Source of the DNA: Dehalococcoidia bacterium
Lineage (GTDB): Bacteria; Chloroflexota; Dehalococcoidia; Lucifugimonadales; UBA3495
Length of the DNA stretch: 64,000 nucleotides
Reading direction: 5' to 3'
Assembly (NCBI GenBank): GCA_965203975.1
Contig: CBDBDT010000001.1
Coordinates: forward strand, 56,675 to 120,674
A program made the position numbers and the translations under genes. How positions within the stretch are numbered: position 1 is the first letter of the stretch; every line of letters starts with the position of its first letter. Positions 1 through 64,000 of the stretch are shown piece after piece. The notes below the pieces were generated by a model that was not told the origin of the DNA, ran no database searches, and saw nothing but the letters and a program-made list of their open reading frames with translations.

Positions 1-27
1 TCGCTCCAACCATCGCCTGTTCTCCAG

Positions 28-1353
28 TTAGCTTCTGCCTTCACTACTGCCGCCGCCGGTGGACGCGGCCAGAGCTTCTTCCCGCTGGGTGAGAAGCTGG
101 TCTACCCTGCGGACTTGGGGATTGAGGAGGGCCGGGCCGACGGCGAAGGCGGCGACGGCCAGTCCGCCGATGGCCACGGCGACGGGCGCTCCCAGGACGC
201 TGGCGATGGCGCCGGACTGGAGGCCTCCCAGAGGCATCACGCTCCAGGTCATTCCGAAGAATCCCATGACCCGGCCGCGCATCCGGTCGGGGACCAGGCT
301 GTGGAGAAGTCCCTGGACGTTGACCATGTAGAGGGAGTTGGCGAATCCGGCAAGGAACAGGATGGCGAGGGCCAGGGGGAACCATCCAAGGTATTGGGAG
401 GTGACGGCGAAGGTGGCGATGAGCCCTCCGAAGAGAACGGCCCCGCCGATCATCAGGAAGCCCTGGTGGGAGACCCGGGTGCGGGAGCCGAACCAGAGGG
501 AGGTTGCTAGGGCCGAGACCCCGCTGACGCTGACCAGCAGGCCCTGTCCTTCGGCGCCAACCTGGAGCACGTCCACGGCGAAGATGGGCATCAGGATGAT
601 GTAGCTCATTCCGAAGAAGCTGTTGACGAAGGTCATTCCGATGAGGAAGGCGAAGACTCGGTTGCTCCAGATGAACCCCAGCCCCTCCAGCATTCCCCGG
701 GCGGCGCTGGACCGGGGCGCGTCGGCGACGGGCGGGACGCGGAGGAAGAAGATGACCAGGGCCATCAGCGCGGAACATACCGAGGCCCCGTAGAAGGCTG
801 TTGATGTTCCAACCAGGGCGATGGTTACTCCTGCCAGGGCGGGGGCGACGATGCGGGTGCCCTGCCAGATGGATGAGTTGAGAGCGATGGCGCTCACCAG
901 GACGCGCCGGTCAATGAGGCGGGGGTAAAGGGACTGTCGGGCCGGCTGGTTGAAGGCTTCGACGGCTCCGACGGAAAAGGCGATGGCGAAAATGTGCCAC
1001 GGGCGTACCAGGCCGAGCAGGGTCAGGCTGGCCAGCAAGCCGATGAGGGATGCGGTGATCAGCTGGGTGACGATGATGAGGCGGCGCTGGTCCAGGCGGT
1101 CGGCGTAAACTCCCCCGAAGAGGTTGAGGACGATGCCAGGGATGGCGTTGGCCAGTCCGACGTAGCCGAGGGACAGGGGGGAGCCGGTGAGCTGGTACAT
1201 CAGCCAAAGCTGGCTGAATTGGAAGACCTGGTATCCGGTGACCGAGGAGAGCATACCGAGCCAGAAGTACCGGAAGGAGCGGTACCGCAGGGCAGGTGGG
1301 GTGGCGGCGCGGAGCCGGGCCAACGGGGACGGCGCTCCCGTATCAGGAGTCAA
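28..1353 (-). CDS. MFS transporter (DHA3/EntS-like)
   Basis: About 12 hydrophobic segments, motif A GGVYADRLDQRR, and PDRMRGRV in the C-terminal half. Confidence 0.9.
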   Translation of the reverse strand: MTPDTGAPSPLARLRAATPPALRYRSFRYFWLGMLSSVTGYQVFQFSQLWLMYQLTGSPLSLGYVGLANAIPGIVLNLFGGVYADRLDQRRLIIVTQLITASLIGLLASLTLLGLVRPWHIFAIAFSVGAVEAFNQPARQSLYPRLIDRRVLVSAIALNSSIWQGTRIVAPALAGVTIALVGTSTAFYGASVCSALMALVIFFLRVPPVADAPRSSAARGMLEGLGFIWSNRVFAFLIGMTFVNSFFGMSYIILMPIFAVDVLQVGAEGQGLLVSVSGVSALATSLWFGSRTRVSHQGFLMIGGAVLFGGLIATFAVTSQYLGWFPLALAILFLAGFANSLYMVNVQGLLHSLVPDRMRGRVMGFFGMTWSVMPLGGLQSGAIASVLGAPVAVAIGGLAVAAFAVGPALLNPQVRRVDQLLTQREEALAASTGGGSSEGRS

Positions 1354-1420
1354 GGCGTTCTCTCAACGGCCGGGCGCGGACCGCCTCTGGCGCCGGTTCG
1401 AAGGTGTTCGGCGGGCCGGG

Positions 1421-2347
1421 TCACTTGTGGAAGGCGGGAAGGACTTCCTGGCCCATGATCTCGAGCTGCTCCATGGACTCGTCGCCAGCGCAAAGGGGTC
1501 GGACGGCGAACTTGGAGGCACCGGCGTCGATATATTGCTGGATCAGCTCTCCCACCTGCTCGGTGGTGCCCAGGGCGGTGAACTCGGTGAAGTGGGCGTC
1601 GGGACGGTGGCGGGTGACGAACTGGTGGGCCTTGGTGGCCGCCTGCTCGTAGTCATCGGAGACGTAGTAGCCGAGAAGAACGCCGATGTGGTCCTCCTCG
1701 ATTTCCCGCTGGCACTGGTCGGCGGTGTCAAAAACGATGTCCTTCCCCTCGCCAACCTCGGACGGAGTGGCGCTGGAAACGAGCCATCCATCGCCGACAC
1801 GGCCCACGCGGCGGGCGGCGGCGGGGCTGCGTCCGCCGATCCATACCGGGGGCGAGGGCTGGAAGACGGGCTTGGGGGTGATGCTGACGTCGTGGCAGGT
1901 GAAGAAGTCGCCTTCGTGGGTCACTTTCTCCTCCTCCCACAGGCGTCGCATGAGGACGATGGCCTCGTCGGTGCGCCGGGCGCGGTCCCCCTTGGGAACG
2001 CCGCAGGCCTCGTATTCTTCCGGTTCCTCCTGGCCTAGGCCAACGGCGGGGAAGAAACGTCCCTGGGAAAGGTAGTCCAGGGTGGCGATTTGCTTGGCCA
2101 GGACCACCGGGTTACGCAGGGGAAGGGCCAGCACGCTGGTGCCGAACTTCATCCGGTCGGAGTAGGCGGCGACCATGGAGAGGGCGACTATGGGCTCCAG
2201 GCTGAAGCGGTCGGAGACGATGCGGTCGCTGAGCCAGATGGAGTCATAGCCGTATTTGTCGCCGACTTCGACGAGCTCCTTGAGGAAGTTGGGGTTGTCA
2301 CCACCCTGGCCGAATGCCCCGGGAACATATCCGATGGCGATACTCAT
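1421..2347 (-). CDS. LLM-class flavin-dependent oxidoreductase
   Basis: GYDSIWLSDR, RNPVVLAKQIATLDYLSQGR, PPVWIGG motifs. Confidence 0.9.
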   Translation of the reverse strand: MSIAIGYVPGAFGQGGDNPNFLKELVEVGDKYGYDSIWLSDRIVSDRFSLEPIVALSMVAAYSDRMKFGTSVLALPLRNPVVLAKQIATLDYLSQGRFFPAVGLGQEEPEEYEACGVPKGDRARRTDEAIVLMRRLWEEEKVTHEGDFFTCHDVSITPKPVFQPSPPVWIGGRSPAAARRVGRVGDGWLVSSATPSEVGEGKDIVFDTADQCQREIEEDHIGVLLGYYVSDDYEQAATKAHQFVTRHRPDAHFTEFTALGTTEQVGELIQQYIDAGASKFAVRPLCAGDESMEQLEIMGQEVLPAFHK

Positions 2348-2518
2348 GATTCCCCCCTGGACTCAGGACGTTGGACGCGCTGGGGGCATTATAACGCAAG
2401 GGGGAAGGCATAAACCCCGATGATATAATCTCCTCCGAAAAGTTGGCGACGGGCTCCACCTGCCAATGTGGCTTGGTTTGATTGCCGTTCCAAGCGATAG
2501 CGGGGGCCAAGAGGTATC

Positions 2519-2956
2519 GTGGGGAATTGGCTTCAGTTTAGTCTTCTGGCAGTTTGCATCCTCACCGCAGGCGGCGTTGTTGCCCTCACCGTGTTCAGGG
2601 ACCCGACGGCGCTCGAGTTGGGGCTGCTTCAACTGGTGATATTGGCAACAGGACTGTTGGGATCCTATATTTTCGGCAGGAATTCTGCCCGGGCTGGGGC
2701 GATGGAGGTCATCAAACCGCACGCACGATCAGCTTTCCGGAGGGTTACGGCCCTTTATAATAGCTTGTACCGGCTGTCCGACAGGATCGAAGAACTAAAG
2801 ACGGACGGTCCGGACAACCGATTGGACCTAATCCAAGCCCTAGTTAACGAGCAAATCGCGACAGGGCAGGACGCGATGGAAGATTGGCGGGACATTGTGC
2901 CGGAAGAAGTCGAGCAGATCGAAAGGAGGGTGGCGGAATATGACCAGTCTCGTTGA
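2519..2956 (+). CDS. Hypothetical membrane protein (2 TM plus helical domain)
   Basis: Clean 145-aa ORF with two N-terminal TM helices, lower GC, overlaps the next gene. Confidence 0.65.
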   Translation: MGNWLQFSLLAVCILTAGGVVALTVFRDPTALELGLLQLVILATGLLGSYIFGRNSARAGAMEVIKPHARSAFRRVTALYNSLYRLSDRIEELKTDGPDNRLDLIQALVNEQIATGQDAMEDWRDIVPEEVEQIERRVAEYDQSR

Positions 2957-3422
2957 GCGAATTCGAGGTAAGGTTGCTCGTGTCCTTAGTGATCGCGATG
3001 TTGCCCTCAACAAAGGTTCGCTGGATGGGGTTAAAGTGGGCATGGTGTTCAAGATACTTGGGGTGACGGAGTCGACTATCAACGACCCTGACACTGGGGA
3101 ACACATTGGTACAGCGGAGCTAGAATTCGAAAAAACTGCTGTAAAAGTTACGTCCGTTCAAGAGCGTCTTAGCATCGCTTCTACTTTCCGAACGCGGAAA
3201 ATTAACGTTGGGGGCACTGGGCTGGGAATACTCGCTAGTCATGTCTTCCAGCCTCCCAAATGGGAAACTCAAGTTGAAACTTTTCAAACCGATGAGCCCA
3301 TTGACGAAGCTTTCGATCGCGACGTTTTTGTCAAGATCGGGGATGTTGTTGTTCAGGATACTGAAGCCAGTGCCCCTTTAGAAGCCACCGAAGAAAAACC
3401 GACACCATCGTCTCCAAAGTAA
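2940..3422 (+). CDS. Hypothetical protein, FlgT C-terminal-like beta-barrel
   Basis: ATG at 2940 with GGAGG upstream; LNKGSLDGVKVGMVF...DPDTGEHIG pattern. Confidence 0.6.
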   Translation: MTSLVERIRGKVARVLSDRDVALNKGSLDGVKVGMVFKILGVTESTINDPDTGEHIGTAELEFEKTAVKVTSVQERLSIASTFRTRKINVGGTGLGILASHVFQPPKWETQVETFQTDEPIDEAFDRDVFVKIGDVVVQDTEASAPLEATEEKPTPSSPK

Positions 3423-3438
3423 TTGACAACATGGCCGT

Positions 3439-4380
3439 TCAGCTGAGGATAGGCTCTATACCCGCTTCGCGGCGGGCGTCGTTGATGTGCTCCAGGACGC
3501 GGACCCGGAGGGGCGGCATTTCGTAGCCGATGTCGGCGAGCATTCGGCTGTTGTCAACGAGGTAAACGTGGGGGACGGGACGGTCTCCGGTGGTAATCCG
3601 GGCGTCGGGGAGGAACTCGCGGACGGTGTCGGCCATGTCCTGGATGGTGGCCAGGTGGCCGCCGCTGATGTAGACGTTGTGTTGCAGGTCCTCCTTGAGG
3701 GCGGCTTCCACGAAGATTTCGGCGGCGTCCTCGGCGTGGATCATGGGCGAGGCTTCCATTGGGTCGAAGGCCATGGATACGGGCTGACCGATGGCGGGCA
3801 GGGAGACCATGAGTCCGCCTATCATGCCGGTCATGCCGGTGACGCGCCCGTGTCCGAAAACGGTGCAGATGCGGATTCCCCGAATGTCTAGCCCGTAGTT
3901 GTCCCGGTATTTGCCGGCGGCGAAGTCGTTGGCCGCCTTGGTCATGCCGTACATGTTTATTGGGGCGGCCAGGTCGTCCTCGTTGATGGGACGATCTCCG
4001 AAGGTGTCCTGGACCCCGTAGACGGCGATGGAGCTGGCGTAGACCACCCGCTGGATGCCGGTCCAGCGGGCGACCTCGAAGACGTTGTTGGTGCCCTGGA
4101 TGTTGACCAGCATTCCCAAGTGGGGCCGGTCCTCGGTGTCGGGCGGCAGGAGGGCGGCCATGTGGATTATCCGATGGACTCCGTGGGTGTGGCAGGCTTC
4201 CAGCAACTGGGGCACCTGGGTCACGTCGCCCCGGTAAATCTTGATCCGGTCCAGGTATGGCTCCAGGTTGGCCCGGGGCGGAGCGAGATCGAAGCAGACG
4301 ACCTCCTCACCACGCTCGACCAGCTTGCGGATGATGCGGTTGCCGATGAATCCGGTGCCGCCGGTTACCAAAACGGACAT
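3439..4380 (-). CDS. NAD-dependent epimerase/dehydratase
   Basis: VLVTGGTGFIG Rossmann motif, YGMTK (YxxxK); start at MSVLV with AGGAGG SD. Confidence 0.9.
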   Translation of the reverse strand: MSVLVTGGTGFIGNRIIRKLVERGEEVVCFDLAPPRANLEPYLDRIKIYRGDVTQVPQLLEACHTHGVHRIIHMAALLPPDTEDRPHLGMLVNIQGTNNVFEVARWTGIQRVVYASSIAVYGVQDTFGDRPINEDDLAAPINMYGMTKAANDFAAGKYRDNYGLDIRGIRICTVFGHGRVTGMTGMIGGLMVSLPAIGQPVSMAFDPMEASPMIHAEDAAEIFVEAALKEDLQHNVYISGGHLATIQDMADTVREFLPDARITTGDRPVPHVYLVDNSRMLADIGYEMPPLRVRVLEHINDARREAGIEPILS

Positions 4381-4406
4381 TGGGGGCCTCCTGGGAGTTG
4401 GAGATG

Positions 4407-4585
4407 TGCGACAAAGTACGACATTTTGGGATATTCGTGCGTGAGGACGCCCGAGGGTTGGCCGTAAACTTTCACCCAAATGTCCGGTTTCGTCGCTGGG
4501 ATGTCCTGGTTTTGTCGCGGTTTGTCACATAGGGTCTGGACAGGGAAAGGACGGCGGAGAAAAAATTCTGTCCCATTTTGTACTA
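4407..4585. repeat. Phased TGNNNCA-heptamer element, copy A
   Basis: Heptamers at 4407/4417/4427, 4481/4491/4502/4513/4523 and 4569/4579. Confidence 0.55.
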
Positions 4586-4851
4586 TTCGCGGCGGAGAGG
4601 GCCGGACCAACGGAATTTGATGCCTTCCCGGGATCTTCCGCCTTACTATGGTAGCCGGGAGATGTCCGACTTGGGAAGGGCCAAGTGTCAGCAGGCCAGG
4701 GCGATGGCAGTTGAATCTCTAAAGCTTGAATCCCTGAAGCTCGCTTGACGCCGACGATGCACCGGCCTACTCGAACAATCGAGGGATGGACAGGTATGGT
4801 CCTATCGTAATTCAAAGGTTGTCGATGGAAGTTATATGCACCAAGATGCGG

Positions 4852-4889
4852 CACCACCATGTTGGTGAAACAGCACCAACATGGTGGTG
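4852..4889. repeat. Perfect 16-bp inverted repeat with 6-nt loop
   Basis: caccaccatgttggtg-aaacag-caccaacatggtggtg. Confidence 0.85.
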
Positions 4890-4930
4890 TCTTCCACATG
4901 CGGCAGCCCTGGAACGGGCGCTGAATTTTA

Positions 4931-4959
4931 TTGACGCTGCAACCCGCTTGTGCTAATCT
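4931..4959 (+). promoter_or_regulatory. Sigma70-type promoter of the heme operon
   Basis: TTGACG-N17-TAATCT with extended TGn. Confidence 0.7.
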
Positions 4960-4990
4960 CTTGTGGGCCTGAAAAACGGCCCCATTTGCT

Positions 4991-5020
4991 CAGGTTTTTG
5001 TAGGTTTTGACAGATTTTTC
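4991..5020 (+). promoter_or_regulatory. Three tandem 10-bp direct repeats, putative operator
   Basis: caggtttttg/taggttttga/cagatttttc immediately upstream of the BldC-like HTH gene. Confidence 0.6.
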
Positions 5021-5034
5021 CAGCGTGATGCCGG

Positions 5035-5712
5035 ATGGTTGACCTCCAACCCACCGACCAGGGCCAGTGGCTTTCCCTGGGAGAGGCGTGCCGTCTCCTC
5101 CAGGTGAAGGAGGCTACGCTGCGGCATTGGGCCGACCTGGGACATCTGCGGGTCTACCGGACGCCCGGAGGGCACCGCCGATTTTCCAGGGAGGACGTGC
5201 TCAGCCTCACCCAGCCGGCGGCCGTTCCGGCGGAGGCCGAGTCGAGGGAGCGGCTGGAGGGTTCCACCCTGCGGAGGATCCGCCGGCGCCTGGGGCACGA
5301 GGATGTGGCCCGGCAATCGTGGTTCCAGAGCGTGGAGGAAGAAGGTCGCGACCGGATGCGGCTATTCGGGCGCCGTTTGCTCTCGTTGCTGCTGCAGGAA
5401 TCCCAACCTCGGCGGCGGCGACAGGAAACCCTGGAGGAAGCCCTGATGCTGGGGCACGAGTACGGCGCCGAAATGGCCGACCGCCATACCCCGTTGAAAG
5501 ATACGATTGAGGCATTCGTTTTCTTCCGCACCATGGTGCTGGATTCGGGCAACGGCGCGTCCTGGCCCCAGGTGCTGGAAACGTCGGACCGGGTGTTGGT
5601 GGGAATCGTGGAATCCTACGAGAAACGGCTGAATCGGAACGGTGGGGATTCTGTTCCCGCCCGGGGCGGGGCAAACGCCCGGCACGGAGCCGCCGAGCAA
5701 CCCCTTGACTAG
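5035..5712 (+). CDS. BldC/MerR-like (excisionase-type) HTH regulator with helical C-terminal domain
   Basis: LSLGEACRLLQV...TLRHWADLGHL...RTPGGHRRF is similar to the BldC winged HTH. Confidence 0.8.
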   Translation: MVDLQPTDQGQWLSLGEACRLLQVKEATLRHWADLGHLRVYRTPGGHRRFSREDVLSLTQPAAVPAEAESRERLEGSTLRRIRRRLGHEDVARQSWFQSVEEEGRDRMRLFGRRLLSLLLQESQPRRRRQETLEEALMLGHEYGAEMADRHTPLKDTIEAFVFFRTMVLDSGNGASWPQVLETSDRVLVGIVESYEKRLNRNGGDSVPARGGANARHGAAEQPLD

Positions 5713-5750
5713 TTACCTTGTAAACAGGCTGCGGAGGCGGCGACCCTTAA
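5684..5750 (+). ncRNA. Candidate novel cis-regulatory RNA motif, copy 1 (ahbAB leader)
   Basis: 57/67 ungapped identity to 51901-51967(-); GCCGCC/GGCGGC closing stem. Confidence 0.65.
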
Positions 5751-5771
5751 ATCCAACGGAGACAGACTGAG

Positions 5772-6839
5772 ATGGACCTGGCTGACCGCAATCTACTGAA
5801 CATCATCCAGAGCCGGTTCCCCTTGGCCGATGAGCCCTACCGGGCAATCGGGGAAGAATTGGGAATTGGCGGGGACGAGGTCATATCCCGGCTGGCGGAG
5901 CTGAAGCGGCAGAACGTGGTGCGTCAGATCAGCGCCATCTTCGACACGCGGCGGCTGGGATACAAGACGACGCTGGTCGCCTTCGCCTACGAACCGGAGA
6001 AGCTGCACGACGGGGCGATATTCATCAACCGCCATCCCGGGGTGAGCCATAACTATGCCCGGGAAGGGTCCTACTACAACCTGTGGTTCACCATCGCCGT
6101 GCCTCCCGACGGGGACCTGGAAGCGACGATAGTGTGGATGGCGGAGCAGACCGGGGCGCAGAACTACCGGATCATGCCGACGATCCGCTTCTTCAAAATC
6201 GGCGTCAACTTCGACATGGTGAACCGGAAGAGCTCGGCCCACAACTACAATCCCGATGCCGCCCCGGGGGAACAGGCGCAGCGGGCGCCGGCCCCGGACT
6301 GGAACCAGGCGGTGCCGGTGGCCGAAGAGGAGAAGGCGGCAATCCGGGAGCTACAGGAGGACCTGGAACTGGTGAGCCGTCCCTTCGACGCCATGTCGGA
6401 GCGGCTGGGAATGACCAACTCCGAGCTGTTCGCCCTGGCGGCGGAGTTCCAGGAAAGGAAGATCATGCGGCGGTTCAGCGCGGTGCTGCACCACCGCCGG
6501 TCCGGTTTCCGGGCCAACGCGATGATTGTCTGGAAGGTGCCGAAGGAACGATACGAAGAAGTCGGGATGATCATGGCCGAACATTCGGCGGTGACCCACT
6601 GCTACCAGCGTCCGACATTCCCGGACTGGCCCTACACCCATTTCACCATGGTCCACGCCACGACCCCCGAAGGTTGCGAGGAGATATCCGAGGAGATCAG
6701 CAGGGCGACCGGGGTCACGGACAACCTGATGCTTTACAGCACCCGGGAGTACAAGAAGACCCGGGTGAAGTATTTCGTCGAGGACTACGAGGAGTTCTGG
6801 GAAAACGAGCAGGCGGAGCTGGCCGCCGTCGACGACTAG
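5772..6839 (+). CDS. ahbAB: Siroheme decarboxylase, fused AhbA-AhbB (NirDL-like)
   Basis: Two AsnC-like halves with HPGVSHNYAR and VTHCYQRP; located in the heme operon. Confidence 0.85.
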   Translation: MDLADRNLLNIIQSRFPLADEPYRAIGEELGIGGDEVISRLAELKRQNVVRQISAIFDTRRLGYKTTLVAFAYEPEKLHDGAIFINRHPGVSHNYAREGSYYNLWFTIAVPPDGDLEATIVWMAEQTGAQNYRIMPTIRFFKIGVNFDMVNRKSSAHNYNPDAAPGEQAQRAPAPDWNQAVPVAEEEKAAIRELQEDLELVSRPFDAMSERLGMTNSELFALAAEFQERKIMRRFSAVLHHRRSGFRANAMIVWKVPKERYEEVGMIMAEHSAVTHCYQRPTFPDWPYTHFTMVHATTPEGCEEISEEISRATGVTDNLMLYSTREYKKTRVKYFVEDYEEFWENEQAELAAVDD

Positions 6840-6891
6840 GCGTCCGCCCCGCGATTCGTGGCCAGGACTATCAGACCAGGATTAACCCGCA

Positions 6892-7044
6892 ATGAAGGGT
6901 CAACGAGCTTACAGCGGCGTGGAACGGAAGCGAAAGGTCCGCACCTGGAAACGGGCCAACCGCGGTAGGGTCGGGCGCAAGACGGCCACCGCCGCACGGA
7001 ACCGCCTGCGCGCTCTGCGGATGCGGGGAGAGGTGCCCCGCTAA
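6892..7044 (+). CDS. Small basic protein, 50 aa, bL34-like; not in the ORF track
   Basis: MKGQRAYSGVERKRKVRTWKRANRGRVGRKTATAARNRLRALRMRGEVPR*, AGGA upstream, GC3-rich codons. Confidence 0.65.
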   Translation: MKGQRAYSGVERKRKVRTWKRANRGRVGRKTATAARNRLRALRMRGEVPR

Positions 7045-7113
7045 CCCGCCCGGGGAACGCAAAACCAGGATTCCAGAACAAGAGACCGAAGGAGTAACCA
7101 ACCAAAGGACACC

Positions 7114-7833
7114 ATGCCTGAGTACTATCCTGTTTACCTGAACCTGGCCGGCAAGCGCTGCGTGATTTTCGGGGGCGGCCGGATCGCCCAGGGGAAAATC
7201 GCAGCCCTGCGCGACGCCGGCGCCAGCATAATCGTAGTCAGTCCCGACGCGACGCCGGGCATCCAGCGGGCCGCCCAGAGGGGCGACGTGGAGTGGATCA
7301 CCCGCAAGTATGAACCCGGCGACCTGGAAGGGTCGTTCATCGCCGTGGCGGCGACCAATGTCTGGTACGTCAACCGGGAAATCTACGAGGAAGCGGAGCG
7401 GCTGGGAGTGCTGCTCAATGTGGTGGACGATCCCGACCTTTGCACCTTCATCGCTCCGTCCATAGTGAAGCGGGACCCGGTGACGCTGGCGATTTCCACG
7501 GGAGGGGCCAGCCCGGCCCTGGCCCGTAAGATGAGGGAAACCCTGGCGGATGACGCCAACCTGCGGTGGGCAGACCTGGCGCCGGTGCTGGCCGAGGCGC
7601 GGAAGGAAATCAAGGAGAAGCGCGTCGTCATAGATCCGGACCGTTGGCAGTGCTGCATCACTGAGGAACTGCTGGAGATGGTCCAGGGCGGGCGGGCGCA
7701 GGATGCGCTGGAGCAACTGCTGACACGGCTGATGGACAACAGGCAGGCTGAGCTCTGCCCGGACCTGTCCCAATGCAATGGGGAAGGATGCTCGGTGCGC
7801 CCCCGAGGACGGGTCAAGGAGACGGTGAGTTGA
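7114..7833 (+). CDS. Precorrin-2 dehydrogenase/sirohydrochlorin ferrochelatase (CysG N-terminal/SirC/Met8)
   Basis: YYPVYLNLAGKRCVIFGGG, NVVDDPDLCTF, AISTGGASPALA. Confidence 0.9.
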   Translation: MPEYYPVYLNLAGKRCVIFGGGRIAQGKIAALRDAGASIIVVSPDATPGIQRAAQRGDVEWITRKYEPGDLEGSFIAVAATNVWYVNREIYEEAERLGVLLNVVDDPDLCTFIAPSIVKRDPVTLAISTGGASPALARKMRETLADDANLRWADLAPVLAEARKEIKEKRVVIDPDRWQCCITEELLEMVQGGRAQDALEQLLTRLMDNRQAELCPDLSQCNGEGCSVRPRGRVKETVS

Positions 7834-9125
7834 GCCTGCTGGTCCTAGGGCTGAACCACCGCACCGCGTCCCTGGATGTGCGGGAAAAGCTCACCATCGA
7901 AAGAGAACAACTCTCCCAGGCGCTGGAGCTGCTGGGGGACTACGCGCCCCAGGGGGTGATCCTGTCCACCTGCAACCGGATGGAGGTCTATACCTACGCC
8001 GATGAGCGGTCGGCGGAGGGAATGGGCCTGCCAGCCTACGTGGGAAACTTCCTCAGCGCCATGTCGGGCATCCCGGGCCATGAACTGAGGGAACACTTGT
8101 ACCAGCACCACGAGGATGAGTGCGCCCGGCACCTGTTCCGGGTAACCAGCGGCTTGGACTCTATGGTTGTGGGTGAGCGGCAGATCCTGGGCCAGGTCAG
8201 GACGGCCTTCAGCGTGGCCAGCGATACCGGCAGCGCCCGGGGGCCGCTTTCGGGATTGTTCCACCAGGCGCTGCGAACGGCCAGGCAGGTACACCGGGAG
8301 ACGAACATCGGGAGCCATTCCCGCTCGGTGAGCCAGGCCGCGGTCCAACTGGCCCAGGGAATCCTGGAGGGCCTTTCCGACCGGCGGGTGCTGGTGGTGG
8401 GGGCGGGCGACGCGGGACGGCTGGTGGCGCAGGCCCTGGCCGATGCCGGCGCGCGGAGGATCACTGTGTCCAACCGTACCCAGTGGCGGGCCGAGGAACT
8501 GGCGAAAGAGTTGAGGGGAGTGGCCGCTCCCTTCGAGGACCTGGCCCTGAACCTGGCGGAGGCCGACGTGGTTATCAGCTCCACCGGGTCGCCGGGGTTT
8601 GTGGTGGACCGGAACATGGTCTCTGCCGCGATGCACGGGCGGGATAGGCGGCCGTTGCTGCTGGTGGACATCGCCGTTCCCCGGGACATCGATCCGTCTG
8701 CCGCCGCGCTGGAGGGAGTGGAAGTCTACGACATCGATTCCCTGCAAATGCTGGCGGAAACTTCCCGGGAGAGCATCCAGGACGCATTGCAGAGGTCGGA
8801 GGAAATCGTCGAGGAACGTACGCGGCAGTTCCGGGAATGGTGGGACTCGCTGGACGTGGTCCCGCTAATCGCCTCCATCCGGACCCAGGCCGAAACCATC
8901 CGGCGGCAGGAGGTGGCCAAGACCCTGTCCAGGGCCAGTGGTCGGTGGGAAGGGGACCCGGAGGAATTGGCTGCTCACCTGGATGCCATGACGCAGGCGC
9001 TGGTGAAGAAGCTGCTGCACCAGCCCACCCGGTTCCTCAAGGAAAACCGGGAGGCCGCCTCCCAGAAGCTGGCCCGGCAGATCCTGGACTTCGATGGAGG
9101 GTCGCGAAGGCGTGGCCCCCAGTAG
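7830..9125 (+). CDS. hemA: Glutamyl-tRNA reductase
   Basis: GLNHRTA, LSTCNRME, SGLDSMVVGERQILGQV, DIAVPRD; TTG start overlaps the upstream stop. Confidence 0.95.
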   Translation: MSLLVLGLNHRTASLDVREKLTIEREQLSQALELLGDYAPQGVILSTCNRMEVYTYADERSAEGMGLPAYVGNFLSAMSGIPGHELREHLYQHHEDECARHLFRVTSGLDSMVVGERQILGQVRTAFSVASDTGSARGPLSGLFHQALRTARQVHRETNIGSHSRSVSQAAVQLAQGILEGLSDRRVLVVGAGDAGRLVAQALADAGARRITVSNRTQWRAEELAKELRGVAAPFEDLALNLAEADVVISSTGSPGFVVDRNMVSAAMHGRDRRPLLLVDIAVPRDIDPSAAALEGVEVYDIDSLQMLAETSRESIQDALQRSEEIVEERTRQFREWWDSLDVVPLIASIRTQAETIRRQEVAKTLSRASGRWEGDPEELAAHLDAMTQALVKKLLHQPTRFLKENREAASQKLARQILDFDGGSRRRGPQ

Positions 9126-10035
9126 TCCAGTCCGGGTCGGCACCCGGGGGAGCGCGCTGGCCCTGCGCCAGACGGAACTGGTGGTTGACCTGCTGCGGGA
9201 GGCTCACCCCAACCTATCCTTTGAACCCGTGGTGGTGCGGACGCAGGGAGACGCCAACGCAACTGCGCCCCTGGCGGGAATGGGGCTGGGGGTGTTCGTC
9301 AAGGAAATTGAACAGCAGTTGCTGTCCGGGGAGATTGATCTGGCGGTGCACAGCCTGAAGGACATGCCCACCCAACTGCCGGAGGGCCTGACCATCGGGG
9401 CGATCCTGGAAAGGGAGGACCCCCGGGACGTGCAGGTCAACCGCTGGGGAGTGCCGCTCAGCGAAATTCCGGCCAACTCCCGAATTGGCACGAGCAGTCC
9501 CCGAAGGCAGGCCCAGCTGCGGCGGCTGCATCCCGAGCTGAGGGTGGTCCCACTGCGAGGAAACGTGGAGACACGGCTGCGCAAGTCGGAAGGTGGGGAG
9601 TGCGATGGGGCTATCCTGGCCGCCGCCGGCCTATCCCGGTTGGGCCTCTCTGAACGGATCACCGAGTTCCTGGACCCCCGAGAGTTCGTGCCTCCGCCGG
9701 GGCAGGGAGCGCTGGCGGTGGAGACCAGGGACGGCGACGGGCGGATGCTGGAGCTGTTGTGCCCGGCCGAACATTCTGGCACCAGGTCGGCCGTCACGGC
9801 AGAACGGGCTTTCCTGGAAGTCCTGGGAGGGGGTTGCCAGACCCCGGTGGCCGCCTACGCAACCTACGAAGGAGACAGGCTGGAACTGACGGCTTTCATG
9901 GCGTCTCCATCGGGGGATGAGGCATTTCGCTGCACGATTGAGGGCCCGGCCAACGATCCGAGAGGGCTGGCAGCAGAGGCGTTCCGGGAGTTGGCGGGGC
10001 AGGGGGCGGACAGGCTGGTGGGTGAGGCGGAGTAG
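9112..10035 (+). CDS. hemC: Hydroxymethylbilane synthase
   Basis: GTRGSALALRQT, AVHSLKDMP, GTSSPRR, LGGGCQTP. Confidence 0.95.
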   Translation: MAPSSPVRVGTRGSALALRQTELVVDLLREAHPNLSFEPVVVRTQGDANATAPLAGMGLGVFVKEIEQQLLSGEIDLAVHSLKDMPTQLPEGLTIGAILEREDPRDVQVNRWGVPLSEIPANSRIGTSSPRRQAQLRRLHPELRVVPLRGNVETRLRKSEGGECDGAILAAAGLSRLGLSERITEFLDPREFVPPPGQGALAVETRDGDGRMLELLCPAEHSGTRSAVTAERAFLEVLGGGCQTPVAAYATYEGDRLELTAFMASPSGDEAFRCTIEGPANDPRGLAAEAFRELAGQGADRLVGEAE

Positions 10036-10113
10036 TCGAAGCCAAAAAGTCTGGAGGATAACGAGTTCTGTTCCCGGACCTAAAGCCCATCTCTTGCCAA
10101 TTTGGAGGCAGTT

Positions 10114-10425
10114 ATGCCTGATAGTGTGAGTGTTCCAGAAATTTATGCTGATGTTGTTCATGTGGTGACAACTAACCTGGGCGTTTTCTTGGGCTTCCGT
10201 GCCGTAGCGCCTTTCGATATGGCACATGCAGAAAACGAGGAACCCGAATCTGAAAGCGTGGAGCCGATGCCGTTGAAAGCAATAGTTCGTCTAAGCCAGG
10301 AAGATGCCAAAACTTTTGCCATCATGCTCCGACGGGCTCTAAAGCGATATGAGAGTCAGAACGAAACCATCCAAATACCTGAAGAGTTCACCCAGCTTCT
10401 AGCAGCAGAGAATGATGAATGGTGA
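10114..10425 (+). CDS. Hypothetical acidic protein (DUF3467-like)
   Basis: PEIYAD...AIVRLSQEDAKTF pattern; GGAGG SD; lower GC. Confidence 0.6.
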   Translation: MPDSVSVPEIYADVVHVVTTNLGVFLGFRAVAPFDMAHAENEEPESESVEPMPLKAIVRLSQEDAKTFAIMLRRALKRYESQNETIQIPEEFTQLLAAENDEW

Positions 10426-10774
10426 TGACTATGATGAGGTTCGCATCGGTGAGCTCTGTTTTGGTGTGACCTCCGGTTCAATGAGATATAGCCGCCACTA
10501 TTACCGCAGGCTACAACAGCGTCGTCCGACACCTAACCGTGAAGAGATCAGGTTCCTGTTTTGCGAGGATAGCCCGGAAGTTATCGAGGACTGCCCGAAC
10601 GATTACAGAGGCCCGCGCTGTCTGGTGTGGGGCACAACCAATATTAACGGTCGGGTGGGCCATGTGGTCTGCGGTTATCCCCCGGATTCTCAAGTAATAA
10701 CCGCTTATTTCCCAGCGGAAACCGAGCCCGAGAAGTGGGATGACAATTACCGTATCCGCGTTGGAGGAAGATGA
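10412..10774 (+). CDS. DUF4258-family putative RNase toxin
   Basis: YSRH...EVIEDCPNDYRGPRCLVWG...HVVC...VITAYFP. Confidence 0.75.
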   Translation: MMNGDDYDEVRIGELCFGVTSGSMRYSRHYYRRLQQRRPTPNREEIRFLFCEDSPEVIEDCPNDYRGPRCLVWGTTNINGRVGHVVCGYPPDSQVITAYFPAETEPEKWDDNYRIRVGGR

Positions 10775-11280
10775 CAATGAATTGCTTTTATTGCAGAGGA
10801 GTCGACACGATAGAGCAGACGACCACCCGGTTCTGTGCCTATGACACGGATACGCCGTTCTTGGTTGAAAACGTGCCTGCTTCCGTGTGCCTTCTGTGTG
10901 GTGACGAATCCTACAAAGGGGATACCCTAGACACTTTGGAAGAAATCAAAAACGGCACCTTCCAGCCCCAAGGGTTCAGGGTTTTTCAGGTGTTCGACTT
11001 TGAAGACCTAAAACGCCCCCCGGATGAAGGAATAGGACTTGGGAGGACTCACCCCGTCAACCGTGATTTCGTAAGTGGTTACTTGCAACAGAATTGGACA
11101 ACCCTTTTACATGGCATGTCCGGTTGGGGGTGGGGGGTTATGCCAGCGCGGGATCTCAGAGGAATTTGGATACATATTGAGCCAGACTTTTCGGATAGTA
11201 TTTTTAAGGAAAAGGAATATGCAACAATGTCATATCACATTGATAAGTCCAGACAACTGGCTGGGCTACAAGACCGGTAA
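10771..11280 (+). CDS. YgiT/MqsA-type zinc-finger protein, putative antitoxin, with C-terminal extension
   Basis: MNCFYCRG...VENVPASVCLLCGDESY; ATGA overlap with the DUF4258 gene. Confidence 0.75.
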   Translation: MTMNCFYCRGVDTIEQTTTRFCAYDTDTPFLVENVPASVCLLCGDESYKGDTLDTLEEIKNGTFQPQGFRVFQVFDFEDLKRPPDEGIGLGRTHPVNRDFVSGYLQQNWTTLLHGMSGWGWGVMPARDLRGIWIHIEPDFSDSIFKEKEYATMSYHIDKSRQLAGLQDR

Positions 11281-11298
11281 TTGGCGATTTCCACTGTC

Positions 11299-12825
11299 AT
11301 GGCAGGCAAAGTTTACCTGGTTGGGGCCGGGCCGGGAGACCCGGGTCTGATCACCGTCAAGGGGATGCGCTGTTTGCAGAGGGCCCAGGTGGTGGTCTAC
11401 GACCGGCTGATGGACCCGGTGCTGCTGGACTTGGCTCCGGCGGGCGCCGAGCGGGTGTTCGTCGGGAAGGAGCGGGGACGTCAGGCCCTCACCCAGGACG
11501 AGATCAACGCTCTCCTGGTGGAGCAGGGTCAGGCTGGGAAGGTGGTTGTCCGCTTGAAGGGGGGAGACCCCTTCGTGTTCGGGAGAGGCGGCGAGGAAGC
11601 CCTAGCCCTGGCGGAAAGCGGGGTGCCCTTCGAGGTAGTTCCCGGGATCACTTCGGCAGTAGCCGCCGCCGCATACGCTGGCATCCCCGTGACCCACCGC
11701 CGGGTTTCCACCTGCTTCACCGTGGTCAGCGGCAGCGAAGACCCTTCCAAACCGGAGTCGGCAATCCCCTGGGACATTCTGGCCAATACCGGCGGGACGC
11801 TGGTCGTCCTGATGGGCTGGGCCGCGCTGGCGTCCATCATGGAAACCCTCCAGGAGAAGGGGATGGACCCGGGAACGCCGGTGGCCTTGGTGCAGTGGGG
11901 AACGTGGTCTCGGCAGAAGACAGTGACCGGGGATCTGACCGACGTGGTGGAAAAGGGCAGGGCGGCCGGGATCAGGCCTCCGGTCATCGCCATCATGGGG
12001 CCGGTGGTCGGCCTGCGGGAGCGGGTCCGGTGGTTCGACAACCGTCCGCTGTTCGGCAAGAAGGTGCTGATCACCCGGTCCAGGACGCAGGCTTCCAATC
12101 TGCGGAGCCAACTGGAGGAACTGGGCGCGGATATCATCGAGTTGCCTTCCATCGAGATTGCGCCGCTGGAAGACTACGGCGATCTGGACGCCTCGATTGA
12201 GGGGCTGGGGGAGCCGGGTTGGGTCATCTTCGCCAGCGTCAACGGTGTGGAGTCGGTGTTCCAGCGCCTCCACAAGAAGGGGAAGGATGCGCGGGCGCTG
12301 TCCGGCGTCACCGTGGGGGCCATCGGGCCGGCGACCAGGCGGGCGCTGGAGGAACGGGGCATCGTTCCCGATTTCGTTCCGGCCAGGTCGGTTTCTGAGT
12401 CGGTAGTCGAGGAATTATCGTCGAGGGACTGGAAGGACGTTCCTGTATTGCTTCCCGGATCGAACATCGGCCGAGACGTTCTCGCCCAGGGTCTCTCCGA
12501 GTTGGGCGCCCGGGTGGAGCGGGTGGCGGCCTACCGGACAGTCACTCCAAAAGACGCGGCAGAGCAGGCTAGAACCGCGTTGTCAGCAGGTGTTGACGTG
12601 GTGACGTTCACGAGTTCGTCCACGGTGAACAACCTGCTGGACATCCTCGGCGGCGAAAAGCAATACTTGGAAGAGGCTCTAGTAGCATGCATCGGGCCTA
12701 TCACCGCCGCGGCGGCGCGGGAACAGGGGTTGCGGGTGGACTTGGAAGCGGAGCAGCCCACGGTGGAAGGTCTGGTGGAGGCGTTGGCCCTTCACTTCGG
12801 CGCGGCAGCCTCCGCGAACCGGTAG
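11299..12825 (+). CDS. cobA: Uroporphyrinogen-III methyltransferase/synthase fusion (CobA-HemD)
   Basis: VYLVGAGPGDPGLIT, RLKGGDPFVFGRGGEE; C-terminal HemD domain (TFTSSSTV, ACIGPIT). Confidence 0.95.
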   Translation: MAGKVYLVGAGPGDPGLITVKGMRCLQRAQVVVYDRLMDPVLLDLAPAGAERVFVGKERGRQALTQDEINALLVEQGQAGKVVVRLKGGDPFVFGRGGEEALALAESGVPFEVVPGITSAVAAAAYAGIPVTHRRVSTCFTVVSGSEDPSKPESAIPWDILANTGGTLVVLMGWAALASIMETLQEKGMDPGTPVALVQWGTWSRQKTVTGDLTDVVEKGRAAGIRPPVIAIMGPVVGLRERVRWFDNRPLFGKKVLITRSRTQASNLRSQLEELGADIIELPSIEIAPLEDYGDLDASIEGLGEPGWVIFASVNGVESVFQRLHKKGKDARALSGVTVGAIGPATRRALEERGIVPDFVPARSVSESVVEELSSRDWKDVPVLLPGSNIGRDVLAQGLSELGARVERVAAYRTVTPKDAAEQARTALSAGVDVVTFTSSSTVNNLLDILGGEKQYLEEALVACIGPITAAAAREQGLRVDLEAEQPTVEGLVEALALHFGAAASANR

Positions 12826-12940
12826 CGGGGCCTTTTCCGGGTAAAGTCTTGCTAGGACCAGGGTGCAGGACGGGATTTTGAGCCGGGGAATGGTCTCCCC
12901 GGGCTGCGGGACAGTCCCATGATTGAAGGAGAACGTAAAA

Positions 12941-13918
12941 ATGCTTGGCTTTCCTGATGTAAGGCTGCGCCGAGTGCGCGAATCGGCCACGATGCGTTCG
13001 CTGGTGCGGGAGACCCGTTTGTCCGCGTCCCACTTCATCTATCCCCTCTTTGTCACCCACGGGGAAGGGGTCAGGGATCCCATAGAGCCGATGCCGGGGT
13101 GCTTCCACCTGTCCCTGGACCTGCTGGCCGACGAGGCGCGGGAGATAGCCTCGCTGGGCATTCCGGGCGTGCTGCTGTTCGGGCTGCCGCCGGAAAAGGA
13201 CCCGGTCGGATCGGGAGCATACGATCCGGAAGGAATCGTGCAGGAAGCGATCCGGGTCATCAAGGAGGCAGCGCCCTCCCTGATGGTGATTGGAGACGTC
13301 TGCCTCTGCGAGTACACCGACCACGGGCATTGCGGGGTCATCGACGACGGCCGGGTGGACAACGACAAGACCCTGGAATTGCTGGCCAAAACCGCGCTGG
13401 CCCAGGTGCAGGCGGGCGCGGACATGGTGGCGCCTTCGTCGATGATGGACGGGCAGGTGCGGGTCATCCGCGAAACCCTGGATGCGGCGGATGAGCAGGA
13501 TGTTCCCATCATGGGGTATGCGGCCAAGTACGCATCATCCTTCTACGGCCCGTTTCGGGTGGCGGCGGATTCGACGCCCCAGTTCGGAGACCGGCGCAGC
13601 TACCAGATGGACCCGGCCAACGCGCGCATGGCGCTTCGGGAAATCGAGACGGACATCGCCGAGGGCGCGGATATCGTGATGGTGAAGCCGGCCCTGGCCT
13701 ACCTGGACGTTATCCGGCAGGCGCGGGAGCGGTTCGATTATCCGCTGGCCGCGTACAACGTCAGCGGCGAATACTCGATGGTCAAGGCGGCGTCGCAGCT
13801 GGGCTGGGTTGACGAGCAGCCCGTGACGATGGAGCTTCTGACAGCCATCCGGCGGGCGGGCGCCGACATAACCATCAGCTACCATGCCAAGCAGGTGGCC
13901 CGCTGGCTGCGGGAGTAG
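12941..13918 (+). CDS. hemB: Porphobilinogen synthase (Zn-type)
   Basis: DVCLCEYTDHGHCG, MVKP, AYNVSGEY. Confidence 0.95.
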   Translation: MLGFPDVRLRRVRESATMRSLVRETRLSASHFIYPLFVTHGEGVRDPIEPMPGCFHLSLDLLADEAREIASLGIPGVLLFGLPPEKDPVGSGAYDPEGIVQEAIRVIKEAAPSLMVIGDVCLCEYTDHGHCGVIDDGRVDNDKTLELLAKTALAQVQAGADMVAPSSMMDGQVRVIRETLDAADEQDVPIMGYAAKYASSFYGPFRVAADSTPQFGDRRSYQMDPANARMALREIETDIAEGADIVMVKPALAYLDVIRQARERFDYPLAAYNVSGEYSMVKAASQLGWVDEQPVTMELLTAIRRAGADITISYHAKQVARWLRE

Positions 13919-13932
13919 GGGCGAGGACAATA

Positions 13933-14511
13933 ATGATTACCAGGCAAGTAGCCGGTGAAATAGGAGAATTGCACGTATTCCGCGAACTGCTAAAGCTTGG
14001 CATCGCCGTTTACCGCCCCTTGGTGGACGAAGGATTGGATGCCCTGCTGAGGCTCCCGGACGGCAAGGTAATCGAGATACAAATCAAATCAGCGGGCGGG
14101 TCAGGTGGTAAACACCCGCGCTGGTTTCAGATGCCTTCCTTTGACCCCAGAGCGAATTTCTTCATTTTGGGCGTCACATTCGTGGAGGACGAAGTTGTAG
14201 AGGTGTGGGTGTTCCCTTCAATGGTTTTCCACGCCTACGCGTCTGGCGCCAACGACAAAATCCGTGACCTAGACCTGGAGTCCGGGGTCAGGAAATACGG
14301 TGAACCGTTGCGGGAGTACCTGCGAGGATTCAGAAACCGATGGGAACTGATTGTGGGTTATGACCACTACCGGGATTTAATGAATTCTCCGGAAGGGTAC
14401 AAGGACTTGGAGGACATCGTGACCGCCCTGGACTCCTTCGAAGAACCGGAGGAAGGCAAGGTCGCATGGGAAGAATATGCCTCCAGCATCCCCGATGCCC
14501 TATCGGATTAG
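13933..14511 (+). CDS. PD-(D/E)xK nuclease-fold protein with antitoxin-like acidic C-terminus
   Basis: GE...VDEGLD...IEIQIKS motif; tail LEDIVTALDSFEEPEEGKVAWEEY. Confidence 0.65.
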   Translation: MITRQVAGEIGELHVFRELLKLGIAVYRPLVDEGLDALLRLPDGKVIEIQIKSAGGSGGKHPRWFQMPSFDPRANFFILGVTFVEDEVVEVWVFPSMVFHAYASGANDKIRDLDLESGVRKYGEPLREYLRGFRNRWELIVGYDHYRDLMNSPEGYKDLEDIVTALDSFEEPEEGKVAWEEYASSIPDALSD

Positions 14512-14767
14512 ACCCCTGAGCAGCAGCGTAAACCGGGCGCTTCGCAGAATTCATCCCGTACATCAGCGGCGCATCATAAACACAATTGAGGCCCTAGCCA
14601 GTAACCCAAGACCCAACGGCGCCATACAGTTACGTCCGGCGCTTTATCGGATCCGCGTAGGCTCCTATCGAGTCGTTTACCGGATCAACGATGAGGAACG
14701 CTGGATAGAGTTTGGCCGAATCGATATCCGTGGAGAAACCACTTACCGGGACTTGGGCAGTTTGTAA
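14495..14767 (+). CDS. RelE/ParE-family toxin
   Basis: LASNPRPNGAIQL...YRIRVGSYRVVYRI. Confidence 0.85.
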   Translation: MPYRIRPLSSSVNRALRRIHPVHQRRIINTIEALASNPRPNGAIQLRPALYRIRVGSYRVVYRINDEERWIEFGRIDIRGETTYRDLGSL

Positions 14768-14809
14768 ACCCATACACGCCCAATCAAATCCTGCACGAAA
14801 AGAGGCCCG

Positions 14810-16102
14810 ATGAACCAACCCAATTCTGAACGATTATTTTCTCAGGCCCAGCAGTACATCCCAGGTGGGGTCAACAGCCCGGTACGGTCATTCCGGGCGG
14901 TTGAGGGAACGCCGCCGTTCATTGCCCGGGGGCAGGGCAGCCGGGTCTGGGACGTGGACGGCAACGAGTACATTGACTACGTCTGCTCGTGGGGTCCTCT
15001 GGCCTTGGGCCATGCCCATCCGGCAGTGGTCGAGGCGCTGCGGGAAGCCGCCGGGAACGGCACGAGCTTCGGCGCTCCCACCGAGAGGGAGGTGGAGCTG
15101 GCCCGGATGATATGCGAGGCGCTGCCGTCGGTGGACAGCGTACGGCTGGTTAGCTCCGGGACGGAGGCGTGCATGAGCGCCATCCGTCTGGCCCGGGCGT
15201 ACACGGGCCGCAGCAAGATTATCAAGTTCGCGGGCTGCTACCACGGTCACGCCGACGGGTTGCTGGTGCGGGCCGGGTCGGGGGCGATGACCCACGGCGT
15301 TCCCACCAGCGCGGGCGTGCCGGAGTCCTACGCTCAGGAAACCCTGGTGGCCGACTACAACGACCTGGCGTCGGTGGAGCGGTATTTCGGGGAGTACCCG
15401 GGTGACGTGGCCGGCGTCATCGTGGAGCCGGTGGCGGGGAACATGGGAGTGGTCCCCCCGGCGGAGGGTTTCCTGGAGGGGCTGCGGCGGGGGACCCGGG
15501 ACAACGGGGCGGCTCTAATCTTCGACGAGGTGATTACCGGCTTCCGGGTTGCCTACGGCGGGGCGCAGACGCTGTATGGGATCACCCCGGACATAACCTG
15601 CCTGGGAAAGATTATTGGTGGCGGGCTGCCCGTGGGCGCCTACGGCGGGCGGCGGGAGATCATGGAGCAGGTGGCTCCGCTGGGGCCGATGTACCAGGCG
15701 GGCACCCTGTCCGGCAACCCGCTGGCGGTCACGGCTGGCATCACCACGTTGAGAGAGTTGCAGAAGCCGGGGGTCTACGAGGGGCTGGACGCATTGGCGC
15801 AGCGCCTCACCGACGGCATTGAAGGGGTTTTCCAGCGGGCCGAGGTCCCCGGGAGCATCAACCGGGTGCAGTCCATGTTCACCGGGTTCTTCACCGGCGG
15901 CCCGGTGGAAGCGCTGGCCCAGGTGGAGCAGTCCGATGCCGGACAGTACGGAAGATACTTCCACGCCATGCTGGAGCGGGGCGTCTATTTCGCTCCGTCC
16001 CAGTTCGAGGCAGGGTTCGTATCCACCGCCCATACGGAAGAGGACATCGACCGGACGATAGAGGCGGCGGAGGCGGCTTTGGGGGAACTGGAGATTACCT
16101 GA
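14810..16102 (+). CDS. hemL: Glutamate-1-semialdehyde 2,1-aminomutase
   Basis: [38 protein letters not shown]. Confidence 0.95.
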
Positions 16103-16608
16103 TGTCCACCGAACTTGCCAACCGGCATTCCGAGATGAGCCTCCGGCTGCTCCAGCAAGCGCACTACGAGTTGGAGCAAAAGGCCGATCGGGTGCAGGCT
16201 TCTGAGAAAGCGGCGGGGGCGGTGGCCCATGCCATCAAAGCTATTGCCGAAGACCGACAGTGGCGGCACGGTTCCCACAACCTGCGGCGGGAGGTTATGG
16301 CGTTGATGGCTGCCGAGTATGGCAATCCCGCGTTGGGGATCCTCCAGCAGTACGCCGATGAGTTGCATGGCAACTTCTACGAGGACCGTCTGCATGACTG
16401 GCACTTGAGGTTGAAATTGGCTGACGTGACCGGACTGTTGGAGTTCCTGCTAGATGCGCGGGAGCGGGGACCGAATCCCGATTTCGTTCCCTCCGCTGAC
16501 CAGCAGCAGTCAATTGACAGGCTTCGGTTGAGCGAGGAGGAAGCGTCGGTCGATCCCCTCATAGACTATCCGCCGCCGATGCCTCCGTTCGTGGCGCCTG
16601 AGGGGTAG
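16102..16608 (+). CDS. PaREP1/HEPN-like protein
   Basis: QASEKAAGAVAHAIKA...LHGNFYE signature. Confidence 0.75.
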   Translation: MSTELANRHSEMSLRLLQQAHYELEQKADRVQASEKAAGAVAHAIKAIAEDRQWRHGSHNLRREVMALMAAEYGNPALGILQQYADELHGNFYEDRLHDWHLRLKLADVTGLLEFLLDARERGPNPDFVPSADQQQSIDRLRLSEEEASVDPLIDYPPPMPPFVAPEG

Positions 16609-16634
16609 GGGTAAGCATCCCCCCTGGCAAAAGT

Positions 16635-16664
16635 AAAGGGCGGGCCTACAGACCCGCCCCTGTT
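16635..16664. terminator. Probable bidirectional terminator
   Basis: aaagggcggg-cctacaga-cccgcccc-tgtt between convergent genes. Confidence 0.55.
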
Positions 16665-16690
16665 CTGGTTCCTTTGCCTTCGCTGGGAGG

Positions 16691-17140
16691 TTAGGCGCCG
16701 TAGCGGACGGCGGCGTTGGGGTCGCTGTACTCGACGCCCTTGGTGGCCCAAAAGGCCGTGGCGATGTCGTCAACGGCGGCGACCAGGTTCTCGGCGTTTT
16801 CCATGCTGACGGTCTGCTTGCACTGTCCGGCCAGCTTGAGGGCGGCGTTGAACTTGGCGGCGATTTCATTGGCGTCGGTGTTGGGCCAGGTGTAGTCGGC
16901 CCAGAGGACACGCAGTTCATGCTTGCACAGCTCGGCATGCTGTTCCTTGACCGCCACGTAGCGGGACATGGTGTTGGCGGTTCCTGCGTCGTGGCCGTGC
17001 TCGAGAGCCTCGATCCGGAGCACCATTTTCTGGACCGTCTGGGCCGCAATCTTGGCCGAGATGGGGTCGTAAATTCCGCAGGGGATGTCACAGTGGGCGT
17101 AAGCCTTCTGTACCTTCAACCAGCGCAGCGGGTTAATCAT
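16691..17140 (-). CDS. sodN: Nickel superoxide dismutase precursor
   Basis: Ni-hook HCDIPCGIYDP after a 15-aa leader. Confidence 0.95.
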   Translation of the reverse strand: MINPLRWLKVQKAYAHCDIPCGIYDPISAKIAAQTVQKMVLRIEALEHGHDAGTANTMSRYVAVKEQHAELCKHELRVLWADYTWPNTDANEIAAKFNAALKLAGQCKQTVSMENAENLVAAVDDIATAFWATKGVEYSDPNAAVRYGA

Positions 17141-17158
17141 TCGTTGCCTTCCTCCTAG

Positions 17159-17280
17159 TCTGAGTGTCGCCGCCTTCCCCCAAAGCCCGCCCCTTCGCGC
17201 CCAATTCAGGTTACTTGTCCAGGGGTGTAGGGAGGGTGGGTCACCGGGTGGGTTTTCAAAGGCCGGCTTGGCGGCTCCGT
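17159..17280 (-). ncRNA. Candidate novel cis-regulatory RNA motif, copy 3 (sodN leader, with insertions)
   Basis: Blocks ACGGAGCCGCCAAGC, CCCCTGGACAAGTAACCTG and AAGGCGGCGACACTCAG in the same order as the other copies. Confidence 0.6.
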
Positions 17281-17299
17281 GTGTTGAATGGGCAGCCCA

Positions 17300-17328
17300 A
17301 GGTTACAAGAAAAGGGGATTGGGCGCAA
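17300..17328 (-). promoter_or_regulatory. Putative sodN promoter
   Basis: TTGCGC-N17-TAACCT on the minus strand, just upstream of the leader motif. Confidence 0.5.
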
Positions 17329-17556
17329 GTACGAAATCTCCGATTAGCGTAAACCGAGGGCGTTACGGCCGCCCGAATCCTCTTTGGCGTTGGGTTGACC
17401 CGCAAGTCCCCGCCGCTTCCTGGCGGGTGGTTCACTGGTTCGACACGGCTGCCGCCAGCGGGTATTATCAGGGGCGGGCCGGAGGGAGCATTCCGCCGCC
17501 ATCCGGGGATCTGAACAAAGGTCTGAATACATTCAAGAATACAAGGAGGCGCAGTC

Positions 17557-18114
17557 ATGGCGCGGCTAGGCAACGTTGAGAGAGACGAGTTGAAACCCGA
17601 GGAACACCAGTATTACGACTCCATAGCCGACAGCCGCGGCAGCGTGCGCGGCCCCTACGGCGTGCTGCTACACAGCCCCGACCTGGCGGCGCGGGTGGCC
17701 CACACCGGAGCCTACGTCCGGTTCAACCTGGACCTGCCCGAGTCGCTGAAGGAGACAATCATCATCACCACGGCCCGGGAGATCAAGAACCAGTATGAGT
17801 TCTCGGCCCACGCCCGCCTGGCGCGGCAGGCCGGGGTGCCGGATGATACCATCGCTGCCATCGCCAACGGCACCGCTCCCTATGGATTGGAGGGCGAGAC
17901 GGCCCTGCTGGTCACCTATACCAAGGAACTGCTGCAGTACCGGAAGATAAGCGACGCCACTTATAAAGCAGTCGTGGACAAGTATGGCGTGAGCAAGACC
18001 CTGGAGATCACCGCCCTGATTGGCCATTACCTGCTGGTGGGCCAGATCCTGGCGGCCTTCGAGGTCGACCTCCCGGAGGGGGTGGGGCCGGAGATTCCCG
18101 TAACCGGACAATAG
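17557..18114 (+). CDS. Carboxymuconolactone decarboxylase/AhpD-like protein
   Basis: GPYGVLLHSPDLA...EFSAHARLARQAGV. Confidence 0.8.
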   Translation: MARLGNVERDELKPEEHQYYDSIADSRGSVRGPYGVLLHSPDLAARVAHTGAYVRFNLDLPESLKETIIITTAREIKNQYEFSAHARLARQAGVPDDTIAAIANGTAPYGLEGETALLVTYTKELLQYRKISDATYKAVVDKYGVSKTLEITALIGHYLLVGQILAAFEVDLPEGVGPEIPVTGQ

Positions 18115-18133
18115 CAATCCAGGGGAGGGCTTT

Positions 18134-18661
18134 ATGCTGCCTGCAGAAGGACTCTTGACCACGCACCGGCGGAACTGGGACATGATCGACGCCGCGCTGG
18201 CCGACATGGACGACGCACTCATCGCCCGCATCCCCGCCGAGCAGTGCAACTCGGTGGCCTGGATCATGTGGCACATGTGCCGGGTGGTGGATACGTTCAT
18301 CCACACCCGCCTGCAGGAGACGGACCAGCTTTGGACCAGCGGCGGCTGGGCCGGCCGGTTCGGCATGGCCGATGACCCGGAGGATCGGGGCGTGGGCTGG
18401 ACGGCCGACCAGGTGGCCGCGTGGGACGCGCCTTCCAAGGAGACGCTGGTCGGATACTACGGGGCGGTTAGAGCGGCCGCCGAAGCCTACCTGGAGGGCC
18501 TGACACTGGAGGAACTGGCGGTGGTGAAGGTGATCCCGCCGGCCCCGGAGCCGCGCACGGTGGCAGCCGGCCTGGGCCAGATGACTTGGGACGCCGTGGC
18601 CCACGGCGGACAGATTGCCTACCTGCGGGGGTTGTTCCTGGGAATGGGCTGGCACCGCTAG
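18134..18661 (+). CDS. DinB-family protein
   Basis: NSVAWIMWHMCRV...HGGQIAYLRG. Confidence 0.8.
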   Translation: MLPAEGLLTTHRRNWDMIDAALADMDDALIARIPAEQCNSVAWIMWHMCRVVDTFIHTRLQETDQLWTSGGWAGRFGMADDPEDRGVGWTADQVAAWDAPSKETLVGYYGAVRAAAEAYLEGLTLEELAVVKVIPPAPEPRTVAAGLGQMTWDAVAHGGQIAYLRGLFLGMGWHR

Positions 18662-18675
18662 TCCGGGGGAACGAT

Positions 18676-19137
18676 TCAGCGGCGGGGACGCTGCCGGTCG
18701 ACGCTGTCCAGCATCAGGGTTACCGGGCCGTCATTGGCCAGGGTCACCTCCATGTATTCCTGGAACCGCCCGGTGGCGGTGGTCAGGCCCAGCCCTCGGA
18801 ACAAGTCTACGGTGTGCTCGTAGAGGCGGCGGGCCTCTTCGGGGTTCGCTGCGGCCGTGAAGTCGGGACGCCGACCCTTGCGGGTGTCGCCGTACAGGGT
18901 GAACTGGCTGACGACCAGAAGCTCGGCGCCAACGTCCAGGGCGGAGCGGTTGAAGCGGTTCTGGTCGTCGGCAAATATCCTGAGGTTGGCGACCTTGCCG
19001 GCGAGATATGCAGCGTCGGCCTCGGTGTCCCCTTCCGCCACTCCCAGCAGGACCAGCAGTCCCGCGCCGATGGAGGAAACGGTCTCGGCGTCAATGCGGA
19101 CCGATGCCGATGAAACCCTCTGTACCAAGGCGCGCAA
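18676..19137 (-). CDS. dtd: D-aminoacyl-tRNA deacylase
   Basis: QRV, VSQFTL, NDGPVT motifs. Confidence 0.95.
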   Translation of the reverse strand: MRALVQRVSSASVRIDAETVSSIGAGLLVLLGVAEGDTEADAAYLAGKVANLRIFADDQNRFNRSALDVGAELLVVSQFTLYGDTRKGRRPDFTAAANPEEARRLYEHTVDLFRGLGLTTATGRFQEYMEVTLANDGPVTLMLDSVDRQRPRR

Positions 19138-19201
19138 AGCCCGTCACCTCATCAATGGCAGGGTGACGGGCGATTCTTGCCGCGTTGAACGGAAGTGGGT
19201 T

Positions 19202-19513
19202 CTAGGAATCGGTGGAAGCCGCAGCGGCGGTGGACTCGGACTTGGTCTCCGAGGAAGAAGTGGACTTGGACTCGGAAGAATCTGAGCCGCTCTTGGCCTC
19301 CTTTTCCTCCTTGGAGTTGTCCACCCGGGTCTTGGGGCGGCCGTAGTCGGTGGTGTAGAACCCGGACCCCTTGTAAATGACGGGTACGGCGTGGAAGACT
19401 CGGCGTCCTTCCCCGGAACAGAGGGGGCAGGTGCCGGAACCGGCTTCCTTGAAGCTCTGGGTAAGTTCAAAGTCGTTTCCACAGCTAGTACATTGGTAAT
19501 CGTAGCGTGGCAA
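19202..19513 (-). CDS. FmdB-family zinc-ribbon protein
   Basis: MPRYDYQCTSCG...CPLC...YKGSGFYTTDY, Ser-rich tail. Confidence 0.9.
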   Translation of the reverse strand: MPRYDYQCTSCGNDFELTQSFKEAGSGTCPLCSGEGRRVFHAVPVIYKGSGFYTTDYGRPKTRVDNSKEEKEAKSGSDSSESKSTSSSETKSESTAAAASTDS

Positions 19514-19572
19514 TCGAAGCCTCCTGGGGCGGGATGGAACGGGTTTTTGCCGCCAGTTGACGGCACCCGAAT

Positions 19573-19590
19573 TTGTTACAAATTTAACAA
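19573..19590. promoter_or_regulatory. Rex/CRP-like palindrome over the -10 of the FmdB-gene promoter
   Basis: TTGTTAcaaattTAACAA; TTGACA on the minus strand at 19605-19610. Confidence 0.5.
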
Positions 19591-19642
19591 ACCGGCTGTC
19601 GGGCTGTCAACGCGAGGACGCGGGGCCGGGAGCCGAAAGCAA

Positions 19643-20398
19643 TCAGCGTTCTTCCCGACGGCGGAGCTCCGCTTCGAGTTCGCGTACCCGCGCCTCGGCC
19701 TGATCTGCCCTCGCTCGCTCGGCCTCGGCCCGTTCCCGCTCAGCCTCGGCCCGTTCGCGCTCGGCATCCGCCCGTTCCTGCTCATCGCTGAACCGGGGGA
19801 TGTGCCTCCCCGTTGCCGGATCGTACCATCCCAGCTTCCCGTCTTCCCACCGTAAGAACAAGTCCAGCGCCGCGCTGTATCCCTGGTACGTCCCAGCGTC
19901 TATCTGTTCGATGGGGATGGGCTCGTAGAGGCTGTTCACCAACCGGTCCCCGGCCAGGGGAGCACCGTGGTAGCGTCCACCGGAATCGTCGAACCGCCAG
20001 TACTCAGGGATACCTAGGGCGGCGTATCCCTCCCTCTTGACGGTAACGTCGCGGCGGCCGGTGTAGCGCGACCCAATCTCCAGCACGAAGTCCGGCGGCT
20101 TGCCCTGCTCGGAGATGACGTACCCGTTGCGCTCCCTGGCGGCGGCGGGGTTGACGTTGAAGGCGATGAACAGGTCGGGAGCGAACAGTCCTTGCTGACT
20201 GGAGGTCGGCTCCTTGGCGATGTAGACATCGCCAAACATCAGGGTGGTATCCGGGTTGCCGAAGTGTAGAGCCAGAAAGTGGGAGTTGCCGGGAGAGTGC
20301 AGAAAAAGATAGTTGTTCATGTCCTCTGGCTTCGGCGCGTCGGGCAGCACGAGGTATCCGGCGGCGGGGGCGGCCTTGGCAGAAGGATTGGTGGTCAT
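19643..20398 (-). CDS. Uma2-family endonuclease with coiled-coil tail
   Basis: APDLFIAF, GKPPDFVLEIGS, YAALGIPEYW; ERAEAER repeats. Confidence 0.9.
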   Translation of the reverse strand: MTTNPSAKAAPAAGYLVLPDAPKPEDMNNYLFLHSPGNSHFLALHFGNPDTTLMFGDVYIAKEPTSSQQGLFAPDLFIAFNVNPAAARERNGYVISEQGKPPDFVLEIGSRYTGRRDVTVKREGYAALGIPEYWRFDDSGGRYHGAPLAGDRLVNSLYEPIPIEQIDAGTYQGYSAALDLFLRWEDGKLGWYDPATGRHIPRFSDEQERADAERERAEAERERAEAERARADQAEARVRELEAELRRREER

Positions 20399-20657
20399 GA
20401 CAGGCCTCGCGGACAGCGGTCTAATGGCGGAGCGGGCTACCGCACCGGAGCCAAAACCAGCGCAATAGCCGCAACAGAAAGAAGCGACTTCCAGACCGGG
20501 GATGGTCTGACCATTATACGGTATTGGGGGCACGAGTTTCTCCCGGCGTGTCCCGTTGGAGCCTGTACCTCGGCGGCGGTGAACGAGTCCGTTTGACACG
20601 GTTTTGTGCCCTCAATAGACTGGTTCGGGCGCAGTGTCGTCAGTTTCAGGAGGAGCT

Positions 20658-21521
20658 TTGGGAGCAGATATTAGGCGACCGGTCAGCAAATTCGTGGAGG
20701 CCAACGGCATCCGGCATCACTACCTGGAATGGGGCGAGGCGGAAAGCCCTCCGCTGGTGATGATGCACGGAATAGGGTTGTGTGCCCAGGTATGGAACGC
20801 CAACGCCCGGGACCTGTCTCGAGACTACCGGGTCATCTGCCCCGACCTGCGGGGGCACGGCGACACGGACAAGCCGGGGAAGGGATACACCTTCCTGGAC
20901 CTGGGGGCGGACATTGCGGCAGTAATCCAGGCCCTCCGACTGGAGCGTCCCTTCGGCGTGGGGCATTCGGCCGGGGGGATGGCCCTGCTGCTGGCCGATT
21001 CGTCCCATCCGGGAATCGTGGGGAAGGTGGCGCTGCTGGATACCCGGGTCGGCCCCAGCCCGATGGAGATGCTGACGCCGGAGGATCAGCGGGACCGGAT
21101 GGCCCGCACAGCCCAGAAGCGTTCCGTCTGGAACAGCCGGCAAGAGATGTTCGACGCCTACCGTCACCGACGCACCTTCACCACCTGGACCGATGAGGTG
21201 TTCACTGACTACATAGATGGGGGAACGTGGCTGCTGGATGACGGGCGGGTGGAGATAAAGTGTCCCAACGACGCCGAGGCGGCTTTCTACGTAGCCCGGC
21301 AGGAGTTGAATCCCCCGGAGATCCTGAAGGGCCTGGGTGGCGACTACCTGCTGCTGGTGGGGGAATACGAGGGGAGGCAGACGGAGCAGGATGCAGCGGT
21401 ACAGCACCTGGTCAGGGAGGCGCACAGCTTCCGTCTAAAGCCATTGGGGAAGGGGTCCCACTTCGTCCCCATGGAGCACCCGGACCATTGCCTGGCGGAG
21501 ATTCGGAAGTTCTTCGACTGA
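20658..21521 (+). CDS. Alpha/beta hydrolase
   Basis: MMHG, DLRGHG, GHSAGG, SHFVPME. Confidence 0.9.
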   Translation: MGADIRRPVSKFVEANGIRHHYLEWGEAESPPLVMMHGIGLCAQVWNANARDLSRDYRVICPDLRGHGDTDKPGKGYTFLDLGADIAAVIQALRLERPFGVGHSAGGMALLLADSSHPGIVGKVALLDTRVGPSPMEMLTPEDQRDRMARTAQKRSVWNSRQEMFDAYRHRRTFTTWTDEVFTDYIDGGTWLLDDGRVEIKCPNDAEAAFYVARQELNPPEILKGLGGDYLLLVGEYEGRQTEQDAAVQHLVREAHSFRLKPLGKGSHFVPMEHPDHCLAEIRKFFD

Positions 21522-21530
21522 TCCCCGACC

Positions 21531-23396
21531 CTAGCGGGCGAACTCCAGCCAAGCTTCTTCCAGCTCTTCCCGCACGTTCTCGTGCTCTTCGCCCAGGCGG
21601 ACGATGGCGTCCATGTCCTGACCGGCCGAGGCGTTCTCCAGGTCCATTTCTATCCTGGACAACCGGATTTCCAGGTCGTCGATGACCTGGGCCATATCGA
21701 CTTTTGGTTCCTTCGGCTTGAGTTTGGCCTTGACCGCAGTCGGTTGGCGCCTCGATACAGGCCGCGGGCGGCGCGGTTCCGGCGGCGGCTCGGGGCGGTT
21801 CTTCCGCTCCCATTCGGCATAGGTTCCCGGGAACACCGTCACCTGACCATCCTCGGCAATCCATAGCTGCTGGGCGATGAGGGAGATGAAGTGGCGGTCG
21901 TGGGAAACAACGACGATGGTTCCCTCGTAGTCCAGCAGGACCTTTTCCAGCGCCTCGCGGGTGGCGATGTCCAGGTGGGTCGTGGGTTCGTCGAGGACCA
22001 GCAGATTGGGTTCGGTTATAAGCAGGCGGGCCAGGGAGAGGCGGCTGCGCTGCCCACCGCTCAGAGTGCCGACCTCCTGGAAAACCTCGTCGTTCCGGAA
22101 GAGGAAGCGGGCCAGATAGGGGCGGACTTCGGGGAGAGGGATGTTCCGGGCTTCCAGCAACGCTTCAAAGACGGTGATGTCCTCGGGGATGGAATCGTGC
22201 TCCTGCCGGTAGTACCCCACTTCGACGGCTGCGGCTAGGTAGGCCGATCCTTCCAGCGGGCGTTGTTCGCCCAGGATGGTGTTGAGGAAGGTGGTCTTGC
22301 CCGCGCCGTTGTCGCCCAGGACGGCGACCCGGGTACCCCGCTCCAACTGGATGTCCGGGACGGAGAGAAGCCTGTGGGGTTGGCCGTTTTCGAAGTATCC
22401 GGCGGCCAGGTTCTGGGTCCGCAGGACGACGTGCTCGGTGCGCCCGGCGGTGACCGACGCCAGCCGGATGGGAGCGTCCGTGGGCGGCGCTTCGAAGCGC
22501 TCCATGCGGGCTAGGCGCTTGGCCCGTCCCTGGGCCTCCCGCGCCCGCTGCCCGGCGCCGTAGCGGCGGATGAACTCTTCCTCTTTGGAAATGTATTCCT
22601 GCTGGCGCTGGAAACGCTTGCGCTGCCAGTTAATCTGCTCCCCCTTCAGAGCGCGGTACTTCGTGTAGTTGCCCGGGAAGCTCTGCAGCCGCTCGTGGTC
22701 CAGTTCCCAGATGCGGTTGACCACCCGGTCGAGGAAGTAGCGGTCATGGGACACGACCAGGAAAGCCTTGCGGAAGTGGCTCAGGAGGCGCTCCAGCCAG
22801 GCCAGGCCCTTCAGGTCAAGGTAGTTGGTGGGCTCGTCGAGGATGAGCAGGTCCGGCTCGGAGAGCAGGGCGCGGGCCAAGGCAGCCCGGGTGCGTTCCC
22901 CGCCGCTGGCGGCGTCCGCCGGAGCGTCCAGTGTGCCGGGAGTGAGGCCGATTCCGGCGGCCACCCGTTCCAGGCGGCTCTCGTAATCGTAGCCGCCCCG
23001 GGCCTCAAGTTGGTCCAGCAAAGAGGCGTAATCTTCGGTGGGAAAGTCATCCCCGTCGTGCCCGTTGCCGCCGAGAAGGGCGAGGCTGGACTCGATCTGG
23101 CCTTCCAGCAGGCGCAGGTCGTCGAAAGCGGTCATAACGAAGTCGCGGACGGTGCCCGATATTTCGCCGGGGAGGACCTGGGGTACGTAGCCGATGCGAA
23201 GGCCGGAATGGAGGCGAAGCCGGCCCGCGTCGGGCTCGGTGTCCCCGGAAATCACCCGCAGCAGGGATGTCTTGCCCGCCCCGTTGGGGCCGACCATTCC
23301 GATGCGGGCGTCGTCGGGGATTTCCAGGTGAATCCCGGAAAAGACCTCCACGTCCCCGTAGGACAGGGCCAGCCCCGATGCCGAAACGATGTTCAC
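21531..23396 (-). CDS. ABC-F family ATPase
   Basis: Two ABC domains (GPNGAGKT, GDNGAGKT, LDEPT), no TM segments, C-terminal coiled coil. Confidence 0.92.
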   Translation of the reverse strand: MNIVSASGLALSYGDVEVFSGIHLEIPDDARIGMVGPNGAGKTSLLRVISGDTEPDAGRLRLHSGLRIGYVPQVLPGEISGTVRDFVMTAFDDLRLLEGQIESSLALLGGNGHDGDDFPTEDYASLLDQLEARGGYDYESRLERVAAGIGLTPGTLDAPADAASGGERTRAALARALLSEPDLLILDEPTNYLDLKGLAWLERLLSHFRKAFLVVSHDRYFLDRVVNRIWELDHERLQSFPGNYTKYRALKGEQINWQRKRFQRQQEYISKEEEFIRRYGAGQRAREAQGRAKRLARMERFEAPPTDAPIRLASVTAGRTEHVVLRTQNLAAGYFENGQPHRLLSVPDIQLERGTRVAVLGDNGAGKTTFLNTILGEQRPLEGSAYLAAAVEVGYYRQEHDSIPEDITVFEALLEARNIPLPEVRPYLARFLFRNDEVFQEVGTLSGGQRSRLSLARLLITEPNLLVLDEPTTHLDIATREALEKVLLDYEGTIVVVSHDRHFISLIAQQLWIAEDGQVTVFPGTYAEWERKNRPEPPPEPRRPRPVSRRQPTAVKAKLKPKEPKVDMAQVIDDLEIRLSRIEMDLENASAGQDMDAIVRLGEEHENVREELEEAWLEFAR

Positions 23397-23637
23397 GGAA
23401 GCGGGTCCCGGGACTGCGAAATGGGATAAGACAATGAGGGGATTGCGTAGGGGTTGGTCGGGCGTAGTGACAGCATTGCCGCTATTTTATGCGGTTGTGC
23501 GGTAGTGTTACAAGATTTTCCTGGCGGAGTCTGGTAGCGAAGCCTCCGGGTGAGGGAACGGGGAGGCAATGTGTTAAAATCAGCCACGGTTTTCCGGTGT
23601 CCGCACTTTTCCCTTCAGGTTGTTTACGGGAGGGTCC

Positions 23638-24477
23638 ATGACAGGCAACGTTATGACCGTCGGCAACGTCTCCATCACATCGCTTTCCGACGGGCTGTTG
23701 GAGTTCGACCTTTGCAACTTCTTCCCCACAATTCCCGAAGAGAATTGGGAGCCCTACCGGGGCCACCTCAGCCCCGAAGGGAAGGTCAGCTTCAACCTGG
23801 CGGCCTTCCTCATCCGCTCCGACGGCAAGAATATCCTGGTGGACACCGGGTTGGGGCCGAAGCCGGCCGAAGCGCCGGAGACACCGTGGGGCGAGCTGCT
23901 GAACGACTTCGCGGCCCACGGCATCAGCCCGGACGAGATTGACGCGGTGGTGATGACCCACCTGCATCGGGACCACGTGGGCTGGAACCTCCAGTCCAGC
24001 GACGGCAAGTTCGTCCCCACCTTCCCCAATGCCCGATACTGGCTGAGCCGGGGTGACTGGGAGGCGTGCCACGATCCGGCGCTGATTGAGGGACGGTTCC
24101 CCAACGCTCCCCAGTGCGTGTGGCCGCTGGAGGACCTGGGCCTGATCGAGTTCATGGAGGGAGAGACCCAGATAACCAGCGACCTGACCAGCCTGCCCTC
24201 TCCCGGGCACACTCCGGGACACATGAGCATCGTCATCCGCTCCCAGGGCGAGTCGGCCCTGGTGCTGGGCGACGTCCTGCATAACACTGCCCAGGTGCAC
24301 GAGCAGGACTGGGTCTCCCGGGCCGACATGGACGCTGCCCAGGCCCGCGCCACCCGCGGCTCCCTGCTGGACCGGCTGGAACAGGAGGGAATGCCGGTGG
24401 CTGCGGTGCATCTGCCCGCCCCCGGATTCGGCAAGATAGTCCGGCTGGAGGGCCGCCGCTACTGGCAGGCCCTGTGA
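23638..24477 (+). CDS. MBL-fold metallohydrolase
   Basis: THLHRDHVG, PGHTPGH, GDVLH. Confidence 0.9.
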   Translation: MTGNVMTVGNVSITSLSDGLLEFDLCNFFPTIPEENWEPYRGHLSPEGKVSFNLAAFLIRSDGKNILVDTGLGPKPAEAPETPWGELLNDFAAHGISPDEIDAVVMTHLHRDHVGWNLQSSDGKFVPTFPNARYWLSRGDWEACHDPALIEGRFPNAPQCVWPLEDLGLIEFMEGETQITSDLTSLPSPGHTPGHMSIVIRSQGESALVLGDVLHNTAQVHEQDWVSRADMDAAQARATRGSLLDRLEQEGMPVAAVHLPAPGFGKIVRLEGRRYWQAL

Positions 24478-24532
24478 TTCGATTTTCCCCGGTACGGCTT
24501 TTCCCTGCCACGAGGTTATCCGAGGTTTTCTG

Positions 24533-25591
24533 ATGAAATTCGGTCTGTTCCATTCCGTCCAGCTTCCCGACCCGAACCGGGAGGTGGAGTACTACCGGGA
24601 GGCGCTGGACCAGGTGCTGTGGGCTGAGCAGATGGGATACGACTCGGTGTGGTTCACTGAGCACCACTTCTCCCGCCACGGCATCGTCTCCGCTCCCTTC
24701 TCCGTCCTGTCCTACCTGGCCGCGAAGACCAGCGTGATCCGGCTGGGGACGGCGGTGACCGTCCTGCCCTTCCATAATCCGATACAGATTGCCGAGGAGG
24801 CTGCTACGGTGGATCTGCTGAGCGGCGGACGGCTGGATCTGGGTGTAGGCCGGGGGTACCAGTGGGGCGAGTATCACAAGCTGAACATCGCCATGGACGA
24901 GGCGGACCGACGTTTCCAGGAAGCTCTGGACGTCCTGGTGCAGGGCTGGACGGCCCGGGAACCCTTTGAACACGATGGAGAGTTCTGGACCTACAACGAC
25001 ATGACGGTCCATCCCAAGCCTGTCCAGCAGCCCCACCCGCCGCTGTGGGTGGCGGCGTCCAGCCAGCCCAGCATGGACCGCATCGCCGCCCACGGCTGGA
25101 ACCTGCTGGTGGGCCAGGGGGAAAGCTTCTCCCGGGTGGCGTCCCAGTTTGACTACTTCCGTTCCGCTGTGGGCGAGGCGGGAGACGATTCCGGCGGCGC
25201 GCCGGGACGGGTGACGGTGGCGCGGGCCATGTACACCGCTCCGGACCCGGAGCGAGTCTTCGACGAGGCGCGGGTGCCCTTCATGTGGTTCAAGGAAACG
25301 GGCAACGAGGTCGGCGCTCCACCGGAGCGGCGGGGGGAACTTCTTCCCGACAACTTCGCGGAGTACCGGCTTCGCTTTTCCGCCGAATCATCCCTGGACT
25401 TCCGGCAGATGATGGAGGACGTCATCCTGTTCGGCTCTCCCGACCAGGTCTGCGAAAAGGTGGAGACGCTGCGGGAGGCGGGGGTTGAGAAAGTCATCCT
25501 GTTCGTGAACTACGGCGGCATCCAACACCAGAAAGTCCTGGACTCCCTGGAGTTGTTCGCCAATGAGGTGATGCCGTCCTTCGCGGAGTAG
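24533..25591 (+). CDS. LLM-class flavin-dependent monooxygenase
   Basis: WFTEHHF, EEAATVDLLSGGRL, PKPVQQPHPP. Confidence 0.9.
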   Translation: MKFGLFHSVQLPDPNREVEYYREALDQVLWAEQMGYDSVWFTEHHFSRHGIVSAPFSVLSYLAAKTSVIRLGTAVTVLPFHNPIQIAEEAATVDLLSGGRLDLGVGRGYQWGEYHKLNIAMDEADRRFQEALDVLVQGWTAREPFEHDGEFWTYNDMTVHPKPVQQPHPPLWVAASSQPSMDRIAAHGWNLLVGQGESFSRVASQFDYFRSAVGEAGDDSGGAPGRVTVARAMYTAPDPERVFDEARVPFMWFKETGNEVGAPPERRGELLPDNFAEYRLRFSAESSLDFRQMMEDVILFGSPDQVCEKVETLREAGVEKVILFVNYGGIQHQKVLDSLELFANEVMPSFAE

Positions 25592-25613
25592 CAGAAGGAT
25601 AGGCGGTCGGCCC

Positions 25614-26618
25614 ATGTCCCAGCCGGATTTCAGCCAGCAGTACACTGAGCCCACCGGCGATCCCTGGCCGGACCTGCGGGCGCAGCCCCGCAGCTTCTTC
25701 AAGGCGCCCCTCTGCAACAACCTGGATGAGCTGGACGCTGACGTGGCGTTCATCGGGATGCCCTTCGACCAGGGTACTTTCGGACGGCCCGGCGCCCGCT
25801 TCGGCCCCGACGCCATCCGGGACGCGCCCCGGGCCTATCCCTACACCGACCCCTCCGGCCAGCAGGCGGAGGCAGAGGGGTTCTTCGACATCGACGCCGG
25901 GGATGAGCTGCTGCGGGGCATCACCATGGCCGACTGCGGCAACGTCACCACCATCCCGTCCGACGTGCTGCAAAACTTCGACAAGCTGACCCGTTCGGTG
26001 GCAAAGGTGGCGGAACGGGGATCGTTCCCGGTGGTCGTGGGCGGCGATCACGCCATCACCTACCCGGTGGTTCGGGGCCTGAGCCGGTTCGAGCCGCTGA
26101 ACATCGTCCATTTCGACGCCCACCTGGACTACTCCCACGACTACCAGGGGGCGCTCCAGACCCACGGCAGTCCTATCCGCCGCTGCCGGGAGCTGCCCTT
26201 TGTCCGCCACATAACCTCGGTGGGCATCCGCACGGCGCGGCGCCAGCCCTACGAGGACGCGATTGAGCATGGTAGCCTGATAATCACGACCAACCGTTTT
26301 CGTGAGCTGGGGCCGGCAGGAGTGGCGGAGTTGGTTCCCCGGGGTGAGAACCTTTACGTAACCTTGGACATTGACGTGATGGACCCCAGCCAGGCTCCTG
26401 GCACCGGCACGCCGGAAATCGGGGGGCTGTTCTACCAGGAAGCCCGGGAGTGCCTGGCCGCCCTGGTCGAACGGAACCATCTCATCGGTTTCGACCTGGT
26501 GGAGGTTGCGCCTCCCTATGATTCTTCGGAGATAACCGCGCAACTGGGGGCGAGATTGATCATCGACATCCTGGCGGCCCGGTTCCCGTCTAAGCGGGCG
26601 CCGGGAAACAACGGCTGA
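25614..26618 (+). CDS. Ureohydrolase (agmatinase/arginase family)
   Basis: GGDHAIT, DAHLD, DIDVMDP, PGTGTPE; metal ligands intact. Confidence 0.9.
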   Translation: MSQPDFSQQYTEPTGDPWPDLRAQPRSFFKAPLCNNLDELDADVAFIGMPFDQGTFGRPGARFGPDAIRDAPRAYPYTDPSGQQAEAEGFFDIDAGDELLRGITMADCGNVTTIPSDVLQNFDKLTRSVAKVAERGSFPVVVGGDHAITYPVVRGLSRFEPLNIVHFDAHLDYSHDYQGALQTHGSPIRRCRELPFVRHITSVGIRTARRQPYEDAIEHGSLIITTNRFRELGPAGVAELVPRGENLYVTLDIDVMDPSQAPGTGTPEIGGLFYQEARECLAALVERNHLIGFDLVEVAPPYDSSEITAQLGARLIIDILAARFPSKRAPGNNG

Positions 26619-26656
26619 GGCCGGGGGAAGATTAAACGAGGGCAGGAAGTATTCCA

Positions 26657-26956
26657 ATGCCAAGAGTACATGACCGCGGGGGATGGCCCACCGATGAACC
26701 CATCGACCGCAGCGAGCACGAGTTGATGGACTGGGAGCGACGCATGGACGCGCTCCACCAGGTGCTGGGCGGGAAGGGCATCCGCACCACTGACGAGATG
26801 CGCCGGGCCATCGAAAGCCTGGAACCATCGGCCTACGAGTCCATGAGCTACTACGAGCGGTGGACTGCCGCGCTGGAGATTCTGCTGGTGGAGAAGGGAA
26901 TCCTCACCACGGAAGAGATTGACGCGCGGGCGTCCGGCATCCCGGGGGAAGGGTGA
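26657..26956 (+). CDS. Nitrile hydratase beta N-terminal half (ScnB-like)
   Basis: HDRGG...WERR...DEMRRAIE...YYERW. Confidence 0.85.
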   Translation: MPRVHDRGGWPTDEPIDRSEHELMDWERRMDALHQVLGGKGIRTTDEMRRAIESLEPSAYESMSYYERWTAALEILLVEKGILTTEEIDARASGIPGEG

Positions 26957-27246
26957 CCGCCGTGTCCGTGCAGTACCGGGTTGACGATCGGGTACGGGTG
27001 CGGGTTGGCTCTCCGCCGGGCCACTTCCGCACTCCCACGTATATCCAGGGAAAGACAGGGCGCGTGGAAGCCCTCTGTGGCAGCTTCCGCAACCCGGAGT
27101 CCCTGGCCCACGGCGGAGACGGGCTGCCCATGCAGCCGTTGTACCGCATCGAGTTTTCTCAGAACGACCTTTGGGACGGCTACTCCGGGCCGGCTTCCGA
27201 CAAGCTGCTGGTGGACGTTTACCAGCACTGGCTGGAACCGGCCTAG
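26953..27246 (+). CDS. Nitrile hydratase beta C-terminal SH3-like half (ScnA-like)
   Basis: GHFRTPTYIQGKTG...LYRIEF...DVYQHWLE. Confidence 0.85.
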   Translation: MTAVSVQYRVDDRVRVRVGSPPGHFRTPTYIQGKTGRVEALCGSFRNPESLAHGGDGLPMQPLYRIEFSQNDLWDGYSGPASDKLLVDVYQHWLEPA

Positions 27247-27267
27247 GCCAGGAACAGGAGACATTAA

Positions 27268-27915
27268 ATGAGCGCAGAGCACGACGGCCACGATCACCAA
27301 CACCCGGGAATGGCGGAGGACGCGGAGCTGGGACCCATCGCCCGCCGGGCCGGGGCCATCGAGTCACTGCTGGTGGAAAAGGGTGTCTGCACCATCGAGG
27401 AGATACAGCGGGCGGTGGAGATCAACGAGTCCCGCTCCCCCGCCGACGGGGCCCGGGTGGTGGCGCGGGCTTGGACTGACTCGGAATTCAAGGCGCGGCT
27501 GTTGTCCAACCCGAAAGCGGCGCTGGCCGAACTGGGATATACCCTGCCAGAGACAACTCCCCAGCTTGCGGTGGTGGAGAACACACCGGATATCCACCAC
27601 CTGGTGGTGTGTACCCTCTGTTCCTGCTACCCCCGCGCCCTGCTGGGAACGCCGCCGGACTGGTACAAGAGCCTGGCCTACCGCTCCCGGGCGGTGGTGG
27701 ACCCCAGGGGCGTCATGCGGGAGTTCGGCCTCGACGTTGGGGATGATGTGGAAGTGCGCGTCCTGGACAGCACCGCCGACCTGCGCTACCTGGTGCTGCC
27801 CCAGCGCCCGCCGGGCACGGAAGGCATGACCGAAGACGAGTTGGCCCGGCTGGTATCCCGGGACAGCATGATTGGGGTGGCTAACCCCCGCTCGCCGGAG
27901 CCTGCCCGGGCGTAA
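27268..27915 (+). CDS. nthA: Co-type nitrile hydratase alpha / thiocyanate hydrolase gamma subunit
   Basis: VCTLCSCYP metal-binding motif (Thr/Tyr, cobalt type). Confidence 0.9.
   Translation: MSAEHDGHDHQHPGMAEDAELGPIARRAGAIESLLVEKGVCTIEEIQRAVEINESRSPADGARVVARAWTDSEFKARLLSNPKAALAELGYTLPETTPQLAVVENTPDIHHLVVCTLCSCYPRALLGTPPDWYKSLAYRSRAVVDPRGVMREFGLDVGDDVEVRVLDSTADLRYLVLPQRPPGTEGMTEDELARLVSRDSMIGVANPRSPEPARA
27895..27914 (+). repeat. 20-bp direct repeat, left copy
   Basis: ccggagcctgcccgggcgta, identical to 29326-29345. Confidence 0.9.
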
Positions 27916-27987
27916 AGTGGTGTCTTGGGACATTTGCTCTCCAGTGCCCGGCCACGCACGGAATGATCATTTCTAGGTAAGAGGATC

Positions 27988-29346
27988 GTGATCGTTCGTG
28001 TTCTTGATCTGGTCAAGGTTTGGGACTGGCGGCTTTTCCTATTTATTCTTCTCTTCGTCGGACTGCCGAACGTTTACCAACTTTACCGAACCTACCTGAT
28101 TGGAAATGAACTGCCCGATCCAGGCAGCTTGGCCATTGTGTCCCAATGGCAGTTCGTGGGGTTGGTTGTCGAGGTATTCCAAGAAGCCACGGTGTTGGCC
28201 ATTTTCTTTTTCTTGGGTTCCCAAATCAGGAGTGGGCCGGCGGTTCAGTTAGACCGCACCAAGAGCGTACTAACATTTATCTTTCTGACCTCCCTGGTGT
28301 TTTCCGGGGCCGTGTTCCTGTTCCGTGACGTTTTCGTAACACTCATCGGCACCTCGCCCGAGATTCAAGACCAGACGAAAGCCTTCTTGGGCATTTCTAT
28401 CTTCAGCATTCCCTTCACGTTGCTTGCCGCCGCCATAGTCGTCTTGTTCGAGGCGCTGGGATTTCGGGCCCTGGTTTTCTTCATGGCGATACTCAACGTA
28501 CTGTTGCGCTTTGTCCTGGACAGTCTCTTTTTTGGCGGTTACGGATTTTCCATTGGTGCCGATGTGCTCGGCGTCGCGTGGGCGACCTTGTTGTCCAGCT
28601 TGGGAGTTTTTCTGACAGGCGCTGTCCTCTTGATGATGACTCGGCGTATCCGAGTCGATGATCTCTGGTCCCTTCCGTCTTTTGCTGATATGCGTGAGTA
28701 TCTGAGAGTGGGTGTAGGAAGTGGGCTGGATAGCTTGGTTCGGAACCTGGCCTATTTCTTCATGATCATCCGGATAGTGAACACTATCGGTCCAGCAGAG
28801 ATAGGCGGCTATTACCTTACAATGCAAGTGTTTTGGGGGTTCATGCTGGTACCGGTGCTAGCTCTTGCCGATTCTGCAAAGGCCCTGGTCGCCAATGCCT
28901 CGGAAGACCCCAACAGGGTTAGAGAACTGTGGCTTTCCTCCATGGCAATTACTGCCGGGATGATGATTCTATGGATTGCGTTGGTCCCTCTCTTTCGACC
29001 TTTCGCGGGGTTCCTCAACCCCGACGCGGAAACGGTGGGGTGGAGTGTCACCGCTTTTGGCATCTTGTTCGTTCCTTACGTGCTGTTTTCGTTCAATACC
29101 CTCATGGATAGCGTTTTCTATGGGCTGGGCCAGACCCGGTATTTGGCTTACCAGGCCATCTTGACAAATGGGACGGTGTATCTCTTTGCTTTCTTCCTTT
29201 ATGCCATAGGGGTATGGGAGCCAACTTTTGAAGGCGTGATGACACTGTTTGCGCTGGGAATCCTCGTGGATTCCTTCCTTACCATGTTCTTCCTGGGCAA
29301 GGTTTTGTTTGTGGATCCGGGAACCCCGGAGCCTGCCCGGGCGTAG
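27988..29346 (+). CDS. MATE-family transporter
   Basis: About 12 TM segments in two repeated halves; lower GC than flanking genes. Confidence 0.75.
   Translation: MIVRVLDLVKVWDWRLFLFILLFVGLPNVYQLYRTYLIGNELPDPGSLAIVSQWQFVGLVVEVFQEATVLAIFFFLGSQIRSGPAVQLDRTKSVLTFIFLTSLVFSGAVFLFRDVFVTLIGTSPEIQDQTKAFLGISIFSIPFTLLAAAIVVLFEALGFRALVFFMAILNVLLRFVLDSLFFGGYGFSIGADVLGVAWATLLSSLGVFLTGAVLLMMTRRIRVDDLWSLPSFADMREYLRVGVGSGLDSLVRNLAYFFMIIRIVNTIGPAEIGGYYLTMQVFWGFMLVPVLALADSAKALVANASEDPNRVRELWLSSMAITAGMMILWIALVPLFRPFAGFLNPDAETVGWSVTAFGILFVPYVLFSFNTLMDSVFYGLGQTRYLAYQAILTNGTVYLFAFFLYAIGVWEPTFEGVMTLFALGILVDSFLTMFFLGKVLFVDPGTPEPARA
29326..29345 (+). repeat. 20-bp direct repeat, right copy
   Basis: Identical to 27895-27914. 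Confidence 0.9.
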
Positions 29347-29410
29347 GAGGGGCGGCTCGGCTCCCGTCGGCGAATTTCCTCACAACCTTCGGCCAACTGA
29401 CAGTACGCCG

Positions 29411-29439
29411 TTGACACCCGCCCCAAGCCGGTATAGCGT
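29411..29439 (+). promoter_or_regulatory. Orphan sigma70-like promoter
   Basis: TTGACA-N17-TAGCGT; shares gccggtatagcgt with the promoter at 62973-63001(-). Confidence 0.55.
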
Positions 29440-29571
29440 TGATGTTAGCCCAGACAGTCCTCGCCGAAGGAGTATTCCCGCCTGAACCGCCCCGATGCTG
29501 AATTCTTTCCAACCCGTATCCCGTACCCGGTTGTCCTCTTCCCTCGCCCCTATAACGACGCCCACTGGAAA

Positions 29572-29714
29572 TGTCCCAGAAATGTCTCACTTTGTCCCAC
29601 CGTGTCCCAGTCGCGTCCCGACAGCGACTCAAATGCAGCCCAACATGCCCCTGGTTTGACCCATAGCCACCGGGATTCCGTGCTCAAATCCGGCGAAATG
29701 TCCCATTTGTCCCA
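29572..29714. repeat. Phased TGNNNCA-heptamer element, copy B
   Basis: TGTCCCA-like boxes at 29572/583/593/603/614 and 29699/708. Confidence 0.7.
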
Positions 29715-29780
29715 CAAATGCTTTTTTGCCCCTTTCCACCAGTCATCCCCCGCTGCTCCGCCGAGTGAACGAAAGGGGAG

Positions 29781-30302
29781 TTACTGAACGAAGCGGTGGT
29801 AGACTTCTTCCTCGGTCAGGGACTCCCGGCTGAACCACCGGGTTTCGATTTCCTCCCCCACCGCGGCTAGACCATCCACGACTTCCCGTGCGATCCTCGC
29901 CGCATCTTCCGGCGACAGGACAGCGGAGGTTTGCCGCTCTTCCAGGGTCAGGATGACCTCGGAAATGGCCCGGACCAGCTCCACCGGCGCAACCTGCGTC
30001 GCGTTCATGCGGGCCTTGTTGAGGCTTTGCAGCATGGACGACACGGAGTTGTCGTAGAGGATTTCCCGGGCCAGGTCGGGACAGCCCTCGGAAGAAACGC
30101 CCAGGGTGGCCGCCACGTCCCGCATTGCTGTCTCCAGACCGGCAGCATCCCCTCCCGGCGGGACTCGCTGGGCCGCTGCGGCGGTGGTGCGGGCAATGTT
30201 CTCGGCCCGCTCCAGCCACCGGCCCAGCCAGATGAGGTTGTAGACCCGGGAATCGGTCAGCCAACGGTCGTGGGCCATCACCAGGGACCTGGGTTCAGTC
30301 AT
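29781..30302 (-). CDS. Alpha-E domain protein
   Basis: WLGRWLERAENIAR; located in the ATP-grasp operon. Confidence 0.85.
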   Translation of the reverse strand: MTEPRSLVMAHDRWLTDSRVYNLIWLGRWLERAENIARTTAAAAQRVPPGGDAAGLETAMRDVAATLGVSSEGCPDLAREILYDNSVSSMLQSLNKARMNATQVAPVELVRAISEVILTLEERQTSAVLSPEDAARIAREVVDGLAAVGEEIETRWFSRESLTEEEVYHRFVQ

Positions 30303-31273
30303 TGTCGATTCCCTCCTGTATCAAGTCCCAGGCTCGTATATGACTCGGGCCGGGCCAGCCATGCCGGAGCATCGGTTTGCCTGGCGATCAGTTCCTCGGC
30401 GTCGCCGAAGGACACGCTCTCCCTGTTGAGGAGGACCTGGGCCATGACCGCTTCCAGCCAGCCGGAACCCTTGCAGGTGAAGGAGCCCTCGACCGGGGAT
30501 GCTTGGGAATAGTCCCGGCCCACGGCGAACTTGACCAGGTCGGCGTCGGTAACTACCGTCTTGCCCCGGGTGGGGTCGCTGGGCACCCATCCCAGCTGGG
30601 GGTGGAGGAACTCGACCCAGGCGTGGGTGTCGCCGGCCTGGGTGGCCAGGAGGCCGCTGACGTAGCGGGCCGGGATGCCCAGCGCCCGCAGCAGGCCCAG
30701 GGACAGGTGGGCCATGTCCTGGCACACCCCCCGGCCCGATGCTATCACCTGGTCGGCGGTGGTGCCGACGTGGGTGATGCCGGGATGGTACTCGATGTTG
30801 TCGTGTACCCAGGTTGTCACCCGGTCCACCGACTCCATCAGGCTGGCCGCACCGCCGGCGATGGAGCGGGCCGCGTCGGTGAGCAGGTCCGGGGCCACCA
30901 GCGGCGACGGCGCTACGAACTGCTGGGCAGGCAGATCGTATCCCAGGGACTGCATCGCCACGTCCACGCTGACCAGCTGGGGCTGGATGAGCTTGACCGT
31001 TCCGATGGCGAGGATGGTGAATTCCTGGTGGGGAGCGGTCAATCGCACTCGGTGGGTGATGTTGCCGAAGCCGTCGGTGAAACCGGCGGGACGGGTCTGG
31101 GGAGCCGTCATCACCGAGAAGCTGACGGGCGCCTGGCGCTCGTCCTCGTAGGCGGACAGCCGGAGGAAGTTGTCGTTCTGCACCACGGTGTCCGAGTAAC
31201 GGTAGCGGGCCGCGTAGGTATAGCTGGCCACGATCCCGGAACCGTTTAGCGGATCACCCAGGTCGGCTTGCAT
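30299..31273 (-). CDS. Transglutaminase-family protein
   Basis: GVCQDMAH, ARYVSG, THAWVEF, DPT; start uncertain. Confidence 0.88.
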   Translation of the reverse strand: MQADLGDPLNGSGIVASYTYAARYRYSDTVVQNDNFLRLSAYEDERQAPVSFSVMTAPQTRPAGFTDGFGNITHRVRLTAPHQEFTILAIGTVKLIQPQLVSVDVAMQSLGYDLPAQQFVAPSPLVAPDLLTDAARSIAGGAASLMESVDRVTTWVHDNIEYHPGITHVGTTADQVIASGRGVCQDMAHLSLGLLRALGIPARYVSGLLATQAGDTHAWVEFLHPQLGWVPSDPTRGKTVVTDADLVKFAVGRDYSQASPVEGSFTCKGSGWLEAVMAQVLLNRESVSFGDAEELIARQTDAPAWLARPESYTSLGLDTGGNRQ

Positions 31274-32625
31274 AGTCCACCGGACGAGTTGTTGGTGATG
31301 CGGCTGTTGGCGTTGGCCACCCGGGTCAGTCCGCCGGGGAAGGCGTGAGCCTCGCCGCGGCCGTTCTGGACGGCAAACACCCTCAGATCCACATACCGTT
31401 CCTCGAAGGAGCCGGTGGCTTCATCGAATATCAAGTGCCTGGAAAAGTCAAGGGTCTCCTGGGCGATGTAGGCCCGGGGCTGCTCGATGATGTTGCGGGC
31501 CATGCGGCTCCGGTAGCTCAGGTCCAGGTCGGGCATGATGTACACGCCCAGCCCGCCGTATCCCTGCCTGATTTTGAGTACCAGCCGGTCCAGGTTTTCC
31601 AGGACGTAGCGCAGGCTCTCGGGCTGGTTCAGGTCATAGCTGGGAGCCTGCTGCAGGATGGGCTCCTCCCCCAGGTAATGGCGGATCATCTCCGGCACCC
31701 AGAGGAACACCAGCTTGTCGTCGGCGGCGCTGGTGCCCATCCCGTTGACCAGGACGACCTTGCCCTGCAGGTATGCTTCCGTCAGGCCGGGGAGAAATAT
31801 CTCCAGGTCCTCCACCCGGCGGTAAATCAGGTCCACGGCCACGGCGCCGTCCACGTTCCTGGCGTAGACCCGGCCGTCGGAGCCGATGTACAGGTCCGAG
31901 CCTTCGACCAGGGGAATGCCCAGCAGGTCGGCCAGGTAGCGGTGTTCGAAGAAGGCGGCTCCGAACTTGCTGTCGGTGAGCAAGACGCAGGTGGGCGACT
32001 CGGTGTCGCACAGGGACGCGAAGAGGTCCAGGTAGGTGTCCCGTATGTCGTAGCGGATGATGTCGTAGGCCTCGGTCAGCTCGGGCATGATGCTCTGGGC
32101 GATTTCCACGCACTTGAGCTGGTAGGCTATCCCCGACGGTATCCGCAGGTTATCTTCCAGTACGGCGTACTGCCCGTCTCCGACGTGGACCAGGTCGATG
32201 CCGTAGATGTGTACGAAGACATCCCTGGCGGGAAGGAAGTCCTGGTACTCGGGATAGTAGTACTGGCAAGTGAATATGACGTCGTTGGGAACGATGGTCT
32301 GAGTGCCGGAGTAAAGATCGGCCAGGAAGCAGTTGATCGCCTTGAGCCGCTGCTCCACGCCCCGTCCTATGGGCTCCCATTCTGCCTGGGGTATGACCCG
32401 GGGGACCCAGTCGGTGGGGACGGGACGGAAGGATCTGGGTTCCAGCGAGAAGGTGAAGCCGTCCAAAGCCACCTCGCGCTTGGCCCGCCGCCATCGCTCT
32501 TGCAGGACGGCAGGCCCCATTCCCTCCAGGATGCCCATCATGGGCCGGTAGGCCGGAAGAACGGAGCCGGAGGGGTCGAGGTATTCCCTGGTTGCAGTTC
32601 CCGGGGAGAGTCCTGTTGGAATCAT
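31246..32625 (-). CDS. Circularly permuted type 2 ATP-grasp protein
   Basis: VLEDNLRIPSG, FEHRYLA, IYRRVED, GGLTRVA...SSGGLCK. Confidence 0.9.
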   Translation of the reverse strand: MIPTGLSPGTATREYLDPSGSVLPAYRPMMGILEGMGPAVLQERWRRAKREVALDGFTFSLEPRSFRPVPTDWVPRVIPQAEWEPIGRGVEQRLKAINCFLADLYSGTQTIVPNDVIFTCQYYYPEYQDFLPARDVFVHIYGIDLVHVGDGQYAVLEDNLRIPSGIAYQLKCVEIAQSIMPELTEAYDIIRYDIRDTYLDLFASLCDTESPTCVLLTDSKFGAAFFEHRYLADLLGIPLVEGSDLYIGSDGRVYARNVDGAVAVDLIYRRVEDLEIFLPGLTEAYLQGKVVLVNGMGTSAADDKLVFLWVPEMIRHYLGEEPILQQAPSYDLNQPESLRYVLENLDRLVLKIRQGYGGLGVYIMPDLDLSYRSRMARNIIEQPRAYIAQETLDFSRHLIFDEATGSFEERYVDLRVFAVQNGRGEAHAFPGGLTRVANANSRITNNSSGGLCKPTWVIR

Positions 32626-32700
32626 CTTTCACAACTGGGCTTGGGATGTCGTATCCCAACGATTATACCGGCCGGGGTATTAACACCCGGTTTCCCCGAA

Positions 32701-32716
32701 GTTACCAAGTTGTTAC
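32701..32716 (-). promoter_or_regulatory. GlnR-box-like direct repeat upstream of the ATP-grasp operon
   Basis: GTAAC-N6-GTAAC on the minus strand; TATAAT at 32662-32667(-). Confidence 0.45.
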
Positions 32717-32764
32717 AACTGGTGCTTGAAGACAGATCCGAGTTTCCGGGGGTCAAGCCGGAGA

Positions 32765-34156
32765 CTATTCCAGTTGACGCACCTGCCTGAAGAAGACCAG
32801 TTGCAAGACCGCCAGCACCACGACGGCGGCTCCGATTACGGTGAAGGCGCCGGTGGGCGTCCAGAAGTGGACGAATATGCTGATAAGCAGGGTGGCCAAG
32901 GGCGTGAAACCGTTGTCCAGGAAGTAGATGCTCATCACCCGTCCTCGGAGGGCGTCGGGAGTGATGGTTGCCAGGAGGGTGCTGTTCCCGACCCGGAAAA
33001 CGTACTGGCAGAACCCCAGCCCGCCAAGGAGTAGCATCGAAGCCAGGAACCAGTGGGACTGGGCAAAGAGGAGAACGAAGATACATCCCCCGACCATTCC
33101 CAAGGCGGTGGCCATCCCCTTTCTGACGATATACCCGATGCTGGAGACGATGATGGCGGCAACGATGCCGCCTCCGCCGATGGCCGCGGCCAGCAGTCCG
33201 CCGGAGCCGGCTCCGCGGTGCAGGGCCTCCGTGGTGAACACCGGCAGCAGGAAGGCCAGCGGCGAGAAGACAAAGTTGGGAATGAGGGACATCACGATGA
33301 GCTGGAGGATGCGGGGTTCCCTGGCTACATAAGCGAGACCCTCGGCCATGCTGCGCAGCGCTGACTCGGACCGCCGGCGGGCTTCTTCCCGGTAGCGCAG
33401 GCGCACGGGAATCATCAGCAACACGATCCCGAGGTAAGCGACGGCTTCCAGGAAGAAGTTCCATTTGTAGCCGAGGGTGACGATGAGCAGTCCCCCCAAG
33501 GCCGGGCCGGTGATACGCATGGAGGGATGGGCTATCCCGGTGAGGGCGAGGGCGCTGGCCAGGTCGTTGCGGGGGACGGTGTTGGCGACCATGGCCTGCC
33601 GCACCGGCTGGATTATCGAGTGGGCGACCCCGGCGATTCCCATATAGACGAAGGCGTGCCACCACTGGAGCGGCCCGGTAACCGGACGGGTGTCCAGGTC
33701 GGTGAGGATGACCAGGACCGCGAATCCGCAAGCGGCGACGGCCATACAGCCCTGGGTGACCATGACCATCTTGCGGCGGTCGACCCGGTCAGCCAGCACG
33801 CCGGCCCAGGGGCCGATGAGCAGCACCGGAAATGTGCGGATGCCGACGACGGTGCCGGTGAGGAAGGCGTTGCCCTCGGTGAGGTGGAGCACCAGCCATC
33901 CGATGGTTAGCACCTGGATCCACTGGGCGCCGACGGTGAGGAAGTTGCCCACCCAAAGATAGCGGAAGTCGGGGTATTGCTTCAGGGCATAGAAGCTGCT
34001 GGAACGGGTGAACCGTCCCTGCCGGGGAGGCGCGGAGTCAGCCCTGGGTTCGCCGGCAGCGGTGACGGCAGTCCCGGGTGAAGGGGCTTCCGAGGCGGAC
34101 GGTTCCTGCGGGTGGTCCGGTTTATCGGCCGGATCTGGTCCGGCGTTGGTGGTCAT
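32765..34156 (-). CDS. MFS transporter
   Basis: GVLADRVDRRK, PDALRGRV; same family as 28-1353. Confidence 0.9.
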   Translation of the reverse strand: MTTNAGPDPADKPDHPQEPSASEAPSPGTAVTAAGEPRADSAPPRQGRFTRSSSFYALKQYPDFRYLWVGNFLTVGAQWIQVLTIGWLVLHLTEGNAFLTGTVVGIRTFPVLLIGPWAGVLADRVDRRKMVMVTQGCMAVAACGFAVLVILTDLDTRPVTGPLQWWHAFVYMGIAGVAHSIIQPVRQAMVANTVPRNDLASALALTGIAHPSMRITGPALGGLLIVTLGYKWNFFLEAVAYLGIVLLMIPVRLRYREEARRRSESALRSMAEGLAYVAREPRILQLIVMSLIPNFVFSPLAFLLPVFTTEALHRGAGSGGLLAAAIGGGGIVAAIIVSSIGYIVRKGMATALGMVGGCIFVLLFAQSHWFLASMLLLGGLGFCQYVFRVGNSTLLATITPDALRGRVMSIYFLDNGFTPLATLLISIFVHFWTPTGAFTVIGAAVVVLAVLQLVFFRQVRQLE

Positions 34157-34296
34157 GGGGAAGCGGCCGGCAATCCCGCCGGATCGGGCAGGAATGCCGG
34201 CTGGTCAATTCTCCGGTTTACGAGGAGCGGCCGGCGAGGACAACGGGAAGCCGCCGATGGAGATGGGTAGAGGGATAAGGGACTCCGCTTGAAGAA

Positions 34297-34689
34297 TCAG
34301 CGCCGCTGGACCAGTTCGATGAGCACATCGTCGGGGCCTTCGATGTAGGCCAGCCGGGTGCCGGGGGTGAACTCGGTCTCGGGCAGGACTACCCGGACGC
34401 CGTCGGCTTCCAGACGCGCGAGATCGCCGGTGATGTCCTCGGTGTGGAAACCGAAGTGCTCCAGCCCGAGGCGGTTGAGCTCGGCGGAGGGCCGGGTGTC
34501 GGGCGTGCCTTCCTGCTTCGAGGAGATGTTCAGGCGGCACGACCCTTCCAGTTCCATGCCCAAGGTGATGGTTCCGGGCATGACCGTGCGCTCCGAGACC
34601 AATTTGGCGCCGAAGTGCTTGGTGTACCAGGCGGCGGACTTGTGGGGGTCCTGGGAACGAATGTGGACGTGGTTGATGGTGTAGGGCAT
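34297..34689 (-). CDS. VOC/glyoxalase-family protein
   Basis: INHVHIR...EHFGF...GPDDVLIELVQ. Confidence 0.88.
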   Translation of the reverse strand: MPYTINHVHIRSQDPHKSAAWYTKHFGAKLVSERTVMPGTITLGMELEGSCRLNISSKQEGTPDTRPSAELNRLGLEHFGFHTEDITGDLARLEADGVRVVLPETEFTPGTRLAYIEGPDDVLIELVQRR

Positions 34690-34956
34690 GGAGCGGTCTC
34701 CCGTGATGGCTGTTCTTTCGTTGCTTCTGGTTATCCCTGCGGCGGGTTTCGCCGCCGAGAAGCTGCCGTTGGGGACAAGTTTACACCCGGAAAGGCGGTT
34801 TGCAAGAGTGCCTGGCTTTTTGCTGACAGGCGGCCCTTTACACCCGGCGGCCAGGCGTATACATTCAACTATAGAAACAATTGTTCGCAGGTGTGGCCGG
34901 CTTGTTCAGGGATTGGGAAATTCGCTATCTCGTCGCATCGGTTGGTCTGGATCTTC

Positions 34957-35283
34957 ATGGTCGCGGCAACGGTGTACGAGACGGTTTATAATGTTCAGCA
35001 AGCCCCACTGGAAACCGCCACAGCAATCCTTCAGTGGGTGGGCCCCGCAATAGGGTTGACCATCCTCATTCTGGCGACCTGGGAGGTCATCTTGGTACTG
35101 GCGCAAAGATACAAAGAACGCCGCAATCGGGAAGAAAGGGAAGCTGGCCGCAAAGAGGGACGGGAAGAGGGCCGAAAGGAAGAGCGTGCCCGCTGGGAAG
35201 CATGGTTGAAACGGCGCGACGAGGCCATTCGGAACAATCTGCCTTTCGACGAACCGAACCCGGCGGAGGGAGACCGGGGCTAA
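34957..35283 (+). CDS. Hypothetical membrane protein with Rpn-like EGREEGR tail
   Basis: TM helix followed by EAGRKEGREEGRKEERARWEAW; start uncertain. Confidence 0.55.
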   Translation: MVAATVYETVYNVQQAPLETATAILQWVGPAIGLTILILATWEVILVLAQRYKERRNREEREAGRKEGREEGRKEERARWEAWLKRRDEAIRNNLPFDEPNPAEGDRG

Positions 35284-35432
35284 TTTTCTCTCCCGCAGCG
35301 TGTTGCCCCAATTCTGGGCAGTGAGTAAACTGACTCCATGGACTCCGGCCAGATGAAGGGCGGCCCCGGCTCGTGTTGCGGCGATGGCTGTGGTGAAGCC
35401 GGGAAAATTTTGGAACCCTTGAGGAGGTAGTG

Positions 35433-36275
35433 ATGGCTGATTATGCGCACCCGAACTCTCTGGTGGATACCCAGTGGGTGGCCGACCACGGCAGCGATGC
35501 CAACGTCCGGCTGATTGAAGTGGACGTGGACACGTCCGCCTACGAGCAGGGACACATCGAGGGAGCGGTCGGGTGGAACTGGCAGAGCCAACTGCAGCAG
35601 ACAGTCCGCCGTGACCTGATATCCAAGGCGGAAATGGAAGAACTGCTGGGCAGTTCCGGTGTCTCCAACGACACGACGGTGGTGCTGTACGGGGACAACA
35701 GCAACTGGTTCGCCTGCTGGGCCTTCTGGCAGATGAAGTACTACGGGCACAACGACGTGCGGGTAATGAATGGCGGGCGGGCCAAGTGGGAGGCGGAAGA
35801 CCGCCCCATGACCACTGATGCTTCCTCGATTGCCCCCGCTTCCTACTCGGCCCAGGACCCGGACGAGAGCATCCGGGCTTACCGGGACCAGGTCTTGGCT
35901 TCGGTCAACGCGGGGAACATCGCTCTGGTGGACGTGCGATCACCGGACGAGTTCAGCGGAGCCCTGCTGGCCCCACCCGCCATGCCTCAGGAAGGCTCCC
36001 AGCGGGGCGGACACATTCCGGGCGCGGCCAACGTTCCGTGGGCCCAGGCCACCAACGAGGATGGGACCTTCAAGTCCGCCGACGATCTGCAGGCCCTTTA
36101 CGGTGGGCGTGGAGTGGACGGGAGCCGGGACACGGTGGCCTACTGCCGGATCGGCGAGCGATCATCCCACACTTGGTTCGTGCTTACCCAACTGCTGGGC
36201 TACTCCAACGTCCGCAACTATGACGGGTCCTGGACGGAGTGGGGCAGCATCGTCGGGGCGCCCATCGAGAAGTAG
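35433..36275 (+). CDS. Tandem-rhodanese sulfurtransferase (SseA/CysA type)
   Basis: GHIEGA, GHIPGA, YCRIGERSS, YDGSWTEWG. Confidence 0.93.
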   Translation: MADYAHPNSLVDTQWVADHGSDANVRLIEVDVDTSAYEQGHIEGAVGWNWQSQLQQTVRRDLISKAEMEELLGSSGVSNDTTVVLYGDNSNWFACWAFWQMKYYGHNDVRVMNGGRAKWEAEDRPMTTDASSIAPASYSAQDPDESIRAYRDQVLASVNAGNIALVDVRSPDEFSGALLAPPAMPQEGSQRGGHIPGAANVPWAQATNEDGTFKSADDLQALYGGRGVDGSRDTVAYCRIGERSSHTWFVLTQLLGYSNVRNYDGSWTEWGSIVGAPIEK

Positions 36276-36303
36276 AGGCGGCACAACCTTCCCAGGACAG
36301 ACC

Positions 36304-36337
36304 AAAGCCCTCCCGCCGAACGAACCGGGAGGGCTTT
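36304..36337. terminator. Bidirectional terminator
   Basis: aaagccctcccg...cgggagggcttt between convergent genes. Confidence 0.7.
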
Positions 36338-36370
36338 CCTTGCTTTCCGAGATCCGTCTGAGAAATCCGG

Positions 36371-37648
36371 TCAGGGTGCGGGAATAACGTCGAAGCCGGT
36401 ATAGGGGCGCAGTTCCTCGGGGATCACCACCGAGCCGTCGGGCTGCTGGTTGTTTTCCAGGATGGCGATGATGATGCGGGGCAGTGCCAGGCCCGATCCA
36501 TTGAGGGTGTGGACGAACTCGGGCTGGGCTCCCGGCTCCCGGCGGAAGCGTATGTTGGCCCGGCGGGCCTGGAAGTCGGTGCAGTTGGAGCAGGAGGAAA
36601 CCTCCAGCCATTCCTGGCATCCGGCGGCCCATACCTCGATGTCGTAGGACTTGGCCGAGGGGAAGGACATGTCGCCGGTGCATAGCTGGAGGATACGGTA
36701 GGGAAGGTTGAGGCGTCGGCAGACATCCTCGGCGTCGTCAAGCAATTTCTCCAGCTCATCGTCGGAGGTCTCGGGCTCGACGAACTTGTACATCTCCACC
36801 TTGTTGAACTGGTGGACGCGCTTGATACCCCGGGTGTCCCTCCCGGCGGCGGCCTTCTCGCGGCGGAAGCAGGGGGTCTGGGCAACGTAGTAGCTGGGCA
36901 GGGAGCCGGGGGGCAAGACCTCGTCCCGGTGCAGGTTGGTGATGGGGACCTCGGCGGTGGGGACCAGCCACAGGTCATCCTCGTCGTCGCGGTAGAGGTT
37001 GTCGGCGAACTTGGGAAGGTTGCCGGAGCCTTCCATAATCTCCCGCCGCACGATGATGGGGAGCATGAGCTCGGTGTAGCCGTGCTCGCGACCGTGGAGG
37101 TCGAGCATCCAGCTGGCGGTGGCGCGTTCCAGCCTGGCCCCGTAGCCCCACATGGTGTAGAAACGGCTGCCGGAAAGCTTGACGCCCCGCTGGAAGTCGA
37201 TGATGCCCAGCTCCTCGGCCAGGTCCCAATGGGGCTTCGGGTCAAAGTCCAAGACGGGAAGGTCGCCCCAGGTCCGGAGGACCACGTTGCCCGTTTCATC
37301 CAGGCCTAGGGGCACGCCCGGGCGGGGGATGTTGGGCAGTCCGAGCAGGATTTCGCGGACCTGCTCCTCCGCCTCGCGGGTCTCCTGCTCCAGCGCGGAA
37401 ATGCGTTCCCCGACCTGGCGCATCTCGTCAATGACGTCCTGGGGAGGCGGCTGGCCGGACGACCGGGCCTGGCCGATCCGTCGGCTGACGTCATTTCGCT
37501 GGGAGCGAAGCTGGTCGCCCTCGGTAATGGCCTGGCGGCGGCGGGCGTCAAGAGCCAGCAGTTCATCCAAGGGATCGTCCTCGCCGCGAGCAGCCAGTGC
37601 CTGACGCACAACGTCGGGGTCGCGGCGGATTAGTTCGATTGAAAGCAT
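36371..37648 (-). CDS. serS: Serine-tRNA ligase
   Basis: PTAEVP, FRREKA, HQFNKVE, EVSSCSNC, TLNGSGLA. Confidence 0.97.
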   Translation of the reverse strand: MLSIELIRRDPDVVRQALAARGEDDPLDELLALDARRRQAITEGDQLRSQRNDVSRRIGQARSSGQPPPQDVIDEMRQVGERISALEQETREAEEQVREILLGLPNIPRPGVPLGLDETGNVVLRTWGDLPVLDFDPKPHWDLAEELGIIDFQRGVKLSGSRFYTMWGYGARLERATASWMLDLHGREHGYTELMLPIIVRREIMEGSGNLPKFADNLYRDDEDDLWLVPTAEVPITNLHRDEVLPPGSLPSYYVAQTPCFRREKAAAGRDTRGIKRVHQFNKVEMYKFVEPETSDDELEKLLDDAEDVCRRLNLPYRILQLCTGDMSFPSAKSYDIEVWAAGCQEWLEVSSCSNCTDFQARRANIRFRREPGAQPEFVHTLNGSGLALPRIIIAILENNQQPDGSVVIPEELRPYTGFDVIPAP

Positions 37649-37670
37649 AAAGGATTGTCCGGTTAGGTGG

Positions 37671-38348
37671 TTAGGCCATTGGCCGCCAGGGCATCCAATA
37701 ACGTACGGGCGGGTCTCGTAATTGAGGATCTAGCAGGTGATAATGATATTGCGGGTTGATCAAAAAGAGGTCCTGCCATTCAGGATCTTCCTCGTACATG
37801 CGCCAATCCGCGTATGCCGCAGTTCTGGCGTCCCATGTGTCCTTACACTCTCCATCTTCAGGTAAGCATTCCTCGTGGCCTCGACAATTTCTATCGGGTT
37901 TACGCTCCAATTCATTAGGCAAGGGATTAAGCACACGGCGAAGCTCACTAGGGAATACTTCGGTTACTTGCAAAGCACCGAAGAAATGCTGCCTAAGCAA
38001 GCTCGCCAAGATAGGACCTTGGTATACAACGGATCCGTATAACCCGTTGGGGGAGACTGGGTCCCCACCACGTCGTTGGATGATTAAGTCTGCCTCTCTC
38101 CAGATCCCTCCTCTGTTGTCCCACAAAAGGGGAGCGTCTATGCCGGCAGCGCGTACATTTGCTTCGTTCAAGCCGTTGTTTGCCAATGCCCTGATGACGG
38201 CGTCAAGTACATTCTCAGCAATATCGCCCAAGTCGGAGCAAACTTGTTCGAACTGTCCCGCGTTGCCCCTGCATATGCTCCACCCAAACCCGAGTCTTGC
38301 ACTTCCACCCGGGTCAAACCCTAGGAAAACGTGCTCTTCGTGGTTCAT
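37671..38348 (-). CDS. DUF429-like RNase H-fold nuclease
   Basis: FLGFDPGG, GIDAPL, EVFPS, DARTAAY; lower GC. Confidence 0.7.
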   Translation of the reverse strand: MNHEEHVFLGFDPGGSARLGFGWSICRGNAGQFEQVCSDLGDIAENVLDAVIRALANNGLNEANVRAAGIDAPLLWDNRGGIWREADLIIQRRGGDPVSPNGLYGSVVYQGPILASLLRQHFFGALQVTEVFPSELRRVLNPLPNELERKPDRNCRGHEECLPEDGECKDTWDARTAAYADWRMYEEDPEWQDLFLINPQYHYHLLDPQLRDPPVRYWMPWRPMA

Positions 38349-39865
38349 GCCTCACCGTCTTGCAGTGGGCTTGGTCCCAGCGTCCTCATGTGGGGGAAGA
38401 AGAGGGTGTCCCGGATGCTGGGCTGGCCGGTGAGGAGCATGACCAGGCGGTCTATGCCCATGCCAAGGCCGCCGGTGGGGGGCATGCCGTATTCCAGGGC
38501 AGTGAGGAAATCCTCGTCCAGCCGGTCTACCTCGTCGTCCTGGTAGGTCTGGCGGATCTCTTCCTGGCCCTCAAAGCGGGCCCGCTGCACTTCGGGGTCG
38601 TTCAACTCGGTGTATGAGTTGGCGATCTCCATCCCGGCGGCGAAGGCTTCGAACCGCTCCACGTAGCCGGGGCAGCCTGGCTTGGCCTTGGCCAGGGGGG
38701 ACATATCAACGGGATAGTCGAGGATAAAGGTGGGCTGGACCAGGCGGGGTTCGACGAAGGTGGAGAGGAGCTTGTCGATGAGGCGTCCGCGGCTGTCCAT
38801 CTGGGAAGTGTCCACCCCGGCTTCCCGGGCGCGGCGAGACAGGGACGCTGCATCCGGGAAGGCGTCGATGTTGATGCCGCTGCGGAGCTCGAGTTCCTCC
38901 CGAAGCTGGACCCGGTTCCAGGGGGGAGTGAAGTCGATCTCGGTCTCCCCAAAGGGCACGCGGGGACTGCCGGCGACATCGGTGGCTATGGAGGAGACCA
39001 ATTCCTCCACCATGGCCATCACGCCGTTGTAGTCGGCGTAGGCTTCGTAGCTTTCCAGCAGGGTGAACTCCGGGTTGTGGTCCTGATCGATGCCCTCGTT
39101 GCGGAAGACGCGTCCCAGCTCGTAGACCTTGTCGAATCCGCCGACGATGAGACGCTTCAGGTAAAGCTCGGTGGCGATGCGCAGGTAGAGCTGCTGGTCG
39201 AGGGCGTTGTGGTGAGTGACAAAGGGTCGCGCGTGGGCGCCGGCGGCCACAGGCACCATGATGGGGGTATCCACTTCCAGGAAGCCCCGGTTGTTGAGGA
39301 AGCGGCGGATGCCGCTGATGACCTTGCTCCGCTGGGCGAAGGTGTCCATGATCTCGGGGTTGGCGATGAGGTCCAGATAGCGCTGGCGATAGCGGATCTC
39401 GGTGTCGCGGAGGCCGTGCCACTTCTCCGGCAGGGGGCGCATCCCCTTGGAGAGGACGCGGGCCTGCTGCACTCCAACGGTAACTTGGCCGGTGCGAGTG
39501 CGCATCATGCTGCCCGTGACGCCGAGAAAGTCCCCTATGTCGAGGTCCTTGATAAGTTCGTAGTCATCGCCAAGCACGTTTTGACGCAGGAGGGCCTGGA
39601 TGGCGCCGGATCCGTCGCGGAGGTCCAGGAAAGCGGCGCGTCCCATGACGCGCATGGAGGTGATGCGTCCGGCGAGGGCGACTGGCGTAGAGGCGTCCTG
39701 TTCTTCTCCATTACGTTCCAACGCCTCGAAATCCGCCGTGGCCTGGGCGGCGGAGGCGGTGCGGTGGAAGCGGGGAGGGTAGGGGTCGATACCCCGGTCC
39801 CGGAGGCGGTGGAGTTTTTGTCTTCGGCTGCCGAGCAGCCCGTCGTCATGTTCCGAAATGGTCAT
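38345..39865 (-). CDS. lysS: Lysine-tRNA ligase (class II)
   Basis: RYRQRYLDL, LRIATELYLK, FRNEG, HNPEF, YGMPPTGG. Confidence 0.97.
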   Translation of the reverse strand: MTISEHDDGLLGSRRQKLHRLRDRGIDPYPPRFHRTASAAQATADFEALERNGEEQDASTPVALAGRITSMRVMGRAAFLDLRDGSGAIQALLRQNVLGDDYELIKDLDIGDFLGVTGSMMRTRTGQVTVGVQQARVLSKGMRPLPEKWHGLRDTEIRYRQRYLDLIANPEIMDTFAQRSKVISGIRRFLNNRGFLEVDTPIMVPVAAGAHARPFVTHHNALDQQLYLRIATELYLKRLIVGGFDKVYELGRVFRNEGIDQDHNPEFTLLESYEAYADYNGVMAMVEELVSSIATDVAGSPRVPFGETEIDFTPPWNRVQLREELELRSGINIDAFPDAASLSRRAREAGVDTSQMDSRGRLIDKLLSTFVEPRLVQPTFILDYPVDMSPLAKAKPGCPGYVERFEAFAAGMEIANSYTELNDPEVQRARFEGQEEIRQTYQDDEVDRLDEDFLTALEYGMPPTGGLGMGIDRLVMLLTGQPSIRDTLFFPHMRTLGPSPLQDGEA

Positions 39866-40079
39866 TGGATCGCCAGTGGGTTTGGGATAGGTCAATTCTA
39901 GCGCAAGGCCACATCCGGCGGAAGGCTTAGGGGTAATCGGCTAACACAATAAGCGGAATCGGTATGGGAAACTGAAAGGCCGCAGGACCTCGCTATGTTA
40001 TCATTTCGGAACCGTGGCCCATGGCCGGGGAAGGTCACACAACACCCTTTGATGGGCTCGAATGAGGTGATTGGGAGAG

Positions 40080-40667
40080 ATGCTGGAACGAATGCTGGGA
40101 GCGATCCGCCTGGACGCTAACACGTTTGAGGATGTGGAGAACGACTCTGGCGCGACCATGCAGGCGATGGCCGTGGTGATCCTGGTATCCCTGGCCACCG
40201 GGCTGGGAGCGGGTCTGGGGTCGGTGGTCGGCGGAGGGGGCAGCTTCATTGTTGGACTGTTTGGCGGCGTAGTTTACGGGTTAATCTGGTGGGCGGCCTG
40301 GGCTTTTCTGACCATGCTCATCGGAACGACCATCCTGCGGGGACCGGAAACCCATGCCGACTGGGGCCAGCTGGCCCGGGGGACCGGGTTCGCTCAGGCT
40401 CCGGGCCTGTTCAAGATCCTTGCCTTTCTTCCCTGGATTGGCCAGGTGATACTTATCGCCGCTTCGGTCTGGCAGTTCATCGCAATGGTAATTGCGGTGC
40501 GCCAATGCCTGGACTATACGTCCACATGGCGGGCCGTTGGTGTCGTGGTCATTTCCATCGTCCTGGTCTTCGTAATTCTGATCGTGCTGACACTGATTTT
40601 GGTGGGGATTTTCGGTGCGGAGTTCGTGGACTCCTTGTTCGGAACCGGTCTCAGCGAGGTCCAATAG
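40080..40667 (+). CDS. YIP1-family membrane protein
   Basis: Five TM segments; RMLGA...TFEDVE...GFAQAPG. Confidence 0.75.
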   Translation: MLERMLGAIRLDANTFEDVENDSGATMQAMAVVILVSLATGLGAGLGSVVGGGGSFIVGLFGGVVYGLIWWAAWAFLTMLIGTTILRGPETHADWGQLARGTGFAQAPGLFKILAFLPWIGQVILIAASVWQFIAMVIAVRQCLDYTSTWRAVGVVVISIVLVFVILIVLTLILVGIFGAEFVDSLFGTGLSEVQ

Positions 40668-40733
40668 GAAACTGGCGCAGGGCGATCCTGGAAGCACGGT
40701 TTTGAACGCAACGAGGGAGGTGCTGTGGAGCCG

Positions 40734-41324
40734 ATGAATATAGTGCGAAGGATGTTGGGCGCGGCCGCTTTGAACCGGCACACGTTCGAGGAAATCGAAA
40801 ATGACCGCGGGGCTATAATGCAGGCTCTGGTGGTGGTGGTTATCGTGGCTGCGGCCACGGCAGTTGGCGGTGTGCTGGATGCCGGAGAGGAGTGGATTCG
40901 GGGTGTGGGGTTTGGCGTTGCTCGCGGAGTGCTGCTATGGGCCTTGTGGGCATTGGGCGCCTGGATTATTGGCGGGACCATCTTGAAGACCCAGGACACC
41001 AGCGCTAACTGGGCGGAGGTAGCCCGATGCACCGGGTTCGCGCAAACTCCGGGGTTGTTGAACGTATTCGCCTTCCTGGATGATTTCGGCAGGCTTATCC
41101 TCTTCGCCGTGTTCATCTGGCAGTTTGCCGCCATGTTGATCGCCATACGGGCGAGCCTGGATTACGGTTCGCTTTGGCGCGCATTCTTCGTGGTCTTGAT
41201 CGCAGCCATACCGGTGTTCATTATCTACGGCTTGCTAGTGTTGATATTGGGGATCGGTGGAGGAGAGGCGGATCCGCCGCCAGTGAGCCAGATTCTTTTC
41301 CTGTGGTACGATGCGCTGGGTTAA
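40734..41324 (+). CDS. YIP1-family membrane protein (tandem paralog)
   Basis: Same motifs (RMLGA, TFEEIEND, GFAQTPG, LDY) as the upstream gene. Confidence 0.75.
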   Translation: MNIVRRMLGAAALNRHTFEEIENDRGAIMQALVVVVIVAAATAVGGVLDAGEEWIRGVGFGVARGVLLWALWALGAWIIGGTILKTQDTSANWAEVARCTGFAQTPGLLNVFAFLDDFGRLILFAVFIWQFAAMLIAIRASLDYGSLWRAFFVVLIAAIPVFIIYGLLVLILGIGGGEADPPPVSQILFLWYDALG

Positions 41325-41358
41325 GGGGATGGGGAGCATTGCTTAACGAGGCGGTACG

Positions 41359-42078
41359 ATGAGGGACAAGGACAGCATCCGGGAAGAGGTCTGGACTGCG
41401 ATGGAGCAGTCCAGGGTGGCCCGGGCCAAGAACGTCCACGACAAGATTCCCCATTTCAAAGGCGCGGAGGCCGCGGCGGACCTGGTGGGAGATCTGGAGG
41501 TGTGGCAGAAGGCACGGGTGGTGAAGAGCAACCCGGACAAGGCCCAGCGCCCCCTGCGGCAGCTGGCCCTGGAAGAGGGGAAGATCGTCTACATGGCGGT
41601 GCCCCGCCTCCGAAAGGAGCAGTGTTTCGTGGAACTGGACCCGGCGCGGCTGGACATAACTCCGGCGAAGGCGTCCACCATCAGCGGGGCGTCCCGGGCC
41701 GGGCGGCCGGTTTACGTGGAGGAGATGCGTCCGGTGGACCTGGTTATCTCCGGGTCGGTGGCCGTGAACCGGCAGGGAGTCCGGATTGGCAAGGGCGGCG
41801 GGTTCGCCGACCTGGAGTACGGGCTGGCAGTGGCGGCGGGAGTGGTCGCTCCCGGGACTCCAGTGGTGAGCACAGTGCACCCGATGCAGGTGCTGGACGA
41901 GGACCTGCCGATGACCCACCACGATGTGCCTCTGGACTACGTGGTGACGCCGGAGGAAGTTATCCGGTGCGGAGGAGGACTGCCGACCCCGGTGGGAATT
42001 TACTGGGAAGACCTGGACCCCAAGAAGATATCGGAGATACCCCTGCTGCAGAAGCTGCTGGAGTTGAGGGACGACTAA
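41359..42078 (+). CDS. 5-formyltetrahydrofolate cyclo-ligase-like protein (MTHFSD/archaeal type)
   Basis: KSNPDKAQ, GVRIGKGGGFADLEY, HDVPLDYVVTP. Confidence 0.85.
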   Translation: MRDKDSIREEVWTAMEQSRVARAKNVHDKIPHFKGAEAAADLVGDLEVWQKARVVKSNPDKAQRPLRQLALEEGKIVYMAVPRLRKEQCFVELDPARLDITPAKASTISGASRAGRPVYVEEMRPVDLVISGSVAVNRQGVRIGKGGGFADLEYGLAVAAGVVAPGTPVVSTVHPMQVLDEDLPMTHHDVPLDYVVTPEEVIRCGGGLPTPVGIYWEDLDPKKISEIPLLQKLLELRDD

Positions 42079-42103
42079 CCGGCGGCGGTCGTTCTCGGAG
42101 AAA

Positions 42104-42142
42104 AGGCAAAGGGACGGGAAACAACTCCCGCCCCCCTTTGTC
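42104..42142. terminator. Probable terminator between convergent genes
   Basis: ggcaaaggga-cggga...tcccg-ccccctttgtc hairpin. Confidence 0.45.
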
Positions 42143-42163
42143 TGTACTAGCCGGGGTGTCCGT

Positions 42164-43219
42164 TTAGCCGGGTTGGCCGACGGTCTCGGCGACGCCGAGC
42201 TCGTGCATGAGCTCGGTAATCTGGCGCCAGGTCTCGTCCTCTACGAAGATGCCCTCGGCGCGGCGCTTCTTTTCGGTGAGGAACTCAATCTCCCCGGGAT
42301 AGAGGACTTCGGTGAAGCCGGAAGCCGGCGGGGAGGTCTTAACGAACTCGGCGAACTCCTTGACCTCGCGCTTGAACTCGGCCAACGGGCGGAACTTCTC
42401 GACGTCGAAGGCGACCACGAAGACGCCATCGTTGTGGCGGGCTTGGGGGTCAATGCCGAAGCCCAATCCGGTGAGCAGGCCGGAGAAGATTTCGACCATG
42501 AAGGACAGGCCGTAGCCCTTGTGTCCCTGGTCGGCGCCAACGGGCAGGATGGCCCCGCCGGCGGGGTAGTCGTTGGGGTCGGTGGTGGGGTTGCCGTCCT
42601 TGTCGATGATCCAGCCGACCGGGACCGCCTCGTTGCGGTTGCGGGCCAGGCCGATCTTGCCGGCGGCGACGGCGCTGGTGGCCATGTCCAGCAGCACCGG
42701 GCCCTCGAGGTCGCTGGGTATGCCCATGCAGATGGGATTGGTTCCCAGCCTGCGGCCACGCCCGCCGAAGGGAGCGACAGCCTTGGGGCCGGCGCCGGAG
42801 TCGGCGGTGATCATTCCGATCATGCCCTCGTTGAGGATCATGGTGGGGTAGTCACCGAGGCGTCCGATGTGGCTCTGAAGGTGGACGGTGATAGCGGCGA
42901 CGCCCTGGGTCCTGGCCTTTTCGATGACCATCCGGGTGGCCTTCTCGGTGACGACGAAGCCGAAGCCCCAGTTGCCGTTGATGACGGCGGTGGTGGGGGT
43001 GTCGCTTTCAATGACAAAGGGCGCGCCGGGAACGATGTGTCCCTTGTCGATGCGCTCGCAGTACTCGGGGATGTGAATGACGCCGTGGGAGTCGTGTCCC
43101 ACAAGGTTGGCCTTGACCTGGTGGCGGGCGACGATCTCGGCCTCGTCTGCCGGGGTGTCCTTGGCGCAATAGATGTGGTAGGCGACTTTTTCGAGGTATT
43201 CGGGAGTGAAGACGGGCAT
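42164..43219 (-). CDS. Ldh_2 family oxidoreductase (malate/L-sulfolactate dehydrogenase-like)
   Basis: GHDSHG, SHIGRLG, LGTNP, LDMATS, HKGYGL. Confidence 0.9.
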   Translation of the reverse strand: MPVFTPEYLEKVAYHIYCAKDTPADEAEIVARHQVKANLVGHDSHGVIHIPEYCERIDKGHIVPGAPFVIESDTPTTAVINGNWGFGFVVTEKATRMVIEKARTQGVAAITVHLQSHIGRLGDYPTMILNEGMIGMITADSGAGPKAVAPFGGRGRRLGTNPICMGIPSDLEGPVLLDMATSAVAAGKIGLARNRNEAVPVGWIIDKDGNPTTDPNDYPAGGAILPVGADQGHKGYGLSFMVEIFSGLLTGLGFGIDPQARHNDGVFVVAFDVEKFRPLAEFKREVKEFAEFVKTSPPASGFTEVLYPGEIEFLTEKKRRAEGIFVEDETWRQITELMHELGVAETVGQPG

Positions 43220-43268
43220 GGGTGGACCTCCTGGGCATGGTCTTCAAGGATTGGGGGAAGGTGCCAGT

Positions 43269-43297
43269 AGTCTAGTATCCGGCATGGGGTTTGTCCA
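43269..43297 (-). promoter_or_regulatory. Putative promoter of the Ldh_2 gene
   Basis: TGGACA-N17-TAGACT on the minus strand. Confidence 0.5.
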
Positions 43298-43346
43298 CCG
43301 GGAGAGGCGGGGTCAGACTCGGTGCAATGCCGGAAATTCTTGTTTG

Positions 43347-43467
43347 TGTGCCATTTGTGCCATTCACGCTTGGGGACAGCGTCAAGACGCGAATTTCAGC
43401 CCATTTTTGTGTCTTATCTGTGCCAGTAATGTGCCAAAAATGTGCCATTCTGTCGCATTTTGTGTCA
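43347..43467. repeat. Phased TGNNNCA-heptamer element, copy C
   Basis: TGTGCCA-like boxes at 43347/356 and 43408/419/430/441/451/461. Confidence 0.7.
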
Positions 43468-43605
43468 TCGGATCGTAGGCACCCGGGCGGGGAAGATTCC
43501 AAGGCGGGTGGGATGAAGGTTGTTTCTACCACGCTTCCATAATATGTATGGGGTGCAGGGGTTAGGAAGGGGCGAACCGTCAGTAGGCAGGGTTCCACTG
43601 GTGCA

Positions 43606-45771
43606 TCAATCACCAAGAGACGGGGCGGTAAAGGCGTACACGCCACCTGGATAATCACGGCCCCCCACAGAACCAAGGTAAACCACATCATCGGCGACGG
43701 TGTAGGACGGGCCGTCGCGGAGGTAGCCCTCATGATGGAGTTCCCACAGGTCTTCGCCGGACGACGCCTCAAGCGCCCGCAAGAGACCGTTCTGGCCTTC
43801 GGCATACAGGACACCATCAACCACTGCGAGCGACTCCAGGGCCTCTTCCAATGGACCCTGGCTCCAAACAGTCTGGCCGGTGGCGGCATCGAGGGCGTGG
43901 AACTCGCCGGTCCGGGGGAACGGGTAGGTGCCCACGTACACCAAGCCATCCGCGACCGTCGGCGTCATGGGAATCAGGTCGTCGTCCGAGTAGGACCAAA
44001 GCACCTGCCCGGTCGCTGTGTCCAGGGCATAGAAGTGTCCCTCCGGCGCGAAGTAGCAGACGCCGTCTTCGACCACAACGGAAGAGTTGGTCGGCCCCTC
44101 CTTGGCGTCGTAGCTCCACAGAATCTCCCCGGTGACCTCGTCCGCTGCGTAGGCCGTATCCCAACCCGTGAAGTAGACAGTGCCGCCGGTCACGACCGGC
44201 GGATATTCCACGTCCTCGATGTTCAAGACCCACAGCCTTTCCCCGGTCGAAGCATCGAGGGCGTGGAACTCGTCGGCAAACATTCCACTGCTCAAGACGT
44301 AGACATTGCCACCAATGATCTCGGGGGGCAGCTTGGTGTAGGGCATTTTTGCCGCCCACAACAAATCCCCGGTGGTCCCGTCGCGGGCCTGAACCTCTCC
44401 CTCCTCGTATGGCTCGGACAGTATGTAGACGATTCCGTTGCTAAAGCGGGGAGAGTATTCGATCCAATCACCGGTGTCGTGCTTCCACAAGGATTCTCCC
44501 GTCTCCCGGTCGAGGGCGTACAGGTACCCGTCATCTGACCCCACGTATACGGCATCGTTCGTCACGGTTGGAGCTGACCTAATGCCGTCGCCGGTCTCGA
44601 AGCTCCAAAGCAGGTCCCCGGTCGCCGCGTCCAAGGCATAGACGTGGTAGTCAACCGATCCGAAGTAGACGACGCCATCGACCACCGCGGGTCTGCTGAC
44701 ACCCCATCCTTCCGTGGGGAACTGCCAGAGCAGGGACTCGTTGGCAGTGAGCGGCGGAGGCTCCGGCGACGGCAGCACTAAGGGCACACACTGGGAAAGG
44801 TTGACCGCACTGGCGAGCGCGGCCATGCCTTCTTCTCCCCCTGCCGGGATGCTTACCCAATCGAGCGTAGTCACCCACTCGCGCAAGCAACCCAATTCCT
44901 CATCGTCCAGGTCATCCAACATGAACCCGCTCCCACTTTCTTGCAAGACAATATTGAGGACGAGGTCGGGCGAACAGTCTGCCAGTCCGGGCAGGACGGA
45001 CATAAACCAGGTTCCGTCCTCAGACTCCTCAGAAATCTCCCAATCAACTCCCTCGCTCCATTCCTGGACACAGCCGTGTTCTTCCTCGCTCAACTCCACT
45101 CCGGTTGTTATCCACTCCAGGTAGGAGGCAGCAACCAGTTCCGGGAAACAGCCGAATATGCGGGTGTCTGCTTCCATCCACGCCTCGTCGTCCTTAGCGA
45201 CCCAGATCTTCCCAACATCCACATCCGACACCACCTCCTGGAGACACAGCTCATGGTCCTCGGTACGGGTGATCCCGAGTTCCGTGAGCAGCGGCCCCAG
45301 ATATGATGTGATGAGCATGGTTGAGAGGAAAAGGGCGCGGGCGGTGTCCGGGGCCAAGCAGTATAAGAGAGCGGGCCTCCATTCATCGACCAATCGAGAG
45401 TCGCTCATCACCGCAATGTACGACAACTCGACCAGCATTACCCCGTCGGTATTGTCTTGGATGCAATCCCGTTCCTGGGGGGCCAAGGCATCAATCACTT
45501 CCCCCCAAGTCGTATCCGAGGTCACGTCGATGGAGAACGCGGTGGGAGGGGTTTGGGTGGGCTCCGGCGTGGGAGCAGGGGACGGGGTGGCCATGGGCTC
45601 CGGGGTGGGCGTGGGCTCCGAGGTCGCGGCCGATTCGGGGGCGCTGGTATCTGCGGCAGGCGCCGGCGTTTCCGTTGGTGGCGCCGCGGTGGGTTCCGGA
45701 GTCGGTTCGCTGCTGCATGCCAACATCAGGGTGACAGTCAGCAAAAGCAATAGCCCAATGACGGCCTTCAT
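43606..45771 (-). CDS. Lipoprotein with P/T linker, Cys-pair repeats and PQQ-like beta-propeller
   Basis: Lipobox LAC, PTPEPT linker, repeated YALDAATGDLLW blades. Confidence 0.85.
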   Translation of the reverse strand: MKAVIGLLLLLTVTLMLACSSEPTPEPTAAPPTETPAPAADTSAPESAATSEPTPTPEPMATPSPAPTPEPTQTPPTAFSIDVTSDTTWGEVIDALAPQERDCIQDNTDGVMLVELSYIAVMSDSRLVDEWRPALLYCLAPDTARALFLSTMLITSYLGPLLTELGITRTEDHELCLQEVVSDVDVGKIWVAKDDEAWMEADTRIFGCFPELVAASYLEWITTGVELSEEEHGCVQEWSEGVDWEISEESEDGTWFMSVLPGLADCSPDLVLNIVLQESGSGFMLDDLDDEELGCLREWVTTLDWVSIPAGGEEGMAALASAVNLSQCVPLVLPSPEPPPLTANESLLWQFPTEGWGVSRPAVVDGVVYFGSVDYHVYALDAATGDLLWSFETGDGIRSAPTVTNDAVYVGSDDGYLYALDRETGESLWKHDTGDWIEYSPRFSNGIVYILSEPYEEGEVQARDGTTGDLLWAAKMPYTKLPPEIIGGNVYVLSSGMFADEFHALDASTGERLWVLNIEDVEYPPVVTGGTVYFTGWDTAYAADEVTGEILWSYDAKEGPTNSSVVVEDGVCYFAPEGHFYALDTATGQVLWSYSDDDLIPMTPTVADGLVYVGTYPFPRTGEFHALDAATGQTVWSQGPLEEALESLAVVDGVLYAEGQNGLLRALEASSGEDLWELHHEGYLRDGPSYTVADDVVYLGSVGGRDYPGGVYAFTAPSLGD

Positions 45772-45843
45772 AAACAACTCTCTATCCACCCGTCCCGAAG
45801 GATGAGTCCCAAAGATAATGGACAGGGCCAGGATGTTGGGCTG

Positions 45844-64000: not shown

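What the first reader, a model, noticed from the sequence alone, without database searches (positions are those of the whole stretch)
17159..17280. sodN copy of the motif carries compensating insertions, indicating RNA-level conservation
Seen: in the sodN leader the three conserved blocks are nearly invariant (the first 15 nt are identical to the gltB copy). A ~40-nt C-rich segment sits before the middle block and a ~30-nt G-rich segment after it, and these could pair as an extended stem. The motif starts about 20 nt after a TTGCGC-N17-TAACCT promoter and ends just before the AGGAGG SD. Variable-length helices with fixed junction sequences are typical of structured RNAs rather than DNA operators. 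The position suggests translational control.
Basis: partly seen in the sequence, partly recalled or inferred. Interest (0 to 1): 0.7.

Follow-up and report, generated by a model that had tools for sequence, protein, structure and literature searches.

The report
Nested hairpin repeats in sodN leader
The conserved "motif" in front of the nickel superoxide dismutase gene is two nested copies of a small hairpin-shaped repeat that is scattered through this bacterium's genome, not a nickel-sensing RNA switch.

Summary
The sequence features are real, but the reading changes. The sodN leader (window 17280-17158, minus strand) holds two nested copies of a ~65-73-nt hairpin repeat. A covariance model finds 81 copies (E<0.003) in this 4.2-Mb Dehalococcoidia genome, with covarying stems and a nearly invariant loop, GACAAGTTRCC. 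The family was found in 3 of 7 other species of the genus and in 0 of 33 genomes from other genera. Two congeners keep the same sodN promoter and Shine-Dalgarno but have no element, and one has only the outer copy. Near-consensus copies are present or absent between sister species. Old shared copies (gltB, ahbAB, sodN) decay, at gltB fastest in the family's "invariant" loop. Downstream genes are functionally unrelated. 21 of 81 copies are antisense. Orientation follows local GC skew. No Y1/RAYT transposase and no Rfam family match. Best reading: a new REP/MITE-like mobile hairpin repeat, probably co-transcribed in 5' UTRs, and not a Ni- or sodN-specific regulatory RNA.

The parts
17323..17328 (-). 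-35-like hexamer TTGCGC of the sodN promoter
   Evidence: Read. Identical in all 5 congeners, including the two without the repeat. Not flagged by the consensus scan.
17300..17305 (-). -10-like hexamer TAACCT, 17 nt after the -35
   Evidence: TAACCT or TAATCT in all 5 congeners.
17241..17280 (-). Outer repeat copy ('variant B'), 5' half: P1 5' strand ACGGAGCCGCC plus a side hairpin with loop CTTTGAAAACCC
   Evidence: 15-mer shared with the gltB copy. Three further variant-B copies are in the genome (C1:225976, C2:1636604, C2:275462). G001 has this outer copy alone at sodN.
17173..17244 (-). Inner, complete canonical repeat copy: P1 17239-17231/17193-17186, P2 17228-17223/17202-17197, 20-nt loop 17222-17203, tail 17185-17173
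   Evidence: cmsearch with model R1: 47.3 bits, E 2.2e-8, model positions 1-73 of 73. This copy was not in the seed.
17209..17219 (-). Loop core GACAAGTAACC (family consensus GACAAGTTRCC, 1 mismatch)
   Evidence: The exact core occurs 61 times in the genome against 2.9 expected.
17158..17174 (-). Outer copy, 3' half: P1 3' strand GGCGGCGAC plus tail ACTCAGAC
   Evidence: pairs with 17275-17270 in the MFE. Retained in G001, G005 and G007.
17151..17156 (-). Shine-Dalgarno AGGAGG, 10 nt before the ATG
   Evidence: Conserved in all 5 congeners. Essentially unpaired in the MFE.
16691..17140 (-). sodN, nickel superoxide dismutase (149 aa)
   Evidence: ORF. Pfam PF09055 Sod_Ni, E 1.8e-37.
51894..51970 (-). 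Repeat copy in the gltB leader
   Evidence: R1 58.3 bits, E 9e-11 (this copy was in the seed). Present in G001/G005/G007, absent in G002/G003.
5681..5757 (+). Repeat copy before the siroheme decarboxylase (NirDL/AhbAB-like) gene 5772-6839
   Evidence: R1 53.0 bits, E 1.3e-9 (in the seed). Pfam. Orthologous copies decayed in G001/G005/G007, absent in G002/G003.

Best explanation
The sodN 'motif' is a nested pair of copies of a lineage-specific, ~65-73-nt interspersed hairpin repeat. The family unit is a two-helix hairpin (P1, small internal loop, P2) that presents a ~20-23-nt loop with the nearly invariant core GACAAGTTRCC, followed by a tail CCCTTAGAAC. It behaves as a non-autonomous mobile or unstable element. 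It is high-copy, confined to one subclade of one genus, present or absent at orthologous sites, nested and tandemly arrayed, and found in both orientations. At sodN, an outer variant copy landed between the transcription start and the Shine-Dalgarno sequence, and a canonical copy then landed in (or was later lost from) its loop. Both are probably transcribed as part of the 5' UTR, where they would fold into a closed multi-helix structure that leaves the SD free. Any effect on sodN is therefore likely neutral or generic (5' structure affecting mRNA stability), not Ni sensing. Inferred, with lower confidence (about 0.35): the element is propagated as a folded single strand recognised through its loop, by an enzyme not yet identified.
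For: SHOWN. (1) Family: 42-copy alignment A1. P1+P2 are paired in 71.7% of cells against 58.3% in shuffles (0 of 500 reach it). Covariation score is 0.272 against <=0.084 for slid partners. 12 of 15 pairs carry changes on both sides. (2) Copy number: model R1 gives 89 hits at E<=1 and 81 at E<0.003 in the 4.17-Mb genome. The loop core is exact in 54 of 81 and has 1 mismatch in 19 of 81; there are 61 exact cores genome-wide against 2.9 expected. (3) The sodN leader contains a full-length copy at 17244-17173 that was not in the seed (47.3 bits). The outer blocks match a variant with 3 other copies. (4) Distribution: of 40 relatives, only 3 of 7 congeners have it (73, 117 and >=120 hits). The other 4 congeners have none, and neither do any of 33 genomes from other genera. 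The carriers form a subclade: GltB N-terminal identity is 95% within it against 83-84% outside. (5) Orthologous sites: at sodN, gltB and ahbAB the element is absent from G002 and G003 while promoter and SD are kept; G001 has only the outer sodN copy. (6) Young copies are polymorphic. The 85.8-bit copy is replaced by 6 nt in G005 and is half-deleted in G001. The 85.0-bit copy is replaced by 2 nt in G001. (7) Decay: in the 4-species gltB leader alignment, invariant columns are 177 of 204 in the flank but 8 of 17 in the loop core. G007's ahbAB copy has lost P1 complementarity. (8) No regulon: the 33 downstream proteins scanned (29 with Pfam hits) span unrelated functions such as GlmS, FtsH, AlaRS, ThiG, CbiC, PFK, luciferase-like oxygenases and Uma2. 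(9) 21 of 81 copies are antisense to the next gene, including the best-scoring one. Tandem arrays have a 63-66-nt period. (10) Transcription, weak: contigs from two RNA-labelled runs span 17022-17280 and 17023-17272. INFERRED, single-strand mobilisation: orientation tracks local GC skew (skew>0: 5 plus, 36 minus; skew<0: 23 plus, 17 minus; Fisher p 2e-5), whereas genes give an odds ratio of only 0.8. Tandem G.A/A.G alternates with Watson-Crick pairs at the same columns on the sense strand. The same loop sits on at least 3 different stem scaffolds. No target duplication is visible at two empty sites.
Against: No mobilising enzyme was found: Pfam Y1_Tnp (PF01797) hits 0 of 8 genomes of the genus, although it rings in 6 of 14 control genomes. 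Other transposase families were not searched. Orientation and position are not random with respect to genes: 60 of 81 copies are co-oriented with the next gene, and 35 of 81 end within 60 nt of its start, against 12% of 2000 random intergenic 73-mers (using my own crude gene caller). The consensus tail abuts the SD in many copies. That fits a host-used 5'-UTR module as well. Insertion and deletion cannot be polarised at the two polymorphic sites, because the outgroup intergenic DNA does not align. RNAalifold on A1 predicted only 3 pairs, with energy -0.39. Single-sequence folds are not better than shuffles. GC skew in this genome is patchy and shows no clean two-replichore pattern, so reading it as replication direction is an assumption. 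The RNA evidence is from assembled contigs of a ~93-95% identical relative, and DNA carry-over cannot be excluded.
Confidence: 0.85

Rival explanations
1. Host-used RNA module. The hairpin is a standard 5'-UTR or intercistronic element (an mRNA stabiliser, a translation-initiation context, or the binding site of a lineage-specific RNA-binding protein or sRNA via the loop). It has been spread to, or retained in front of, some 35 or more genes including sodN. This is not exclusive of a mobile origin (exaptation).
For: 60 of 81 copies are co-oriented with the downstream gene, and 35 of 81 lie within 60 nt of its start against 12% of random intergenic positions. The tail CCCTTAGAAC runs directly into the SD in many copies. 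The stems covary and the loop is nearly invariant. Tandem G.A pairs point to a sense-strand fold. RNA-library contigs cover the sodN leader.
Against: Start-proximal copies are not better preserved: median 57.6 bits, against 63.5 for antisense and 67.6 for distal copies. The loop decays fastest at the orthologous gltB site, and the ahbAB copies show loop indels and a lost P1. 21 of 81 copies are antisense. Four congeners with the same genes do without it. Downstream genes share no function.
Confidence: 0.2
2. One reading: a structured cis-regulatory RNA (riboswitch-like, possibly Ni-responsive) with variable-length helices that controls sodN translation.
For: It sits between promoter and SD. 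The flanking segments can pair. The family shows covariation.
Against: No Rfam family matches at gathering or E-value thresholds. There are 81 copies before unrelated genes. It is absent from the sodN leaders of G002 and G003, and the inner copy is absent in G001. The SD is not sequestered in the fold. The 'insertions' are a second full copy.
Confidence: 0.02
3. DNA-level signal. The loop (with a TTGACA-like TTRGACA) and the tail are a promoter or an operator for a DNA-binding protein, and the stems are incidental.
For: The loop resembles a -35 hexamer. The element is enriched upstream of genes.
Against: Stems vary in sequence but keep complementarity, which a duplex-binding protein does not require. 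No -10-like hexamer lies 16-18 nt after the loop hexamer (by reading). The sodN promoter lies upstream of the element and is conserved without it. Tandem and nested copies and antisense copies do not fit.
Confidence: 0.05

Closest known systems
REP elements / REPtrons (GTAG-tagged repetitive extragenic palindromes mobilised by RAYT Y1 transposases)
   Same: Small, high-copy, extragenic, hairpin-forming repeats. Abundance differs sharply between close relatives. They occur singly, in arrays and in both orientations, and are plausibly transcribed and active as RNA hairpins (Di Nocera et al. 2013, PMC3733652; abstract and discussion passages read).
   Different: This element is 65-73 nt rather than 20-40 bp. 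It has two helices and a large loop with conserved sequence instead of a near-perfect palindrome. The consensus has no terminal GTAG tag. No RAYT/Y1 gene is found in 8 of 8 genomes of the genus. It is enriched just upstream of start codons, whereas REPs lie mostly downstream of ORFs.
CGTC-tagged REPs (e.g. Rickettsia RPE-type), which lack a dedicated transposase
   Same: A palindromic repeat family with no cognate transposase in the genome (for that family; here).
   Different: No terminal CGTC tag. A CGTC occurs only inside the internal loop of one subfamily, on the reverse strand (read). Architecture and host lineage differ.
MITEs that land in promoter-proximal regions and are co-transcribed (e.g. 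Neisseria Correia elements; recalled, not checked in a paper here)
   Same: Works alike: short non-autonomous insertions between promoters and genes that become structured parts of 5' UTRs, with insertion polymorphism between strains.
   Different: No sequence-conserved terminal inverted repeats (the arms covary). No target-site duplication at the two empty sites examined. No related autonomous IS was identified.
IS200/IS605-type single-strand transposition
   Same: Recognition of folded single-strand hairpins, and a strand bias linked to replication (abstract of PMC6006769 seen in the listing). Here orientation follows GC skew, and no duplication is visible at empty sites.
   Different: The defining Y1 HUH transposase is absent. 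The element has one hairpin rather than distinct left and right ends. The mechanism is inferred only.
NiCo (czcD-type) and other metal riboswitches in Rfam 15
   Same: Position in a 5' leader of a metal-related gene.
   Different: No covariance-model match. Multi-copy before unrelated genes. Not conserved in orthologous leaders.

Membership tests
Known Rfam family (any riboswitch or cis-regulatory RNA, including NiCo) | Match to the family's covariance model | tested here: not met
   At gathering thresholds the window gives only SSU rRNA and tmRNA. E-value mode on 17100-17350 and 51850-52050 gives only chance-level hits, E 1.9-7.7, to eukaryotic lncRNA/miRNA families.
Ligand-specific riboswitch | Downstream genes form a coherent pathway or regulon | tested here: not met
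   33 downstream proteins were scanned and 29 have Pfam hits covering unrelated functions. To these add sodN, gltB and siroheme decarboxylase.
Ligand-specific riboswitch / conserved cis-regulatory RNA | Conserved in orthologous leaders, with the most conserved core under purifying selection | tested here: not met
   Absent in G002 and G003 at sodN, gltB and ahbAB. The loop core has 8 of 17 invariant columns against 177 of 204 in the flank at gltB.
Structured single-strand element (generic) | Compensatory base changes in the helices | tested here: met
   Covariation 0.272 against <=0.084 for slid partners; 0 of 500 shuffles reach it; 12 of 15 pairs change on both sides. Caveats: the copies are paralogues that fall into subfamilies, and RNAalifold alone found only 3 pairs.
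REP (sensu stricto) | 20-40 bp imperfect palindrome with a terminal GTAG (or CGTC) tag | tested here: not met
   The unit is 65-73 nt with a 20-23-nt conserved loop, and the consensus has no terminal tag. The definition is taken from PMC3733652.
REP / REPtron | A RAYT (Y1 HUH transposase) gene in the genome, flanked by the repeats | tested here: not met
   PF01797 hits 0 of 8 genomes of the genus in six frames, while the positive controls ring in 6 of 14. Reading the hit list, I saw no gene flanked by inverted copies.
REP / MITE (interspersed mobile repeats, broad sense) | High copy number, extragenic, patchy among close relatives, presence/absence at orthologous sites | tested here: met
   81 copies. 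73 of 81 overlap a predicted gene by 30 nt or less. 3 of 7 congeners and 0 of 33 genomes from other genera carry it. Empty or partial sites appear.
MITE (sensu stricto) | Sequence-conserved terminal inverted repeats, a target-site duplication, and a related autonomous IS | tested here: inconclusive
   The arms are complementary but covary. No duplication is visible at 2 of 2 empty sites, but the flanks have diverged. Apart from PF01797, no autonomous partner was searched for.
IS200/IS605-like single-strand mobilisation | Strand bias relative to replication | tested here: inconclusive
   There is a strong association with local GC skew (Fisher p 2e-5; 70 independent loci give p 4e-4). But the skew is patchy, without clear replichores, so the link to replication is assumed.

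The most novel reading that the evidence does not exclude
The family is a new kind of transposase-less, strand-biased hairpin element whose 11-nt loop, shown on at least three different stem scaffolds, is the recognition determinant for an unknown (non-Y1) enzyme or RNA-binding protein. By landing between promoters and Shine-Dalgarno sequences it has given some 35 or more unrelated genes (sodN, gltB, glmS, ftsH, alaS and others) a common structured 5' UTR. The host may now read these through one lineage-specific post-transcriptional regulator.
Probability: 0.2. Interest if true: 0.65.

Novelty: new variant of a known kind. Interest (0 to 1): 0.4.

Why it matters
For the scan, this is a warning case. 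A leader motif with fixed blocks, pairing "insertions" and real covariation looked like a riboswitch, but genome-wide and between-species comparison shows a mobile repeat. For biology, uncultured marine Dehalococcoidia are not known for interspersed hairpin repeats. I found no description of them in three full-text searches. This family has a large conserved loop, no RAYT, a GC-skew-linked orientation and a preference for the promoter-to-SD interval. That extends the range of REP/MITE-like elements and offers a natural series (empty, single, nested) for testing how such insertions change the expression of an oxidative-stress gene.

Tried and rejected
1. Rfam, at gathering and at E-value thresholds, found nothing relevant.

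2. Single-sequence folding of the three window copies and of the sodN composite gave z-scores from +0.16 to +2.05, so there is no thermodynamic signal. One search failed on a length limit and was repeated with a shorter stretch.

3. RNAalifold on A1 predicted only 3 pairs because several rows were shifted by MAFFT. I therefore set the structure by hand and tested it with the count of structure pairs.

4. A loose regex for the two P1 arms gave 909 mostly spurious hits and was abandoned.

5. A naive first-ORF search downstream of copies was too noisy in this GC-rich genome. It was replaced by a codon-usage gene caller (3601 genes, 80% coding). That caller still misplaces some starts; gltB, for example, is called 84 nt too short.

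6. I compared G.U against A.C mismatches to decide which strand folds. The counts were 23 against 30, so there is no asymmetry.

7. The Y1/RAYT search was negative.

Most are single chance hits in unrelated phyla. Multi-hit or tandem stretches appeared only in three records titled as Dehalococcoidia MAGs, so the scan adds little beyond.

9. RNA runs hold only 5-9% of the sampled words. X3 and X7 cover only parts of the sodN coding region, and parts without cover say nothing.

10. Earlier scan notes held nothing on this motif.

11. A -35/-10 reading of the loop and tail was considered and rejected on spacing, by reading.

Full report
**What is at the coordinates.** sodN (149 aa; Pfam Sod_Ni, E 1.8e-37) lies at 16691-17140 on the minus strand. 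Read on that strand, the leader runs as follows:
- TTGCGC (17328-17323), 17 nt, TAACCT (17305-17300), then 19 nt
- the reported motif, 17280 to 17158
- AGGAGG (17156-17151), 10 nt, then ATG

The first 15 nt, ACGGAGCCGCCAAGC, recur exactly at 51967-51953 (-) in front of gltB, and with one mismatch at 5684-5698 (+) in front of a NirDL/AhbAB-type siroheme decarboxylase gene. That is 3 matches against 0.30 expected, and 0 of 100 shuffles reach 3. The C-rich and G-rich stretches on either side of the middle block exist and pair in the minimum-free-energy fold, inside an outer GCCGCC/GGCGGC helix. Two results count against over-reading it. The folds are no better than shuffled sequence (z +0.95 to +2.05). 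No Rfam family matches at gathering or permissive thresholds.

**The motif is a multi-copy family.** Searching the whole genome (4.17 Mb, 2 contigs; the window is C1:56675-120674) for the middle block showed dozens of look-alikes with a common plan. I aligned 42 copies: 40 from elsewhere in the genome plus the gltB and ahbAB copies. The sodN copy was left out. The consensus is:

ACGG-GCCGCC-CAG-nnCCC-TT-GGACAAGTTACC-TnnnTn-GGGnG-CGAAAG-CGGCG-ACCCTTAGAA

RNAalifold recovered only 3 pairs on this alignment, because several rows are shifted. I therefore wrote the structure by hand: P1 of 9 pairs, a small internal loop, P2 of 6 pairs, and a 23-column hairpin loop. Counting pairs under that structure gave:
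- 71.7% of cells paired, against 58.3% in shuffles (0 of 500 reach it)
- covariation score 0.272, against 0.114 in shuffles (0 of 500) and at most 0.084 when the partners are slid
- 12 of 15 pairs with changes on both sides (11 of 500 shuffles reach this)

At two adjacent columns in each helix, Watson-Crick pairs alternate with tandem G.A/A.G on the sense strand: 17-19 of 42 copies in P1 and 8-10 of 42 in P2. From recalled knowledge, tandem G.A is well tolerated in helices, whereas the complementary strand would carry pyrimidine mismatches. This points to a fold on the sense strand. A G.U against A.C count (23 against 30) did not discriminate between the strands.

**Copy number.** A covariance model (R1; 73 positions, 15 pairs) finds 89 hits at E<=1 and 81 at E<0.003 in the genome (150 of 2163 first-look candidates were scored). 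The loop core GACAAGTTRCC is exact in 54 of the 81 and has one mismatch in 19. Genome-wide it occurs 61 times, against 2.9 expected from base composition. Of the 7 occurrences outside model hits, 6 are intergenic and 3 sit on a different stem scaffold. A third scaffold with long perfect stems also appears.

**What the sodN copy really is.** In the window R1 gives three significant hits: gltB (58.3 bits), ahbAB (53.0 bits), and 17244-17173 (-) in the sodN leader. The sodN hit scores 47.3 bits, E 2.2e-8, and covers all 73 model positions without a large insertion.

The "middle block" is the loop. The "G-rich insertion" is the 3' strands (17202-17186) plus the tail.

The two outer "blocks" (17280-17241 and 17174-17158) belong to a second, enclosing copy of a variant whose loop reads CTTTGARAACCC. 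Three other copies of that variant exist, each again just upstream of a start codon.

The leader is therefore two nested repeat copies, not one motif with variable-length helices.

**Distribution.** Among 40 relatives, R1 hits only 3 of 7 other species of the same genus: G001 with at least 120 hits (the scoring cap), G005 with 117, and G007 with 73. It hits none of the other 4 congeners and none of 33 genomes from other genera of the family and order. "Not found in those searched" is the claim; completeness of those genomes is 82-99%. The carriers form a subclade: GltB N-terminal identity to G000 is 95% for G001, G005 and G007, against 83-84% for G002 and G003. Tandem arrays with a 63-66-nt period occur in G000, G001 and G005. 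In G000, 6 of 81 copies lie within 250 nt of another. Multi-hit stretches appeared only in three records titled as Dehalococcoidia MAGs, which agrees with an earlier scan note on the organism.

**Orthologous leaders.** The sodN leaders compare as follows:
- All five congeners examined keep TTGCGC-N17-TAAYCT and AGGAGG.
- G002 and G003 have about 13 unrelated nucleotides where the element would be.
- G001 has only the outer variant copy.
- G000, G005 and G007 have the nested pair.

At gltB and ahbAB the element is likewise present in the four subclade species and absent in G002 and G003.

These old shared copies decay. In the four-species gltB leader alignment, invariant columns are:

| Region | Invariant columns |
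|---|---|
| Upstream flank | 177 of 204 |
| Tail to ATG | 35 of 38 |
| Loop core (the family's most conserved part) | 8 of 17 |

P2 changes there are one-sided. The ahbAB copies carry loop indels in G001 and G005, a 5' deletion in G001, and a P1 3' strand in G007 that no longer matches.

**Young copies are polymorphic.** The best-scoring copy (85.8 bits) is present in G007. In G005 it is replaced by 6 nt (query 604-670 missing). In G001 it is reduced to the fused P1 arms plus tail. The 85.0-bit copy is replaced by 2 nt in G001. In G005 it has a different small GTAG-containing palindrome inserted in its loop. No target duplication is visible at either empty site. The outgroup intergenic DNA does not align, so insertion and deletion cannot be polarised.

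**Context.** With my own codon-usage gene caller (3601 genes; imperfect starts), the 81 copies break down as follows:
- 60 are co-oriented with the next gene.
- 35 end within 60 nt of its start, against 12% of 2000 random intergenic 73-mers.
- 21 are antisense, including the top-scoring copy.
- 8 overlap a predicted gene by more than 30 nt.

The 33 start-proximal downstream proteins scanned (29 with Pfam hits) are unrelated in function. They include GlmS, FtsH, AlaRS, ThiG, CbiC, phosphofructokinase, gamma-glutamyltranspeptidase, two luciferase-like oxygenases, two enoyl-CoA hydratases and two Uma2 proteins. Start-proximal copies are not better preserved: median 57.6 bits, against 63.5 for antisense and 67.6 for distal copies.

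Orientation follows local GC skew measured over +/-25 kb:

| Local GC skew | Copies on plus strand | Copies on minus strand |
|---|---|---|
| Positive | 5 | 36 |
| Negative | 23 | 17 |

Fisher p is 2e-5 for all copies and 4e-4 for 70 loci counted once. Genes show an odds ratio of only 0.8. The skew itself is patchy.

**Transcription.** Contigs of two RNA-labelled runs from different studies span 17022-17280 and 17023-17272 at about 93-95% identity, so they come from a relative with the nested form. They stop 10-20 nt downstream of where the promoter would start transcription. This is a weak hint that the whole composite is in the sodN 5' UTR. Contigs cannot show a start, and DNA carry-over is possible.

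**Mechanism.** Shown: a lineage-restricted, high-copy hairpin repeat with presence/absence polymorphism, nesting, arrays and locus-level decay. These are the marks of a mobile or unstable selfish repeat.

Inferred: propagation as a folded single strand recognised through the loop. The grounds are the same loop on several scaffolds, arms that covary, the sense-strand G.A pairs, the skew-linked orientation, and no target duplication.

The enzyme is unknown. Pfam Y1_Tnp (RAYT/IS200) hits 0 of 8 genomes of the genus, while it rings in 6 of 14 controls. Other transposase families were not tested.

At sodN the insertions sit between the transcription start and a free SD. I expect a generic or neutral effect on the mRNA, not Ni sensing.

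**Comparison with known systems.** The element works like REP elements and promoter-proximal MITEs. It fails the defining features of REPs sensu stricto: size, a GTAG or CGTC tag, and a RAYT (Di Nocera et al. 2013, PMC3733652; abstract and discussion passages read). MITE features are unresolved.

I found no description of such repeats in SAR202, Dehalococcoidia or Chloroflexi in three full-text searches. One search returned 4 papers, none relevant by title or abstract. One search returned 6 papers, of which 5 were listed and 2 are general REP/HUH surveys. One search returned 0. Supplements were not examined.

**Verdict.** The regulatory, Ni-linked interpretation is not supported beyond the fact that a hairpin is conserved. 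The element is a new variant of interspersed hairpin repeats. Interest is moderate.

Noticed in passing
window 52058-52077 (-), with TGTATAAT about 25 nt upstream: A conserved inverted repeat, ATTGTGATATATTTAACAAT, lies just downstream of an extended -10-like TGTATAAT in the gltB upstream region. It is nearly identical in all 6 genomes of the genus examined, including those without the hairpin repeat. It is a candidate operator of a nitrogen regulator.
   Followed up: partly
window 5035-5712 (+) versus 5681-5757: The ORF upstream of the siroheme decarboxylase gene runs about 32 nt into the repeat copy and takes its stop codon from the repeat's loop. In G002 the orthologous frame appears to stop earlier, before the place where the repeat sits. 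The insertion seems to have lengthened a protein's C-terminus.
   Followed up: partly
G000 C1:773362-773446 and C2:1132714 region; L215 (G005) and L217 (G007): A second small repeat, a G+C-rich palindrome with GTAG in its loop (CCCCCGCGTAGGCGGGGG), recurs in G000, G005 and G007. In G005 it is inserted inside the loop of a hairpin-repeat copy.
   Followed up: no
L079 positions about 1950-2190 (G000 C2:1897800-1898040): Further short repeat families (about 45-105 nt) have dozens of matches at up to 100% identity in G001, G005 and G007, and some in G002 and G003. This genus is rich in interspersed repeats.
   Followed up: no
G000 C1:317583-317667, C1:291957-292041, C2:1541683-1541767, C2:2145637-2145721, C2:2661319 region: 'Variant C': the same loop core, GAGACAAGTTRCC, is presented by a different, longer double-stem scaffold (ACTCCGCGCGACAGCC...GGAGTCGCAAAAG...CCAGACCC). 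The model R1 does not find it.
   Followed up: partly
window 56140-56796: Three tandem copies of a 219-nt unit (100%, 95% and 79% identity) lie upstream of the 16S rRNA gene region.
   Followed up: no
whole genome G000: GC skew alternates in patches of 50-200 kb (+/-0.1 to 0.2) with no clear two-replichore pattern. Gene orientation barely follows it. The cause may be rearrangements, assembly joins or an unusual replication mode.
   Followed up: partly
window 16102-16608 (+) and 17440-17468 (+): A PaREP1-family protein gene (E 2.8e-9) lies next to sodN. A good sigma-70-like promoter, TCGACA-17-TATTAT, lies on the plus strand for the divergent carboxymuconolactone-decarboxylase-family gene at 17557-18114.
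   Followed up: no
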